A stretch of 64,000 nt of DNA from assembly GCA_043811375.1 (NCBI GenBank), contig JBDRNJ010000009.1, positions 49,382 through 113,381 of the forward strand, given 5' to 3'. Positions 1 to 64,000 of the stretch are shown piece after piece; position 1 is the first letter of the stretch; each line of letters begins with the position of its first letter. Origin of the DNA: a bacterium (GTDB lineage Bacteria > Zixibacteria > MSB-5A5 > GN15 > FEB-12). A model generated the notes under the pieces. The model worked only from the letters and a program-made list of their open reading frames with translations, searched no databases and was not told the DNA's origin. The position numbers and the translations under genes are program-made.

Positions 1-1610
1 GGAATCTCCCGGTCCGAGAGATCAAGTGCCTCTAACCGTGTTTGCCATGAGAATACGAACGGATTAAATCGCAGGGATTGATCCATTTGTCGAACGGGTG
101 AATGTGACAGGGCGCTGACATGGATGGTCACGTTACCGTAGTCATCCCTGGTCGGTGATAAAGACTGTGATGTAATCCGATAGGCACGGGCACCGCCTCT
201 GAAGAGACCTGTAACCCAGCGCAATCTGTCATCGTGGTCGGCATGCCGAAACCTGGCTACAAGCCAGTGAGCAGAGTTTCCGGTTAATGTCCATTGGGAT
301 TCAATGCGGATGCGGTAGTCAGGCTCGACGTGCACACGTGTATTGCGTCGCCAGGTGTTATTGGTGGCGGTACTGCCTGGAGTCCGGACGATGGCCCCGG
401 CCTGGTCGGTAATCACCAAAGCATCTATGTCCTCGTCCATCAAGGGCAGATCGCCGAAAGGGCAGTCAAAACATGTGGGGTCCATCCAGATGGTGTCGTT
501 TCCGATAACTGCCATACAGATGACATGATTAAACTCCTTAAGAGGGAAATCAACATCAAGACGACCCGCTGACCGAGTAAGCACCAGAACCGGATACGCA
601 TCGATTCCGCCCGTGCGCAGATACGAAATCAGGAGCGTCGTAAGGTCTTTGCAATCACCGTAACCGAGTTCCCGTGTACGGACAGCTTCGTGTGGCTGCC
701 ATCCGCCTACACCTTCGTGAACGGCAATGTAGCGAGTGTTACTGGTGACCATTGAGTACAAGCTGCAAACCAGGGCAGGTTCCTCGACGATGTGGTCATA
801 GATAGTGCTCAAAGTCTCCGCTGCAAGATATCTGTCATGTGTAAGCTGCCGATACCAGTCGGCGATAGCATTCCAACTCCAGTCGTCACATACGTAACCA
901 TCCAGTTCGAACCACTCCGGTACCAGCACCAGGCGCGCTGGGGCTCTGACTTCAGGCGGGAGGAACTGAGCGCCAGACCGGCGCTGCGCCGGTACATTTT
1001 CTGTGATCCATCGATAGACAACACGTTTGCCTTTGTGCTCAATATCAGGTTCAACGTCAACGCCATAAGTCTTGTAATGGAAAACGAAGTCGCTGGGACA
1101 TTCGAGACAGTATTCAACGTGCCTGGTTGGTACCGCACGTTGCAGGCGAGCGCCAGACCAGAAAAACAGTGTCGATGACTCAGTCTCATATTCGTACTCA
1201 ATACTGTAAGGGTAACCGGGTCCCGGTAGCGATATCCAGTATTGACAGTCATCGGTATAGAGAACGTATGATGGTCCATACCCGCAAGCTTTGAGCATGT
1301 CCTTCTTCATGCGGGAGTATACTTTCTTCCCCTCAGCATCGAAAACCTTTATCCTGACATCCTTCAATCGCTGGTAGCTATCCTCCCAGGCTACAACCGA
1401 GGCATAGTCATCGCCCCTGGGGTTCACGATTGTCAAGTGCGCCTTCGTCCTTAATTTATACCGACCGTCTTTGATGGAACAATCCCATGTGCAGTAATTG
1501 TAATAGGCACCCAGCGAATCATGAATATCCGCTTTATCAGGCTCAACTGCACCGGCGCTGAGAGATAACAGAACGAGAGCACTGAGGGTAAGTGCCGGGA
1601 ACATGATCAT
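1..1610 (-). CDS. DUF3857 + transglutaminase-like domain protein (runs off the window start; missing from the ORF track)
   Basis: ATG at 1610 overlaps the upstream gene's TGA (ATGA). Manual translation gives a signal-like N-terminus MIMFPALTLSALVLLSLSAGA and transglutaminase motifs RYIAV...GYGDCKDLTTLL...DAYPVLV...FNHVI. Confidence 0.85.
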   Translation of the reverse strand, partial: MIMFPALTLSALVLLSLSAGAVEPDKADIHDSLGAYYNYCTWDCSIKDGRYKLRTKAHLTIVNPRGDDYASVVAWEDSYQRLKDVRIKVFDAEGKKVYSRMKKDMLKACGYGPSYVLYTDDCQYWISLPGPGYPYSIEYEYETESSTLFFWSGARLQRAVPTRHVEYCLECPSDFVFHYKTYGVDVEPDIEHKGKRVVYRWITENVPAQRRSGAQFLPPEVRAPARLVLVPEWFELDGYVCDDWSWNAIADWYRQLTHDRYLAAETLSTIYDHIVEEPALVCSLYSMVTSNTRYIAVHEGVGGWQPHEAVRTRELGYGDCKDLTTLLISYLRTGGIDAYPVLVLTRSAGRLDVDFPLKEFNHVICMAVIGNDTIWMDPTCFDCPFGDLPLMDEDIDALVITDQAGAIVRTPGSTATNNTWRRNTRVHVEPDYRIRIESQWTLTGNSAHWLVARFRHADHDDRLRWVTGLFRGGARAYRITSQSLSPTRDDYGNVTIHVSALSHSPVRQMDQSLRFNPFVFSWQTRLEALDLSDREI

Positions 1611-3583
1611 TTACCTTGAGCAGTGAGGAGCACGGGGTCATTGCCAACTCTCGCTACGCGGTCGAACATTTCGCGCACCGTTGCGTACTCACCAACAGCA
1701 AACACCGGGCGTGATACATCTATCATGTATTGGATCGTGGCTTGCGGTCCGTTGACCTGACACTGTCTTATGAAGTCAATACCATCAATGCGAAACGCAG
1801 TGTCGGCCGGAAGAATAAATGCACACGATGTGTCCTCAGCCTCTAGAGTAACAATTCCGTGGTAGGTAAACGCGTAATTGAAATCGATGGGAAAGAATCG
1901 ATAAAAGCTCTCGAAAGGATTTCTGCCAAACAGGAAATTAGGTGCCCAAGCGATTAATCCATCATCTTGCTGTGCAGCAAAGCCGTCGAGACGATAGCTC
2001 GCCAGAACTTCAAAACGTCCCAGGCTGTCAAAATCACACTTATGACCCAGCTCCTGCACTTCAGGTAACAGCCCACCGAAAATATACTTGTGGAGAAAAT
2101 CGTCCGGTGGCATGGATTCGTACTGCCAGCCGTATTCACTCGCCAGGTACCCGGTCAGCTTGCACGTAGTCGAGCAGGTAGCATTGCCCTCACTATCAAT
2201 CTTGATCGATGTGACATCGAATCGGGAGGAGCGGGGATCATTGGTAACGACGCGAACAAGTCCCGATTGCTCGCCATCAACCAGCAGGCCGCCGTCCACC
2301 CGGCACTGGGGAGGGAGAGTCCCGTAAGTGCAATAACGCGATGAAGCATCCAGGTAGATTCCTCCCTGCTCAACTTCAGCAAACAAAATCATGTGGCTGA
2401 ACTGGTCGAAGCTGATCCAGTTGGGGTCGAAGCGGGTTCCGTCACGAGGGCAGATCAGGACTGGCCAGGAATCGATACCTGCCTTGCGCAACATCTCAAG
2501 TAGCAGCAGATTCTTCTCCCAGGCACCACCATATCTTTCCTTCCAGAGACCGGACATGTTCTTGTGCCACCGATACGTGGAGTACCTGTCCTGCCTGGTC
2601 TCAAAAGAATTGACAACATACTTATAGAGCGCCTTCGACTTGGCGTACTTGGTATCACACTTCCTGGTCAGCTTGCGAATAGTTTCCCGAAAACCACGCG
2701 GCAGGGTCAGATAGTCCTTCACGAAGTCTTCGAATACACTCCCCATCTTGTCCCATGACTCAATAGCCTTGATTGTAACAAAGATACCGACCATCTTTTT
2801 GATCTGGATATATACCGCAGACTGGTAATCCTGCACACATGTCATGAATGGTTCTTCCTTGATCGGAGGCAACTTGGTGAGTGTCCAGGTATAGCAGCGG
2901 ATCCGGCTGTCCTCGGCAGCACCTTCAACCTGTCCAGTGCGAGGGCGTTGCCGAGCCGGAGGCAGATTGATCGGGCGATAGACATACTCGCAGTCGTAGT
3001 TCAACCCCATAGTGAACTCGGAGAGTAGCGTGTATACGTGGCGATTGAAATACCATCGATAATAGCCCGGCCACTGGTAATGCATAAACTTGTAGTGATA
3101 CTCGACAATTGAACCACTATCCATAGATGGAAAGGCAAAGACCTGGAAACGCTCGTCATCAATTGTCTTGATTCTGAGGTCTTTCTCATCAACCACGGAG
3201 ATAGTGCCGTCTGGTGATATGGTTTGCGCTTCAAAGACCTCAATACCGGTTTTTTCAGGAAAAGGTATTGACACCTCTCCGATCTCATCAATCCCGGCCC
3301 GATTGAGCGCCTTCATACGGACGTGGCGCTCGAAACTTGTCATTAGAATCAAACCCACCCCCTCGACCTTGAGCGTACAGCAGTCGAACAGTACGAGTGA
3401 GTTAGCTGCCGGGAAATCGGACGGGGCACCCTGGGCACGCTCGAGCTCATCGATAACACCCCAGTCAGCACCTGTTGCTCCGGAAGCGGTAACAAGCAAG
3501 AATAGAAGTGTAACTATCTTGTTTCGAAGATTTGCCGTGGGCCAGCACTCTGGCCAGTCGATCAACCCAGCGCCACTCATCAA
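1607..3583 (-). CDS. DUF3857 + transglutaminase-like domain protein, probably lacking the catalytic Cys
   Basis: 658-aa ORF with DUF3857-like FAFPSMDSGSIVEYHY and EKNLLLLEMLRKAGIDSWPVLI...FSHMI...YLDAS. GGAWEK replaces GDCKD. The true start may be slightly downstream. Confidence 0.8.
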   Translation of the reverse strand: MMSGAGLIDWPECWPTANLRNKIVTLLFLLVTASGATGADWGVIDELERAQGAPSDFPAANSLVLFDCCTLKVEGVGLILMTSFERHVRMKALNRAGIDEIGEVSIPFPEKTGIEVFEAQTISPDGTISVVDEKDLRIKTIDDERFQVFAFPSMDSGSIVEYHYKFMHYQWPGYYRWYFNRHVYTLLSEFTMGLNYDCEYVYRPINLPPARQRPRTGQVEGAAEDSRIRCYTWTLTKLPPIKEEPFMTCVQDYQSAVYIQIKKMVGIFVTIKAIESWDKMGSVFEDFVKDYLTLPRGFRETIRKLTRKCDTKYAKSKALYKYVVNSFETRQDRYSTYRWHKNMSGLWKERYGGAWEKNLLLLEMLRKAGIDSWPVLICPRDGTRFDPNWISFDQFSHMILFAEVEQGGIYLDASSRYCTYGTLPPQCRVDGGLLVDGEQSGLVRVVTNDPRSSRFDVTSIKIDSEGNATCSTTCKLTGYLASEYGWQYESMPPDDFLHKYIFGGLLPEVQELGHKCDFDSLGRFEVLASYRLDGFAAQQDDGLIAWAPNFLFGRNPFESFYRFFPIDFNYAFTYHGIVTLEAEDTSCAFILPADTAFRIDGIDFIRQCQVNGPQATIQYMIDVSRPVFAVGEYATVREMFDRVARVGNDPVLLTAQGK

Positions 3584-3792
3584 CTGTAAACTAATTAAAC
3601 ATGTTCAACCCTGTCAAGTATTTCTTGTAGCGGTCGTTCCACCGGCTGACATTTGTGCTTGACTAAAAAGGCGGCTTTCGGCTAAATTTCACCAGGTATT
3701 TTGCGTGCCTTACGGTTTTTGGAGAGGAAAGATACTATAACATTTCGTCCATCAACTACCTGTTTACCGGCGGGCCGGCGCCGGTGTGTTGA

Positions 3793-4371
3793 TTGAAACC
3801 GGGGTTGTATGTGAGCACAGTTTTTGAAACAACCCGACTCCGCATTCGCCGGCCAACCACTTCACCTGAGGATGTTGATCTCTTGTTTAATCTGTGGACC
3901 GACCCGCAGGTGATGGCCGACGTCGGTTTCCCCGAGGGGCTGACCATAACACGTGAAGAAGTGAAGTGTCAAGTTGCCGGCTGGAACTCTTCCCCGGACA
4001 ACGACAGACTGGTGGCGGCACTAAAGGAATCGGGACAACTGATCGGAGAATGTAAGTTGGGTAAGCCCGATACCGACGGCACCTGTGAGACCGATGTAAA
4101 ACTCCTGCCCCGGTTCTGGGGCCGGGGTCTGGGGACCGAGATCAAGCAGGGACTGGTGGATTACCTGTTCACACACACCGACTGTACTGCCGTCAGAGCC
4201 ACCCCCAACAGGAATAACATTGCCTCTCAGAAAATGCAGGAGGCAGTCGGTGGGAAAGTTGTCGATCAAGGCGTGTACCATTTCCCCAAGCCGTTACGTA
4301 GTCAAACCATTGACGTTCCTTACCTGGTTTATGTGGTAACCCGGGAGGAATGGCAGCGCCGTAGATGCTGA
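3793..4371 (+). CDS. GNAT (RimJ/RimL-type) N-acetyltransferase
   Basis: FETTRLRIRR N-terminus, acetyl-CoA motif FWGRGLGTE and NIASQKMQEAVG. The start is probably the GTG at about 3811. Confidence 0.85.
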   Translation: MKPGLYVSTVFETTRLRIRRPTTSPEDVDLLFNLWTDPQVMADVGFPEGLTITREEVKCQVAGWNSSPDNDRLVAALKESGQLIGECKLGKPDTDGTCETDVKLLPRFWGRGLGTEIKQGLVDYLFTHTDCTAVRATPNRNNIASQKMQEAVGGKVVDQGVYHFPKPLRSQTIDVPYLVYVVTREEWQRRRC

Positions 4372-4481
4372 ATGATCCTCCCTCGAACAGGCTGCTGCCG
4401 GCAGCGACACATTGTTATTGACGGCAGTAACGCTGTCCCTAACTTTGGCACAAAACATACCGGTAAAATGAGAGGTATCTG

Positions 4482-5645
4482 ATGATCAGATCGTTTTCCC
4501 CGTCCGTCTTCAAATGGTGCCCGGTGGCCACGTTGATCCTGGCTCTGAGCGTCTTGTCCCCGGGAGTGTGGATTCTGCCGGCAACGGCCTCTACCGAGGG
4601 CGCCGACTCGACAGCAGTCGTTGTGCTTGACGATGGTCCACATCTTTACCGGCAAAACGACACCTCTGTTATTGCCTTCTACTTGTGTGGTGGCGAGATC
4701 GTGCGAAGGACAATGACGGTGATCGATACTCTACGCTTCCATGGCTTCTGTGCCGACAGTTTGAAAGAGTACGTAATCACTACTGTCGTTCCCGCAGTCG
4801 ACAGCTTCAGCTTCGAGGGTGTCTCCCGGATACTGGCTGTCAGTGATATTCATGGCGAATACGAGCACCTGGTGGACATTTTGACTGCCGGTGGCGTCAT
4901 CGACGACAACGGTCACTGGTGCTGGGGAGATGGACACCTGGTGGTTGTCGGCGATATCTTTGATCGCGGGAACCGGGTAACGGAGTGTCTGTGGCTGATC
5001 TATCGACTCCAGCAGGAGGCCCGGCACACCGGCGGACGAGTTCATTTCATACTCGGCAATCACGAACTGATGGTTCTGAGAGGTGATAATCGATACGTCA
5101 ATGACAAATACCTGAAAGGAATCGTCCGCCGGAGCAGGATATCACACCAGGACCTGTACGGCCCTGATATGGAACTGGGCTGGTGGCTGCGTTCCCTGCC
5201 GTCCATAGTCAGGCTCAACGGGATCATCTTCGTCCACGCCGGCCTCTCCCCGGCTGTTATGCAGCGGAACCTGGGATTGAAAGACATCAACACTGTCATC
5301 CGGGACGGCCTGGACCTCAGGTCATCACAGGTGGCTTTCAGTGATACCGTGAAGTTCCTGTTCGGTAGTCAGGGACCACTGTGGTACCGTGGTTACCACT
5401 ACGAAATGGAGAACCGTTATGCAATGGCCACCGTGTCTCAACTCGACAGCATCCTGGGGTACTATGCAGCAGTTGCGATTGTCGTCGGTCATACCGAAGT
5501 GGACAGTGTGCTGGGATTGTTTGACGGACGGATAATCGCCGTCGACGTGCCCGTTGACGAACTTGGGGGCTTGCAGGCTCTTCTTTGGGAAAACGGTCGT
5601 TTCTATCGAGTCGGTCCTGCCGGTGAACGGCAGGTGATGGATTAA
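4482..5645 (+). CDS. Exported metallophosphoesterase (Shewanella-like PPP phosphatase)
   Basis: Signal peptide plus motifs SDIHG, GDIFDRG, GNHE, FVHAG, GPLWYR and VVGHT. Confidence 0.9.
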   Translation: MIRSFSPSVFKWCPVATLILALSVLSPGVWILPATASTEGADSTAVVVLDDGPHLYRQNDTSVIAFYLCGGEIVRRTMTVIDTLRFHGFCADSLKEYVITTVVPAVDSFSFEGVSRILAVSDIHGEYEHLVDILTAGGVIDDNGHWCWGDGHLVVVGDIFDRGNRVTECLWLIYRLQQEARHTGGRVHFILGNHELMVLRGDNRYVNDKYLKGIVRRSRISHQDLYGPDMELGWWLRSLPSIVRLNGIIFVHAGLSPAVMQRNLGLKDINTVIRDGLDLRSSQVAFSDTVKFLFGSQGPLWYRGYHYEMENRYAMATVSQLDSILGYYAAVAIVVGHTEVDSVLGLFDGRIIAVDVPVDELGGLQALLWENGRFYRVGPAGERQVMD

Positions 5646-5671
5646 ACCACTCGCGGCGGTCGGCACCGCTG

Positions 5672-6874
5672 CTAATCGCTGGTCATAATGAACAACGGCT
5701 GCATCTCGAAACTTTTGTATTGGGGTCGCAGCCTGTCGATGTTGTAGTACTTCTCGATGTTGACGAACTTCTTGGTGCTGGTGACTATATCGATCGGTAC
5801 GTTATCATAACGCCCGTTTTTTAAGACCACCAGGCGGCCGTGAATCCTCTTCATGATGAGATCCAGGGCCAGGTTGCCGTAAGCCATGGGAACAATGGAA
5901 TCAATAGCGTCAGGGTCCCCGCAACGCACCATGTAACCCAGTTTCTGGGTGATGACATCGATGGATCTGCCGCCGTTGAATTCCGGAGACAGCCGCTTCA
6001 ACTCCGCCGAAACGAGGTCACCGATGCCGCCCAGCTTGGCATGTCCGAATGCATCACGGGCCATGTCCTTGTAAACCATCTCGCTGCCTTCAAACATGGC
6101 ACCTTCCGATACCAGCACCACCGAGTATTTGCTGGTGCTGGCGCGACGATCGGCCGTCAGTAATTCGGTCAGACGTTCTACATTGAATCTGTGTTCCGGA
6201 ATGACGCAGCGGTTAGCGGCCCCGGCCATGGTCGGCAACATCGCCGTGAATCCCGCGTAGCGACCAAAAACCTCCAGCACCAGAAATCTCTCATGCGAAC
6301 CGGCGGATGTCCGCAGGCTTCGCGTCAGCATGATGGTACGGGTAACGCAGGTGCTGAAACCGATACAGTAGTCGGTACCGGGAACGTCGTTGTCCATCGT
6401 TTTGGGGATAGCCACGACGTTGATACCTTCCTTGTAGAGGCGTACAGCATAGCTGAGCGTATCATCGCCACCGATCGGAATGAGGTAGTCAACACCGAGA
6501 TAATCCAGGTTTTTTAAGACTTCCGGTGTCAGATCGTTCATGGGAGCCGAGTAATTATCCTGCAAGTGGGTCGGTACGCTGTCCCGCGGTACATGGGCGG
6601 GATGAGTGCGAGAGCTGTGCAGAAAAGTGCCACCCGTCTGGCCTGCTTTGTTGACTATCTCCTCGGTAAGAATCTGGAAGTTGTCACTGTTATCGACCTT
6701 TTTCTGGCGAATCAGATCGATGGCACCGGCCCAACCGCGCCTGATGCCGATCACCTGGTACCCCTCCCTGAGAGCTCTGATGGTGATAGCCCTGATGGCC
6801 GGATTCAAACCCGGGACGTCCCCACCGCCGGTCAGAATAGCTATGACACCCTTCTTCTTCTTCACATTTGCCAC
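5672..6874 (-). CDS. pfp: 6-phosphofructokinase family, likely PPi-dependent
   Basis: TGGGDVPGLN, GGDDT, PKTMDND and EVFGRYAG. Start moved to the GTG at 6874, which follows a GGAGGA RBS. Confidence 0.85.
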   Translation of the reverse strand: MANVKKKKGVIAILTGGGDVPGLNPAIRAITIRALREGYQVIGIRRGWAGAIDLIRQKKVDNSDNFQILTEEIVNKAGQTGGTFLHSSRTHPAHVPRDSVPTHLQDNYSAPMNDLTPEVLKNLDYLGVDYLIPIGGDDTLSYAVRLYKEGINVVAIPKTMDNDVPGTDYCIGFSTCVTRTIMLTRSLRTSAGSHERFLVLEVFGRYAGFTAMLPTMAGAANRCVIPEHRFNVERLTELLTADRRASTSKYSVVLVSEGAMFEGSEMVYKDMARDAFGHAKLGGIGDLVSAELKRLSPEFNGGRSIDVITQKLGYMVRCGDPDAIDSIVPMAYGNLALDLIMKRIHGRLVVLKNGRYDNVPIDIVTSTKKFVNIEKYYNIDRLRPQYKSFEMQPLFIMTSD

Positions 6875-7111
6875 ACTCAATCCTCCGTTAGTCTGCGGCG
6901 CCGTCCGAACCGACTCGTGCAGCGCCATTCGACCAACAATAACGCACGCTTGCAGAGATTTCGCAAACAATTCCGGACACCGACCCTACATTGCGGAATA
7001 TCCCCCCTGACGGTCGGATTCCCGGGCTACAATTCGAGTTATCGGTCGAGGTACGATATACCTTCACAACCAGGGGCAAGAGCAGCTGTCCTTGACAAGT
7101 GACCGGTATGT

Positions 7112-8227
7112 TTGCACATTGGCTTATTAGTCCTGCCCCGACGAGGTTGCGGCCCGGAAATAGGCCGGACACCCGGGACGGACGAGACAATTTCAAACTA
7201 TGGTGAAATAATTTTGGATATTTGGCCCCGACTTTCAGTGGTTATCCCCATCCGCAACGAGGAGCGGTTTATCGCCCGCACGCTCGGTTACGTGCAGAAC
7301 CAGGACTACCCGGCGGACCGGGTTGAAATCCTGGTGATTGATGGTGAATCCACTGACCGATCGGTTGACATCGTCAATGAGATTGCGGTTCTTGATCGGC
7401 GAGTGCAGTTGCTGCGCAATAGCCGACGACTGTCCTCGGCGGCCCGCAATATCGGCGCCCGTCACGCCGGCGGGGAAATCCTGCTCTACATCGACGGACA
7501 CGTACACATCGAAAACAATGATCTGTTCAAGAATGTCGCCCGATTGATGAAGGAAAAAGAGGTGTCAGTTCTGAGCCGTCCGGCTTTTCTGAAAACACCT
7601 GATAACGGCTTTTTTCAGAATGCTGTGGCGCTGGCCCGAAGGTCACCTCTGGGCCACGGGTTGGATTCAACCGTCTTCACAAGCGAGGAACGGTACGTCA
7701 ATCCGGAGAGTTCCGGCACTTTCTATCGCAGGGAAATCATCGAAGAAGTCGGCTTTTTTGATGAGAGTTTCGACGCTGCTGAGGACTTCGAGTTTAATTA
7801 CCGGCTTCGCCGGAAGGGGTATCAGTCATATACATCGCCGAAATTGCAAATCTCCTACTACCCCCGCGATAGCCTGGGCAAACTCTGGCAACAGATGAAA
7901 CGATACGGCAAAGGGCGCTGTCAACTCGTCTGGAAACATCCTGACGCGTTTTCACCTGGAGCCGCGATACCGACGGTCCTGGTATTGGGATTACCGCTGC
8001 TGTTGTTACTGTCGCTGCTGATTCCGATGGCTCTGACTGTCACAATCGGTATCTATGGGCTGTACCTGGCCATCATCCTGCTAACGTCAGTTGTCATTGC
8101 TGCTCGCAATGGCTGGATTCACCTGAGGTCACTACCGGGAATATTCCTGGCCATTCACTGGGGAGTAGGCTGGGGTTTCCTGGCTGAAATGTGGCGTCTG
8201 ATCCGATCTCAGCAGCGGGCTGGGTGA
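7112..8227 (+). CDS. GT2 glycosyltransferase (ExoA-like) with C-terminal TM helices
   Basis: SVVIPIRNEE, DGESTD, ARNIGA, AAEDFEFNYR and QMKRYG. The true start is probably about 7200-7213. Confidence 0.85.
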   Translation: MHIGLLVLPRRGCGPEIGRTPGTDETISNYGEIILDIWPRLSVVIPIRNEERFIARTLGYVQNQDYPADRVEILVIDGESTDRSVDIVNEIAVLDRRVQLLRNSRRLSSAARNIGARHAGGEILLYIDGHVHIENNDLFKNVARLMKEKEVSVLSRPAFLKTPDNGFFQNAVALARRSPLGHGLDSTVFTSEERYVNPESSGTFYRREIIEEVGFFDESFDAAEDFEFNYRLRRKGYQSYTSPKLQISYYPRDSLGKLWQQMKRYGKGRCQLVWKHPDAFSPGAAIPTVLVLGLPLLLLLSLLIPMALTVTIGIYGLYLAIILLTSVVIAARNGWIHLRSLPGIFLAIHWGVGWGFLAEMWRLIRSQQRAG

Positions 8228-8231
8228 TGTT

Positions 8232-9251
8232 TTGCCGCCCGGATCACCTTTGTTCGGGGTTGTGGCACGTATGCTGAGGCAAACCGGTAACCGGGTGCTG
8301 ACAACCCTGCTGCAGCCGCCGGGATTCCGACCAGTATTATGGCCGGAGGAGAAGACCTTTGCTTTCACGGTTATTGACGACACCGATCAGGCAACATTGC
8401 CGGCGGTGCAACCTATATACGAACTGCTGCATCAGCTTGGCCTTCACACCACCAAGACAGTGTGGGTGGAACCCACCGTAGAGCCGGAAGAAAATGACAG
8501 TTGCGGCGACACTCTGGCGGACGAACCCTACCGTGATTTCATTCTCCGGTTGCAGGACCGCGGTTTCGAGATTGCTTTTCATGGCGCTCGCGGCGGCAGC
8601 AGTAAGCGTCTTGAGACAAAAGCAGCCCTTGAGCAATTTCAACGGATACTGGGACATGATCCCAAAGTTCATGTGAACCACTTCCAGAACCGGGAAAATC
8701 TTTATGGCGGCAGGCACAAACTCGATTTCCGGCCGCTGCGATGGCTCTATAGCCTGTTTCTACGATGGAATTTCGAAGGCCATAACCCCCAGTCGCCCTA
8801 CTTCTGGGGTGATCTGGCTAAACGACACATTACCTATGTTCGGGATTTTCACTTCGATGAGATTGACGTTATGCAAATCTACCCGCTGCTGCCATTCCAT
8901 GATCCCCGCCGGCCCTACGTGAATTTCTGGTTTCATGCATCCGACGGCTCCAATATCGATTCATTTGTCCGCCTGCTTAGCCGGGAGAATCTCAATCGGC
9001 TGGAGCATAATCATGGCTTGTGCATTGTCTATACCCACTTCGGCAAAGGCTTCTGCACCGATGGTGAGGTCGGCGGCGCTGTGGCCGACCGCCTGCGTGA
9101 TGTTGCTGGCCGTGACGGCTGGTTCGCGCCGGTGGGTGAAATTCTGGATTACCTTCGCCGTCAAAACGGCGATCAGACGATCAGCTACAAGAATCGCGTC
9201 TATATGGAATTGCGGTGGGCACTGGAGAAACTGGGCCGGGGCACGACGTAG
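8232..9251 (+). CDS. Polysaccharide deacetylase-like (NodB/CE4 fold) protein
   Basis: FAFTVIDDTD, GFEIAFHG and CIVYTHF motifs; adjacent to a GT2 gene. Confidence 0.65.
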   Translation: MPPGSPLFGVVARMLRQTGNRVLTTLLQPPGFRPVLWPEEKTFAFTVIDDTDQATLPAVQPIYELLHQLGLHTTKTVWVEPTVEPEENDSCGDTLADEPYRDFILRLQDRGFEIAFHGARGGSSKRLETKAALEQFQRILGHDPKVHVNHFQNRENLYGGRHKLDFRPLRWLYSLFLRWNFEGHNPQSPYFWGDLAKRHITYVRDFHFDEIDVMQIYPLLPFHDPRRPYVNFWFHASDGSNIDSFVRLLSRENLNRLEHNHGLCIVYTHFGKGFCTDGEVGGAVADRLRDVAGRDGWFAPVGEILDYLRRQNGDQTISYKNRVYMELRWALEKLGRGTT

Positions 9252-9438
9252 GCAGCCTGATCGAAAAGAGACAAATCGAGCCGCTACATTCACAGTTACC
9301 GGGCATCAACCTTTACGTCATCAGGTGACAGCCGACAGGGAATAATTTTCAAGTTGCCGGAATGCTCAACACCCGGCTATCTTGGGTATTGTCTGTGGAG
9401 AGCAGTTTGAAAGGCTGTATTTTCCGGACGGAGATTCT

Positions 9439-12087
9439 ATGACCCAACAGGATGACAGCGACAAGACCCGGAACCACATCGCCCTGACTAAGGGCACGAT
9501 GGTTTCTCATTACCGCATCGTTGAGAAGATCGGCGCTGGTGGGATGGGGGAGGTCTATCTGGCCGAGGATACCAAACTCAATCGCAAGGTGGCGTTGAAA
9601 TTCCTGCCGCCGCACCTGTGTCGGGACAAAGATTGCCGGGCGCGATTCAAGCGCGAGGCTCAGGCCGCTGCCAAATTGGATCACCCCAATATTGTCACCA
9701 TCCATGAAGTCAATGAGTACCAGGGGCGACCGTTCTTTGCCATGCAGCACCTTGAGGGAGAGTCATTGCACGATCTGATCAAGGGTAAGGAGCTGCCGGT
9801 AGACAGGGTTATCGGTCTTTCTACCCAGATTTGCGACGGGCTGACTAAAGCTCATCAGGCCGGTATAACACACCGCGATATTAAGCCATCCAACATCGTC
9901 ATAGATGCCGATGGCCGACCCCGGCTGGTCGATTTCGGACTGGCTGCCATCAAGGGTGGCGAGCAGCTTACCAAAACCGGATCGACGCTGGGCACCGTCT
10001 CCTATATGTCACCCGAACAGGTGCAGGGCAAAGAAGTTGACCACCGCTCCGACTTGTTTGCTTTTGGTGTCGTGCTTTACGAATTGATCTGCGGCAAGCG
10101 TCCGTTTGAGGGTGACAGTGAGACCGCCACCATGAACGCTATCAACAACCTCCCGCCACAGCCGTTGTCCAGATACCGTGCCGATGTGCCTGATGATTTA
10201 CAACGCATTGTATCGAAACTGCTGGAAAAAGACCCCGGCCTGCGTTATCAGAGCGCCGACGGTGTAGCTGTCGATATGCGACGGCTGGTTGCCGGCAGTA
10301 CGACCGGTGTCATGCCTGCTGCCGCTAAACCGCGATTCAACAAAGTCCTGGTTGGTACGGTCGTTCTCCTGCTGGCGGTGATCGTGGCAGGGACTTTATA
10401 CAAGCTGCTCGCACCCGAAAGAAAAGACGCAGCCGAGAGCAAAAAGATGCTGGCGGTGCTGCCGTTTGAGAACCTGGGCAATCCGGAAGATGAATACTTC
10501 GCTGATGGTATCACCGATGAAATCACATCTCGGTTAGCCTCAGTTCATGTCCTGGGCGTTATATCTCGTACCAGTGCCTATACCTTCAAGAACTCCGAGA
10601 AAACTCTCCCGGAGATAGCTCGCCAACTGGGTGTAGACTATATCCTCGAAGGCACCATCCGCTGGGACAAGACCGGTGATACTGACCGGGTGCGCATCAC
10701 ACCGCAGCTAATAAGAGTTTCCGATGATCGTCACCTGTGGGCTGATAACTATGAACGGGATCTAACCCAGGTGTTTACCGTTCAGTCGGAAATCGCCGGT
10801 CATGTTGCTGCTGCGCTCAATGTCGCGCTGGGAGAACCGGAGAGACTGCGGATTGAAACCGAGCCAACTACGAATGTCGAGGCATACGTTTATTTCCTGC
10901 GTGGCAGGGAGTACTTTGAGCGAGGCGGGCAGCGTAATTGCGACGAACTCGCTATCAGAATGTGGGAACGGGCGATTGAGCTGGATTCCTCGTTTGCCCT
11001 CGCCTATGCATGGCTGGCTCGAGCACATTCGTACTCATACTTCAATTGGCCGGATAAAGGATCAGGAAGGCTGGAACTGGCCAAGAACGCTGCGGAAACT
11101 GCCCTCCGTCTGAGTGACCAAAGCGCGGATGGTCACATGGCGATGGGATATTACTATTACTACAGTAACAGGAATTACGATCGCGCTCTGGAGCATTTCC
11201 TTCTGGCATTGAGAGAGCAGCCGAATAACAGCGATCTACATGGGGCAGTGGCCTATATTCAGCGCCGGCAGGGGAAATGGGAAGAAGCACTGGTCAGCCT
11301 GCGGAAAGCCGCCAGGCTCAATCCACGTTCAGTTGAGCTAGCGGAGAACCTTCAAATCACAGCACTTTTCTTGAGGCGATATACGGAAGCCAAACGATAC
11401 TTCGATCTGGGTCGCCAGATCGCACCCGATGACAAACGTCTCTATGATTTGGAATCCTGGCGGTGTATAACGGTGAATGGTGATACACGACAAGCCCGCC
11501 AGGTGCTGGAAGAAGGCCGGCGTCTGGTAGGACCGACCCTCCTGGCTGAGGAATTCGAGCTTCTGGACATGTACGACCGCGACTTCGAGTCCGCCTTAGG
11601 CCATCGGCCTTCCTCTGATGCGGCGAGCCCGGACGATGACTTTGATTATTTCCTCTTCAGAGGGTGGCTCTATTCGTTCATGGGTAGGCGCGCAACCAGT
11701 GTTTCATACTTCGATTCAGCGAGGGTCAAATACGAGCAGGCTGTTGCTCAAGCTCCTGACTTCGCCTACCATCGCTCACGCCTGGCTATAGCCTACGCCG
11801 GCGTTGGGCGGACTGATGATGCCATTCGAGAGTGCGAAACCGCGATGGGCCTGTTGCTGATCACAGAAGATGCCCTCTTACGACCGATGGTGCTGGCGAC
11901 CCTGGCTGATGCCTACATCCTAACGGGGAAGCATGAACTGGCTATCGAGACGCTCGATTCTATTCTCTCAATGCCGTTCGTATACAGCGTACAAACACTG
12001 AGACTCGATCCCAGATTCGACCCCCTCCGCGACCACCCGCGCTTTCAGGCACTGATCGAGAAGTATGAGAAGGAACATGGAAACTGA
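9439..12087 (+). CDS. Membrane Ser/Thr protein kinase with TolB-N-like and TPR domains
   Basis: IGAGGMGEVY, VALKFL, HRDIKPSN, DFGLA, YMSPEQ; one TM; LAVLPFENL...YFADGITDEI; TPRs. ATG at 9439 after GGAG. Confidence 0.92.
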   Translation: MTQQDDSDKTRNHIALTKGTMVSHYRIVEKIGAGGMGEVYLAEDTKLNRKVALKFLPPHLCRDKDCRARFKREAQAAAKLDHPNIVTIHEVNEYQGRPFFAMQHLEGESLHDLIKGKELPVDRVIGLSTQICDGLTKAHQAGITHRDIKPSNIVIDADGRPRLVDFGLAAIKGGEQLTKTGSTLGTVSYMSPEQVQGKEVDHRSDLFAFGVVLYELICGKRPFEGDSETATMNAINNLPPQPLSRYRADVPDDLQRIVSKLLEKDPGLRYQSADGVAVDMRRLVAGSTTGVMPAAAKPRFNKVLVGTVVLLLAVIVAGTLYKLLAPERKDAAESKKMLAVLPFENLGNPEDEYFADGITDEITSRLASVHVLGVISRTSAYTFKNSEKTLPEIARQLGVDYILEGTIRWDKTGDTDRVRITPQLIRVSDDRHLWADNYERDLTQVFTVQSEIAGHVAAALNVALGEPERLRIETEPTTNVEAYVYFLRGREYFERGGQRNCDELAIRMWERAIELDSSFALAYAWLARAHSYSYFNWPDKGSGRLELAKNAAETALRLSDQSADGHMAMGYYYYYSNRNYDRALEHFLLALREQPNNSDLHGAVAYIQRRQGKWEEALVSLRKAARLNPRSVELAENLQITALFLRRYTEAKRYFDLGRQIAPDDKRLYDLESWRCITVNGDTRQARQVLEEGRRLVGPTLLAEEFELLDMYDRDFESALGHRPSSDAASPDDDFDYFLFRGWLYSFMGRRATSVSYFDSARVKYEQAVAQAPDFAYHRSRLAIAYAGVGRTDDAIRECETAMGLLLITEDALLRPMVLATLADAYILTGKHELAIETLDSILSMPFVYSVQTLRLDPRFDPLRDHPRFQALIEKYEKEHGN

Positions 12088-12099
12088 GGATAGCACAAT

Positions 12100-14772
12100 A
12101 TGACGCTTGAGAAAGGACAACGGCTCGGGCCGTACGAAATCGAAAAGCCGCTGGGAGCTGGTGGCATGGGCGAAGTCTATCGGGCCAGGGACACGCGCCT
12201 CGATCGGACTGTCGCCATCAAGGTGCTGCCGGAACGCACCGCTATGAACGCCGATCTCCGCACTCGTTTTGAACGCGAAGCAAAAGCCATCTCCAGCCTC
12301 AATCATCCCAATATCTGCACGCTTCACGATGTCGGCCACCACGAGGGCACTGACTTTCTGGTAATGGAATACCTCGAAGGTGAGGTACTTTCCGAGCGCC
12401 TGAAGCGCAGCGCAATGGATGTGGAAGAGGGACTCGATATTGCCATCCAGATTGCCGATGCCCTCACCACCGCTCACGGTCAGGGACTGATTCACCGCGA
12501 CCTGAAACCCGACAACATTTTTCTGACCAAAGACGGCGCCAAGCTGCTCGATTTCGGCCTGGCCAAGCTACAGATATCCGATGGCGTCATTGAAGGGATG
12601 ACCGGTGTTACACAAACCTCTCCCCTGACAGGCAAGGGCGCCATTGTCGGCACACTCTACTACATGTCACCGGAACAACTGGAAGGTAAAGAGGCTGACG
12701 CGCGCAGCGACATCTTTGCTCTTGGCGCCACCCTGTTTGAGATGATCACCGGCCAACGGGCCTTTGAAGGCCAGAGCCAGGCCAGCCTGATTGCGGCCGT
12801 GATAGAACGGACACCGCCGCCGATATCCGAGGTCAAACCGCTGGCTCCCCCCGGTCTGGTTCGGCTGGTCAAGAAATGTCTGGAGAAAGATCCCGATCGG
12901 CGCTGGCAATCGGCCCGTGATCTGGCCGACGAACTCCGCTGGATCGCTCAATCCGGTTCTCAGGCCGGGGTGCCGGCACCGGTATCAAGTCGAAGACGGT
13001 TCCACCTGAGGGTGTCATGGTCCTTGTTTACCCTGGCAGGTGTGGTGGCGGTTCTGTTTGCGGCACTCTACCTGAGTGTAGAAAAACCAACGTGCAATTC
13101 GACTCGATTCTCCATTATGCCTGAGCAGCAACTCACACGAATCGAGTGGCCGCGCATTTCTCCCGATGGTCAACTTCTGGCTTTCTTGGGCACAGATTCA
13201 GTGAACACAAGGTCAATTTGGATTCGCCCCCTGAACTCCCTCGACCCGTACCGCCTGGCCGGTACTGAAGACGCCGGGCGGTCCTTCTGGTCACCTGACA
13301 GCCGCTATCTGGCGTTTTTCGTGCAGCAAAGACAGCTCAAGAAAATCGCCGTGGCCGGTGGACCGACTCAACTCATTTGCGAATACGAGGGGGTCGATGG
13401 CTCGTGGGGAAGTGACGGGACGATTCTCTTTGATTACATGTTTGATAACCCGATCATGCGAGTTCCAGCCGCGGGAGGATCGCCCGCATCGGGAACCACT
13501 CTTGATGAGAATGGTGGTGAGGCGTATCACATGTGGCCCTGGTGCCTTTCCGACGGCAAACACTTCCTCTATCTGGCAGCAGTCGATACTACGGGGCGGG
13601 GAGCAATGGTCTCAGGTGATCAAGGATACTTACTCAAGGCAGGATCTCTTGATGGCGGCATAGACAAGCAGCTTCTTCGCGTGCATTCGCGGGTGGAGTT
13701 CTGTGCGCCCGCGTATATCATTCACTGTCGCGACGGAGTCTTATTTGCTCAGCGGTTGGACATTGACAACATGGCAATTGTCGGAGAACCGATACCTATA
13801 GCCGAGAATGTGGAACTGGGGACCGACGCTTACCAATTCAGTGTGTCGAACGAAGGAACGCTCGTTTACATGAGTCAATCGGATACCGGTAACAGCCAGA
13901 TCATAGCAGTTGATCGCGACGGGAATATCCTCGACACCGTCATCGTAACGGGACAATACAACGATCTCGCCCTGTCTCCGGATGGTCGGCGACTCGCTTT
14001 CGTCAAAACCGAGCCACGAGAGAGCCAACGGGATGTGTGGATTCATTATCTTGATAGAGGATTATCTTCCCGACTCACCTTCGCGGATGCTGATGACTGG
14101 CGCCCGGTCTGGTCGCCCGATGGTGAGCGCATCGCCTTCGCATCGAACCGTACAGGCAATGTGGGAATTCATGAACGCTCGGCGAGTGGGACGGGAGATA
14201 GTCGGTTGATTCATTCGCAAGGGGGTGTGTCAGTGCCCACGGATTGGTCACGTGACGGACGGTTCCTCAGCATTCTCCAATTTCGAAACAATTACGATAT
14301 CTACTTCATTGACATGGTCGATTCAACGGATCCCCAGCCGGTACTGACAACGCCCCACAATGAGCAGTATGGAACCTTCTCACCCGATGGACGCTACCTG
14401 GCATACCAGAGTGACGAGTCCGGTCGCCCCGAGGTCTACGTGCGGGAACTTGGTGAGGCAGGTGGTAAATGGCAGATGTCGGCCGACGGCGGTTTTACCC
14501 CGCAATGGCGCGCTGACGGGAAAGAATTGTACTTCTGGAATGCAAATGACTATCTGGTAGCAGTCCCGGTGCAGCCCGACGGCCGGGCGTTCGAAACCGG
14601 CCGACCACAGAGTTTGTTCCAGCGGGTTGTGAACGCCAGTCCTGGTAGTGGGCGCAGGTACTATGATGTCACTGCAGCCGGCGATCTTTTCTACCTCAAC
14701 GTGCCAGTTGACGTTGCCGAGCAGTCGCAATTCATCGTTGTCCTCAACTGGGACTCTGAACTGGAGAAATGA
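12100..14772 (+). CDS. Membrane Ser/Thr protein kinase with PD40/TolB-like beta-propeller
   Basis: LGAGGMGEVY, HRDLKPDN, DFGLAK; one TM; repeated (W/F/L)SPDG units; ends VVLNW. Confidence 0.92.
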   Translation: MTLEKGQRLGPYEIEKPLGAGGMGEVYRARDTRLDRTVAIKVLPERTAMNADLRTRFEREAKAISSLNHPNICTLHDVGHHEGTDFLVMEYLEGEVLSERLKRSAMDVEEGLDIAIQIADALTTAHGQGLIHRDLKPDNIFLTKDGAKLLDFGLAKLQISDGVIEGMTGVTQTSPLTGKGAIVGTLYYMSPEQLEGKEADARSDIFALGATLFEMITGQRAFEGQSQASLIAAVIERTPPPISEVKPLAPPGLVRLVKKCLEKDPDRRWQSARDLADELRWIAQSGSQAGVPAPVSSRRRFHLRVSWSLFTLAGVVAVLFAALYLSVEKPTCNSTRFSIMPEQQLTRIEWPRISPDGQLLAFLGTDSVNTRSIWIRPLNSLDPYRLAGTEDAGRSFWSPDSRYLAFFVQQRQLKKIAVAGGPTQLICEYEGVDGSWGSDGTILFDYMFDNPIMRVPAAGGSPASGTTLDENGGEAYHMWPWCLSDGKHFLYLAAVDTTGRGAMVSGDQGYLLKAGSLDGGIDKQLLRVHSRVEFCAPAYIIHCRDGVLFAQRLDIDNMAIVGEPIPIAENVELGTDAYQFSVSNEGTLVYMSQSDTGNSQIIAVDRDGNILDTVIVTGQYNDLALSPDGRRLAFVKTEPRESQRDVWIHYLDRGLSSRLTFADADDWRPVWSPDGERIAFASNRTGNVGIHERSASGTGDSRLIHSQGGVSVPTDWSRDGRFLSILQFRNNYDIYFIDMVDSTDPQPVLTTPHNEQYGTFSPDGRYLAYQSDESGRPEVYVRELGEAGGKWQMSADGGFTPQWRADGKELYFWNANDYLVAVPVQPDGRAFETGRPQSLFQRVVNASPGSGRRYYDVTAAGDLFYLNVPVDVAEQSQFIVVLNWDSELEK

Positions 14773-14811
14773 CTACTGCGCTTCCAGTCACTGCTGGAGA
14801 AGTACAAGTAA
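14771..14811 (+). pseudogene. Relic 3' end of a kinase-TPR gene (RFQSLLEKYK-stop)
   Basis: 14779-14808 matches 12040-12069 at 24/30 nt and keeps the codon pattern (RFQALIEKYE vs RFQSLLEKYK). Confidence 0.6.
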
Positions 14812-14829
14812 ACTCTACCCCGCCCCGTA

Positions 14830-14858
14830 CCCCACCCGGAGTGAAACGGCGGGTGGGG
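14830..14858. terminator. GC hairpin between convergent genes (terminator or REP-like)
   Basis: CCCCACCCG-N11-CGGGTGGGG, a perfect 9-bp stem with no clear U-tract. Confidence 0.45.
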
Positions 14859-14865
14859 AGTTTGT

Positions 14866-16338
14866 CTACATCGTCTCCCCTTTCCGGGCGGCTTTAGCCC
14901 GTATCAGGGCGTAACTGAGGCTGTTGGTTATATTAAAGTTAGCCGCTTGACGGTAAATCTCCCGCGCCCGGTCAATGTCGCCTCTCCCCTCGGCAGCCCG
15001 TGCCATCAAGTAGATGTTGTACGGACTGACCTGCGAGGCCAGGGCCAGTTCTCTGTCGGCGGTGTCGTAGTCACCGTTCTCCAGGGCAATCATACCGGCT
15101 AATTGATGACCTATCTTTTCCTGATAGGGGTTGTCGATCGATTCCGCTCGAGCGGCATAGGAAGCCGCTTTGGTCGCAGCTTGATCGAGTTCTCCCCTGG
15201 CCAGGTTCACCCGCACCGAATAATAGAGAAAGGTCAACTGACTCTGGATCTTGACCGACTGCTCCACTGATGACGCTTCCGTCAGCCTGATCGCCCTAGT
15301 AAACTCGATCAGCGCTTCTTCAGGCCGGCCGGCTTCGAGAAGGATCAGGCCAATTAAGTTGAAATCATTCGACATCGCCGAAGTATCGTCTATTGCCCGG
15401 GCTATCTCATACCGCTCAGACAGTTTCCCCAGGGCTTCCTCGAATAGCCCTTCATCGATGAACGTGATTGCCATCGCCGCTATAACCGTGCGGCGCTGAC
15501 CGTCATCCTTGGCCGAATCGTAGAAGTTCTGCAATTGCCGTCGGGCGCTCTCATGGTCACCCTTGAAGCAGAGATTGAAAGCGATGCCCAGATGAGAGGC
15601 TGTGAAGTCCGGATTGATTTTCATGGCCCGGCGGTAGATATCGATCGATTCGTCAAACCGGCCGACCTTCATCAGAAGCTCGGCGTAGGAATCATATGGA
15701 TTAGGGTCGTCGGGAATCAACTTGATGTATTTCACGAAGGCCTTCTCCGCATCGTAGTATTTCTCCAGGAACCGGTAACAGTATCCCATCTGGTTGTAGG
15801 CCTGTGAAAACTCGGGATTGATCCTGATCACGCTCTGGTACGTCTTGATCGCATCATCGTATTTCTGCTGGGCCATGTAGCAGAGCGCCAGCAGGCTGTG
15901 AGCCCGTTCGTCACCGGGGTAGGCATCGACCAGTTGTTGATACAGCGTTTGCTGCTTGGCCGGGTCAGCCTCGAGATAACCCGCCTCAAGACCAGCTATC
16001 ATCAGACGCTCGCCTTCGGATACTTTATCCACCGCAGCCCTGGCTGCTTCAAGGCTCTCAAAAAACGCTCTGGCGTTCGGCTGTACTTGACAGAGATATA
16101 GATGGGCAAGTGCGAAATCGGGATCGGCGGCAACTGCCTTCTCAAAGAACTCTCTCGATTCCTGATTGCGTACTCTTTCCGACAGATCACGACCCTGCAG
16201 GAAGTACTCCCGGGCTTCACCAGATGACGTAGTAACCGGGATCTTGCTGTCCTGGCCGGCGGCAACATCTGTGGAAGCCTGAACTGACGTCCAGATAAAG
16301 AGTGCTGCCAGAGATACCACCATACGATTGGTTTTCAT
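14866..16338 (-). CDS. Exported TPR-repeat protein
   Basis: MKTNRMVVSLAALFIW signal peptide, PVTTSSGEAREYFLQG and multiple TPRs. Confidence 0.85.
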   Translation of the reverse strand: MKTNRMVVSLAALFIWTSVQASTDVAAGQDSKIPVTTSSGEAREYFLQGRDLSERVRNQESREFFEKAVAADPDFALAHLYLCQVQPNARAFFESLEAARAAVDKVSEGERLMIAGLEAGYLEADPAKQQTLYQQLVDAYPGDERAHSLLALCYMAQQKYDDAIKTYQSVIRINPEFSQAYNQMGYCYRFLEKYYDAEKAFVKYIKLIPDDPNPYDSYAELLMKVGRFDESIDIYRRAMKINPDFTASHLGIAFNLCFKGDHESARRQLQNFYDSAKDDGQRRTVIAAMAITFIDEGLFEEALGKLSERYEIARAIDDTSAMSNDFNLIGLILLEAGRPEEALIEFTRAIRLTEASSVEQSVKIQSQLTFLYYSVRVNLARGELDQAATKAASYAARAESIDNPYQEKIGHQLAGMIALENGDYDTADRELALASQVSPYNIYLMARAAEGRGDIDRAREIYRQAANFNITNSLSYALIRAKAARKGETM

Positions 16339-16408
16339 TCTTGTCTCCTTTCCACTGCGCGGACTTGGCTGTGCATCAAACCTGGCGGATCGGGGCACTC
16401 AATCTTGA

Positions 16409-16433
16409 GACGCCCCAAGTCCGGAATTGTTCA
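16409..16433 (-). promoter_or_regulatory. Candidate ECF sigma promoter TGAAC-N16-CGTC
   Basis: Motif read on the minus strand upstream of the TPR gene; same spacing as the motifs at 17483 and 63402. Confidence 0.45.
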
Positions 16434-16477
16434 AGTCCTACTCTCTAATGGTATCTCTTTTGTCCCAAATCAGAAAT

Positions 16478-16512
16478 AAAAAAAAAACGGCCGGGCCGTA
16501 AAAAACCAGCCG
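16478..16512 (-). terminator. Rho-independent terminator for the DUF4097 gene
   Basis: Minus strand CGGCTGG...CCGGCCG hairpin followed by a run of 10 T. Confidence 0.65.
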
Positions 16513-16582
16513 GTTGTATTGTCTCTGTCCTGACCTGCCGAAAAGAAGCCTCGTACAACGCCAGGAAAAAGTGACTTGTTAC

Positions 16583-17437
16583 TCACTGTCTCAAACTGGC
16601 CCGGCCGGAAGCCGTTTCCAGTGCTATCTGCGGAGAGTCACCGTCCTTGGTGAAGGTCTTGGCAACATACTTCTCGCCCCACTTGCGGAATGTCTCCTCA
16701 TTATCGAAATCAAAAGGCGAGTCGATCCGCCCCTTACGATCTCGGGCCGTAAACTCAAAAAAGCCTTTGATCGGGTTGCCGTTGTAATCCAACAGGACCC
16801 GACCGGAAGCCGACGACAGCGTCAGATCATGATCAGCCGTTTCGGCCAGAGCTACTTCCACCTTTCCGGAAGCAGTTGCAAACGAGCCGGCTTCTCTGAG
16901 AACCACGTTGACAGCATCAACATCACCCGAGGCGGTGGCGATCACGAACTCGCCGGAGCAATCTTCGATCTCAATGGTTCCCGAGGCGGTATTAAAATAG
17001 AACCCGCCGGTGCAACCGAGAACCTCTACATCACCGGAAGCGGTCTCCGAAGAAAAATCACCCGACAGGTTCTCGATAATCAGATCTCCCGATGCTGACG
17101 AAAACTCGATCTCGGTGCCGTCGGGAACGGTCAGAGTCCAGGTAGCACTGCCGTTGTTGGAGCCCAGGATATTCTCGCTGAGTCTCAACGTGTTCTTTCG
17201 CTCCCGGACCTTCGGCTTAAAACTGTCGCGAGGCGAATAGGAGTTGATTACTTCCACCTCGATCTGGTCGGTTTTGCCTTTCATTACCACACAGTCACCG
17301 CTGACGGTGCTGATCTTGATCCGCTCTTTCTTCTCAAACGTCCAATTGGTGGTCCGATCCGACCCGGCCTGGGCTGCCGTCATGAGCACCACCACCAGGA
17401 TTGCCGTCATCGTGATACTTCCGAACTTCTTCATCAA
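16583..17437 (-). CDS. Exported DUF4097 (beta-strand repeat) protein
   Basis: Signal peptide and repeated TASG/SASGD units. Confidence 0.85.
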   Translation of the reverse strand: MMKKFGSITMTAILVVVLMTAAQAGSDRTTNWTFEKKERIKISTVSGDCVVMKGKTDQIEVEVINSYSPRDSFKPKVRERKNTLRLSENILGSNNGSATWTLTVPDGTEIEFSSASGDLIIENLSGDFSSETASGDVEVLGCTGGFYFNTASGTIEIEDCSGEFVIATASGDVDAVNVVLREAGSFATASGKVEVALAETADHDLTLSSASGRVLLDYNGNPIKGFFEFTARDRKGRIDSPFDFDNEETFRKWGEKYVAKTFTKDGDSPQIALETASGRASLRQ

Positions 17438-17482
17438 ATCCTCCCTGGTCTTATTAGCATAGTTTACAGTTTTGTCAGATAG

Positions 17483-17507
17483 TACGGCGGCGCATGAGTG
17501 AAGTTTC
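17483..17507 (-). promoter_or_regulatory. Candidate ECF (SigW-like) promoter GAAAC-N16-CGTA
   Basis: Matches the B. subtilis SigW-type consensus (TGAAAC-N16-CGTA) at all but the first base; upstream of the DUF4097 gene. Confidence 0.55.
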
Positions 17508-17618
17508 GGCGGGGGAGTTCATACTACTGAATTCTTGAATAATCTCCACCTGACACAGTATATTGAAGGGAGGCCGGATGATCGGTCGTCCGGTCAATAA
17601 TCATTGAGGAGGATTGAT

Positions 17619-18041
17619 ATGCCGTTTTGCCCCAACTGCCGCTATGAGTATCGGGAAGGTATGGTCACTTGTCCCGAGTGTCATGAGAAGCTGGTACCGG
17701 TTCTTGCTGAGGAATCAATGAATAATCCCCCCGATACCGACAAACCGGACCGCGACTGGATTCAAATTGCCCGGTTGAGTTCGCGCGAGTATGCCGAAAT
17801 GGTCGTCGAAGTATGGCATGCCAGACAGATACCGGCTGTAATCCATTCCGGCACGGGACATTTCGGGATCACCGGTCAGATGGGGCCGTCGTCTTTCCGG
17901 CCAATCGGCGGCGGCTATTCACTGATGGTGCCACGTGAACATGTCGCAGCCGCTGATCGAGAAGCGGCACTTATCTTAGGAGACGAGTGGGAGAAATCCA
18001 AGCTGATAGATATCGATAATGACCCCGGAAGTACCGACTGA
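17619..18041 (+). CDS. Zinc-ribbon + DUF2007-like protein
   Basis: MPFCPNC...CPEC zinc ribbon; GAGGAGG RBS before ATG 17619. Confidence 0.75.
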   Translation: MPFCPNCRYEYREGMVTCPECHEKLVPVLAEESMNNPPDTDKPDRDWIQIARLSSREYAEMVVEVWHARQIPAVIHSGTGHFGITGQMGPSSFRPIGGGYSLMVPREHVAAADREAALILGDEWEKSKLIDIDNDPGSTD

Positions 18042-18086
18042 CAGTGATTAATCATAGCAGTTGGCGTGGAACGCACATCCTGATTC

Positions 18087-18851
18087 TCATCTTCTCTTGT
18101 ATCCTACCGTCAGCGTCAGCTTATCAGAAACCAACCAGGGATCGTCCGGCTTCTCTTTGACATACTTTTCCAAACGACGAATGCCGTCCTCAAGAGCCTT
18201 TTGCTGTATGAGTGTCAGCACGGAGGTGCTCTTAAGCCGAATAGCCTTCAGGCGGGCAGTCCCTGATGAGTACGTCCTCTGCACTAACTCAAGAGATGTC
18301 ACTTTCTCAAACCCTGCCTCGGCCAGCCACTTCTCGACCAGAGCCACCGATGGCGTTCTTACTTCATCTATCGGGACCGTCTCCGGAAAGAACGTATGTT
18401 CGACATCATCTCGAATCTGCTCGATCGCCCCATAGCGGATAAGAATCACTCCCGGCGACGTGAGAACCCGTTTACACTCCTTCAGGACATTCGGTGGGGA
18501 ATCGGTGTGGTGCAACAGGTGTGAGAGAAAGACTATATTAAACGACCGGTCACTGTATGTCAAAGATCCAGCATTCTGAAGATCCCAGGCAACCAGTCCG
18601 GAAACATCTTTTTCTCTGGCCTTGGCCAGCATTTCCGGAGAGGAGTCAGCTCCGGTTACACGGCACCGGAAACGATCGGCAATCGGCAACGCAAACCGTC
18701 CCGTTCCGCACCCCAGGTCAAGCAGTGACGATGAATTCGAGATTGAGGTATATTCCTGAATGAGCTCCAGCCACCGATCAATGTTTTCATCGGAGATTGC
18801 CCGCCCCCGGTCATAGGAGGTTGAAATTCGATTATAATCGGCTTTCTTCAT
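18087..18851 (-). CDS. Class I SAM-dependent methyltransferase
   Basis: LLDLGCGTG, GADSSPEML and RVLTSPGVILI. Start at MKKADY (18851) or GTG 18866. Confidence 0.9.
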   Translation of the reverse strand: MKKADYNRISTSYDRGRAISDENIDRWLELIQEYTSISNSSSLLDLGCGTGRFALPIADRFRCRVTGADSSPEMLAKAREKDVSGLVAWDLQNAGSLTYSDRSFNIVFLSHLLHHTDSPPNVLKECKRVLTSPGVILIRYGAIEQIRDDVEHTFFPETVPIDEVRTPSVALVEKWLAEAGFEKVTSLELVQRTYSSGTARLKAIRLKSTSVLTLIQQKALEDGIRRLEKYVKEKPDDPWLVSDKLTLTVGYKRR

Positions 18852-19167
18852 GAGTCGGTACCACACTCATCAGTCAGGAAATATCAGACATACAACGAAT
18901 ATAAGGAATCCTGCCGCGAATGCAACGAGGACACATGGGCTGCAAACTGCATCATAGTATGGCATAATTATATGGTCATTTGAATGAGCAATGTGGAAGG
19001 AACGTGTGGTGATCAATCGTACTCGAGTAGCTAACCGATATAACACCCTTGAGTTCATGTTCTCAAATCTATGGAAATCACTTGTGTCATAGTCAATTAC
19101 GGGGTATATTTGAAAACCAAGATCACCATGAAATTTATTAAACTGTCTTTATGGTGAGGAGTATGTC

Positions 19168-20031
19168 ATGTGTCGTGTTATTTCTCTCTTGACCTTAGTT
19201 ACAGTTCTTGCTACCCAGATATCTTCAGATAACATTGATAGCTTACGGTTGCTGGCCGACAGCGGCGATGCACACGCTCAAACGGAATTGGCTCTATGTT
19301 TCTTCCGTGCTGTTGAAGTTGAGCAGAGTATTGACTCCGGCTTGATCTGGCTTCGGAGAGCCGTTGTCCAGAATCACTCTACTGCACAGGCAATCCTGGG
19401 CGGGTCGTACATAAAGGGGGAGAGAGTTCCCCTGGATACTATTGAGGGCATCCGGTTAATTAGACTCTCTGCTGAGCAAGGTGATAGTATTGGTCTCTAC
19501 AACCTTGCCACTGCCTACATGAGGGGTGACGGTGTTGCTCAGGATAGTTCTGAGGCTTTGAAATGGGTACGCAAGTCAGCTGAGAAAGGCCATGCACCAG
19601 CTCAGTATCAACTCGCTACGTTTTATGAGAGTGGTGCGTTTGTAAAGACAGACAAGAAGAAAGCTTTCAAATGGTTCTTAGCAGCTGCCAATGGCGGCGA
19701 TCCCGTCGCACAGTACGAAGTTGGCTTCATGTATTGGCAAGGAAATGGCGTCAAGAAGAATGGCAAGAAGGCTGCTCGCTGGTTGGAGGCAGCAGCGCTG
19801 AACGGTGAACGAGATGCGATGCTTTGGCTTGGCCTTGCTCAGTTCAGGGGCAAGGACATGAAACAAAACAAAGTAAGCGGGCTCCGCTGGTTGATGCTTG
19901 CAGAAGCCGCCGGTCATCCGGATGCAAGTGAATGGTTGCAGAAATCGATCAACATCGCAGACCGGAAAACAATCATCAAAGCGGAAGACCTTGCGTACGA
20001 GACGCGCATCTCACGGGAAACACAGGAATAA
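19168..20031 (+). CDS. Exported Sel1-repeat protein
   Basis: Signal peptide and repeats such as SAEQGDSIGLYNLA...G.GV.QD..EALKW. Confidence 0.9.
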   Translation: MCRVISLLTLVTVLATQISSDNIDSLRLLADSGDAHAQTELALCFFRAVEVEQSIDSGLIWLRRAVVQNHSTAQAILGGSYIKGERVPLDTIEGIRLIRLSAEQGDSIGLYNLATAYMRGDGVAQDSSEALKWVRKSAEKGHAPAQYQLATFYESGAFVKTDKKKAFKWFLAAANGGDPVAQYEVGFMYWQGNGVKKNGKKAARWLEAAALNGERDAMLWLGLAQFRGKDMKQNKVSGLRWLMLAEAAGHPDASEWLQKSINIADRKTIIKAEDLAYETRISRETQE

Positions 20032-20088
20032 CTCCCTCAGGCTTTTCTTACGCCTGGTTGCTCATCGCCCTTCGTGATTAATTATAAG

Positions 20089-20182
20089 CGGAAGGGGTGG
20101 GAATCGAACCCACCGGGGACAATACAATTGCCCCCCGCACGGCTTTGAAGGCCGGGACCGCCACCAGACGGCATCCGCTTCC
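20089..20182 (-). tRNA. selC: tRNA-Sec (UCA anticodon), 7/5 bulged variant; CCA not encoded
   Basis: GGAAGCGG 5' end, 6-bp D-stem with TGGT loop, CTTCAAA anticodon loop, long variable arm, GTGGG-TTCGATT-CCCAC T-arm, G73 discriminator. Confidence 0.95.
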
Positions 20183-20232
20183 GATTGAATATACGAATCT
20201 GCCGGCCGGCCGGCAATACCGTTCAGTAACCC

Positions 20233-20255
20233 GGCAGGTCTCTACGAGACCTGCC
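20233..20255. repeat. REP-like palindrome GGCAGGTCTC-TAC-GAGACCTGCC
   Basis: Perfect 10-bp inverted repeat; related GGCAGGT/ACCTGCC arms at 16521-16539 and 63566-63596. Confidence 0.6.
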
Positions 20256-20397
20256 CAAAAGCTTCTTCCGGGAGCCCATAGTGGGTGTGTGTAAAAAATG
20301 AACAGGCACTCAGATCGGCCCGACCGTAAAATCCCCGTCTCCCCGACCGATACAGTGAGAAACAAACGACTACGAATGGACTGGGAATACCGCAGTT

Positions 20398-21480
20398 ATG
20401 GCGAAAATAGATCAGTTACTGCAGATCGTCAAAGATGCCCGCGCCACTGACCTGCACCTGGCAGCGGGGAGTGTGCCGATTGTCCGGGTCAACGGGCAGC
20501 TTGAAAAGACACGCCACAAAAAACTCACCGCCGACAATATCAGGCAGTTGCTCTACGAAATCCTGACCGATGATCAAATCAGGCAATTCGAGACAGAGGG
20601 TGATCTGGATGCCGCCTATGGGGTAACCGGAATCGCGCGGTTTCGCATAAATCTCTACAGGATGCAGGGTGGCATCGGCGCTGCTTTACGTCTCATTCCG
20701 GATGAGTTTGCTGATCTGAATACTCTGGGGTTTTCCATAGCTGTTTCAAAAATGGCCGGGAGCAAATCCGGTCTGGTGCTGGTAACCGGACCGACCAACT
20801 CCGGTAAAACCACCACTCTGGCCTCGATGGTCGACTATATCAATACCAACTTCGCCCGGCACATAATTACACTTGAAGATCCCATCGAATATGTTCATGT
20901 CGGCAAGAACTCTCTGATATCCCAGAGACAGATCGGTCTTCACGCCCAATCATTTGCCACAGGTCTTCGGGCCGCCCTGCGTGAGGACCCGGATGTCATC
21001 ATGGTCGGTGAGCTGCGAGACACCGAGACTATTTCCCTAGCCATCACCGCTGCTGAGGCCGGCCTGCTTGTGCTGGGGACACTGCATACCTGCACGGCGG
21101 CGGCTACGGTTGATCGGATTATCGATGTTTTCCCACCGATGCAACAGCAGCAGATCAGGATAATGCTGGCCGACACACTGACCGGAGTTGTATCTCAGCA
21201 GTTGTTGCGGCGTGCCGACGGAAGCGGCCGCATCGTAGCCTATGAGCTTCTGGTACACACGCCGGCGGTTGCCAACCTTATCCGGGAAGCTCGAACACAT
21301 CAGTTGCCGACTGTTATTGAGTCGGGCAGGAAGAAGGGCATGCGCCTGCTGGATAATCACCTTAAGGCACTGGTAGATTCCGGCGCCGTCAGTGCCGGCG
21401 AGGCGGCCAAGTTTGCCAATGATCCGAAACACTTTTGCGAGATGACATCATCTGAGGAACTTCAACTGGTGGGAGCATAA
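20398..21480 (+). CDS. pilT: Type IV pilus retraction ATPase PilT family
   Basis: GPTNSGKTT, ITLEDPIEY, ALREDPDVIMVGELRD, GTLHT and AVANLIRE. Confidence 0.92.
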   Translation: MAKIDQLLQIVKDARATDLHLAAGSVPIVRVNGQLEKTRHKKLTADNIRQLLYEILTDDQIRQFETEGDLDAAYGVTGIARFRINLYRMQGGIGAALRLIPDEFADLNTLGFSIAVSKMAGSKSGLVLVTGPTNSGKTTTLASMVDYINTNFARHIITLEDPIEYVHVGKNSLISQRQIGLHAQSFATGLRAALREDPDVIMVGELRDTETISLAITAAEAGLLVLGTLHTCTAAATVDRIIDVFPPMQQQQIRIMLADTLTGVVSQQLLRRADGSGRIVAYELLVHTPAVANLIREARTHQLPTVIESGRKKGMRLLDNHLKALVDSGAVSAGEAAKFANDPKHFCEMTSSEELQLVGA

Positions 21481-23600
21481 TGGGACAACTCACAGAGAGA
21501 TTCCGCCTCGATGAAATCCTGGTCCGGGATGGCCTGGTCAAAGAGGAACACGTCAGGGACGCATTAATGCGTCAGAAGGCGCACGGCGGCAAATTCGGTT
21601 CGCAGCTCCTGTACAACCGTTATATTGACGAAGCCGGTCTGGTGACGGCTCTGGCCACACAAATGGGCTGCGAAGGCGTGGTGCTGGCCAAACTCGATAT
21701 CCCCGAACCAATCTTCAAATTGATCCCCTCGAAAGTGGCTATCGCCCGTAAAGTGATTCCCTTCGACTATGATCCGGAGGATAATATCCTCAAGATTGCC
21801 TGTGAAAATCCTACCGACAAAAAGCTGATCGACGAACTCAATTTCGTGGCCCGCGGCAAAACCGTCAAACTGTATGTTGCCGCCGAACTAGCCCTGAATA
21901 CTTCGATCGCCAGACATTACCTGGGTCGCAACACCTCCCTGGACGACAACCTCCTCCTGGATATACCCGACGAGACCACTGAAGTCAGTCAATCGCCGGC
22001 AACTGTTGATTCCGCCCCGACTGAGGATCATCGCAGTGCCGTCATGCTGGTAACCGACGAAGAATACTGCGGACCCCTGTTGCAGTCGATCCTGGAGCGT
22101 GACAATTACCGGGTTATGCTGACTGACTCGGCTGATGACGCCATCGAGGTTCTGAATGAACAACAATTTAATTCCGTTTTCATCAAGGACACTGTTCCCG
22201 GCGATTATATCGACCTGATCGATCGTTTGCGTAAAACGTCACCATCGACGTCCGTGCGTTACTACGAGTCGGCTTCGGAGCTTCTGCTGAACATTGCAGG
22301 TAGTGATACTGAGGGTGACCTGTTGTTGAAAAGTCTGAGCCTGTTCACATCTCTACTGTCGTCCCGAGCCGGGTTGCCGGTCAATCACGGCGGCCGCGTG
22401 GGCCAGTACGTCGACAGATTGTGTCGCCGGATCGGACTTCCGAACAAGGAACGTTTCATGGTTTGCAGCGCCGCTTACCTGCATAATCTGGCCGGTTTCT
22501 ACTATCAAACGGAAGCGTCGAACGATCCTCGGGCGGTCATTAAGCTCACTGTAAAGGTCCTGCAGTCGCTGGATTACTCACCGGTTGTAGTTGAGATGTT
22601 GCGATGCATGTACAAAGACCTGGGCGGAAAGTATAATCGACGCCTGCCCATTGAAGTCCTCGGTGGAAACATTCTGACCATTGTTGATCTCTTCTGCGAC
22701 AATGTCTCGACCTCAGACCGGCTGTCTCTGGACAAGTTCGATGCCATCAAGAAGAAACTCTATGACCTGAGAGGTAAGCTCTTTTTACACGAGGTTGTGG
22801 AAGCATTCATATCCATGATGCAGGAACAGATGCTGCATCAACCGGAACCGGGAATGGCGCGACAGGTGATGATCTATGTTAGCCGGCCTGAAGCGTTGTG
22901 TGCTTTGGATCTGCGTCTCAGAAACGAAGGTTTTCGCACGGTTTGCGAGCATTCGCTGGATTCCTTTATCGCCCTGTTTCAGCGCAGCCAGCCGGATATG
23001 GTCATTCTTATCCTGCCGGGCGATGCCGCCGACGTAACGGCTGTCGTAAATGACATCCAACAGCGCGGAGTGGATTTGCGACACATCCCCTCGTTCCTGC
23101 TTGTCAGCAGTTCGATAAACTCAGTGTTGACACCGCTGATTGAAGCCGGTATCGAAGACGTGATCCCTGCGGAGGGACAACTTGATCTGTTGATCAGCAA
23201 GCTCAAGAGGATCGCCGTCAGGGACCAGTCACCCGCCGCGGAAAACGCCTATATCACCGGCTCCAGGGGACGGTTGTCGGACATGAACCTTATAGACCTC
23301 CTGCAAGCCCTCGGACCCAGCTGTAAAACAGTAAAACTCACTATCTCCCCGGCTGACTCTCCGACCGACAAGCTCACTATCTACCTCCGGCAGGGTCAGG
23401 TATCATCTGCTCTATACCGGGATAAAACCGGCCCGGATGCAATATATGACGGCATAGCCTGGACCGAGGGAACCTGGACAGTGAAACCGGTAACAGAGAA
23501 TAACCTGCCCGAGCCGAACAACGATCTCCCCAACGAGTCAATTCTGATGGAGGGCTGCCGTGTTCTGGACGAGAGCACCCGGAGGGGTCAACTCACCTGA
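21480..23600 (+). CDS. MshEN/GspE-N + pseudo-receiver + degenerate HD-GYP + DUF4388 multidomain protein
   Basis: RLDEILVRDGLV...Q...KFGSQLL MshEN-like repeats; REC-like segments; AAYLHNLA (HD to HN); C-terminal GRLSDMNLIDLLQAL...LMEG. TAATG overlap with pilT. Confidence 0.75.
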   Translation: MGQLTERFRLDEILVRDGLVKEEHVRDALMRQKAHGGKFGSQLLYNRYIDEAGLVTALATQMGCEGVVLAKLDIPEPIFKLIPSKVAIARKVIPFDYDPEDNILKIACENPTDKKLIDELNFVARGKTVKLYVAAELALNTSIARHYLGRNTSLDDNLLLDIPDETTEVSQSPATVDSAPTEDHRSAVMLVTDEEYCGPLLQSILERDNYRVMLTDSADDAIEVLNEQQFNSVFIKDTVPGDYIDLIDRLRKTSPSTSVRYYESASELLLNIAGSDTEGDLLLKSLSLFTSLLSSRAGLPVNHGGRVGQYVDRLCRRIGLPNKERFMVCSAAYLHNLAGFYYQTEASNDPRAVIKLTVKVLQSLDYSPVVVEMLRCMYKDLGGKYNRRLPIEVLGGNILTIVDLFCDNVSTSDRLSLDKFDAIKKKLYDLRGKLFLHEVVEAFISMMQEQMLHQPEPGMARQVMIYVSRPEALCALDLRLRNEGFRTVCEHSLDSFIALFQRSQPDMVILILPGDAADVTAVVNDIQQRGVDLRHIPSFLLVSSSINSVLTPLIEAGIEDVIPAEGQLDLLISKLKRIAVRDQSPAAENAYITGSRGRLSDMNLIDLLQALGPSCKTVKLTISPADSPTDKLTIYLRQGQVSSALYRDKTGPDAIYDGIAWTEGTWTVKPVTENNLPEPNNDLPNESILMEGCRVLDESTRRGQLT

Positions 23601-23626
23601 GCGGCGTCTCCCGACAGTCTGAATAA

Positions 23627-24664
23627 TCAGTTTCCAGCGACACGATTCATAGAGATAATCTTGGCCCGTTGGCGTCGACGCGTATCTTTCGGAATCTTGT
23701 CGCTATATTGTCGCCAGTCCGCAAGGACTCTGTCGGTTTCCGCCCAGTCGGAAAACCTCCGACAACAACGATAGCGGAAGTAATCGCACTCCACGAGGTT
23801 GAAGTAGTTGCCCGGTTCTATGGCAATCAGTTCCCGAAGTTGTTGAAACGTCTGCAGGGCCAGGCGATACTCCTTTTTCCGGTAGTGAGCACGCGCCATC
23901 GGCCAGAGAAAGGCCTTGCCGTGAGGATGTTTTTGATGCATCAGGCGACAGTGATAAATAACCGAATCATACTGCCTGCCGTCGAGCCATATCCAGATCA
24001 AGGCATTACGGGCAGGCTCTTTCGAGATCAACGACGAATCGGCCGCCAGGCGCAATTGCCTGATACCCTTGTCTTTATCATTATGAACGATCTGCAGAAA
24101 ACTCAGGAATCCCGCCTTGGCCGATTTCCAGTAATGATAAAGACCAAGACCGAAGTAGAGATCATAAAGCGAACTGTCACAGTCCAGACCTCGCTCATAC
24201 TCAGCTTTGGCCCGATGACCGGTCCTGATGGCAGCCAGCAATGAACCAAAATGCGACTGCCACAACGACCGATACGCGTAACAATGACCGATCAGTAAAC
24301 TCATCCAGGCACACTCGCGGCCGGACGAGACGTCTCGGACAGAGACGGCTTTGGCCAAAGCGGTGTCGATCAATCGATGAAACTGCTGCTGGTGTACATT
24401 CTCTTCGCGATCAAACATCTCTGTAACCAACACCACCGCTCGAAACAGATAGCCGGACGGATCCTCCGGATGCTGTTCGATCATATTTTGGGTTAGCGAA
24501 TCGGCGATCGCGAGATCGTCATTGCACAACGCATATTGAAGGTGGCGGATGTTATCAGTTCGGGAACTGTCGAGACAGCCGTCCGCCCGGGCTGGCCTGC
24601 CACAGACAGCGGTTACCGCAACGACAGCGATCATCGTGAGGACTGATTTCTCAAAACTGAACAA
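23627..24664 (-). CDS. Exported TPR-like protein
   Basis: Signal-like MIAVVAVTAVCG and helical repeats such as DSSLYDLYFGLGLYHYW. Start uncertain (ATG 24634 is possible). Confidence 0.7.
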   Translation of the reverse strand: MFSFEKSVLTMIAVVAVTAVCGRPARADGCLDSSRTDNIRHLQYALCNDDLAIADSLTQNMIEQHPEDPSGYLFRAVVLVTEMFDREENVHQQQFHRLIDTALAKAVSVRDVSSGRECAWMSLLIGHCYAYRSLWQSHFGSLLAAIRTGHRAKAEYERGLDCDSSLYDLYFGLGLYHYWKSAKAGFLSFLQIVHNDKDKGIRQLRLAADSSLISKEPARNALIWIWLDGRQYDSVIYHCRLMHQKHPHGKAFLWPMARAHYRKKEYRLALQTFQQLRELIAIEPGNYFNLVECDYFRYRCCRRFSDWAETDRVLADWRQYSDKIPKDTRRRQRAKIISMNRVAGN

Positions 24665-24840
24665 TACCTTCCGCCTTCAACTCAACCGTGGCTGTCGAGA
24701 TGTGTGGACTGCGCACACCCGCGACTGAGCCGCCGGGTAATTCGAAAGATAGCTCCTCCCTGGTGGGCAACAAGATATAACTGCCAACTGATGGAAGCGG
24801 GTCAGAACCGATGACCGCGAAGGGTATCAGGTACATTCAG
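24657..24840 (+). ncRNA. Candidate 6S-like structured RNA (strand tentative)
   Basis: Nested long-range pairing: 24687-24697 with 24809-24819 (10/11 pairs on +), 24717-24722 with 24797-24802, and GCCGCCGGG with CCCTGGTGGGC. About 185 nt; the 3' side GCGGGTCAGAAC resembles 6S RNAs. Confidence 0.5.
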
Positions 24841-24917
24841 GTGGGTTTGCTGTGGACACCGTATTAGAACGACGCCGTCCGGCAGCGGATCATGAAAGTA
24901 TACTTAGATGGTCCCGC

Positions 24918-25190
24918 TCAGGGACACTCGTGGCCCTCACCGACAGCCTGCTGACCATCGACTCCATCCAGTTTTGAGCGAATCTGTGCCTTAAGACTGT
25001 CCAGGCTGTCGGTCGGATGGCAGCTAGCCAATCCACGATCGATGAAATCCTGGATAGCGTTTTCTATCCGATACAGTTCAAAACAATGACGGCAGTGCTC
25101 CAAATGCTGCTTGATTTCCTTCTCGTCGATTTCAGAAACTTCTCTGTCAATCATCTCATACAGATGAATCATTACTTCCTGACAGTTCAT
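24918..25190 (-). CDS. Soluble zinc-binding anti-sigma factor (ZAS, RsrA/RshA-like)
   Basis: MNCQEV...HLEHCRHC (HxxxCxxC); ATGA overlap with the sigma gene; no TM. Confidence 0.88.
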   Translation of the reverse strand: MNCQEVMIHLYEMIDREVSEIDEKEIKQHLEHCRHCFELYRIENAIQDFIDRGLASCHPTDSLDSLKAQIRSKLDGVDGQQAVGEGHECP

Positions 25191-25774
25191 TTTGTGTTAT
25201 CCTTGATATATCCGTTAGAAACAGCGTAATCGAACAAAGCCTTCTGAAGAAGTTTCCGTCCCCGATGCAACCGCGACTTGACCGTGCCTAACTGCAGGTC
25301 CGTAATATCGGCTATCTCCTGGTAGGAAAACTCCTCAATAAAAGACAGAACAACGACCACACGAAAGTCCTCCGGCAGGTCTTCAATAGCCCGCTTGACA
25401 TCGTCGTCGAGTATCCGGGAGAATAGTTGTTGCTCGGGGTTGGGCACACTCTTTCCGGTGGCAAGCTGGCCGTACAGAAAATTGTCGTCCAACTCATCAA
25501 CGTTTACCACCATGGGTGAGCGCGACTTGGATCGGTACTCATTGATGAAGATATTAGTCATGATTTTGAACAACCAGGCTCGACAATTCGAACCCGGCTC
25601 AAACTTATCCCAGAATCGATAGGCTTTTACAAGTGCCTCCTGTACCAAATCTTCAGCATCGCTCTTATTTCGTGTCATCCGCAGGGCACTGCGATAGAGC
25701 GCCTCCATATGGGGCAGAGCTTCAACCTCAAAGCTCTGGCGCCGTCGAGCGGAATCAGCTTTCTGGTCGGCCAT
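25187..25774 (-). CDS. ECF sigma factor (SigH/SigR-like)
   Basis: DAEDLVQEA, AWLFKIMTNIFIN, FSYQEIADI and GTVKSRLHRGR. Confidence 0.92.
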   Translation of the reverse strand: MADQKADSARRRQSFEVEALPHMEALYRSALRMTRNKSDAEDLVQEALVKAYRFWDKFEPGSNCRAWLFKIMTNIFINEYRSKSRSPMVVNVDELDDNFLYGQLATGKSVPNPEQQLFSRILDDDVKRAIEDLPEDFRVVVVLSFIEEFSYQEIADITDLQLGTVKSRLHRGRKLLQKALFDYAVSNGYIKDNTK

Positions 25775-25830
25775 GGCGTTAGTTCCCTGCCCGGCACAAC
25801 CGGCAAAGCGATCTTGTATTTACTTTCCAG

Positions 25831-25856
25831 AACATCTCGAACACTAGTCGGGTTCC
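25831..25856 (-). promoter_or_regulatory. Candidate autoregulatory SigR/SigH-type promoter GGAAC-N18-GTT
   Basis: Read on the minus strand 57-82 nt upstream of the sigma start; matches the SigR/SigH consensus GGAAY-N17/18-GTT. Confidence 0.55.
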
Positions 25857-26065
25857 CGTCCTCCGGACAATCATAAACAATACAATCCTCTGTAATAACC
25901 GGCTTACGTCATACAGACGAACCGGTCTTTTTGAACTAAGAACTACAAGATAGCAACCGGGCAAGAACCCGGCAAGGTCTTTTCAACATCCTCCCTTATA
26001 CCGGGCCATTGCAATCCCGATCCGACCCACCGGCTCAACCTGTTGCCGATCAACCGGATGGCACA

Positions 26066-26099
26066 TAATAAAAGAGCGGAGAGAATCTCTCCGCTCTTT
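26066..26099 (-). terminator. Rho-independent terminator
   Basis: AAAGAGCGGAGAG-N3-CTCTCCGCTCTTT 13-bp stem ending in TTTTATTA on the minus strand. Confidence 0.85.
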
Positions 26100-26119
26100 G
26101 TAGAAATCGTGTTCAGAAA

Positions 26120-26647
26120 CTACACCGGCACGGTCGCTCTTTTACGACGCAACACAAACACTGCCGAGCCCAGCAGCAGCAGGGCCAGCAAGATCATACC
26201 GTAAGTAGTGAGGGAGGGAAGAGTAGTACAAATCACTTTCACAGTCAGAATTGCTTCAGTTCCGGCACCACCAGCGTCTCCGACATCAAATATCCACTCA
26301 CCCATATCAACGTTGCACGTGAAGGTAATCAAGCTATCGTCACCAGCAGGAATAATCAAGTTCGGTTTGAGGCCGTCCGGTGAAGAAGTGTTCACTACAG
26401 TGACATTTCCTGCAGAGTAGTTGGTGATAACAACATTCTCACTCAATCCAGGAGATTTGCGTATGATCACAGTACCAGCTACCTTCCAAGTTGGGTCACC
26501 TGGTGTCTGAATTTTGTACAGGCTGCCATCAAGCTGTACTTTTACACGTTTATCCTTATCGGGGCCTGACGCGTCCTGCGCGTACACCATCACTGCTGTA
26601 AGCATGAATGTCAGCAATATAAAAGATACTACTAATTTCCGAATCAT
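26120..26647 (-). CDS. Secreted protein with IPTL-CTERM-type C-terminal sorting signal
   Basis: Signal peptide MIRKLVVSFILL...VYA; C-terminal LPSLTTYGMILLALLLLGSAVFVLRRKR (motif, TM helix, basic tail); GGAGGAG RBS before ATG 26647. Confidence 0.8.
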   Translation of the reverse strand: MIRKLVVSFILLTFMLTAVMVYAQDASGPDKDKRVKVQLDGSLYKIQTPGDPTWKVAGTVIIRKSPGLSENVVITNYSAGNVTVVNTSSPDGLKPNLIIPAGDDSLITFTCNVDMGEWIFDVGDAGGAGTEAILTVKVICTTLPSLTTYGMILLALLLLGSAVFVLRRKRATVPV

Positions 26648-26698
26648 GGTCTCCTCCATGTTAGCATTATTTTGTTATTGTGAATAATCGGGCCTTTT

Positions 26699-27502
26699 TC
26701 AGGCCAGGGAGTATACACGTGGCGGACCGCGAATCTCCGACACCAGGTAGAACTTATCGGCGAAAAGCCTGGTAGTAAAGTGAAGACCCCAGGTTCTTTC
26801 ACCGACGGAATCGCTGAATTTCCGATTCTTCGCTCTACTCCATGCCTTTTCGACGGCTGCTATGATAAGCGTATTACACAGAACAATGATGAACGAGATA
26901 ATCAGAAAACCGAACAGCACCACCAGACCGTGAACAAAATGTCCGCTGAATTCGGCTTCACCAAGCACACTGTGGGCAATGCCCAGTTTGATGATTGCGG
27001 CCTCAAAAGCAACCCATAAGAGAGCCACAAAAATCGGACTAAAGCCCCATCGCCGACGTGTCCAGGTAATGGCGCCACCAAAAGCGGTAAACAGGACCGT
27101 ACCGCCAATCACTCTTCCGATAGCCGGAAGTGGCGACAGCACCAACGTATTAAGTTCTAATATCGACAGATAGAAAAAGCCCAGGAGAAATCCCAGGCGC
27201 ATTGCCTCTGTCACATTTGCCCGACGGACTCTCACCAGGAAGGGAATCAGTGCAAACAGGGATAGATACCACTGACCTGGAAAGAGTTGTGAGATCAGTA
27301 ACAGGAATGCGGATATGCCGGCAAAGAGCAGGCTTTCAGCCCATAGCAGATTTGCCGATGAACCCTCGCCCTGACTTATCAATGGTCGGTCAGTTGACGA
27401 CTGTCCAGCCGTCCGTGAACAATCGCTGCGTGTGGTACGTTTATTGATATCAACTGCGAGACAAACTCTGTCCGTCCTGGTGAAATCTCCCACTTGTCTC
27501 AA
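26699..27502 (-). CDS. Lnt N-terminal-like membrane protein without nitrilase domain, ending in RGPP
   Basis: About six TM helices with Lnt-like words (WYLSLFALIPFL, AMRLGFLLG, ALLWVAFE, FGFLIISFIIVLCNTLI), then a ~40-aa polar spacer and EIRGPP 6 residues before the stop. Start uncertain. Confidence 0.7.
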   Translation of the reverse strand: MRQVGDFTRTDRVCLAVDINKRTTRSDCSRTAGQSSTDRPLISQGEGSSANLLWAESLLFAGISAFLLLISQLFPGQWYLSLFALIPFLVRVRRANVTEAMRLGFLLGFFYLSILELNTLVLSPLPAIGRVIGGTVLFTAFGGAITWTRRRWGFSPIFVALLWVAFEAAIIKLGIAHSVLGEAEFSGHFVHGLVVLFGFLIISFIIVLCNTLIIAAVEKAWSRAKNRKFSDSVGERTWGLHFTTRLFADKFYLVSEIRGPPRVYSLA

Positions 27503-27642
27503 TACAGCCAGAAACGGCTGAATCCTCCATGTATGTCCACAATCGAACCCACTCTCATACCAACCCTATAACCGTCAGCAACACAGGCCTTGCATAATGG
27601 CTTCGTCTGGTAAGAGCCTGGTATTCTTTAATGTACTTATAT

Positions 27643-27671
27643 AATATAGCACCATTGATCTCTGTTGTCAA
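27643..27671 (-). promoter_or_regulatory. Sigma70-type promoter TTGACA-N17-TATATT
   Basis: Near-consensus motif in an AT-rich intergenic region, pointing into the Lnt-like gene. Confidence 0.75.
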
Positions 27672-27784
27672 ATAATATCTTGTCCTGATCACATTAAAAT
27701 ACTGCTGCTATTGTCAGGCACTAACCGGCCCTGAAGCACTCCGTGCGAATGAGAAAAATGAATACCGGTCGTTTGAGATGTCAA

Positions 27785-29926
27785 CTATGAGTCGTCCGAG
27801 TCCTGGCCGTGCGCCCTGGCTGCGGAAATTACCCCCCTTACCTTGCGCACCTTGTCGATAATTCGATTCAAATGCGACAGGCTGGAGACTTCCACCGCGA
27901 ATCTGCCCACGGCGGTAGTGTCGCGGGCGTACATCTCGGCCGCCCGCACGTTGGTATCGGCGTCGGCTATCGCCTGGGTCAGGTCGCGTAACATATTCTT
28001 GCGATCCTCAACCACCATTTCGAGCTGAACCACAAAAGCCTGTCCCTTGGGCGTATCCCAGCTAACTTCAATTTTCCGCTCAGGCGACTTGGTCTGCAGA
28101 TCAAGCGCCACCTGACAGTCGTCTCGGTGAACGGTGACACCTCTCCCCCGGGTTATGAAGCCGATGATATCCTCGCCGGGAATCGGCTGGCAACATCCGG
28201 CATAACGGAACATCATATCACCCATGCCGTGCACCTTGATCCCCTTGGTGCGCCGGATGCGATCCATTACTTTGCTGACCAGACCGGTGACCGGTTCTTC
28301 ATCCACGGGAGCTATCAGCGTCACCAGGGAACGCACCGAGAGATCACCGTTACCGATACCGGCCAAGAGATCCTCCACCGACTTTTTGTTAAGCTGTTCG
28401 GCGTACCCCTGCAGGATGTCTTCACCGGGCAGTTTGAGGTGTTTCACACGAAGCTTGCGCTCAATAATTTCCCGACCCAAAGCCACCGCCTGCTCAAACC
28501 CGGACTGCTTGAGCCAGCGCCGAATCCTGGCTCGCGCGGCCGACGTTCTGACCAGTTTCAACCAGTCGTGTGAGGGCGTGCGGTTGGCATTGGTTATGAT
28601 TTCCACAGTGTCACCGGTGCGGAGTTCGGACGACAGCGGCTGCAACCGGTTGTTGATACGGGCTCCGGCACAGTGGATACCTACCTCGGTGTGAATCTGA
28701 AAGGCAAAATCAAGGGGGGTCGAGCCTTTGGGCAGATGGATCAATTTGGCATGGGGCGTAAAAACGAAGATGTCTTCGGAATACAGATCGATCTTGAGGT
28801 ATTCCAGAAAATCGGACGGATTGGTCATATCCTTCTGCCACTCCAGGACATCGCGCAGCCAGACCATCTGACGATCCGACTTGTCCATCTGCTGCCGGCC
28901 TTCCTTGTAGAGCCAGTGAGCGGCAATGCCGTTCTCGGCGATATTATGCATTTCGTGGGTTCTGATCTGTATTTCAACCATTCGATTACGGGGACCAAGA
29001 ACGGTAGTGTGCAACGATCGGTAGCCGTTAGGTTTGGGATTGGCTATGTGATCATGAAAACGATCAGCTACCGGTTTCCACATGGCGTGCAGAATGCCCA
29101 TAGTGTGATAACACTCGCCCTCGGTCCCTACAATAATCCGAAAAGCAATCAGATCGTAAATCTCCTCGAAGGGAACATTGCGAACCCTTATTTTGCGGTA
29201 GACGGAATCCAAATGCTTGGCCCGACCATAGACATCGGCCTTAATACCGCTCTCGCCCAGCGTCTCCCGGATGGGCTGCACCAATTCCTTGATGTACTCC
29301 TCCCGTTCCTCCCTCTTTTCACGAATGAGTCTGGTCAGATCGGCAAACACATCCGGCTCCAGGTACTTCAGCGACAGGTCCTCCAGTTCCATCTTGATTC
29401 GATTGAGACCGAACCTGTGTGCCAGCGGGCAGTATACATCCCGGGTTTCGTTGGCAATACGGGTTCGTTTTTCGTGTGGAAGATGTTCCAGGGTTCGCAT
29501 GTTATGCAGGCGGTCGGCCAGTTTTATCAGAATCACCCGGATATCCCGGGCCATGGTCAACAGCATTTTACGGAAGTATTCGGCCTGCTGTTCCTCACGC
29601 GAGGAGAATTGCACCGTTCCCAATTTGGTGACTCCGTCCACCAGATCGGTAATCTCATCCCCGAACTGCTCACGCACACCTTCCAGTATCATCGGTGTAT
29701 CCTCGACCACATCGTGTATCAGCCCGGCCGCGATGGTAGTGGAATCCATGTGCTGTTCGGCCAGGACAAAAGCTACCTCGAGACAGTGTTCGATAAAAGG
29801 TTCCCCTGACTGGCGTTTCTGGCCGGCATGGGCGCGGTCGGAAAACTCGTAGGCACGGCGGATCAAAGGAATATCGACGTTGGCGTTGTACGATTCGATG
29901 CGTATGATAAACTCAGCCAGGTTCAT
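27785..29926 (-). CDS. rel: Bifunctional (p)ppGpp synthetase/hydrolase RelA/SpoT
   Basis: HDVVED, IKLADRLHNMRTL, PKPNGYRSLHT, EIQIRT, TGS (TPLDFAFQIHT), CCQPIPG and ACT. ATG 29926 overlaps the upstream stop. Confidence 0.96.
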   Translation of the reverse strand: MNLAEFIIRIESYNANVDIPLIRRAYEFSDRAHAGQKRQSGEPFIEHCLEVAFVLAEQHMDSTTIAAGLIHDVVEDTPMILEGVREQFGDEITDLVDGVTKLGTVQFSSREEQQAEYFRKMLLTMARDIRVILIKLADRLHNMRTLEHLPHEKRTRIANETRDVYCPLAHRFGLNRIKMELEDLSLKYLEPDVFADLTRLIREKREEREEYIKELVQPIRETLGESGIKADVYGRAKHLDSVYRKIRVRNVPFEEIYDLIAFRIIVGTEGECYHTMGILHAMWKPVADRFHDHIANPKPNGYRSLHTTVLGPRNRMVEIQIRTHEMHNIAENGIAAHWLYKEGRQQMDKSDRQMVWLRDVLEWQKDMTNPSDFLEYLKIDLYSEDIFVFTPHAKLIHLPKGSTPLDFAFQIHTEVGIHCAGARINNRLQPLSSELRTGDTVEIITNANRTPSHDWLKLVRTSAARARIRRWLKQSGFEQAVALGREIIERKLRVKHLKLPGEDILQGYAEQLNKKSVEDLLAGIGNGDLSVRSLVTLIAPVDEEPVTGLVSKVMDRIRRTKGIKVHGMGDMMFRYAGCCQPIPGEDIIGFITRGRGVTVHRDDCQVALDLQTKSPERKIEVSWDTPKGQAFVVQLEMVVEDRKNMLRDLTQAIADADTNVRAAEMYARDTTAVGRFAVEVSSLSHLNRIIDKVRKVRGVISAARAHGQDSDDS

Positions 29927-30978
29927 GGCCGCTCCCGGTCGCTGCTGACTCTGCGATATAGAGAAATAACCTGTTGGGCGACCTGCTGGACGGAGATCGT
30001 CTCCATGCAGCGACACTGTTTAGGCGGGCAATGACACTCCACTGCTGAGGGCTGAAGAACCCGATGATCAGCCCCGAGCGGACCCCATCGTCGCGGCGAC
30101 ATCACCGCCTTGCCGGGGTACAGACCCAGGACCGGAGTATCCACAGCAGCCGCGACATGCAGGGGGCCGGTGGAATTAGCCACCACAACGGTGGCCAACG
30201 ACAGCACAGCCGCCAGTGTGCGCAGGTCGGTTTCGCCCATGATGTTCTTCATCCGAATATCAAGCCGACTGCTGATCTCTTCAATTGTGGCCTTCTCCGA
30301 CTCTGACCCGGAAACCACCACGCTCAGCCCGGCTTCGGTCAATGCCTGATACAGGTGGATAAATCGTTGGATCGGCCAACGCTCGGCGGAGCCGCCGGAG
30401 CCGGGGTGGAGTACTACAAAACTGCTTTCAATCCCGGCCTTTTTCAGAATCCGGTGAGCAAAATCAATTTCTTTCTGTTGCAGACGAACATGCGGTTTTC
30501 TGATAGTGGGACCAGCACGGAAGAACTTCAGGAATTCGAGGTTGTATTCATACTCGTGCTTCAAATTGGATTTGCGGCTGTGGAAAAGATGGTGATTGAA
30601 AAATACCGAGTGAAAGCGACCGGCCGTGCCGATACGAAAGTCTATCCCGGCCCGATGGAACAACTGACAGATACGGCGTTCGGGGTACAGCGCCACTACC
30701 GCCCGGTAGCCGCGCTGAGAAAGTCGGCGCAGAAGATCCTTCTTGTAGGGTTTGTCGATAGCCAACTGGTCGTTCTGCACGCGGAAGATATGATCAATGC
30801 CGTCGTTGTATTCCAGGATAGGTGAGGCGTATAATGACGCCATAACTTCAATCCGGCATTCCGGGTAGCGGGCTTTCATCGTTTCCACAAAGGGCAGGGC
30901 CAGAATCAAATCGCCCAACCGGTCACTGCGACTGATGAGAATGCGATCGTCCGGATTGAGATCGATGATCTTGCTCAC
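29923..30978 (-). CDS. GT9 (heptosyltransferase-like) glycosyltransferase
   Basis: RLGDLIL, LHPGSG...WP and ANSTGPLHVAAAV. Confidence 0.9.
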   Translation of the reverse strand: MSKIIDLNPDDRILISRSDRLGDLILALPFVETMKARYPECRIEVMASLYASPILEYNDGIDHIFRVQNDQLAIDKPYKKDLLRRLSQRGYRAVVALYPERRICQLFHRAGIDFRIGTAGRFHSVFFNHHLFHSRKSNLKHEYEYNLEFLKFFRAGPTIRKPHVRLQQKEIDFAHRILKKAGIESSFVVLHPGSGGSAERWPIQRFIHLYQALTEAGLSVVVSGSESEKATIEEISSRLDIRMKNIMGETDLRTLAAVLSLATVVVANSTGPLHVAAAVDTPVLGLYPGKAVMSPRRWGPLGADHRVLQPSAVECHCPPKQCRCMETISVQQVAQQVISLYRRVSSDRERP

Positions 30979-31748
30979 GCCGAATCACCTTCCGTGGCAG
31001 CGTCTTTTTTTCCAAGGTGACGCAGTTTGGCATACTTGACTAAAACGGCTATTGACGACATGACTGAGATAATAAAGCCTTCCAGGCCGTCGCGAAAGCC
31101 CTGCCGGGAAATATAATGCTTAATGAAAGCCACCGGCGGCCGCAGCACTATGTCCGGCCATCTGGTCCGGCGTCCCCGGCGGTAGGCCTCTTCGGCCCCC
31201 AGCGTGGTGTAGTGGTTGAACTTGTCAAGGTAATGTTCGAGGCTGGGGTAACTATAATGCAGCAATTCGCCGGCAAGGTTACCGACCGGTCCATCCAGAA
31301 TCACTTTTTCATGCACTGTGGCTTCGTCATAATCACCCCGACTCTTGAGAAACAGCCGTAGCACTCGATCAGGATACCAGCCGCAGTGACGAATCCATCG
31401 CCCCAGGAAATTCGTTCGCCGTGGGATGTAGAACCCGGCCAGACCGGAGGTATCCCGCATCACGTCTTTGATCTCCCTGGCCAATTCAGATGACACGACT
31501 TCATCGGCATCGATGGAGAGAATCCATTTCCCCCGTGCCTGCTTGACGGCTTCGCGCTTGGCGTGCCCAAAGCCGCGCCAGGGAGGTGAAAAGATTCTGA
31601 CCCCCAACTGACCGGCGATTTCCCGGGTGCGGTCGGTGGACTGACTGTCAACCAGGATGACTTCATCGGCCCAACTGACGGATTGAATACAGCGCCTGAT
31701 ATTCTCTTCCTCGTTACGGGAAATGATTACCACCGACAGCTCCATCAT
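30975..31748 (-). CDS. GT2 beta-1,4-glucosyltransferase (WaaE/KdtX-like)
   Basis: SVVIISRNEE, WILSIDADE, GWYPD..LRLF and GFRDGLEG. Confidence 0.9.
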   Translation of the reverse strand: MMELSVVIISRNEEENIRRCIQSVSWADEVILVDSQSTDRTREIAGQLGVRIFSPPWRGFGHAKREAVKQARGKWILSIDADEVVSSELAREIKDVMRDTSGLAGFYIPRRTNFLGRWIRHCGWYPDRVLRLFLKSRGDYDEATVHEKVILDGPVGNLAGELLHYSYPSLEHYLDKFNHYTTLGAEEAYRRGRRTRWPDIVLRPPVAFIKHYISRQGFRDGLEGFIISVMSSIAVLVKYAKLRHLGKKDAATEGDSA

Positions 31749-32863
31749 GGTTTCACCGCTACCATCCGGCTGACTACCTGCTCAAACGCAGTCAGCACGT
31801 CACTGACAGAAATGTCGAATATATTGTAATCGTTGCCGGACACCACCGCACCCACCTCCTGATCGTAGGGTCGCCACAGCAGGAAGTTTTTCATGAAGCG
31901 ACTGTACAAACCGACCACCGGGACGCGCATAGCCCGGGCAATGTGCACCAGCGACGTGTCCGGACTGATCAGCAGATGGGTCCTGCCGATAATCGCCGCA
32001 GCTTCCGTCAGACTCAGACCGGGCGGCACCAGTTGCACGCGTTGCTGGAAGTGACCCTGCAAACGCGCCGCGCGCAGCCGGTCGTCGCCGACTGCAAACA
32101 GAATGACGTTGACCGCATCGCTGTGAGCCAGCAGACCGCTGATGAGCTGCCGCGATTTGTTTTCAGCCCAGATACGGCTTTGGGAACCGGCCGAGAGGTT
32201 GTAGCCGATCAGGAGTTCGCCAGCGCCGCACGACATGGCGCTTACGACCCGACCGGCTCTCTGACGGGCGGAGTCATCGATGAAAGGCGGTGCGTAACCA
32301 CTAACGGCGGTACTGTCGATCCCGAACGCCTCCAGAAGTCTGAGAGTGTTTTCAATGATATGACCGGTATTGTCCATTCGGTGATCGTAGTTGAAATCAT
32401 AGTACTCGCGGAATTTCACTTTGCCGACACCAATGCGCGGCTTGCCCGGCGCCGCCAACTGAGACAGGAACAGGGCCGTCACTGAATCATCGCAGATCAT
32501 GTCCACCACACAGTCGAACCGTTCGCGACGAATAGCCAGCATCTCCCTGATGTCCTTGAAGAGGTTCTTGCGATAAAGGAATATCCTGTCGAACCGGGGA
32601 TCACGTATGATTATGGCATCGTTGCGAGGTGAGGCCAGAACGGATATCTTGATATGCGGGAAATGAGCCCTGAGACCGTCAAAAACCGGTAGCGATATAA
32701 CCATATCCCCGATTTTCTCCGGTCGGAGGAACAACACTTTCTTCAGCCGGGAACCATCCAGAGGAGTGAATTTACCGCGCTTCCTCTTCAGGAAACGCTT
32801 GAACAGGCCAAAAAACGCCGCCTTGATTCTGTGTTCGACCGACTTCAGCGAGAACATGAGCAA
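31745..32863 (-). CDS. GT9 glycosyltransferase
   Basis: KIGDMVIS and ISPDTSLVHIA. Confidence 0.9.
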   Translation of the reverse strand: MLMFSLKSVEHRIKAAFFGLFKRFLKRKRGKFTPLDGSRLKKVLFLRPEKIGDMVISLPVFDGLRAHFPHIKISVLASPRNDAIIIRDPRFDRIFLYRKNLFKDIREMLAIRRERFDCVVDMICDDSVTALFLSQLAAPGKPRIGVGKVKFREYYDFNYDHRMDNTGHIIENTLRLLEAFGIDSTAVSGYAPPFIDDSARQRAGRVVSAMSCGAGELLIGYNLSAGSQSRIWAENKSRQLISGLLAHSDAVNVILFAVGDDRLRAARLQGHFQQRVQLVPPGLSLTEAAAIIGRTHLLISPDTSLVHIARAMRVPVVGLYSRFMKNFLLWRPYDQEVGAVVSGNDYNIFDISVSDVLTAFEQVVSRMVAVKP

Positions 32864-33975
32864 CCAGCCGGTTTTGTAAGTTGAATAAGATAACGCTCAA
32901 TTCGGTCGACCATAGTGTCGGCTGGAAACTCGGTTCGCCACCTCTGTTGTCCGGCCTGCCCGAAAGCTTTCATCCGGGTTTTGGAAGTCAGCATCATGTC
33001 AATAGCCGTCGAGAGCGAAACGGCGTCGGCGGGCGGAACCAAAAGCGCCGTACGATCGGCCGTCACAACTTCGGGAATCCCCCCCACCTCGGTGGCAACC
33101 ACCGGCAGCCCGGCCCGCATACCCTCCAGAAGAGCTATACCGAAGGGTTCTTCGATCGAGGGGTGGATCATCAAATCAGCCCCCGACAGCAGTGATGCAA
33201 CGTTGTCGACCATGCCGGCAAACACAAAACGCTCTTCGAGATTCAATTGTCTGATTCGTAACTGCAAATCCTCCCGCATAGGCCCGTCACCTAACAGCAG
33301 AAAAAACAGGTTGTCATGCCGGCTGTTCAGCGCTGAAGCGGCGTAAACCAGATGGATATGTCCTTTCTGCCGAACAAACCTGCCCACGGTGACAGCCACT
33401 ATCGAGTCTTCCGGCAATCTATACCGACTTCTGAGATCAGCCGCAGCGTCGCGGCCAACCGGCGCGAAACTCTCGTCTTCGATTCCGATGGGGATAACTT
33501 TCACGATCTCAGGGGTGACATAATCATACCTGGTAATCTGCCGCTTGAGGGCTTCTGACGGTACAATCACACCGTCGATCAGTTTCGGAGTCAGGTAACG
33601 GTGAACCGCCGTGTCTTTAGTGATATCCAGACCCACCGACCAGACCACTTTGGGACCACCCTGCCAACGTGCCGCCAGCCCGGCCAGCCGGACATCCTTG
33701 TTGAAATTGACAATGACCACATCTGTCTTGTTCGCAGCCAGAAAATTCTTGATTTTTGAAATGGTGCAGGGATTGAAGTCTCCGGAAATATCAAGTTCAA
33801 GAGCCGTAACGCCGGAATTTTCCGCTGCCGCCCGCCGCAGGTACTCCGATCCTCGGCGACCGGCCACCGTCACGGTGTGACCGCGCTGGGATAACCCGGC
33901 CGCTGTCAGCCGAATCCATTCTTCCATACCACCGTAGGTGGTCGTTTCGATTGAATCCAGGAAGAAGATGTTCAT
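32845..33975 (-). CDS. GT4 glycosyltransferase
   Basis: YGGME, VGRFVRQKG and EPFGIALLEGMRAGLPVVAT. Confidence 0.92.
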   Translation of the reverse strand: MNIFFLDSIETTTYGGMEEWIRLTAAGLSQRGHTVTVAGRRGSEYLRRAAAENSGVTALELDISGDFNPCTISKIKNFLAANKTDVVIVNFNKDVRLAGLAARWQGGPKVVWSVGLDITKDTAVHRYLTPKLIDGVIVPSEALKRQITRYDYVTPEIVKVIPIGIEDESFAPVGRDAAADLRSRYRLPEDSIVAVTVGRFVRQKGHIHLVYAASALNSRHDNLFFLLLGDGPMREDLQLRIRQLNLEERFVFAGMVDNVASLLSGADLMIHPSIEEPFGIALLEGMRAGLPVVATEVGGIPEVVTADRTALLVPPADAVSLSTAIDMMLTSKTRMKAFGQAGQQRWRTEFPADTMVDRIERYLIQLTKPAGCSCSR

Positions 33976-35873
33976 GCCTTTTCTCCAAACTGCATCTGAT
34001 ACAGACGCCGGTAGAGTCCCCCCTGCTGCATCAGTTGGTCATGGCGTCCGCTCTGGATGATACGTCCCTGGTCGATGACCAGAATCCGATTGGCATTCTG
34101 AATAGTAGACAGTCGATGGGCCACCACCAGGGTGGTGCGATCGGCCATCAGACGATCGATAGCCTCCTGCACCAGTTTCTCCGACTCGGTGTCGAGAGCC
34201 GAGGTGGCTTCGTCAAATATCAGTATCGGCGGGTTTTTCAAAAGAGCTCGGGCTATTGCCAGGCGCTGCCGCTGGCCGCCGGAGAGCATCACCCCCCGGT
34301 TGCCGACTACCGTCTCGTAACCGGAGGGTTGTTCCAGGATGAATTTGTGCGCGTTAGCCATGGCAGCCGCTTCGATCAGCGTGTCATCGACCAGACCGTT
34401 AAGACCGTAGGCGATATTATTGCGAATGGTGTCATTAAACAGAAATGTCTCCTGGGTAACAATGCCCATCAGGGATCGCAGGGATTTCAAGGATAGACGG
34501 CGTATGTCAATCCCATCAATCAGGATCGCCCCCTGCTGGGGATCGTAAAATCGCGGCAACAGGTCCAGTAACGTTGATTTGCCGCCCCCGGAAGGTCCCA
34601 CCAGCGCCACCACTTCACCGCGCTGCACCTCAAAAGAAACATCGTTAAGGACGGTATCGCTGTCATTGTAGCTGAAAAATACGTGATCGTAACGCAGACC
34701 CCGTGTCAGACCATCGATATGTTCCGCAGTCGGCGGATCGGCGATCTTCTCGCGTGTATCGAGCACCCTGAAGATGCGTTCGGCGGCAGCCATCCCTTCC
34801 TGTAATTTGATATGCACTTGGCTGAGGGACTTGACCGGTTTGATCATCGAAAACATGGCCAGCACGAACGTCATGAAATCCCCGGCATCAAGTTCGCCCG
34901 TCCCGGCAATAATCCGAGACCCGGCATACAGGAGAATAACTACCCCGGCTATGGTTGCCAGAATATCATTGATCGGGGAGGCCAGGTGCCGAATCCGGGT
35001 CATGCGGAGAAGGGAACGAAAGTACTCCTTCGTGGCGTGGAAGAACTTCCTGATTTCAAACTTCTCCATGGAGAAAGCCTTGACAATTCGTACGTTGTTG
35101 ACGGCTTCTTCCAGAACCGAGTTGACATCGGCCATCCTGTTTTGCGCCCGTTCGGAGTAGCCGCGCAGCTTCTTGCCGGTAAACCAGATGAAGACGAAAA
35201 CCACCGGCATGATCAGCATCGACAACAGCGTCAGTTTCCAACTCAGGATGAATAGAAAGGCGGCAAATACGACGACCATGATCGAGTCGGTCACCAGGCG
35301 GTTGAAGCCGATATCTATCGACTCGTTCAGTACCACGACGTCGTTGGTAATCCGCGAAATGACTTCCCCGGTACGGCGTCGGTGAAAGTAGTCAAGTGAC
35401 AGGTGCTGGTATTTCTCAAACAGACGATCCCGAAAACGCCTGACAACCGACTGCTGCACAAAGGCCATGAAGAACCCCTGCAAATAGAGTAACAGGTTCT
35501 TGGCAATCACCACAATCAAAATCAGCCAACAAAAGTTGATTAGCGTCTCCTGGCGACTTTCGACCGTCACCAGGCTGTCTATGAAGTCCTTCATAGATTG
35601 CTTGAAACTACCCACCGTGGAGGCCAGCTCGTCGACAGCACCGCTACCGTTATCGGTCGGGTCACCGGCATCGGGTCGGGCAGACTGGACCTGATTTGTC
35701 TCTCCCGAAATCAGGGGCAGTTCCACTCCCTGAAAGAGGGTCATCATCAACGGCCCCACCATCCACACCAGCAGGCCCGACAGCAGGGCGTGCAGAGCCG
35801 CCGACAGCGAGGCGGTGATGAGTTGCTTCCAGTACGGTGTCAGAACCGAAAATGTGCGCCGGTACAAATTCAC
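33972..35873 (-). CDS. msbA: MsbA-like ABC exporter (TMD+NBD)
   Basis: GPSGGGKST, LSGGQRQR and DEATSALD; heads an LPS glycosyltransferase operon. Confidence 0.85.
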   Translation of the reverse strand: MNLYRRTFSVLTPYWKQLITASLSAALHALLSGLLVWMVGPLMMTLFQGVELPLISGETNQVQSARPDAGDPTDNGSGAVDELASTVGSFKQSMKDFIDSLVTVESRQETLINFCWLILIVVIAKNLLLYLQGFFMAFVQQSVVRRFRDRLFEKYQHLSLDYFHRRRTGEVISRITNDVVVLNESIDIGFNRLVTDSIMVVVFAAFLFILSWKLTLLSMLIMPVVFVFIWFTGKKLRGYSERAQNRMADVNSVLEEAVNNVRIVKAFSMEKFEIRKFFHATKEYFRSLLRMTRIRHLASPINDILATIAGVVILLYAGSRIIAGTGELDAGDFMTFVLAMFSMIKPVKSLSQVHIKLQEGMAAAERIFRVLDTREKIADPPTAEHIDGLTRGLRYDHVFFSYNDSDTVLNDVSFEVQRGEVVALVGPSGGGKSTLLDLLPRFYDPQQGAILIDGIDIRRLSLKSLRSLMGIVTQETFLFNDTIRNNIAYGLNGLVDDTLIEAAAMANAHKFILEQPSGYETVVGNRGVMLSGGQRQRLAIARALLKNPPILIFDEATSALDTESEKLVQEAIDRLMADRTTLVVAHRLSTIQNANRILVIDQGRIIQSGRHDQLMQQGGLYRRLYQMQFGEKA

Positions 35874-36010
35874 GTCAGATATCCCGTTTAACTACAAGCA
35901 ATTAATATCATCAATTCAGGGTATTAAGTCAACTCAGCGAAGAAAGTCGGAACCACAGGGGTTCGACCTGCTTTGGCTTCAATGAGGCAACGCGAGCAAC
36001 CCCGTACGGA

Positions 36011-36730
36011 TCACGGCTCTACACGAACGGCGCCTTCGGGTAGAGTAAGTCGAAACTTGTCAGTTGGCACTTGTGCAGCAGTTTTGTAGCGGCGTCGGTT
36101 GCCTTTGAGAGTAACATCGCCGCCGTCATCGAAATGAAATTCGCTCAGCCGCCAGCCGGTCGACTGTCGGTCGTAAACAAGATGCAATTGCCATGGGCAA
36201 TCAGGTGCTGAAATGTGAAACGAAGGATTTTTCGGCCTGGCATAGTCGGCAATAACGCTCAGGTCGGCCGGAATCTCCGATGAGTCGGGCAGAACCACCA
36301 GCAACTTCAGGAAATCCAATCCCCCCGAAACAGCCGGGCACTTTGCTCGTGAAAAGAGATCGACAATCGACTCGTAGACATATTCCTTTGAGGATGGGAA
36401 GTATACTTCCAGCGAGTCGGCCGTCAGGCGACCTTTCAACGCCCCCTTGCCGAGGTAGGCGCGACCGCCCAGGGCTATGACCGAGTCGGTACGGAAAACC
36501 TCCAGACGGAAGGAGGTTGGTTTGCCTTTACGCTTCAGCCGGGCGTCAAACAACCAGGACTCGGCTGTCACCTTCTGCGGATCTAAAGTGGAGCTACTCT
36601 CACCGGTTGCTGCTTTGTCATACCGGGCGCCGCAGCCGACAGCCAGCAGCAGTACCACTGTGAGCACAGCCCCCAACCCAGCCCGGCCGGGTCTGTGATC
36701 AGATACCAACACCGGCAAACAGATACACAA
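36011..36730 (-). CDS. Putative lipoprotein (LolB/DUF4292-like beta fold)
   Basis: VLTVVLLLAVGC lipobox. The true start is probably later than 36730. Confidence 0.55.
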   Translation of the reverse strand: MCICLPVLVSDHRPGRAGLGAVLTVVLLLAVGCGARYDKAATGESSSTLDPQKVTAESWLFDARLKRKGKPTSFRLEVFRTDSVIALGGRAYLGKGALKGRLTADSLEVYFPSSKEYVYESIVDLFSRAKCPAVSGGLDFLKLLVVLPDSSEIPADLSVIADYARPKNPSFHISAPDCPWQLHLVYDRQSTGWRLSEFHFDDGGDVTLKGNRRRYKTAAQVPTDKFRLTLPEGAVRVEP

Positions 36731-37325
36731 AGAAGGTAATGAAGGGACCCAGGATTATCCAGAAGCCACCCATGACAATCAGTGCTATCAATATCAGGGG
36801 GGCGATCCGGTTCAGCTTCTGCAGGGTCGGTTCCATTTCAGGGGGCAACAGGCTGCGCAGGATGTGGGAACCATCGAGCGGAAACAGCGGAATCAGATTG
36901 AAGAAGGCCAGCGATACATTGATCATCACGGAGAAATACAGCAGCATATATACTGCCTCGGGCAACTGGAAGGACATGCTGGTAGTGAAGCGAAACACCA
37001 TACCGAAGATGAATCCCAGACCGAGATTCGACAGTGGACCGGCCGCCGATATCCAGAAATCGGCCACACGCGGATTGCGCAGATTAAAAGGATTCACCGG
37101 TACCGGCTTGGCCCAGCCGAAACGAAACCCGGACATGAACATCATCAGGGTACCGAATAAATCGAGATGGGCCAGCGGGTTCAGTGTCAGGCGTCCGGCG
37201 TCTCGGGCGGTCGTATCACCGAACTTCAGCGCCGTCCAGGCGTGGAAGTACTCATGCACCGTCAACGCAAACAGAATGGCCGGCGCGGCAATGATCGCCC
37301 GCTGCAGGAAATCCTCACTGAACAT
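36699..37325 (-). CDS. Site-2 protease (M50) family
   Basis: HEYFH, GWAKPVPVNP, AAGPLSNL and FNLIPLFPLDG. Confidence 0.93.
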   Translation of the reverse strand: MFSEDFLQRAIIAAPAILFALTVHEYFHAWTALKFGDTTARDAGRLTLNPLAHLDLFGTLMMFMSGFRFGWAKPVPVNPFNLRNPRVADFWISAAGPLSNLGLGFIFGMVFRFTTSMSFQLPEAVYMLLYFSVMINVSLAFFNLIPLFPLDGSHILRSLLPPEMEPTLQKLNRIAPLILIALIVMGGFWIILGPFITFFVYLFAGVGI

Positions 37326-37372
37326 AAGCTGACACTTCTAATACTATGTCACTACGTGCAACGGCGATACTG

Positions 37373-38710
37373 CTACGCATAGATACCCCGTAACTGCAGT
37401 ACCTCCAGCAAGCGCGTGATGGCCAGCATGAAAGCGGCTATGCGCATACTAACCTTGTGTTCCAACGATACGGCCAACACGTCGTTGAAAGCAGCCACCA
37501 ATTTCTCTTCGAGGCGACGGTTGACTGCCTCTTCCGACCAGTAGTATCCCATACGGTTCTGCACCCATTCAAAGTACGACACTGTCACGCCACCTGCGTT
37601 GCACAAGATATCGGGGATTACCAACACACCCTTCTTGTCCAGGATGGCGTCGGCCTCCGGGGTGGTGGGACCGTTGGCGCCCTCGGACAGGATGCGGCAG
37701 TTGATCTTGTGGGCGTTTTCATCGGTTATCTGGTTCTCCAGTGCGGCAGGAATCATGATATCCACTTCCGCGTAGAGCACACTTTCCGGTCGGGCTTTCC
37801 TGGCTCCCGGGAATCCGACAACGGAACCCTCTTTCTTAACATAGACCAGTAGTTCGGGAATATCGATACCTCTGGGATTGTGTATGGCTCCCTTGACGTC
37901 GGAGACATAGAGTAACTTGACGCCCAGCTCGTGCAGCAGTTGGGCTGTCACCGAACCGACGTTGCCGAATCCCTGCACCGAGGCGGTAGCTCCCTTCAGA
38001 GACAACCCGATATGCCTGGCAGCTTCACGAGTAGTGAGCATAACACCGCGCCCGGTAGCCTCGACTCGACCCAGTGAGCCACCGAGACTGATCGGCTTAC
38101 CGGTGACCACACCCGGTACCGAGTGACCCTCGCGCATCGAGTAGGTGTCCATAAACCAGCCCATCACACGTGGTCCGCTGCCGACATCAGGTGCCGGGAC
38201 ATCCCGTTCGGGACCGAACAGGTGCATCATGTCGGCCACATAGCGGCGTGTCAGACGTTCCAGTTCGCCCTCCGACAACTTTTGCGGATCGCAGACAACA
38301 CCGCCCTTGCCGCCACCAAACGGGATATTCACAACCGCGCTTTTGAAAGTCATCCACGAAGCCAGCGCCTGTACTTCATCCAATGTGACATCAGGGTGAT
38401 AACGAATGCCTCCCTTGGCCGGACCGCGGGCTACCGAATGCTGGACCCGGTAGGCGGTAAATAACCGGTAGGAACCGTCGTCCATCTGCACCGGCAGGTT
38501 TGTGATGGTGCTGCGCCGCGGAGCCTTCATGATATCCCGCAATGAGGGATCAATCTTGAGTTTGCTGGCGGCGGCATCAAACTGCTTCATGACATTATCG
38601 AACACCGAGATCGGGATGGTGATGTTCTTGCGTTGGACAATACTGCGCGGATGTCGTTTCCGTTTGGGCTTGGTAGTCGTCCCGCTTTTGCGTGTTGTGG
38701 TCTTGGCCAT
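37373..38710 (-). CDS. gdhA: Glutamate dehydrogenase (Glu/Leu/Phe/Val family)
   Basis: GPAKGGIRYHP, GGGKGG, DVPAPD, QGFGNVG and NAGGVTVSYFEW. Confidence 0.93.
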   Translation of the reverse strand: MAKTTTRKSGTTTKPKRKRHPRSIVQRKNITIPISVFDNVMKQFDAAASKLKIDPSLRDIMKAPRRSTITNLPVQMDDGSYRLFTAYRVQHSVARGPAKGGIRYHPDVTLDEVQALASWMTFKSAVVNIPFGGGKGGVVCDPQKLSEGELERLTRRYVADMMHLFGPERDVPAPDVGSGPRVMGWFMDTYSMREGHSVPGVVTGKPISLGGSLGRVEATGRGVMLTTREAARHIGLSLKGATASVQGFGNVGSVTAQLLHELGVKLLYVSDVKGAIHNPRGIDIPELLVYVKKEGSVVGFPGARKARPESVLYAEVDIMIPAALENQITDENAHKINCRILSEGANGPTTPEADAILDKKGVLVIPDILCNAGGVTVSYFEWVQNRMGYYWSEEAVNRRLEEKLVAAFNDVLAVSLEHKVSMRIAAFMLAITRLLEVLQLRGIYA

Positions 38711-38733
38711 CTTCTTACGTCCTATTGATAGGT

Positions 38734-39330
38734 TTACCGATAATTTGCTCTTGAAACGGCTCTGGAATCCTTATCATAAAAGCGCCACTGACGATCGGCT
38801 CCTTCCTTAACACCAATCCGACGGGAGCGGCTGACATGGCGCACCGTCGCCGCCCGGTCTTCAAGATACAACTCGTGACCGGTCAAATCAATACCGTTCT
38901 GGTTTCTGGTCAGGCCGAAAGATCGGCACAGCTTCCCCGGTCCGTTCAACAACTGATAGCCGCTCTTACCGGGAGACAGCCGGGTCATAATGTCCTGCCC
39001 CTCTTGCGGCTCGGCGGCCCGCAGCAACACCGCGGCCGGAGAGCCTTCGGGTTCGGTGACGAAATTCAAACAGTGGTACATGCCGTAGACAAAGTAGATA
39101 TAGGCAAAACCGGGCGGGCCGAACATCACGGCATTGCGATCCGTCATACCCCGAGCGGCGTGGCAGGCGGGATCGTCACGGCCGATATACGCTTCCACCT
39201 CGACGATCCTGGCTGACAGGCAACCGGTCGGCGAATGGTAAACAAGAAACTTGCCCAGCAGGTCGGTTGCTACCGTCAGGGTTGGACGACTATAGAAAGA
39301 TCGAGTCAACTTGCGATTTCGAGCAGACAT
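38734..39330 (-). CDS. mpg: DNA-3-methyladenine glycosylase (AAG/Mpg)
   Basis: IVEVEAYIG..DPACH, YIYFVYGMYHCLN and NGPGKLC. Confidence 0.93.
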   Translation of the reverse strand: MSARNRKLTRSFYSRPTLTVATDLLGKFLVYHSPTGCLSARIVEVEAYIGRDDPACHAARGMTDRNAVMFGPPGFAYIYFVYGMYHCLNFVTEPEGSPAAVLLRAAEPQEGQDIMTRLSPGKSGYQLLNGPGKLCRSFGLTRNQNGIDLTGHELYLEDRAATVRHVSRSRRIGVKEGADRQWRFYDKDSRAVSRANYR

Positions 39331-39351
39331 GGTAGCCGGTGTTATCCTGCT

Positions 39352-40209
39352 TCAACCTTCACGCGACACGATCCTGTCCGGAATCAGGACAGCAGCAGCG
39401 TCAAAATCAAGGCCAACTTGTTCCGGCCGGTGAGCGTCAGAACCCAGAAACCTTAACGCTGCGCCGGCTCTCCTCGCCGAATTGAGGATAGCCATACTCG
39501 GGTAATACTGGTGGAATCCGTGCCGAATAGCCGAGGTGTTGATTTCCAGTGCCGTATCGGTGGCTTTCAATGAATCAAACAGCTCATTCAGGTAAGGTGC
39601 ATAAGCCTTATGGATAACCGGACCGTAATGCTTGTGACCGAAGCGAACGTAGTAGTCAAGGTGCGCGATGGCGTCAAACAGGCCTGAGTGGACCGCTGTC
39701 TTCACCTGGTGGAAGTACTCCCGGCAAAACTGGTCGACCGTCAGATGGGCAAAAGACTGACTAAACCGGTCAAAACAGATGCACCTGTCGTAGATTTCGT
39801 GGATGCCGCACAGAACGTGATCAAGATCAAAGCGGTCGAGCAGCCCCGATACCGACTCCAGACACCCCGGCCACCAGCCGATTTCCACACCCAGCTTGAC
39901 CGACAAGCCCCTCGGGTAGAATTCCTCGTGAGCCCGGTGAACATGATCGACGTAAACCTCAAAGTTATCCGGGGTCGCCGGTCTCTTTTCACCATCGATG
40001 CGGATGAAGCAGTCTCCCGACCCCGCGGCCGGGTTGGTGTCGAAGTGAGTAGTGAAGCATATCTCCACCAGGCCCAGTTGCAGGGCAGCCCGGCAGTAAT
40101 CATCGATGCTACCTATCGCATCAATCGAGTAATCGCAGTGGCAGTGGTAATCGGCTAAACTGATCTGGGTCAGAGGTGTCAGTTCCGGATAATCAGACGG
40201 CATAGCCAC
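39352..40209 (-). CDS. PHP-family histidinol-phosphatase (HisJ-type)
   Basis: DYHCH, FTTH, IAHLD, LEINTS and GSDAH. Confidence 0.85.
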   Translation of the reverse strand: MAMPSDYPELTPLTQISLADYHCHCDYSIDAIGSIDDYCRAALQLGLVEICFTTHFDTNPAAGSGDCFIRIDGEKRPATPDNFEVYVDHVHRAHEEFYPRGLSVKLGVEIGWWPGCLESVSGLLDRFDLDHVLCGIHEIYDRCICFDRFSQSFAHLTVDQFCREYFHQVKTAVHSGLFDAIAHLDYYVRFGHKHYGPVIHKAYAPYLNELFDSLKATDTALEINTSAIRHGFHQYYPSMAILNSARRAGAALRFLGSDAHRPEQVGLDFDAAAVLIPDRIVSREG

Positions 40210-40834
40210 CTGTCAGGAAAGGGTTGCTCGTTCGTTCGGCTCCAACGGTGGTCTTTGGCCCATGTCCGGGGAGGCAGACTACTTCGTCGGGCAGGGACAG
40301 AATCCGGCTCCGGATTGATTCGATTAATTGATCGAAGGAACCACCGGGGAAGTCAGTCCGGCCAATGGAGCCGCAAAACAGGGTATCCCCAGTAAACAAG
40401 ATTCCCTCGCGCTCATCAAGGTAGCAGACGCCGCCGAGCGTGTGGCCGGGTGTGGATAACACCCGCAGGGAGATTGATCCGATCGTCAGCAATTGCTCAT
40501 CACCGACGAAATGATCCGCCGGCGGTGAGGTTACCTCCCGTCCGTAAAACATTGTGACGAGTTCCGATGGTTTGGTAAGCATGTCGCCATCGGGCCGGCC
40601 CACGTACAGAGGTACTTTCAACTCCTCCTTGACTGCCCCTACGGCAGCGATATGGTCGCCGTGACCGTGAGTCAGCAATATGGCTCGAACGTGAGCGGCG
40701 GATGAACTGACTGTCCGAAGAATAGACGCTTCATCTCCACCGGGGTCGATCAGTACAGCATCCCCGGAAGCCTCATCAAGGTACAGGTAGCAATTCACCT
40801 CGAATGGCCCCACTACTATTGTTTGCAACTTCAT
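40193..40834 (-). CDS. MBL-fold hydrolase (glyoxalase II/YcbL-like)
   Basis: THGHGDHI, TPGHT, FTGDTLF.GSIGRTD and PGHG. Confidence 0.92.
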   Translation of the reverse strand: MKLQTIVVGPFEVNCYLYLDEASGDAVLIDPGGDEASILRTVSSSAAHVRAILLTHGHGDHIAAVGAVKEELKVPLYVGRPDGDMLTKPSELVTMFYGREVTSPPADHFVGDEQLLTIGSISLRVLSTPGHTLGGVCYLDEREGILFTGDTLFCGSIGRTDFPGGSFDQLIESIRSRILSLPDEVVCLPGHGPKTTVGAERTSNPFLTGGYAV

Positions 40835-40845
40835 AACAGACCGCC

Positions 40846-40873
40846 AAGATAGGACTATTTACCGTTCTGTCAA
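40846..40873 (-). promoter_or_regulatory. Sigma70-type promoter TTGACA-N16-TATCTT
   Basis: Immediately upstream of the MBL gene start. Confidence 0.5.
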
Positions 40874-40952
40874 CTCCTGCCAACCGACTTGTCAACCGAC
40901 TGATCGCGGGGCCGAGCTTGTGAAATAAATAACACTCTACCTCCGAATCAGT

Positions 40953-40981
40953 TTGACGCCTATATGCTAAAAGTGTATAAT
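40953..40981 (+). promoter_or_regulatory. Sigma70-type promoter TTGACG-N17-TATAAT
   Basis: Near-consensus motif upstream of prfB. Confidence 0.75.
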
Positions 40982-41008
40982 AGTGGTCCCTTAGTGGAGG
41001 ATGATGGT

Positions 41009-42164
41009 ATGAAGATGACCGAATTGAAGAGCAGAGTATGCGAGTTTGGCAGTCGACTTGATAAGTTAGCGAGGTATCTTTGACCTCGACCGCAGGTCAG
41101 AAAAGGTTATTAAGTTGGAAAAAGTAGTATCTAAGCCCGGCTTCTGGGATAACAACCAGGCTGCCCAGGCGATTCTCCAGGAAATTACCTCCCACAAGAA
41201 GTGGATTGATGGGCATTTGCAACTGACCGGCGATCTGAATGATCTCCGCGAATTGCTGGAGATGACTGAGGCCGAGACCGACCATGACGACCGTGACGCT
41301 GAGGAACTCCTGCAAGCCCTGGACGAACTGGCGGAGCAACTGGGAAAATTTGAGTTCTCAGCCCTTCTTTCCGGTCCCGACGATCACCGCCATGCCATTG
41401 TGACAATTCATCCGGGTGCCGGGGGCACTGAATCACAGGACTGGGCTGATATGCTGTTTCGCATGTACAGCCGCTGGGTGGAACAGCGTGGATTTACAAC
41501 CGACCTGATGGACTACCAGCCCGGCGACGAAGCCGGACTGAAATCGGCTACGCTTAAAGTAAAGGGGGATTACGCTTATGGCTTCCTCAAGGCCGAATCG
41601 GGAGTTCACCGGCTGGTGCGAATCTCACCGTTTGATGCCAATTCCCGACGTCACACGTCATTTGCTTCGGTCCATGTCTACCCGGTGGTAGAGGGCAATC
41701 TGGACATCGATATCAAAGATGATGAAATTCGCATCGACACCTTCCGAGCTTCGGGAGCGGGCGGCCAGCACGTCAATAAGACATCGTCGGCTGTGCGCAT
41801 CACTCATCTTCCCTCCGGGATAGTGGTCAGTTGTCAGTCGGAGCGCAGCCAGCACCGTAATAAGGACGCCGCTATGACCGTGCTGTGCGCACGATTGTAC
41901 CAGCTAAAGCGTGAAGAAGAAGCCAAAAAAATGGAGAGGTTTGAGAAAACCAAGAAAAAGATTGAATGGGGCTCTCAGATCAGGTCGTATGTTTTCCATC
42001 CCTACAACATGGTCAAGGATCACCGGACGTCGGTCGAAACCGGCGACACCCAGGGTGTCATGGACGGCAACCTCGATCGGTTCATCAATGCCTATCTGGA
42101 AGACCCTAATCTTAACGATAACCTGAGTCGGGTGAAGCAGCCGGACATCAAGCAGAACTCTTAG
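41009..42164 (+). CDS. prfB: Peptide chain release factor 2 with +1 programmed frameshift at 41078-41084
   Basis: A 24-codon first frame ends AGG TAT CTT TGA C. The +1 frame (GAC at 41082) joins the ORF with the SPF and GGQ motifs. Confidence 0.97.
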
Positions 42165-42177
42165 TGGAAAATCAGTT

Positions 42178-43170
42178 ATGAACGCCTTATCAAAAATAAA
42201 GGACAGGGCCAGGGCCAAAAAGAGAACCGTAGTGCTTCCGGAGGGCACCGAACCTCGGATGATCCAGGCCACCAAAAAGATTGTTTCAGATAAGATCGCC
42301 GCTGTAATCTTGCTGGGCGATGAAACGGAAATCAATAAACTGGCCGCTGAGCACGGGCTCAATCCGAACCAGGTCGAGATCATCAATCCGGTCCAATCGG
42401 CGGACTACAATAGCTTCGTCTCCGAATTCATCCAAATGCGAAAAGCCAAAGGAATCACCGAAGAGCAGGCCCGGACAGCCATGGCCGACCCTCTCTATTT
42501 CGGGGCGATGCTGGTGCGTCATGACAAGGCTGATGCTTCCGTAGCCGGATCAGTTAATACTACCGGCAATGTCCTGCGGGCCGGTATCCACACACTGGGT
42601 CTGAAGGAGGGAATCAAGGTAGTATCCAGTTTCTTCATTATGACGATTCCCAAATACCGTGACGAACTGGACAAGCCGTTCCTGTTTGCCGACTGTGCGG
42701 TGGTCCCGAACCCGAACGCGGAACAGTTGGCCTCGATCGCAGCCTCCACAGCCGACAGCATGAGAAACCTGCTGGGAGAAGAACCGCGAGTGGCCCTGCT
42801 GAGTTTCTCGACCAAAGGATCCGCCAAACACAAAGATGTAGACAAGGTGCTACAGGCACTTCAGATATTAAAGAGAGATCATCCGGACCTCAAGGCCGAC
42901 GGTGAGTTCCAGCTTGATGCCGCCATCGTTCCGGAAATAGCACAACGAAAAGCCCCGGACTCCCCCATTGCCGGTGACGCCAACGTGCTCATTTTCCCGG
43001 ACCTGGATGCCGGTAATATCGGCTACAAGCTAACCGAACGACTGGCCGGAGCCACCGCTACCGGCCCGATTATACAGGGACTGGCCAAACCGGCCAACGA
43101 CCTCTCGCGAGGATGTTCGGTCGACGACATCGTAGACGTCACCGCCATTGCCATGCTGTTGAAAGGATAG
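42178..43170 (+). CDS. pta: Phosphate acetyltransferase
   Basis: [31 protein letters not shown] and NDLSRG. Confidence 0.95.
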
Positions 43171-43174
43171 CCAT

Positions 43175-44392
43175 ATGAGCATAAGTCAACTTGCCAGGGA
43201 AATCAAGGAATCTGCAACCCTGAAAATGAACGAGCAGGCTCGATTGCTGAAGGAAAAAGGCGAGGCGGTCATCCATCTTGGAGCCGGTGAACCCAAGAGC
43301 AAAGTGCCGCTCGACGCAATTCTCAGCAGTGCCGCCAGGCTGACCTCCGGCGAAATCCGATACACTCCCACCGAGGGCATCCCCTCCCTGCTGAAAGCAA
43401 TTATTCGGTATCACGAGGATAACTACAACAAGGTTATCGGCCCCGAGAACGTGGTCGTCTCGGCCGGTGCCAAGCAGGCTTTCTACAACCTGATGATGTC
43501 AATCGTCAATCCCCAGGACGAAGTGATCCTGTGCGCCCCGTACTGGGTCAGTTATCCGGAGATAGTCAAGATGGTCTATGGCGTGCCGGTGATCGTTACC
43601 CCGGAAGATGGCCGCTATGTGCCACGGATGCAGGATATTACGCAATCGGTCGGTTCTTATACGAAGGCTATCGTCATCAACAGCCCCAACAACCCGTCGG
43701 GAGTTATGTATCCTGAAGACCTGATCGGTGAATTGGTCGAATACTGCGAGAAAAAGAGCATCTACCTGATCATGGATGATATCTACCACAAGCTGGTCTT
43801 CGGCAATCACACGTGGGTACCCTGCTACAAGTTCGCCAAAGATGATTCCGATTCCTCCCGGCTGATAGTGGTCAACGGTGTCTCTAAAACGTATGCCATG
43901 ACCGGTTTCAGGATCGGCTGGACAATCGCCAACCGAAAAGTAAGGGCCGCGATGGTAAACGTCGCTGCCCAAAACACTTCCTGCCCTCCGGTGGTACTGC
44001 AGGCAGCGGCAGCCGGAGCTCTCAACGGTATTCAGAGCGGCGTGGAGAACTTGCGCCTGATGCTGGAAAACAACTGTGAGGTAATGATGAACGAACTGGA
44101 CTCGTTCAATGACGTCAAGGTCACCAGACCCGACGGAACCTTCTACTGCCTGCCCGATTTCTCCGCCTATTCCAATGATTCTACGGCGCTTTCGAAGTTC
44201 CTGCTGGAAAAAGCTCTGGTCGTGACGGTACCCGGCGTGGAATTCGGTGTCGAGAGTCATCTCCGTTTGAGCTTCTGTGGAACCGTCAAAGAGATTATGG
44301 ATGGGGTTGCCAGGATCAAATGGGCCCTGGACCCGGACTCACCCAATGAGATATACATCGGTGATCGCAAGATGAGGAGAGACTGGAAATGA
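43175..44392 (+). CDS. aspC: Class I PLP aminotransferase (aspartate aminotransferase-like)
   Basis: GAKQA, NSPNNPSG, DDIY and SKTYAMTGFRIG. Confidence 0.88.
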   Translation: MSISQLAREIKESATLKMNEQARLLKEKGEAVIHLGAGEPKSKVPLDAILSSAARLTSGEIRYTPTEGIPSLLKAIIRYHEDNYNKVIGPENVVVSAGAKQAFYNLMMSIVNPQDEVILCAPYWVSYPEIVKMVYGVPVIVTPEDGRYVPRMQDITQSVGSYTKAIVINSPNNPSGVMYPEDLIGELVEYCEKKSIYLIMDDIYHKLVFGNHTWVPCYKFAKDDSDSSRLIVVNGVSKTYAMTGFRIGWTIANRKVRAAMVNVAAQNTSCPPVVLQAAAAGALNGIQSGVENLRLMLENNCEVMMNELDSFNDVKVTRPDGTFYCLPDFSAYSNDSTALSKFLLEKALVVTVPGVEFGVESHLRLSFCGTVKEIMDGVARIKWALDPDSPNEIYIGDRKMRRDWK

Positions 44393-46053
44393 GCCAGTAT
44401 ATTATAGATGTCAAGACCCCGGCGCAGAAAGAAAAAGACGCCACGCGAAGCGAATACGGCCTGAAGAACCTCGGCCTGACTAATCTCAACAACGTCTACT
44501 GGAACCTGCCCACCGAGGCCCTGTACGAGGAAATCATCTTCCGTTCGGAGGGAAAAGTTTCTCACATGGGACCGGTGGTAGTCGATACCGGCAAACACAC
44601 TGCCCGTTCCGCCAACGACAAGTTCGTCGTCAAAGAAGATACCACCACCGACAAGATCTGGTGGGGACAGTACAATCGCCCCTTCAGTGTCGATAAGTTC
44701 AACGCTGTCTTTAACCGCATGCAGGGGTTTCTACAGGGACGCGACCTGTTTGTGCAGGACTGTTACGCCGGTGCCGATCCCAACTACCGCGTGCCTGTCA
44801 GGATCATCAGCGAGTACGCCTGGCACAGCCTGTTTGTTCGCAACATGCTCATCCGACCGGAAACGAACGATGAATTACGGAAGTTCGTGCCCGAGTTCAC
44901 GATAATGTCCATCCCTTCCTTCCAGGGTATGCCGCAGATCGACGGCACTCTTTCCAAGACCTTCATCCTGCTCAATTTCGAGCAGAAGCTCTGCCTCATC
45001 GGCAACTCCGGTTACGGCGGCGAGATCAAGAAATCAGTCTTTACAGTGCTGAACTTCCTGCTCCCCCTCCAGGGCATCCTGACCATGCACTGCTCGGCCA
45101 ACATCGGTAAAGACGGCCGAGCCGCCCTGTTTTTCGGTCTGTCCGGAACCGGGAAAACCACCCTGTCGGCTGATCCCAAGCGCAATTTGATCGGTGACGA
45201 CGAACATGGTTGGAGTGATGAGGGGATATTCAATTTCGAGGGTGGCTGCTATGCAAAAGTAATAGCTCTCTCACCGACAGCGGAACCGCAGATATATGCC
45301 TGCACGCACAAGTTCGGTACAATTCTGGAAAACGTCATCTACGACCCGGTCACGCGCCTGCTTGACCTCGAAGACGACCGCCTGACCGAAAACACCCGCG
45401 CCGCCTATCCCTTGCACTATATCGATAACGCGGTTCCGGAAATGCGGGGAGGACACCCGAAGAATATCATCATGCTCACCTGCGATGCCTCCGGCGTCAT
45501 GCCGCCTATCGCCAGGTTGACTCCACAACAGGCGATGTACCACTTTATCTCCGGGTACACTTCAAAAGTGAGCGGCACCGAGGTCGACCTCGGCAAAGAA
45601 CCGGAGATAACTTTCAGCGCTTGTTTCGGGGCACCCTTCATGGTGCATCATCCGTATTACTACGCCGAACTGCTGAAGAACAAGATACTCAAACACGACG
45701 TCAATTGCTGGCTGGTCAACACCGGCTGGACAGGCGGACCATACGGCATCGGCAAACGCATGAGCATCCATCACACTCGCACGTTGCTGAATGCCGCCCT
45801 GGACGGCAAACTGCTTGAGGTAGAATATCGCACCGATCCGGTCTTCGGCTTCCAGGTACCGAAATACTGCCAGGATGTCCCGGAGAAAGTGCTCAACCCG
45901 GCCGACACCTGGGGTGATCCAGCTGCCTATCAGGAGAAATATCAGCAGTTGGCTTCGCTGTTTATAGAGAACTTCAAGAAGTTCAAGTCCGGTACTCCGC
46001 AGGAGGTTGCTGATGCCGGACCGGTCAAGCGGGATGTGTCGGCACTCAGTTGA
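44389..46053 (+). CDS. pckA: Phosphoenolpyruvate carboxykinase (ATP)
   Basis: YGGEIKKS, FFGLSGTGKTTLS, LIGDDEHGW, EGGCYAK and WLVNTGW. Confidence 0.97.
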   Translation: MSQYIIDVKTPAQKEKDATRSEYGLKNLGLTNLNNVYWNLPTEALYEEIIFRSEGKVSHMGPVVVDTGKHTARSANDKFVVKEDTTTDKIWWGQYNRPFSVDKFNAVFNRMQGFLQGRDLFVQDCYAGADPNYRVPVRIISEYAWHSLFVRNMLIRPETNDELRKFVPEFTIMSIPSFQGMPQIDGTLSKTFILLNFEQKLCLIGNSGYGGEIKKSVFTVLNFLLPLQGILTMHCSANIGKDGRAALFFGLSGTGKTTLSADPKRNLIGDDEHGWSDEGIFNFEGGCYAKVIALSPTAEPQIYACTHKFGTILENVIYDPVTRLLDLEDDRLTENTRAAYPLHYIDNAVPEMRGGHPKNIIMLTCDASGVMPPIARLTPQQAMYHFISGYTSKVSGTEVDLGKEPEITFSACFGAPFMVHHPYYYAELLKNKILKHDVNCWLVNTGWTGGPYGIGKRMSIHHTRTLLNAALDGKLLEVEYRTDPVFGFQVPKYCQDVPEKVLNPADTWGDPAAYQEKYQQLASLFIENFKKFKSGTPQEVADAGPVKRDVSALS

Positions 46054-46162
46054 GGTGTTATATCATCCGCAATATCAAGAGGTTAGCGGCGGTTGCTTAA
46101 AGTTATATATTAACAACGCGGCCGCTTCCGGGTTTTGCATCTAAGGGAGATGTTGATTCAGC

Positions 46163-46453
46163 ATGCCTACTTATGAATATCGCTGTCAGGTCTGTCGACA
46201 TGAATTCGAAGCCTTCCAGACCATCAGTGAGAAGCCGGTCGAGAACTGCCCGAAATGCAATGGCTCGGTCCAACGCATTATCTCAGGCGGTGCCGGGTTC
46301 ATTTTCAAAGGCTCCGGCTTCTATATCACCGACCATCGCAGTTCCGCATATAAGGCCGATGCCGCCAAAGAGAAAAGTGCCGTATCCAATCCTCCGTCGT
46401 CCGACAAGTCCAAAACCTCCGACTCAAAGAAATCAGACAAAAAGAACGGGTAG
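46163..46453 (+). CDS. FmdB-family zinc-ribbon regulatory protein
   Basis: MPTYEYRC..C...CPKC...FKGSGFYITD with an S/K-rich tail. Confidence 0.9.
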   Translation: MPTYEYRCQVCRHEFEAFQTISEKPVENCPKCNGSVQRIISGGAGFIFKGSGFYITDHRSSAYKADAAKEKSAVSNPPSSDKSKTSDSKKSDKKNG

Positions 46454-46501
46454 GTCACCTCGGATATATCAGCGCCTTGCCACTCAAGTTCGCTATAAAA
46501 T

Positions 46502-46530
46502 GTGGGTGCACGAGGACGTACACCCACCAC
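46502..46530. repeat. REP-like palindrome
   Basis: Minus strand GTGG-TGGGTGTAC-GTCCTC-GTGCACCCA; intergenic. Confidence 0.45.
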
Positions 46531-46558
46531 TGTAATAGAAGGGGCGACGCCCCCCCCC

Positions 46559-46588
46559 TTGACAGGGCATGACCCGGTGGCGTTTATT
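46559..46588 (+). promoter_or_regulatory. Sigma70-type promoter TTGACA-N18-TTTATT, probably giving a leaderless mRNA
   Basis: The -10 ends 5 nt before ATG 46594 and no SD is visible. Confidence 0.45.
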
Positions 46589-46593
46589 GGGAC

Positions 46594-47973
46594 ATGATCA
46601 ACGCCAATCTGGAAGACCTGGTCCCGCAGCTTGAAGACCCGGCGTCATTGATAACCGATCTGACGGGTCACGACGACTATTTCCGCGATGCTACCGAACA
46701 ATCAGTTGTCCCGCGAGCCATCGTATTGGCGCAATCGGAAAGTGATGTTATCGCCACAGTGCGTTTCTGCAGGGATCATCACGTACCGATTATTGCGCGT
46801 GGCGCCGGGACCGGACTCTCAGGCGGGTGCGTACCGGTTGAGGGCGGGCTGGTGCTGTCGACCGAGCGGATCAACCATCTGACAATCGACTTCGAATCAA
46901 AAACCGCAACTTGTGGACCGGGGGTTATCACCAAAGATGTCAAGGACGCCGCCGAAAAGCACGGACTGACTTATCCTCCCGACCCGGCCAGCTACGAGGA
47001 GTGCACTCTCGGCGGCAATGTCGCTGAATGTGCCGGTGGTCTGCGCTGTCGAAGGTTCGGTGTCACCAAGGACTATGTACTCGGTTTGCGAGCGGTTACG
47101 ATTGATGGTGAAGTACTCGAAACCGGCTGTTATAACGACCATCGGGGTTTCCTGCTGGGTGACATCCTTATCGGTTCGGAAGGGACCCTGGCGGTGATCA
47201 CCGAGATCACGGTCGCCCTGATCGACACGCCGTCAGTCGGCGCGACTATCCTGGTGGCATTCGATAACGCCCACGATGCCGCTCAAACCGTCACCGACAT
47301 CACCGGCGCGGGGATCATTCCCACCGTCATGGAGTTCATCGATGCCGACGCCGTCGCTTGTTCTATTGAGTACGAAAGCTCGGATTATCTCCAGAAAGGT
47401 ATGGCGGCGCTATTGATCGAGACTTCCGGCGAGAATGTTGACGATCAGACGGCGTCGATCAGTGCGTTCTGTAATAACAACCGTTGTTCCGTCCTTCGGG
47501 TGGAAAACGACCCTGCCCGCGCGGAGGGTTTGTGGCAGGTGCGCCGCAACGTCTCCAAAGCTATCAAAGAAGCCGCCCTGGCCAAGATATCGGAGGACAC
47601 GGTGGTGCCCAACACGCAGATACCGGCCCTGGTCGATTTCGTGGCCGAGATGAACCGTACCTCTCCCCTGCGCATCAATACGTTCGGTCATGCCGGCGAC
47701 GGTAACATCCATGTCAGTTTTCTATCTCAGACCGGCACACCGGACGAAATACGGATGATCGAGAAGGGTATCGTACAGGTACTGCGGAAGGTCATTGAAC
47801 TGGGCGGCACCCTCACCGGCGAGCACGGCATCGGTCTGGCCAAGAGCCGCTTTCTGCACCTGGAGTTCGACGCCGCCACGCTGGAGTATATGAAACGCTT
47901 CAAACGCCTCTTCGACCCGGACAATCTCCTGAATCCGGGGAAGGTGTTTGAAGCATTAAAGGGGGAATTGTAG
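46594..47973 (+). CDS. glcD: FAD-linked oxidase, GlcD/D-lactate dehydrogenase family
   Basis: RGAGTGLSGG, YPPDPAS, GSEGTLAVITE, FGHAGDGNIH, GEHGIG and LNPGK. Confidence 0.85.
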   Translation: MINANLEDLVPQLEDPASLITDLTGHDDYFRDATEQSVVPRAIVLAQSESDVIATVRFCRDHHVPIIARGAGTGLSGGCVPVEGGLVLSTERINHLTIDFESKTATCGPGVITKDVKDAAEKHGLTYPPDPASYEECTLGGNVAECAGGLRCRRFGVTKDYVLGLRAVTIDGEVLETGCYNDHRGFLLGDILIGSEGTLAVITEITVALIDTPSVGATILVAFDNAHDAAQTVTDITGAGIIPTVMEFIDADAVACSIEYESSDYLQKGMAALLIETSGENVDDQTASISAFCNNNRCSVLRVENDPARAEGLWQVRRNVSKAIKEAALAKISEDTVVPNTQIPALVDFVAEMNRTSPLRINTFGHAGDGNIHVSFLSQTGTPDEIRMIEKGIVQVLRKVIELGGTLTGEHGIGLAKSRFLHLEFDAATLEYMKRFKRLFDPDNLLNPGKVFEALKGEL

Positions 47974-47975
47974 AG

Positions 47976-50012
47976 ATGGTTTTGAAGTGGATAGTTTACG
48001 TGTTGCTCGTTGCAGCGGCAGCTCTACCGGTTTGGAGTGCATATAAGAAAAAACCGAGAAGACGCAAGGACCGACGAAATTGGGGCCTGGGTTTTGCAAC
48101 CTATGTAATTCTTCTCGCTGTTGCTTTCATGAGTATCCCATCCGATTGGGAAGAACGATTTGAGAGATACTTCAAGTCGATACTGAGAGAGCAAGTGCAG
48201 CAGGACAAGAAGCTGGATTCCATTATTGTAGAACAAAAGCGTTCAGATGATCAAGTGAAGTCTGGCTTTAAGTCACTGGAAAAATTGATCCAGGAACGAT
48301 CTACTACAGATTTAGAGGATGACAAACTTCGGGATTCACTCAGGACGCTCGCAGAATGGCTTGCTCAGTTTGCTGAGACTGCGATGGATTCTGGCCTGGT
48401 AGCAATCGGCCTCGGAGATTACGACAAAGCAGTCACCCATTTCAACTATGTCATACTGGTTGCACCGGACGATTCTTCCAGGGCTGACGGATACTTATTC
48501 CGGGGGATCGCCTATTCCTCTTGGGGTGACAGCCTCTCAGAAGTTGGCATCCAGGATAGCGCTTTGATCCTTTATAATGTAGCTTTGGCGAACTACGATT
48601 CTGCCCTTGCATATCATGGCTGCGAACCGTGTGTCTGGTGCAACCGGGGGGCGACTCTCAACGCGCTTGGTCAGTATAAAGAAGCCTTGGCAAGCTGCGA
48701 CAGTGCCCTCGTATATAATCGCGACGATCCATGCGTTTGGCTCAACCGGGGGAATGCTCTCGACGACCTTGGTCAACATCAAAAAGCCATTGAAAGCTAC
48801 GATAGCGCCTTGACATACAAACACGACTTTCCTAAGGCTTGGTACAACCGAGGGCTTACGCTCAAGAGGCTTCGTATATATGACTCAGCTTTGGCAAGCT
48901 TTGACAGCGTTCTGGTCTTCACACGAGACCATCACGATACCTGGCTCGAGCGGGGAAACACTCTCCACCATCTTGGCCGGTATGAAGAGGCATTGGCAAG
49001 CACCGATAGCACTCTGGCGTACCGGCCAGATTATGCAGAGGGTTGGTCAAACCGGGGAAGAGATCTCAACGCCCTTGATCGGTATCAGGAAGCCCTGAAA
49101 AGTTGTGACAGCTCCTTGACATTCAAGCGCAGCCTTCGTCAGGCCTGGTACCAAAGGAGTATCGCCCTTACCAACCTTGGGAAGAATAAGGAGGCTTTGG
49201 CATGCTACGACAGCATGCTTGTATACGAGGAAGACAAGTGTTTGGCTTGGGACAAGCGGGGTGACTTTCTTCAATACGTTCTTGGTGAGTATGCAGAAGC
49301 AGTGAGAAGCTATGACAGTGCCTTGGCATACGAGTGTCGCCTTCCTGCGGACCCTTGGTACAGTCGTGGGAATGCCCTCAGCGAACTTGAGAGGTATGAC
49401 GAGGCCTTGGCAAGCTACGACAGCGCCTTGTCATATGATAGTGACTTCCCTCATTACGTTTGGAACAACCGGGGCATCGTCCTTCAGGCCCTTGGTCAGC
49501 TTGAGGAAGCCTTGGCAAACTACGACAGTGCCTTGGCACATTCACACGAAGATCATCTGTTTTGGTGCAACCGGGGCGACGTTCTTAACGAGCTTAAGAG
49601 GTATGACGAGGCCTTAACAAGTTACGACAGCGCCCTGGCATACAAGCATAACGACCCTGATCTTTGGAATAACCGAAGTGATCTCTTTGTCCGCCTGGGT
49701 CGCTACGAGGAGGCATTGGCAAGTTGTGACAGTGCCCTGGCATACAAGCTCGACTATCCTCTTGCTTGGTGCACCCGGGGTGAGGCCCTATTCGGCCTTG
49801 GTCAGTATGAGGAAGCAGTGGCAAGCTACGACACTGCATTAAGGTACGAGCCTTACGATGCATACGATTGGTACCATAGAGCAATAGCGCTCCAGCACCT
49901 TGGTCGGCAGCTGGAGGCTGTGGCAAGCTGTGACAGCGCGTTGAAGTATGACCCAGACTACGTGGAAGCTGTCGAACTTCGGAAGGCTATTTTGGAAAAA
50001 ATGAAAGAATAG
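47976..50012 (+). CDS. Membrane-anchored TPR-array protein
   Basis: Two N-terminal TM segments, a coiled-coil-like linker and about 14 tandem 34-aa W.NRG..L..LG.Y.EALAS.DSAL.Y repeats. Confidence 0.88.
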   Translation: MVLKWIVYVLLVAAAALPVWSAYKKKPRRRKDRRNWGLGFATYVILLAVAFMSIPSDWEERFERYFKSILREQVQQDKKLDSIIVEQKRSDDQVKSGFKSLEKLIQERSTTDLEDDKLRDSLRTLAEWLAQFAETAMDSGLVAIGLGDYDKAVTHFNYVILVAPDDSSRADGYLFRGIAYSSWGDSLSEVGIQDSALILYNVALANYDSALAYHGCEPCVWCNRGATLNALGQYKEALASCDSALVYNRDDPCVWLNRGNALDDLGQHQKAIESYDSALTYKHDFPKAWYNRGLTLKRLRIYDSALASFDSVLVFTRDHHDTWLERGNTLHHLGRYEEALASTDSTLAYRPDYAEGWSNRGRDLNALDRYQEALKSCDSSLTFKRSLRQAWYQRSIALTNLGKNKEALACYDSMLVYEEDKCLAWDKRGDFLQYVLGEYAEAVRSYDSALAYECRLPADPWYSRGNALSELERYDEALASYDSALSYDSDFPHYVWNNRGIVLQALGQLEEALANYDSALAHSHEDHLFWCNRGDVLNELKRYDEALTSYDSALAYKHNDPDLWNNRSDLFVRLGRYEEALASCDSALAYKLDYPLAWCTRGEALFGLGQYEEAVASYDTALRYEPYDAYDWYHRAIALQHLGRQLEAVASCDSALKYDPDYVEAVELRKAILEKMKE

Positions 50013-50071
50013 ACCAAACGGCGCTAATCAGAGGGGAGTACCAAGGCGATCCCAACGGATGTTTCGTGGGC

Positions 50072-50091
50072 GGCAGATGTCCATATCTGCC
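50072..50091. repeat. REP-like palindrome GGCAGAT-N6-ATCTGCC
   Basis: 7-bp stem preceded by GTGG, between convergent genes. Confidence 0.4.
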
Positions 50092-50149
50092 CCATTGTGT
50101 CATTAAGAGGAAAGAAATTACCACCAACACGTAATGGATGGCCGAACCG

Positions 50150-52306
50150 TTACTCCGGTCGCTTCTCGCGCATAGAGAGGGCAATGCGCGAGCGGTCGAG
50201 GTCAACTTCGAGCACCGTTACCGCCACCCTCTGCTGTACCTTTACAACCTCCGCCGGGTCCTTCACGAAACGGTCGGCCAGTTCGCTGATATGCACCAGT
50301 CCGTCCTGGTGCACACCGATATCGACAAACGCCCCAAACGCGGTGACATTGGTGACGATACCGGGCAGCTTCATACCGACCTTGACGTCTTCGATCTTCT
50401 GCACCGAATCATCGAAACGGAAGGCCACATACCCCCGGCGCGGATCACGTCCCGGGCGTGACAGTTCCTCCATGATGTCCTGCAAAGTCGGCAGACCAAC
50501 GCGGTCGGAAACATAATCGCCCAGGACGATTCTGCTGCGCAGCGATTCCTGCTGAACCAGGTCATCAACAGTGCAGTCCAGCCTGGCCGCCATGCGATTG
50601 ACAACCGGGTAACTTTCCGGATGAACGGCGCTGCGATCCAGCGGGTTGGCGGCATCGTGGATGCGAAGGAACCCCGCCGCCTGCTCAAACGCTTTGGGAC
50701 CCAGCCGTGGCACTTCCATCAGTTCCTCGCGGAACGCAAACGGCCCGTGCTCCTCCCGGTACTCGACAATGCGATGCGCCAGGTGCGGTCCCAGGCCGGA
50801 AACATAGGTCAGCAGTTGCCGACTGGACGTATTCAACTCCACACCGACGGCGTTGACACAACTCATCACGGTGTCGTCCAGCCCCTGCTTCAGCGCCGCC
50901 TGGTCGACGTCGTGCTGGTACTGCCCGACGCCGATCGCCTTGGGATCGATCTTGACCAGTTCCGCCAGGGGATCCATCTGACGACGGCCGATCGACACCG
51001 CCCCGCGCACGGTAATATCGTGATCGGGGAATTCCTCGCGCGCGACATCCGATGCCGAGTACACCGACGCTCCGGATTCGCTGACCATCTCAATCGACAC
51101 TTCCGAGGGCAAATCAAGACCGCGCACAAATGTCTCCGTTTCCCTCCCGGCGGTGCCGTTGCCGATCGCTACCACGTCGATGGCGTACTTCCGGCATAGT
51201 TGTTCGATTTCCGTAGCCGCCTGCTGCTTCTGTGCGTCCGACCCGTGCGGAAATATATTCGTGTTGTGCAGCAGCTTCCCCCACTTATCGAGACAAACCA
51301 CTTTGCAGCCGGTGCGAAAACCGGGGTCGATAGCCAGAACGTTTTTCTGTCCCAACGGCGGTGCCATCAACAATTCACGCAAATTCTCAGAGAATACGCG
51401 GATAGCCTCCTGATCCGAGCGCTGCTTGAGCTCGGCGCGAATTTCCGTTTCCATAGCGGGGGCCAGCAGACGCTTGTATCCATCGTGCACGGCCAGTTGC
51501 ACCTGCTCGGAAGCAGCGTTATCGGCCATCACAAAGACACCTTCCAGTATTGCCAGCGCTTCTTCTTCCGGCGGGGCAATAGACAATCTGACGACCGATT
51601 CGGATTCACCGCGCAGCATCGCCAGAAACCGATGCGACGGTACATCGGCGACAGCTTCCTGCCAGTCAAAATAATCTTTGAACCGGGCGCCCTCCGTTTC
51701 CTTTCCGGAAACAACTTTCGACCTGATAGTACCGCTCTCAAAGAATAGTTGACGCAGACGCGCTCGAATCCGGACGTCCTCACTGACCCATTCGGCAACG
51801 ATGTCGCGCGCCCCGGCCAGAGCATCATCAACCGAGGCTACATCCTTCTCGGCATCGACAAATGCTTCTGCCTCGTGCAGCGGGTCAATATCGTTCTGTT
51901 CAAACAGCATCTCCGCCAGCGGTTCCAGGCCGCGTTCTCTGGCGATAGTTGCACGCGTCCGGCGCTTGGGACGAAACGGCAGGTAGATATCTTCGAGCAC
52001 CGCCATCGATTCGGCGGCGTCAAGTTGCTGCTTCAGTTCGTCAGTAAGCAGATCACGCTCTGTCAGAGATTTGAGGATCGCTTCCCGCCGTTTGTCCAGC
52101 TCGCGTAACTGTATGATGCGATCTCGAATGGTTGTTATGTTGACTTCGTCGAGGCTGCCGGTCGCCTCTTTGCGATAGCGGGCAATAAACGGCACCGTGG
52201 CGTCATCATCCAGGAGAGCCACCGTGGCCGTCACCTGGTTCGGCTTCAGCACCAGTTCCCGCGCGATCTGTGATGTGTGGACGTTGTTCATTTTGTCCTT
52301 AGTCAT
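50150..52306 (-). CDS. tex: Tex (S1-domain transcription accessory protein)
   Basis: TVPFIARYRKEATG, IDPGFRTGCK, GASVYSAS, IGVGQYQHD and C-terminal S1 GAFVDIGVHQDGLVHIS. Confidence 0.96.
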   Translation of the reverse strand: MTKDKMNNVHTSQIARELVLKPNQVTATVALLDDDATVPFIARYRKEATGSLDEVNITTIRDRIIQLRELDKRREAILKSLTERDLLTDELKQQLDAAESMAVLEDIYLPFRPKRRTRATIARERGLEPLAEMLFEQNDIDPLHEAEAFVDAEKDVASVDDALAGARDIVAEWVSEDVRIRARLRQLFFESGTIRSKVVSGKETEGARFKDYFDWQEAVADVPSHRFLAMLRGESESVVRLSIAPPEEEALAILEGVFVMADNAASEQVQLAVHDGYKRLLAPAMETEIRAELKQRSDQEAIRVFSENLRELLMAPPLGQKNVLAIDPGFRTGCKVVCLDKWGKLLHNTNIFPHGSDAQKQQAATEIEQLCRKYAIDVVAIGNGTAGRETETFVRGLDLPSEVSIEMVSESGASVYSASDVAREEFPDHDITVRGAVSIGRRQMDPLAELVKIDPKAIGVGQYQHDVDQAALKQGLDDTVMSCVNAVGVELNTSSRQLLTYVSGLGPHLAHRIVEYREEHGPFAFREELMEVPRLGPKAFEQAAGFLRIHDAANPLDRSAVHPESYPVVNRMAARLDCTVDDLVQQESLRSRIVLGDYVSDRVGLPTLQDIMEELSRPGRDPRRGYVAFRFDDSVQKIEDVKVGMKLPGIVTNVTAFGAFVDIGVHQDGLVHISELADRFVKDPAEVVKVQQRVAVTVLEVDLDRSRIALSMREKRPE

Positions 52307-52365
52307 CGAGTGATGTCAATCATTTAATATACAACAATCCAGCGGAGAATCAAGACCTGTAGTTA

Positions 52366-53460
52366 CTATGGTGTTGCCTCGATAATACCGCCGCCGAGAA
52401 CTCTTTCGCCATCGTAGAAAACCACCGACTGGCCGGGTGTGATCGCCCGTTGCTTCTCATTGAAAACTACCCGCACGCAGGTATCCGACAGACAGGTCAC
52501 CGTGGCCGGTGCGGCCGGGTGCCGGTAACGAATCTTGACATCGGCTGCAAACGGCCGGTCGCACGCTTCCAACGCCATCCAGTTGATGTTCTCTGCAATC
52601 AGTTCTGATCGGAACAGGGCGTCGTTGTCTCCCACGATCACCCGGTTGTTTTCTACATCCAGTCGCTGCACGTACAGCGGTGTCGGGTGGGCCACACCCA
52701 GGCCGCGCCGCTGGCCGATAGTGAAACCGGTGGTGCCATCATGCCTGCCGACTACGGTGCCGTCAGCCAGCACAATATCACCCTGCTCAAAACGGCGACC
52801 CCTCTTTTCTTCCCATTCACGCACAAATCGCCGGTAATCATCGTCGGCCACAAAACATATCTCGCGCGATTCCTTCTTGTCGGCTGTGCGCAGGTTATAC
52901 TTATTTGCAATCCGGCGCACTTCCGTTTTGTGCAAATCGCCCAGCGGCATCAGGGTCATGGCCAGGGCATCCTGCGACAGGCCCCACAGGACGTACGACT
53001 GATCCCGGGTGGCGTCGGCTCCTCGACGAACATACCAGCGTCCGTTGTCTCCCTGCCCCACCGAGGCGTAGTGACCGGTAGCGATGTGGTCACAACCGAC
53101 GGCGCGTGCCTTATCCAGAAAAGCTGCCCACTTTATCTCGGTATTACAGCGCACGCAGGGATTGGGAGTGCGGCCGAGGCGGTATTCCGACACGAAGTCC
53201 TCAATAACCTGCTCCCGAAACGGTGCCGACATGTTCAGCACGTAGAATGGCGCCGCCATATCGTGACAGATTTGCCGGCAGTCATTGACGGCATCAAGAC
53301 TACAGCAACGACCGTCCCGGTAAAGATCACCACCGACGTCGACATAGTCCCACAGCTTCATATGGGCGCCGACAACATCGTATCCCTGTTCCTTAAGCAG
53401 CCGGGCCGCTACCGACGAATCGACGCCGCCTGACAACGCTACCAAAACTCTATCCGCCAT
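52366..53460 (-). CDS. mnmA: tRNA 2-thiouridine synthase
   Basis: SGGVDSS, TPNPCVRCN, ATGHY, DQSY, TIGQRRG and ITPGQS. Confidence 0.96.
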   Translation of the reverse strand: MADRVLVALSGGVDSSVAARLLKEQGYDVVGAHMKLWDYVDVGGDLYRDGRCCSLDAVNDCRQICHDMAAPFYVLNMSAPFREQVIEDFVSEYRLGRTPNPCVRCNTEIKWAAFLDKARAVGCDHIATGHYASVGQGDNGRWYVRRGADATRDQSYVLWGLSQDALAMTLMPLGDLHKTEVRRIANKYNLRTADKKESREICFVADDDYRRFVREWEEKRGRRFEQGDIVLADGTVVGRHDGTTGFTIGQRRGLGVAHPTPLYVQRLDVENNRVIVGDNDALFRSELIAENINWMALEACDRPFAADVKIRYRHPAAPATVTCLSDTCVRVVFNEKQRAITPGQSVVFYDGERVLGGGIIEATP

Positions 53461-53491
53461 AAATGACTCCCGGGCGTCGATTACCTCACGA

Positions 53492-54658
53492 TTAGTCCTG
53501 AGGATAGGTTGGCGACATGGCGCGCAGTCGCTCGATAACCGGCGGCAGTTTCTTAAGCACGTAGTCCAACTGTTCTCTGGTCGTGGAACGTCCCAGCGAG
53601 AAGCGGATAGAACCCTGGGCCAGTTCGGCCGGAATACCCATAGCCGTCAACACGCGCGACGGCTCGGTCGCACCCGATGTGCACGCGGAACCGGAGGAAA
53701 CGGCAATATGTTCCAAATCGAGCGCCAGCACCACTGACTCCCCCTCGACCCCCATAAACGAAAGGTTCACGGTCGGTGGCACGCGGTTGGTGCGGGGTCC
53801 GTTGAGACTGACATCAGAAATTTTCTGTAAAACGGCATCAATGAAGTAATCAGCTAACTGGCTCATTTGCCGGAAGTCCCGGTCGAGCCGATCACGGGCT
53901 ATTTCAAGCGCTTTAGCCAATCCCACAGCACCAGCCACATTCTCAGTACCCGGACGGCGTTTTTTCTCGTGTGACCCACCGTATAATAGGGGGGCAATCT
54001 TGACCCCCTGTCGAATAAATAACGCCCCGCTACCTTTGGGTCCGTATATCTTGTGTCCGGTCAACGACAGCAGGTCTACTCCCATTTCTTGAACATCGAC
54101 CTTAATCTTGCCCACGGCCTGAACGGCATCAGTATGAAACAACGCGCCCTGTTCACGGGAAATCTCGGTCAGGGCAGCAATGTCTTGTATGGCACCTGTT
54201 TCGTTATTGGCCTGCATAATCGAAACCAACGCCGTCCTTTCCGACACCAGCGCCTGAAGGCGGCCGGGCACGACGAATCCTTCCCGGTCAACCGGCAGGA
54301 AGTCCACGGCGAAACCATCGTGCTGATGCAGGTGTTCGGCCGGTTCCAAAACCGCATGATGCTCGGTCGTCCCGACCACCAGGTGATCCCGGCGACCGCG
54401 CATCTGATAGGCGGCACCCAAAACGGCCAGGTTGTCGGATTCAGTACCTCCGGAAGTAAAGTAGAGCTCCGCCGGTTGGCAGTTTATGAATGCCGCGATT
54501 TGTTCGCGGGCGTTTTCCAGTGCCACCCTGGCATCACGTCCGAATTGATGAACCGAACTGGCGTTTCCAAACTTTGCGCTCAAATAGGGTAGCATAGTCT
54601 CCATCACGGCCGGATCAACCGGCGTGGTGGCATTGTGATCAAGGTAAATAGGCTCCAT
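53492..54658 (-). CDS. iscS: Cysteine desulfurase IscS/NifS
   Basis: YLDHNATT, FTSGGTESDN, GHKIYGPKG and SSGSACTS. Confidence 0.95.
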   Translation of the reverse strand: MEPIYLDHNATTPVDPAVMETMLPYLSAKFGNASSVHQFGRDARVALENAREQIAAFINCQPAELYFTSGGTESDNLAVLGAAYQMRGRRDHLVVGTTEHHAVLEPAEHLHQHDGFAVDFLPVDREGFVVPGRLQALVSERTALVSIMQANNETGAIQDIAALTEISREQGALFHTDAVQAVGKIKVDVQEMGVDLLSLTGHKIYGPKGSGALFIRQGVKIAPLLYGGSHEKKRRPGTENVAGAVGLAKALEIARDRLDRDFRQMSQLADYFIDAVLQKISDVSLNGPRTNRVPPTVNLSFMGVEGESVVLALDLEHIAVSSGSACTSGATEPSRVLTAMGIPAELAQGSIRFSLGRSTTREQLDYVLKKLPPVIERLRAMSPTYPQD

Positions 54659-54738
54659 CTAACATCTCCTGGTCAAAGCATCATTCATCGCGCGTGGGAA
54701 CGTGAAGTGGCTTGCTCCTTTCGCTGACGGTCAATCCG

Positions 54739-56679
54739 TCAGAAGGCATACAATATAGTGAAGTGCCAGCGATCGTCAAAATCGATTCTTTTGGTCTTTA
54801 TCCGTCGGGCGTAGTCCACCCTGATCGGTCCCGCCGGCGATACAATCTGTATCCCGGTTCCGTAACTGACAGCCATAGCATCAACTCTGAGATCAGCGGT
54901 ATGAGCGAACCCGTTACCGACATCGAGGAATACCGTCTGCCACAGCGGCAGGGTTCTAAACAGACTGTTTAGAACGGGAATAACGCTCATCACTTGCAGT
55001 GTCCGCCAGCGAAACTCCTGGTTCAGAACTACCGTAATATCCGCCCCGCGCGGGTTGCCGTCTTCCCAGGCCGGTCCCAGCGAGTTCTCCCTGAATCCTC
55101 GCACGGTGTTGGCTCCGCCCAGATAGAAGCGGTCATCGACCGGAACCTCTATTGAGGTACCGAATTCCTCCGCCACCCCCACCCGAAAACGAGTAGCCGA
55201 TATCCAACCGGGCCACATCACCTGGTAACTTGACCAGCCGGCCTGCCATTTATAAAAATACTCGTCACCGCCTAAAAAGCCACCGTAGTATTCCAGGGTG
55301 ATGTCGGTCAGTGAACCTCGCCGGGGAATGAAAATGTTATCCCGGCTGTCACGCCGAAAAGTCAGGTACAACTTGCGGCGAACCGAGATATCCCTTTCTT
55401 CTTTCTTAAGTTCGACCAGATCGTCAGGAACGCCAAAGATATTGACCTCTTCATACTCCAGCCCCAGACCGCTTCTGATTTCATGGCCGAAGTTCCTGAA
55501 TGTGGATACGGATACCGACCAGGTCTGTATCCGGTAGTCCTGTACCGGATCCTTGACACCCGGCTCATATCTGCCGGTTAATGAGAGCGGCATTCTGATG
55601 CCCAGCAGCCATGGTTCGGTGAACCTGATGCGGTAGTTGTGCCCCAATAACCGGGTGTCGTGCCCAACACCGAATGACAGTTGAGCTCGAAGATCGTATA
55701 GACGGGTACCCAGGAAGTTTCGTTTGCCGAAACCGGTCGAGAAATCCCAGGTAAGATCGCGCACCTCCGATTGGCCGACGCCGGTCTTGACCGTCAGATA
55801 GGTTGGCTTTCGCTCCCGCACCCGCAGTACGAAGTCCGGCCGGAGACGATCCGCGAGTGTGTCGGCACGAGCAAGATGGAAGGTGCTGAAGTAACCGGAT
55901 TCTATCAGTCGTCTCTGAGATTCGATGATGTCGTTGCGCCGATATATGGCCCCCGGTCGGATTTTCAACTCCCGTCGGGCTACTTTCTCCGGATAGCGCT
56001 GCGTTCCTTCAACTCGTACGTCACCAAACCGCACCAGGGAATCGGAAACAACGGAGATCGTGATGTCGGCGCTCGGCTCAATATGGCTGGTATCCAGATT
56101 GAAAGTGACCATCGCATAGGGGTAACCTTCGTTAGCCAGGACCGTTTTGATGTCAAACACCGCCGTATGCAGGTTGAAGATATTGACCGGTTTCCCTGTT
56201 TTCTGCCGACCGGCTATCTTGCTGAAATCCCCCTCCAGCTGGTGGTTGAATGATCCGGTGACTCCTATGTTACCGTAAAAAAACTGTCGGCCTTCATCGA
56301 TTTGCAGGCGAATGAGTGCCGAAGAATCAGGGGCCAGTATTTCAGCATCTTCCAGTAACGTCACGCCCAGGAATCCTTTGGTCAGATAGAGGTATTTCAC
56401 CTCCAGAGTATCACGTTCGAAAGTCTCCCTCTGTATACGCGTACGGCGATCACCCTTGAGCCACCTCCAGAAGGAATGCGGCCGGGAATACATTTGCTTG
56501 CGTATCTCGGAAGTCTTAAAATAGGAGTTACCGGTGACAGTGATGGAATCAATCGTCGGTTTGGAGCGCATCCATCGCAGGGTGGTGCGATCCATCCCCT
56601 CAGAAGAGGGGGGCATCCAGACTGTCAGCAGCCATATTGCCGCCAATGCCATCAGGAACCGGCGCATCAGAATTCCCAA
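54739..56679 (-). CDS. Omp85-family outer-membrane protein (TamA/BamA-like)
   Basis: Signal peptide, POTRA-like repeats, FYLGGANTVRGF, GPIRVDYA and C-terminal Phe; follows a TamB-like gene. Confidence 0.88.
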   Translation of the reverse strand: MGILMRRFLMALAAIWLLTVWMPPSSEGMDRTTLRWMRSKPTIDSITVTGNSYFKTSEIRKQMYSRPHSFWRWLKGDRRTRIQRETFERDTLEVKYLYLTKGFLGVTLLEDAEILAPDSSALIRLQIDEGRQFFYGNIGVTGSFNHQLEGDFSKIAGRQKTGKPVNIFNLHTAVFDIKTVLANEGYPYAMVTFNLDTSHIEPSADITISVVSDSLVRFGDVRVEGTQRYPEKVARRELKIRPGAIYRRNDIIESQRRLIESGYFSTFHLARADTLADRLRPDFVLRVRERKPTYLTVKTGVGQSEVRDLTWDFSTGFGKRNFLGTRLYDLRAQLSFGVGHDTRLLGHNYRIRFTEPWLLGIRMPLSLTGRYEPGVKDPVQDYRIQTWSVSVSTFRNFGHEIRSGLGLEYEEVNIFGVPDDLVELKKEERDISVRRKLYLTFRRDSRDNIFIPRRGSLTDITLEYYGGFLGGDEYFYKWQAGWSSYQVMWPGWISATRFRVGVAEEFGTSIEVPVDDRFYLGGANTVRGFRENSLGPAWEDGNPRGADITVVLNQEFRWRTLQVMSVIPVLNSLFRTLPLWQTVFLDVGNGFAHTADLRVDAMAVSYGTGIQIVSPAGPIRVDYARRIKTKRIDFDDRWHFTILYAF

Positions 56680-59600
56680 TGGAGCTTGAGGGCCATATGG
56701 TACAACTCTTCCTCGTCGCGCCTCCCCTCCAGCAGGAAGGCCTTGTTGAAACGATACTCAAAACCAACTTCCTGCCGTGTCTGTCCCGAAATGGTCGAGC
56801 GGCCGTAAACATAGAGGTTGGGAGCGGTATAGAAGCCTACCGTCACCCTGGCTTTCAGGGGATCGTAATCTCCGCCGTAAACCGGGTCGATTTCAAACGT
56901 CTCCACCCCCAGTTGTCCCAGGCGCCGAGCCCCTATACGAGACACCTGCGAAGAGACCAGCCCCGACAGCCGCTGTTCAATCTGGCCTGATGTAGACACC
57001 GAATCAGAACTATAGTAGTTGGCTATAATCAAAGGCAGAATATCCTCCCGATTGAAATTGGATCCTTCGACCGGGTTGATCTCGGGTATTTCCAGGGTTC
57101 CGGTGATGCGGATGCCCAATTCCAGCGGCTCCATCGTTTGAAGTTCATCGTCACTGAATTGCCTGTACCCGGCGATACGGGTATAGCCGGTGATATCCAG
57201 CCGCGGATTGACTGTCGGATTACCCTCGAATATCACCAGGCCACCCGGTTCCAATTGAAAGGTCTTGTCAAAGAGAAAACCACGGCCGCGGAGTATTTCC
57301 ATTTCGCCCATGAAACGGTAGATGCCACCCTCCCTTATCAGGTTTACATGGCCGGAGAACTCCGCATCGATATCATCATTCTTGACCCAGTAGTTGGAGG
57401 GAATCTCGATATTGAGGTTCAGGTCCCAGGTATTTTCACCGGAAAGGGCGCGCATAACCGGAGAACCTTCCTTTTCGTCGGCAAAATTGACCAGATACTT
57501 CATGTCCACTATGGTCAGGTTCCCGGTCACCAGTGGCGGAGTGTCACCTTCTACGTGCACTTCTCCCTCCACCACTCCGTTAATGTCATCCAGTTCATAC
57601 TGAAACGGAAACTCCCGGGGCATGGAGATATTCAGATTGTAATAGAGACTGTCCAGCGATCGGACCATGACCTCACCCCTGATATATGCTTTCCCCTTTT
57701 CTCCATCACTATCCCTGTCAGCCGCCCGGACTGTGATTCGGTCAATGACTATCCGGTTGTCCGTCAGGGTGGCCCCCGCCGAGTCAGCCCAGAGGGGTTG
57801 CTCCAGGTCAAAATACTTCAAACGGGCCCGGCGAATGAAGGCTTCGCCTTCAAGGTGCGGGGCGTGGGGCGTGCCCGACAAAGTGAAATCGGCGAAGAAC
57901 TCACCGTCCAACTGCTCCACCGAGGGCATCACCAGGCTGACCAGATCAAAGCGGTGATCGCGAGCTGTGATATCAATGTTTATCGGTAACTCCGGAAAAC
58001 GATCCAAAGGATCGGAAGTAAAGGCCAGGTTGGCGTGAAAGGAACCGACCGCACGGTAGTCTGCCGTGGGGGAACGTACCAGCAGACTGTCAAGCGTCAG
58101 CAATTGATGTCTGTATTTCATGCCGGTAACCATAGTACCTAGGTACAGATCCCGGTAAGTCAGGGAGTCAACTGATCCCTGTAACTCAAACTGCGGCTGC
58201 CGGAAGTTGCCGTCGATCTGCGCCCGACAAGAAAGAGCACCATTCACTTCGAAGGTCGTATCAAACAGATTGATCCAGGGTGCCACGGGAACATGGTCCA
58301 CCAGCAGTTCAACATCCATCGTTTCATCGTAGCCAATCCAGCCGGTCAGCGACAGGCCGGCTGATCCGGCCCCGATTGAGGCCTGCCGGAAGTCAAAGCC
58401 GGCCGAATCAATCTCGAATTCGATTATAGATTGATTGAAGAAAGACTGGTCGAACAATATCAACGTCAGCGTATCCAGACGCATACGCATCGGCTCCACC
58501 CCGTAATCGAACAACCCGCCTCCATGAAGCCGCGAATACTCGTTGGCCATGCAAAAGGTGTCAATGTGCACAAGATGGGAGTCCGTCACCAGTATAGTGT
58601 GCGCAGTATCATACGGCAGGTCCCAGGCGGTGCCGTCGGCGCTCACCACCTCTACCGTACCTCTCCGGCCGGTAAGAAATCTCTCCAGTTTCACCGAGGC
58701 GGCCAGATCGCTGCTGTAGAAACCATAGAGCCAGACCGAGTCGGACACAAACATGCCGCGCAGGTTCGGGTCAACCGTCCTGCCTGAAATCGTTCCGTCC
58801 GCATGACCCCGTCCCCCGGGCTGGTCTAAAAACAGCTTCCCACGGTAGCGATCGAGATTGCCCAAGTCTGCGTCGACGGTCAGATCAATATCGTTGGAGT
58901 AGTCAATGCGACCGGATACATGGAAAACGTTTTCGAAATACTCCACTCGGAACGAATCGGCAAAGCATATCGAGTCGGTCGTTATGGTCAGATCACCGGC
59001 AGCCTGGTGCAGCGGGTATTCATCAAAAGAGGAATTATGCAGACTGGTGGCAATCTCCAGCAACATGTCACGGCTGCGAAACGATGAACCGGTTAGAGCT
59101 ATTCGGCCGGTCAGGTCTGACCGGAATGTACCCGCCACCAGTTGCTCCAGGTTGAAGTTAATGATCTCGGCGTCAAGCTGGTATCGCTCGGGTTTAGCGG
59201 CAAGGTCGATCCGGCCACTGCCGTCTATGACACAGTTTTCAAGAATGGTTCCGTACAATGTGTCCAGCACCAACAGCCGGTCAGCATAACGAAATCGGGT
59301 CGACAGGTTTTCGAAACCGATGAACATGAAATCCCCGGCTATATCGACGGACCCCTCAATACCTCCCTGAGCCAGAGAGACATAGCCGTTGACATCAACC
59401 AGACCCGTCAGTTTCGCTCCCAGCCAGGAGCTGATTTCACTCAAATCTACCTGGTCCAACTCCAGTTCCATACGACCGGCAGGCGGTTCGGTCAATTCCA
59501 AATGGCCATCCAGCTTGACACGGCCTCTGCCTCTTATGGCGGCCACGTCGGAGACAACCAACCGGCGCGAAGAGTAAGTCAGTTTACCGGTCATGCCGTC

Positions 59601-60209
59601 AAGACTACGACGCTCGTCACTACCCGTAAACCGCAGTCGCTTCAAATCCAGCGACCAGGTACCTTCACTGCCGGAGACGGCTGCCGACAAGCCAATATCG
59701 CTGAAACTGATCGTATCTGTCGGCAGCAGCAACAGCAGAGTGGCTCCGTTGATTTCAAGATCGCTCAAAGAGATTTCCAGTCCCGGTCGTTCGCGGCCTT
59801 CACTCTCACTCGACAGGCGAGGCAACAACCACCGGCCGGTGCTGTCAATCATGACTGTCACCACCGCTGAATCAAAGTGCAGATATTCCAGCAGATATTT
59901 CCGATTCCACAGATTCGACAGAGAGTAGGCGACTGATATCCTCGGCAGGAACGCCAGTCGGTAGCGCGTGGTCGGACTGCGGTAGTGGATCACAACATCT
60001 TCCAAAACCATGCCGGAGACAATGTCTCCACGAATCTCACCTACCGTCAACTCCAGATCGTACTGTTGTTCAAGCAGGTCGGCGACCTGAGCGTTGACGA
60101 TTTTCTCCAAACCTCCGAACTCAAACAGATAGAGACTGATCGATATTAGCATCAGCATAAACCCGAACAGGAAAGCCAATACCACTCTGATGAAAGACCG
60201 CACGATCAC
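56667..60209 (-). CDS. tamB: TamB/AsmA-like protein
   Basis: N-terminal TM anchor, long beta-rich body, DUF490-like C-terminus (NPRLDITG, ITGTLEIPEI) ending WEF. Confidence 0.8.
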   Translation of the reverse strand: MIVRSFIRVVLAFLFGFMLMLISISLYLFEFGGLEKIVNAQVADLLEQQYDLELTVGEIRGDIVSGMVLEDVVIHYRSPTTRYRLAFLPRISVAYSLSNLWNRKYLLEYLHFDSAVVTVMIDSTGRWLLPRLSSESEGRERPGLEISLSDLEINGATLLLLLPTDTISFSDIGLSAAVSGSEGTWSLDLKRLRFTGSDERRSLDGMTGKLTYSSRRLVVSDVAAIRGRGRVKLDGHLELTEPPAGRMELELDQVDLSEISSWLGAKLTGLVDVNGYVSLAQGGIEGSVDIAGDFMFIGFENLSTRFRYADRLLVLDTLYGTILENCVIDGSGRIDLAAKPERYQLDAEIINFNLEQLVAGTFRSDLTGRIALTGSSFRSRDMLLEIATSLHNSSFDEYPLHQAAGDLTITTDSICFADSFRVEYFENVFHVSGRIDYSNDIDLTVDADLGNLDRYRGKLFLDQPGGRGHADGTISGRTVDPNLRGMFVSDSVWLYGFYSSDLAASVKLERFLTGRRGTVEVVSADGTAWDLPYDTAHTILVTDSHLVHIDTFCMANEYSRLHGGGLFDYGVEPMRMRLDTLTLILFDQSFFNQSIIEFEIDSAGFDFRQASIGAGSAGLSLTGWIGYDETMDVELLVDHVPVAPWINLFDTTFEVNGALSCRAQIDGNFRQPQFELQGSVDSLTYRDLYLGTMVTGMKYRHQLLTLDSLLVRSPTADYRAVGSFHANLAFTSDPLDRFPELPINIDITARDHRFDLVSLVMPSVEQLDGEFFADFTLSGTPHAPHLEGEAFIRRARLKYFDLEQPLWADSAGATLTDNRIVIDRITVRAADRDSDGEKGKAYIRGEVMVRSLDSLYYNLNISMPREFPFQYELDDINGVVEGEVHVEGDTPPLVTGNLTIVDMKYLVNFADEKEGSPVMRALSGENTWDLNLNIEIPSNYWVKNDDIDAEFSGHVNLIREGGIYRFMGEMEILRGRGFLFDKTFQLEPGGLVIFEGNPTVNPRLDITGYTRIAGYRQFSDDELQTMEPLELGIRITGTLEIPEINPVEGSNFNREDILPLIIANYYSSDSVSTSGQIEQRLSGLVSSQVSRIGARRLGQLGVETFEIDPVYGGDYDPLKARVTVGFYTAPNLYVYGRSTISGQTRQEVGFEYRFNKAFLLEGRRDEEELYHMALKLHWEF

Positions 60210-60907
60210 ATCCCCAACCGCTTCAGGATTGAAACCGAGGTTGCGTAACCTTCCCCGGCCGCCCGGCCAATATCTTCGATCACAGTCCGAACCAAGGCAG
60301 GTACGGTGCCGACATTAATAGCCCCTCTTATATGCGAAAAAAGCTGCCGGGGGTAGTTCTCCATCATCAGGCAGGCTACAATAGCCAGTTCGCGGTCAAT
60401 AATACTCAGACCGGGTCGCGAAAGAACTTTCCCGTACCCCTCAATGACCATCCAGCGAAACACCTCCGGTGCCAACGCCCGGACTTTATGCTTCAGCGGT
60501 TCATAGGCATCGCCGTAGATCTGCCGGCAGAGACTGAGCCCGTTCGAATACCACGACTCGGACTCGGCGGCACTGAACTGACAAAAATCCGAATCTGTCC
60601 CTGGTGCCGGAAAGTGCCGGTCAAGGTGGTCAGCCGCCTGGAGCATTCGCGGAAAACCGAGAAACAGGTAGGACTGTAGTACAATTTCATAGAATTCACG
60701 GCGCTTAAGCCCCATAGTTCGTCCGATTTCAATTGCTCGATCAAGGGTGGTTTCATCGGCGATAGCGATAGCCGCAGAATAGAGCGCTAACGCTCGGGTG
60801 CCCTGGTCCTGCCGGGGCTGAAACACCTGTAGTCGGTCAAGAAACCGATCACACTTAAGGCTTGAATTCATTGGGGTAAGGTAACCGCAGACCACGCCGG
60901 CTGGCAA
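60206..60907 (-). CDS. Carboxymuconolactone decarboxylase (CMD/AhpD-like) family protein
   Basis: EIVLQSYLFLGFPR, YGKVLSRPGLSIIDREL and HIRGAINVG. The start may be MNSSLK (about 60871). Confidence 0.85.
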   Translation of the reverse strand: MPAGVVCGYLTPMNSSLKCDRFLDRLQVFQPRQDQGTRALALYSAAIAIADETTLDRAIEIGRTMGLKRREFYEIVLQSYLFLGFPRMLQAADHLDRHFPAPGTDSDFCQFSAAESESWYSNGLSLCRQIYGDAYEPLKHKVRALAPEVFRWMVIEGYGKVLSRPGLSIIDRELAIVACLMMENYPRQLFSHIRGAINVGTVPALVRTVIEDIGRAAGEGYATSVSILKRLGM

Positions 60908-60918
60908 TGTGAAACTTG

Positions 60919-62109
60919 CTACCGGCGTTGTCGCAACTGCAACTGCAACTCCAGCCGTCGCAACGCTCGCTGGAGCGATTCCAATTCCCGACGGAGAGAA
61001 TCATCCGATAACAACTCCGTTTCGTCGGACAGCAATGACGCCACCCGGTCCGGCATTGAGTCCACAGGTTGTGAACCGATCTTAAGACGGACACCAAATG
61101 GCGTCTCATTTCGCAACACTTGCAGCTCGATGACGGTCCCGGGATATGCCTGACGTACCCGGTTGCGCAGGTCAAGGGCACTTCGCAGGGGAATGCCGTC
61201 CATACTCAGCAACAGATCTTTCTCTCTTAATCCGGACCGGGCCGCCGGTGAGGACGGCACCACACCGGTAATCATAACGCCCTGGCTGATCACTGATCCG
61301 CCTTCGTTATTCGTGCTGGCCAGCAAGTTGGGCTGTGTCAACCTTATGGGCGGAGAAATATGTATGTCTGCGGTAGAAAGCCCGGCGTAACCGACCTGGC
61401 GATCTCCCTGCATGAGAAGATGAGGTACAATCTCCGAAATCCTGCACGCCGGGACCGCCAATCCTGCCTGCGGGCGTTCTCGCGAACCTATACCGCCGAT
61501 TATCAGCCCCACCAGATTACCGTTCAGATCAAAAACTCCCCCGCCGACAGTTCCGGGGGTGATGGCCGAGGAAAACTGGACCGTACCATCAGGTCTGAAA
61601 CCGGCACAGAATCCCAGTAAGGGACAGGCCCTGACACCGTAACAATTGCCCATGGCAATTACCATCTGCCCGGCACAGCCTTCCCGATCGCTGAAGGTGG
61701 CCGGAATACCGATTCTGCGATTGATGTGTATAACCGCCAGGCCGGTCTGATAGTCGATTCCTCTGACTCGCGCTGGGATAACTTCCTCCTCGAAACGTAC
61801 CAGGATCTGATCTCGACCGGTCACTGCCGGTGCCGCCACCAGAATATGTCCCAGCAGGTCGTAGATGATCCCGGACGATATCAGACTCTGCATAGTCTCA
61901 TTGCTTTGCCCCGGCAACTGGGGGGAATTGACCGAAATCGAGGACTCCACCGTCACCACCGAACGAGACAACTGGTATACCAGTTCATTGAGACCGCTTT
62001 CAAGGCGGAACAGTGAAGTTTCGGCACCGAAAACAGACTGGGAAAAAAAGACCGCCCAAAGGATCACAAAACTGGTCCTTCCGGCGGCCATAGATAAGCG
62101 CATTGTCAT
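60919..62109 (-). CDS. Exported HtrA/DegP-like trypsin + PDZ protein, catalytic triad absent
   Basis: SSGIIYDLLGHILVAAPAV (no His), DYQTGLAVI (no Asp), ITPGTVGGGVFD (no Ser); PDZ GVMITGVVPSSPAARSGL. Confidence 0.8.
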   Translation of the reverse strand: MTMRLSMAAGRTSFVILWAVFFSQSVFGAETSLFRLESGLNELVYQLSRSVVTVESSISVNSPQLPGQSNETMQSLISSGIIYDLLGHILVAAPAVTGRDQILVRFEEEVIPARVRGIDYQTGLAVIHINRRIGIPATFSDREGCAGQMVIAMGNCYGVRACPLLGFCAGFRPDGTVQFSSAITPGTVGGGVFDLNGNLVGLIIGGIGSRERPQAGLAVPACRISEIVPHLLMQGDRQVGYAGLSTADIHISPPIRLTQPNLLASTNNEGGSVISQGVMITGVVPSSPAARSGLREKDLLLSMDGIPLRSALDLRNRVRQAYPGTVIELQVLRNETPFGVRLKIGSQPVDSMPDRVASLLSDETELLSDDSLRRELESLQRALRRLELQLQLRQRR

Positions 62110-62110
62110 T

Positions 62111-62806
62111 TTAGTAAACCTTTCCGGCCTCCCTGGTAGCCGGCGCCTGCGGCACCAAGTATATCTTCACCACCGGTCGTACGCGATAATAACCGGATAC
62201 GTACGGGGCTGATGCCGGTGTCTGCGAGGTCGCCAGAGTCAGACCCAATGATCGATCCGACCTCGGCCAGGTTCCCCGCCCGGCAACGGCATTGGACAGC
62301 CGATTCATCCTGGCAGCCCGCTCCATCTGATCGTTTAATGTCCAGCCTCTGTCAAGTTTGGCCGTTCGGTCGGTACCGGCCACCGGCTGGACTGTCAGGT
62401 ACGAGTCATCAAGTGCCAGTTGCCCGGTCACGCCGGGAGTACTCAGATCATTCCCTCCGGGTTGAAAAACTGCAAAGGCCAGCAGAATAATCAGGCTGGT
62501 GCTGACAAACGCCGGGATAGCCTGTCGCCACAAGAGCACCGGCGCCCGCTGGGCCAGATAGGCCTTGGTGCGAGTTTCAGCGAACCGCTCCCGGGCCACC
62601 CGGTTAAGCAGCTTGCCGTTGAAATCATTGCTCACCGACAGCCGATTGAGATTACCCCGTGCCTCGGCCAACGACTGGTAAACAGCCTCTTCACGGCGAC
62701 AGGAAGAACAGGTGGCCAGATGCTCGCTGATGGCCGCCTTGAGACGACCACCCGGCTCGCCGTTACAGTAGGCTGACAGGAAGGAGCGTACTCTTCGACA
62801 GCGCAT
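62111..62806 (-). CDS. Membrane-anchored zinc-finger anti-sigma factor (RsiW/RseA-like)
   Basis: MRCRRV..LSAY...HLATCSSC with one TM; ATG 62806 lies within the sigma 3' end. Confidence 0.85.
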   Translation of the reverse strand: MRCRRVRSFLSAYCNGEPGGRLKAAISEHLATCSSCRREEAVYQSLAEARGNLNRLSVSNDFNGKLLNRVARERFAETRTKAYLAQRAPVLLWRQAIPAFVSTSLIILLAFAVFQPGGNDLSTPGVTGQLALDDSYLTVQPVAGTDRTAKLDRGWTLNDQMERAARMNRLSNAVAGRGTWPRSDRSLGLTLATSQTPASAPYVSGYYRVRPVVKIYLVPQAPATREAGKVY

Positions 62807-63371
62807 TATAGCTCTCCAGTTTGGGTCGTAACTTCTCACGCAGCATGGTGCGGGCGCGATTAACCCGTGATTTCACCGTACCCAGGGGAATAGAGAGGAT
62901 TTTTGCTACCTCTTCATACGGTTGCTCCTGTACATCACGCAGCATGAAAGCAACCCGGTACTTCTCCGGAAGCTCCTTGACGGCTACTTCCAGCACTTCC
63001 GGCAACCGATTGGGGAGTTTCATCTCCACGGCAAACTCGGCTTCATTCCCCTTGGTTTCTGTTATATCGATAAATTTGAATTTCTTTCTCTTGCGCAGTT
63101 CGTTGCGGGCCAGGTTGAGGGCAATGGTATAAATCCAGGTTGAGAAACAGTGCTGAAAGTTGAAGGACTGCCGGTGCTGGTAGACCCGCACAAACGTCTC
63201 CTGGACAACATCCTCGGCTTCGTCCCGCGACGCCAGCATACGCCCGATCACATTCATGAGCCGATCTTTGTAGCGATCAACGATCTGGTTGAAAGCAACC
63301 ATGTCACCGTTCTGAATGGCCCGAATCAACCGATAGTCTATCTCTTTTTCCGGTTCTTTTGCCATATCCAT
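62763..63371 (-). CDS. ECF sigma factor (RpoE/SigW-like)
   Basis: AEDVVQETF, FSTWIYTIALN and YEEVAKILSIPLGTVKSRVNRAR. Start at MDMAKE. Confidence 0.92.
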   Translation of the reverse strand: MDMAKEPEKEIDYRLIRAIQNGDMVAFNQIVDRYKDRLMNVIGRMLASRDEAEDVVQETFVRVYQHRQSFNFQHCFSTWIYTIALNLARNELRKRKKFKFIDITETKGNEAEFAVEMKLPNRLPEVLEVAVKELPEKYRVAFMLRDVQEQPYEEVAKILSIPLGTVKSRVNRARTMLREKLRPKLESYNALSKSTLLPVSLL

Positions 63372-63401
63372 AAACCCACGTTTATTATCGTCTACATATA
63401 C

Positions 63402-63426
63402 TACCCGGACAGGCGGGCAAAGTTCC
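63402..63426 (-). promoter_or_regulatory. Candidate autoregulatory ECF promoter GGAAC-N16-GGTA
   Basis: GGAACTT -35 with 16-nt spacing, about 30 nt upstream of the sigma start. Confidence 0.5.
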
Positions 63427-63565
63427 AGCTTTTCTGATATATAATATATCGGAAGCCCATTGCCGGTCAATAGCTTAAGGAATTATTCGGTAAATCAGGG
63501 GAGGTTGGGGCAGCCTTCGGAAACACTGCGGAACCGCTTTGGGGCTGCTCAGAAGGGAAAGCCTT

Positions 63566-63651
63566 GTATGGCAGGTCTGTCTTCAAACCTGCCATAGTCG
63601 AAGCCCGTCCCCCCTTATGGAAAGGCGGATTCGAAGACGGATCCGCCCTAC
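63566..63651. repeat. Inverted doublet of GTAG-type REP-like elements
   Basis: GTATGGCAGGTCTGTCTTCAAACCTGCC (+) and GTAGGGCGGATCCGTCTTCGAATCCGCC (-) share length, the GTCTTC loop core and compensatory stem changes. Confidence 0.65.
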
Positions 63652-63734
63652 GGGACTCTCATACCTCACTTGACCACCGGTCCGGGGGTGGTTACATTTC
63701 ATCCATGAGTTAGTGCTATGTATAGGACATCGAG

Positions 63735-63911
63735 ATGACCGACGAGAACAAACGAATTCAGTTTGTATCCGATGCACTGGTAAAGCAGGTAATAGAGGGT
63801 CGCAAGACCGCGAGCGTTGTTGCCCTTGACGAAGTCGACGTGACCGAGGATGAGTACAACGATGCCCTAGTGGTGGGACAGTTCTATGGTATAAACCGTG
63901 AACATAGGTAA
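63735..63911 (+). pseudogene. ASCH-domain-like gene truncated by IS insertion
   Basis: MTDENKRIQFVSDALVKQVIEGRKTASV matches the ASCH GxKxxT/S motif. The frame runs into the IS end at about 63887 and stops at 63911. Confidence 0.65.
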
Positions 63912-64000
63912 CAGACTAGACCGTAAACATAGGTAACAGGTTAACTTACGGTACGACCCAAGGAGGTGTTCAGTGCCGTGGAAAGAGACCTGTACAATGG
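63887..64000 (+). mobile_element. Left end of an IS481-family insertion sequence, with the transposase starting at 63973
   Basis: Subterminal 20-bp direct repeats ACCGTGAACATAGGTAACAG (63895-63914) and ACCGTAAACATAGGTAACAG (63920-63939); AGGAGG RBS; GTG CCG TGG AAA GAG ACC TGT = MPWKETCTM, typical of IS481-family transposases. Confidence 0.75.

Follow-up and report, generated by a model that had tools for sequence, protein, structure and literature searches.

Results

The reverse strand of the window, i.e., the whole 64,000-nucleotide stretch of Zixibacteria DNA that was analyzed, carries a two-gene unit, in which a gene for a small membrane protein (gene 1, the leader) precedes a gene for a secreted protein (gene 2, the cargo; Table 1). 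The promoter and the terminator which the original prediction had assigned to this unit could both be found as sequence elements. The promoter-like site is the best of seven sites within positions 25000-29000, where shuffled sequences give 3.4. Among related loci, 22 of 56 have a site with at least 10/12 matches ahead of the leader. Such a site lies upstream of the cargo gene in only one of 58 related loci (inside the cargo gene: three of 58), and an intrinsic terminator-like site between leader and cargo was also seen in only one of 58. An internal promoter for the cargo gene as well as an intrinsic attenuator between both genes were therefore rejected. The leader is the first gene of the unit and is followed by a co-oriented gene of a consistent class, as is characteristic of arrest peptides. 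The distance from the motif to the cargo start varies across loci from about 58 to 354 nt. None of the three candidate starts of gene 1 has a close Shine-Dalgarno (SD) sequence; a database protein (P0001, 264 aa) begins at the GTG.

Table 1. Features of the leader-cargo unit, in the direction of transcription (positions within the window).
Feature	Position	Strand	Basis or remark
Sigma70-type promoter-like site, heads the two-gene unit	27643..27671	-	TTGACA-17-TATATT, 11/12, TG extension
Gene 1 (leader), longest open frame, 267 aa	26699..27502	-	candidate starts TTG 27502, GTG 27493, TTG 27382
Membrane domain of six helices, homologue of Lnt H1-H6 (Pfam LNT_N); N-in/C-in topology predicted	26858..27349	-	Pfam, AlphaFold, fold match, positive-inside loops
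Fixed-length polar spacer, collinear with Lnt H7 but without its hydrophobicity	26732..26857	-	alignment and hydropathy
RGPP arrest-type motif, codons CGC GGT CCG CCA	26720..26731	-	stop 6 codons further
Hairpin of 5 bp that covers the leader stop codon, possibly a pause site	26691..26705	-	centroid structure
SD sequence GGAGGAG of gene 2	26651..26657	-	sequence
Gene 2 (cargo), 175-aa secreted protein, probable beta-sandwich	26120..26647	-	ATG 26647
Signal peptide of gene 2 (N-terminal hydrophobic signal-like segment)	about 26647-26579	-	sequence
IPTL-CTERM-like sorting tail, LPSLTTYG + TM helix + RRKR	26123..26221	-	predicted exosortase H substrate
Intrinsic terminator-like hairpin with U tail, closes the unit	26066..26099	-	13 pairs, 7 G-C; hairpin 26099-26071

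Leader Domain

Gene 1 matches Pfam LNT_N across the whole 159-position model (E 1.7e-9, above the cut-off), and its AlphaFold model (pLDDT 86) consists of six long helices. This bears out the prediction of about six Lnt-like transmembrane (TM) helices lacking a nitrilase domain, as a Pfam search of gene 1 yielded no match to CN_hydrolase and the protein ends after the motif. Against the full-length Lnt model TIGR00546 gene 1 scored 19.9 bits (cut-off: 132.9), and the homologues are not full-length Lnt either. The best fold match of the model was Lnt (8aq2; Z 13.6, rmsd 3.9, 160 aligned). A Foldseek search gave no match at E ≤ 0.001, although Lnt entries ranked first; a PDB sequence search returned nothing relevant, and a scan of genome contigs with the single protein gave no matches. 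DUF2946 was not matched by gene 1 at E ≤ 1, and the leaders contain no conserved Cys. Crude dN/dS ratios of about 0.05-0.25 in close pairs indicate purifying selection on the leader domain. Pro, Trp, Gly and Asn are found as invariant intramembrane residues, and no Cys or His is conserved in the six-helix domain.

Spacer and Motif

An Asn in TM6 precedes the Arg of the motif by 48 aa in 56 of 61 loci; the same distance separates them in 110 of 129 database proteins, whereas the sequence of the spacer is free. The maximal 19-residue hydropathy of the spacer exceeds 1.6 in none of 138 leaders, compared with 1.85-2.26 in true Lnt (five of five). The end of helix 6, which is predicted to be N-out/C-in, lies about 40 residues before the motif Arg, so that the six helices are located more than 30 residues upstream of the motif, as expected for the localization signal or TM segment of arrest peptides. 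The RGPP codons and the nearby stop codon are as originally claimed. The proposed comparison of homologues confirmed both the fixed spacer and the conserved C-terminal motif: 152 of 166 family proteins end in RxPP (RAPP 86, RGPP 56, RSPP 8, RDPP 2), and the other 14 are mostly fragments. With R[AG]PP near the C-terminus, less than 300 aa and conservation among homologues, the leader has sequence properties by which arrest peptides are recognized.

Ribosomes stalled at CCC codons are prone to slippage. CCC is scarce at the two motif prolines (four and one of 61) when compared with other Pro-Pro pairs (63 and 70 of 288), with p 0.004 and 6e-6 in a sample of kin that are not independent. Such scarcity would be expected if ribosomes dwell there. 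By analogy to the toeprint of CruR (PMC12992588), the P site of the stalled ribosome is predicted to hold the first Pro, and its A site the second. According to the same source, all seven RAPP/RGPP proteins of S. lividans that were assayed arrested, several of them with four TM helices, while RAPP alone is insufficient for arrest without a suitable upstream context.

Cargo Gene and Exosortase H

Gene 2 was claimed to encode a signal peptide and an IPTL-CTERM-like tail. The signal-like segment is present; the tail does resemble IPTL-CTERM but stays below the curated cut-off of TIGR04174 (19 vs. 20.5 bits; whole protein: 14.6 bits). Across the family, 27 of 58 tails match TIGR04174 at E ≤ 0.01, four of six whole cargo proteins pass the cut-off, and the consensus reads [IV]P[ST]L[TS]xWG...RRR. 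Five homologues of gene 2 were found (57-87%). Ig-like structural neighbors come from a low-confidence Atlas model, and the single-sequence structure model (pLDDT 34) was unusable. BLAST clustering of 59 cargo proteins gave 28 clusters of cargo domains, with the tail alone being common to all. For Methylomirabilis lanthanidiphila, the S-layer protein has been proven to be of the IPTL-CTERM type, and it is highly transcribed (PMC8671808). The cargo behind the leader is plausibly the major surface or S-layer-type protein of the cell.

Directly behind 71 of 74 non-redundant motif-bearing leaders lies a gene with an IPTL-CTERM-like tail, which agrees with the predicted type of downstream gene. In a separate metagenome set, which partly overlaps the genome set, 25 of 28 loci contain the motif and 21 of these 25 have a CTERM gene next; three of the other four have less than 460 nt of contig left. 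Genomes contain up to seven leaders, each before a cargo gene and some in tandem units, which argues for action in cis. Split (frameshifted) leaders occur in four loci.

The exosortase XrtH, which had been proposed as a check, was found in this genome (TIGR04177: 93.7 bits, cut-off 86; at G000:C87), and Cys, Arg and His are invariant across 29 aligned XrtH sequences. XrtH is present in 64 of 65 genomes with a leader and in 21 of 136 without. As the cargo needs XrtH, this co-occurrence does not demonstrate that a signal comes from XrtH. About 19-21 XrtH genomes have no visible leader, and many CTERM genes have none either: four genomes contain up to 28-33 CTERM matches per single leader, and a third, weaker CTERM gene in the present genome is without one. 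Gene 2 would be cleaved by XrtH and anchored at the surface. The possibility that the leader is an XrtH decoy with a CTERM look-alike was rejected (hhalign probability 1.8%, best HMM 7.7 bits, 0 of 138 above 10).

The homology to Lnt and the position of XrtH next to the leader in 16 of 59 fetched stretches could also suggest that gene 1 is a remnant of a truncated lnt or an ordinary trans-acting membrane subunit of the exosortase, with RGPP being incidental. We regard this as highly improbable and largely refuted. The genome encodes an intact lnt elsewhere, as the original prediction had asked, and this, the purifying selection and the retained motif led us to reject a truncated pseudogene. 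The motif is kept although, reportedly, many phyla exclude no tetrapeptide more strongly than RGPP (PMC12992588), which has no occurrence in the open reading frames of at least 300 aa of this genome. The multiple copies, each before a cargo gene, likewise speak against it, as does, more weakly, that no longer fused forms of the leader were found.

mRNA Folding and Insertion Force

In a SecM/MifM-type arrangement, the leader would monitor insertion force and thereby Sec/YidC capacity, with the stalled ribosome relieving an occlusion of the cargo SD. The original prediction had assigned this role to a CTCCC at 26711-26707. This element and the SD are located as claimed, but none of the computed folds pairs CTCCC with the SD; its partners are upstream sequence or the intergenic region, and it was therefore rejected as an anti-SD. 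The SD forms a local hairpin that includes the ATG of gene 2 or, when the fold omits upstream sequence, pairs with the RGPP-Arg-Val codons. In this narrow fold, a ribosome footprint lowers the opening cost of the ribosome binding site (RBS) by 1.8 kcal/mol, and the gain exceeds 2 kcal/mol in 15 of 52 loci. However, the gain across loci does not surpass that of shuffled footprints (Wilcoxon p 0.48), with upstream context the change is -0.6 kcal/mol here and at most 1 kcal/mol in 41 of 58 loci, and motif regions do not pair better with their own RBS than with those of others (permutation p 0.125). SD occlusion was thus rejected as a family-wide mechanism but may occur in some loci, and at this locus the predicted effect depends on the sequence context of the fold.

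The force input of this arrangement is partly consistent with the data. The narrow spacer distribution resembles that of YidC monitors (MifM median 54), a critical role of spacing has been described for N-out/C-in helices (PMC10987492), and the last leader helix has this predicted orientation. At the stall, however, about 42-45 residues would separate the end of helix 6 from the peptidyl transferase centre (PTC), and helices cease pulling once their C-terminal end is about 45 residues away from it (PMC7886326). As the tether would thus be taut and ordinary insertion would no longer pull, a plain insertion-force monitor fits less well. In addition, the downstream gene is cargo and not sec or yidC, and raising cargo synthesis when insertion fails would seem counter-productive. 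Taken together, we consider a force monitor that acts through SD occlusion to be quite unlikely.

A Rho-utilisation bias of C over G was absent from the intergenic region, where C exceeds G in 27 of 58 loci. Bins with C over G inside the leader track its codon content. Rho is encoded in the genome.

Discussion

The Lnt-derived domain, the RGPP motif at a fixed distance and the near-constant place before a gene with an exosortase tail suggest that the leader is a built-in translation-arrest switch. On balance, gene 1 is somewhat likely to be a cis-acting arrest leader through which the membrane exerts feedback control on the exosortase-H cargo gene. The core of the original prediction, an Lnt domain reused as a RAPP/RGPP arrest leader before an exosortase-type gene, withstood the comparative tests, while the anti-SD output did not.

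In our proposal, the ribosome would stall at the Pro-Pro codons when the six helices are already inserted. Stalling would be the default and would keep the cargo gene on, as in all characterized members of the class, probably by sustaining transcription against Rho as for CruR, and by unmasking the SD in some loci only. The search for a conserved output element gave none, so Rho is invoked here by analogy. A change in the plane of the membrane that is tied to the XrtH pathway might then move or bind the helical bundle; as a possible trigger, unprocessed precursors or cleaved tails, both common to all cargo, could accumulate. Movement of the bundle would pull the chain, release the stall and turn the cargo gene down. 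More specifically, and more tentatively, Lnt H1-H6 could act as an arrest-peptide quality-control sensor of exosortase H load which, through a 48-residue ruler, sets the level of a major, highly variable S-layer-type surface protein. This would be the first monitoring substrate of a sortase-like pathway.

Several of these observations would also fit a constitutive stall without any sensed signal, by which the mRNA is merely tethered at the translocon near XrtH and shielded, with the cargo being synthesized at its site of export and sorting: the fixed spacer would leave the domain fully inserted, the leader probably acts in cis, no conserved regulatory RNA element was found and the distance from motif to cargo start varies. 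Yet a single helix would suffice for tethering, whereas the whole six-helix domain with its invariant intramembrane residues is under purifying selection, and characterized RAPP-type leaders are regulatory. Such an unregulated tether therefore appears unlikely.

The original prediction had also named lipid status as an input. The domain could bind a phospholipid or an XrtH-attached lipid anchor, with occupancy releasing or stabilizing the stall. The Lnt membrane domain helps to form the pocket for phosphatidylethanolamine (PE) and lipoprotein acyl chains (PMC10313180), archaeosortase processing needs enzymes of the PE pathway and adds a lipid (PMC7157517), and the fold of gene 1 also resembles ligand-binding ECF S-components (Z 12.2). 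This idea is weakened, however, as conservation of the leader domain is lowest in the H3-H4 loop and the H5-H6 linker (0.26 and 0.31 vs. 0.40-0.62 for the helices), which in Lnt form an arm and the floor of the pocket. Moreover, the leaders lack the FPW motif found in the linker of true Lnt, and lipid attachment by XrtH finds no support in the literature examined. A lipid sensor is hence very doubtful.

In comparison with known systems, the leader shares its membrane targeting, its length of less than 300 aa, R[AG]PP few codons before the stop and its position as first gene of a unit with the RAPP/RGPP arrest peptides (Fujiwara, 2025; PMC12992588), including the four-TM S. lividans proteins SLIV_18480, 27375, 33595 and 33605. 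An Lnt origin, the 48-residue ruler and a link to XrtH are not described in the parts of this paper covered here; its text does not contain "lnt," "acyltransferase" or "exosortase," and IPTL-CTERM is outside its 30 enriched RAPP groups. Six pairs of a RAPP-uORF and an IPTL-CTERM gene are, without comment, rows of its source data. The literature searched on arrest peptides, RGPP/RAPP, Lnt, IPTL-CTERM and exosortase (PMC12992588 in the parts covered here) contains no description of the leader-cargo system. The earlier statement that the pairing is undescribed thus holds for the paper texts searched but not for these source data.

SecM, MifM, VemP, ApcA, ApdA and ApdP likewise have a membrane-targeting element about a tunnel length before a RAPP-type site (PMC10987492 and PMC10951233, in part), and YidC monitors share the narrow spacer (PMC10987492). 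The leader differs from these monitors in its downstream gene, in having six helices instead of one and in lacking a conserved SD hairpin. CruR (DUF2946) of Bordetella pertussis (PMC9426467) and CutF of Rhodobacter capsulatus (10.1101/2025.02.05.636593) share with it a conserved spacing from sensor to Pro-rich or RAPP motif, a long intergenic region and a target unrelated to Sec/YidC; CruR acts via Rho and CutF via an SD stem-loop. Both are small proteins that sense copper with a CXXC site; the leader instead has a six-helix Lnt-like domain without conserved Cys or His, and its target is exosortase cargo. Lnt itself (TIGR00546, PF20154 and PF00795) shares H1-H6 in sequence and fold, but the leader lacks the Glu-Lys-Cys triad along with the nitrilase domain, has a polar spacer in place of H7 and has degenerate pocket loops. 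The IPTL-CTERM/exosortase H system (TIGR04174, TIGR04177) shares the type of cargo tail, with XrtH occurring in the same genomes and often adjacent. Its family descriptions include no leader gene, and only some CTERM genes carry one.

The known monitoring roles of RAPP/RGPP arrest peptides concern Sec/YidC and copper, and Fujiwara (2025) asks what pulls the others (PMC12992588). The leader is likely an arrest leader of this class with a new sensor scaffold and a new target class, receiving feedback from the XrtH sorting pathway. The family provides an unusually clean case, as it combines a folded six-helix domain of known ancestry and a near-invariant ruler with a single target class that is defined by a sorting tail and not by cargo function. 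If true, this would extend nascent-chain feedback to exosortase-dependent biogenesis of surface proteins, would represent the recycling of an enzyme domain as a regulator, and the leader would mark which surface protein dominates in an uncultured phylum.

Organization of the leader-cargo unit

Encoded on the minus strand, the unit is flanked by a RelA/SpoT-type gene, which ends at 27785, and an ECF sigma factor/zinc-finger anti-sigma pair found downstream of the terminator at 24918-25774. Much of its original description holds: it is bounded by a promoter-like site and a terminator-like hairpin, gene 1 (the leader) combines an Lnt-like membrane domain with the absence of any nitrilase family match in the Pfam search, and its RGPP stands just ahead of the stop codon. 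At the C-terminus of gene 2 (the cargo), LPSLTTYG is followed by a hydrophobic helix and then RRKR. The layout of the predicted IPTL-CTERM-like tail was found, whereas its score against TIGR04174 (19 bits) stayed below the cut-off of 20.5.

Features of the leader-cargo unit (window positions)
Feature	Position	Strand	Remarks
Promoter-like site	27671-27643	minus	scores 11/12, with TG extension
Terminator-like hairpin, 13 bp	26099-26071	minus	closes the unit
Gene 1, open frame	26699-27502	minus	Pfam LNT_N over full model, E 1.7e-9
RGPP codons	26731-26720	minus	six codons remain before stop
Gene 2	ATG at 26647	minus	GGAGGAG ahead of start

A short out-of-frame ORF (27450-27542) overlaps the start region of gene 1. 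As GGAGGA is located ~21 nt ahead of a candidate start codon, the TTG at 27502 (stretch 27502-27529), with a 5-bp hairpin in between, initiation of gene 1 may be weak or structure-assisted.

Of 56 loci, 22 have a sigma70-like site scoring at least 10/12 ahead of the leader; among 58 loci, such a site precedes the cargo gene in one and falls inside it in three. A terminator-like site separates leader and cargo in one of 58 loci, and the promoter precedes helix 1 by 184-455 nt in 32 loci. Up to seven leaders occur in one genome, tandem leader-cargo units among them. This layout, together with the several leaders per genome, points to a single transcript on which the leader would act in cis. The loci L055, L077 and L080 contain tandem units as well as leader-headed arrays of several genes with an exosortase-type sorting tail (CTERM).

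The leader family and its motif

On sequence evidence, the leader is a conserved family and no truncated lnt remnant: the separate intact lnt is present in the same genome (263 bits), the expected C-terminal motif is widely kept, and crude dN/dS values of close pairs are low in the helical domain (~0.05-0.25; higher in the spacer between helix 6 and motif). R[AG]PP ends were found in 18 of 19 close homologues, the remaining one being cut short, and RxPP ends in 152 of 166 family proteins (RAPP 86, RGPP 56, RSPP 8, RDPP 2), the other 14 being mostly fragments. A second leader of this genome (G000:C24:77688-79634; L001 5686-7635), a 237-aa LNT_N protein ending in RRAPP with 29% identity to gene 1, is again followed by a CTERM gene, which encodes a 360-aa secreted protein with the tail type of gene 2. 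Searching the 50%-identity library with a profile yielded 662 matches at E<=0.001, the weaker of which may include true Lnt; 126 matches reach E<=1e-30. Most relatives that carry a name are labelled Zixibacteria or uncultured Ignavibacteria. At L061, L157, L160 and L165 the leader is split by a frameshift, with the half bearing the motif intact, either by assembly error or by decay.

The AlphaFold model of gene 1 (pLDDT 86) contains six long helices and is closest in structure to the membrane domain of Lnt (Z 13.6, rmsd 3.9, 160 aligned residues), followed by ECF S-components at Z 12.2 and below (Z 8-12; window 26858-27349), a level that helical bundles can reach through arrangement alone.

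The anticipated conservation of spacer length was borne out, as the distance from a conserved Asn of helix 6 to the motif Arg is exactly 48 residues in 56 of 61 loci; one of the others has 49, and four lack an Asn nearby. The value of 48 also holds for 110 of 129 proteins from the database and for 22 of 25 leaders from metagenomes. Sequence conservation of the spacer is 0.22; it is collinear with Lnt helix H7, yet hydrophobic in none of 138 leaders compared with five of five Lnt. If the first Pro occupies the P site, a register taken from CruR (part of PMC12992588), helix 6 would end ~42-45 residues from the peptidyl transferase centre. As helices cease pulling at this distance (part of PMC7886326), a ribosome stall at the motif would come when insertion of the six-helix domain has just been completed. 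At the motif prolines, CCC codons are scarcer (4/61 and 1/61) than at other Pro-Pro pairs within the same loci (63/288 and 70/288), an indirect sign of ribosomes dwelling at the motif; because the loci are related, the p values overstate the significance of this difference.

Association with sorting-tail genes and XrtH

The downstream gene type was likewise conserved. In 60 stretches around the stronger matches (of ~110 listed) plus further loci, a CTERM gene lies directly 3' of 71 of 74 RxPP-bearing leaders, a non-redundant tally from which three matches without motif (two truncated at the edge of a contig, one frameshifted) and a long match that is true Lnt are left out. Of the three exceptions, one is a run of N, another a cargo with a dockerin-like end followed by CTERM genes, and the third is ambiguous. 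As the tail profile was derived from the very loci tallied, the metagenome set tests the association more fairly; in its partly overlapping contigs a CTERM gene is next in 21 of 25 motif-bearing leaders, three misses having <460 nt of contig remaining. The cargo domains vary widely: 59 proteins of 108-944 aa fall into 28 BLAST clusters.

The exosortase XrtH, whose presence had been proposed as a check, was found above its cut-off on contig G000:C87 of the same genome. The phylum was surveyed in 201 genomes: an XrtH match is present in 64 of 65 leader genomes versus 21 of 136 leader-free ones, with four genomes whose only match is a full-length Lnt entered as leader-free; under a more sensitive profile G163 and G064 enter the leader set and G047 leaves it. 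XrtH lies inside the examined stretch in 16 of 59 loci. Directly 3' of XrtH on G000:C87, a 160-aa membrane protein (L098:1005-1487) that has no NCBIfam match better than E 0.07 is a possible exosortase partner.

CTERM genes without leader exist as well: G080, G129, G159 and G185 each have 28-33 CTERM matches and a single leader match, and in these the gene behind the leader may encode the principal surface protein. A third, weaker CTERM-type gene in the genome of the window (G000:C29:16866-17402; VPSHSDWSL...RRY) has no leader upstream. In Methylomirabilis lanthanidiphila the S-layer protein has been identified as a highly transcribed IPTL-CTERM protein (part of PMC8671808), so the led cargo is plausibly a major surface protein.

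Possible output and input

The proposed pairing of CTCCC with the Shine-Dalgarno sequence (SD) of gene 2 was absent from every fold computed for the window. SD occlusion lifted by a stalled ribosome is also not supported as a family-wide mechanism. When 60 nt of upstream context is included and three loci whose starts were mis-picked are set aside, the ribosome footprint alters the cost of opening the RBS by no more than 1 kcal/mol in 41 of 58 loci; 11 gain and 6 lose (window -0.6 kcal/mol). Without this context, 15 of 52 loci gain >2 kcal/mol, and the window gains 1.8 kcal/mol via RGPP codons paired with the RBS; shuffled footprints performed equally (p 0.48), and the motif region's pairing with the RBS of its own locus was no stronger than with the RBS of other loci (p 0.125). 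These results suggest that unmasking of the SD may be at work in some loci and argue against it as the conserved switch of the family. Rho, through which CruR acts (part of PMC9426467), is present in the genome of the window. CruR and the leader units share long intergenic regions; no C-rich bias of this region was found across leader loci.

Helices 1, 2, 5 and 6 hold the conserved leader positions, together with the cytoplasmic 4-5 loop; conservation is lowest in the periplasmic loops. As these same loops build arm and floor of the lipid pocket in Lnt (part of PMC10313180), the suggested sensing of lipid status is weakened. No CTERM look-alike was found within the leader. Rival readings are an unregulated tether and a monitor of Sec/YidC, although for the latter raising the cargo when insertion fails would make little sense. 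As, in addition, the cargo proteins share their tail only, feedback from the XrtH pathway, which would act on the leader in the membrane plane, is favoured.

Relation to known arrest leaders

RAPP/RGPP leaders sit upstream of diverse genes, and RAPP/RGPP proteins of S. lividans caused arrest in 7/7 cases (part of PMC12992588). Lnt and exosortase are absent from the text of that paper, and IPTL-CTERM is absent from its top 30 RAPP groups. The pairing, not known to have been described before, was not found in this text, but in six rows of the source data a RAPP-bearing 'hypothetical protein' stands with an IPTL-CTERM gene. The comparison also covered parts of PMC10987492, 10.1101/2025.02.05.636593, PMC7157517, 10.1101/2023.06.07.544157 and PMC10951233. 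Judged by its sequences, the leader family is a real, conserved and so far undescribed variant of RAPP/RGPP arrest leaders, and the leader very probably is an arrest leader acting in cis. For the full mechanism, output-step alternatives included, the balance tips slightly towards sorting-pathway feedback, the input of which is a prediction: the XrtH pathway would act back, through the leader, on its own cargo.
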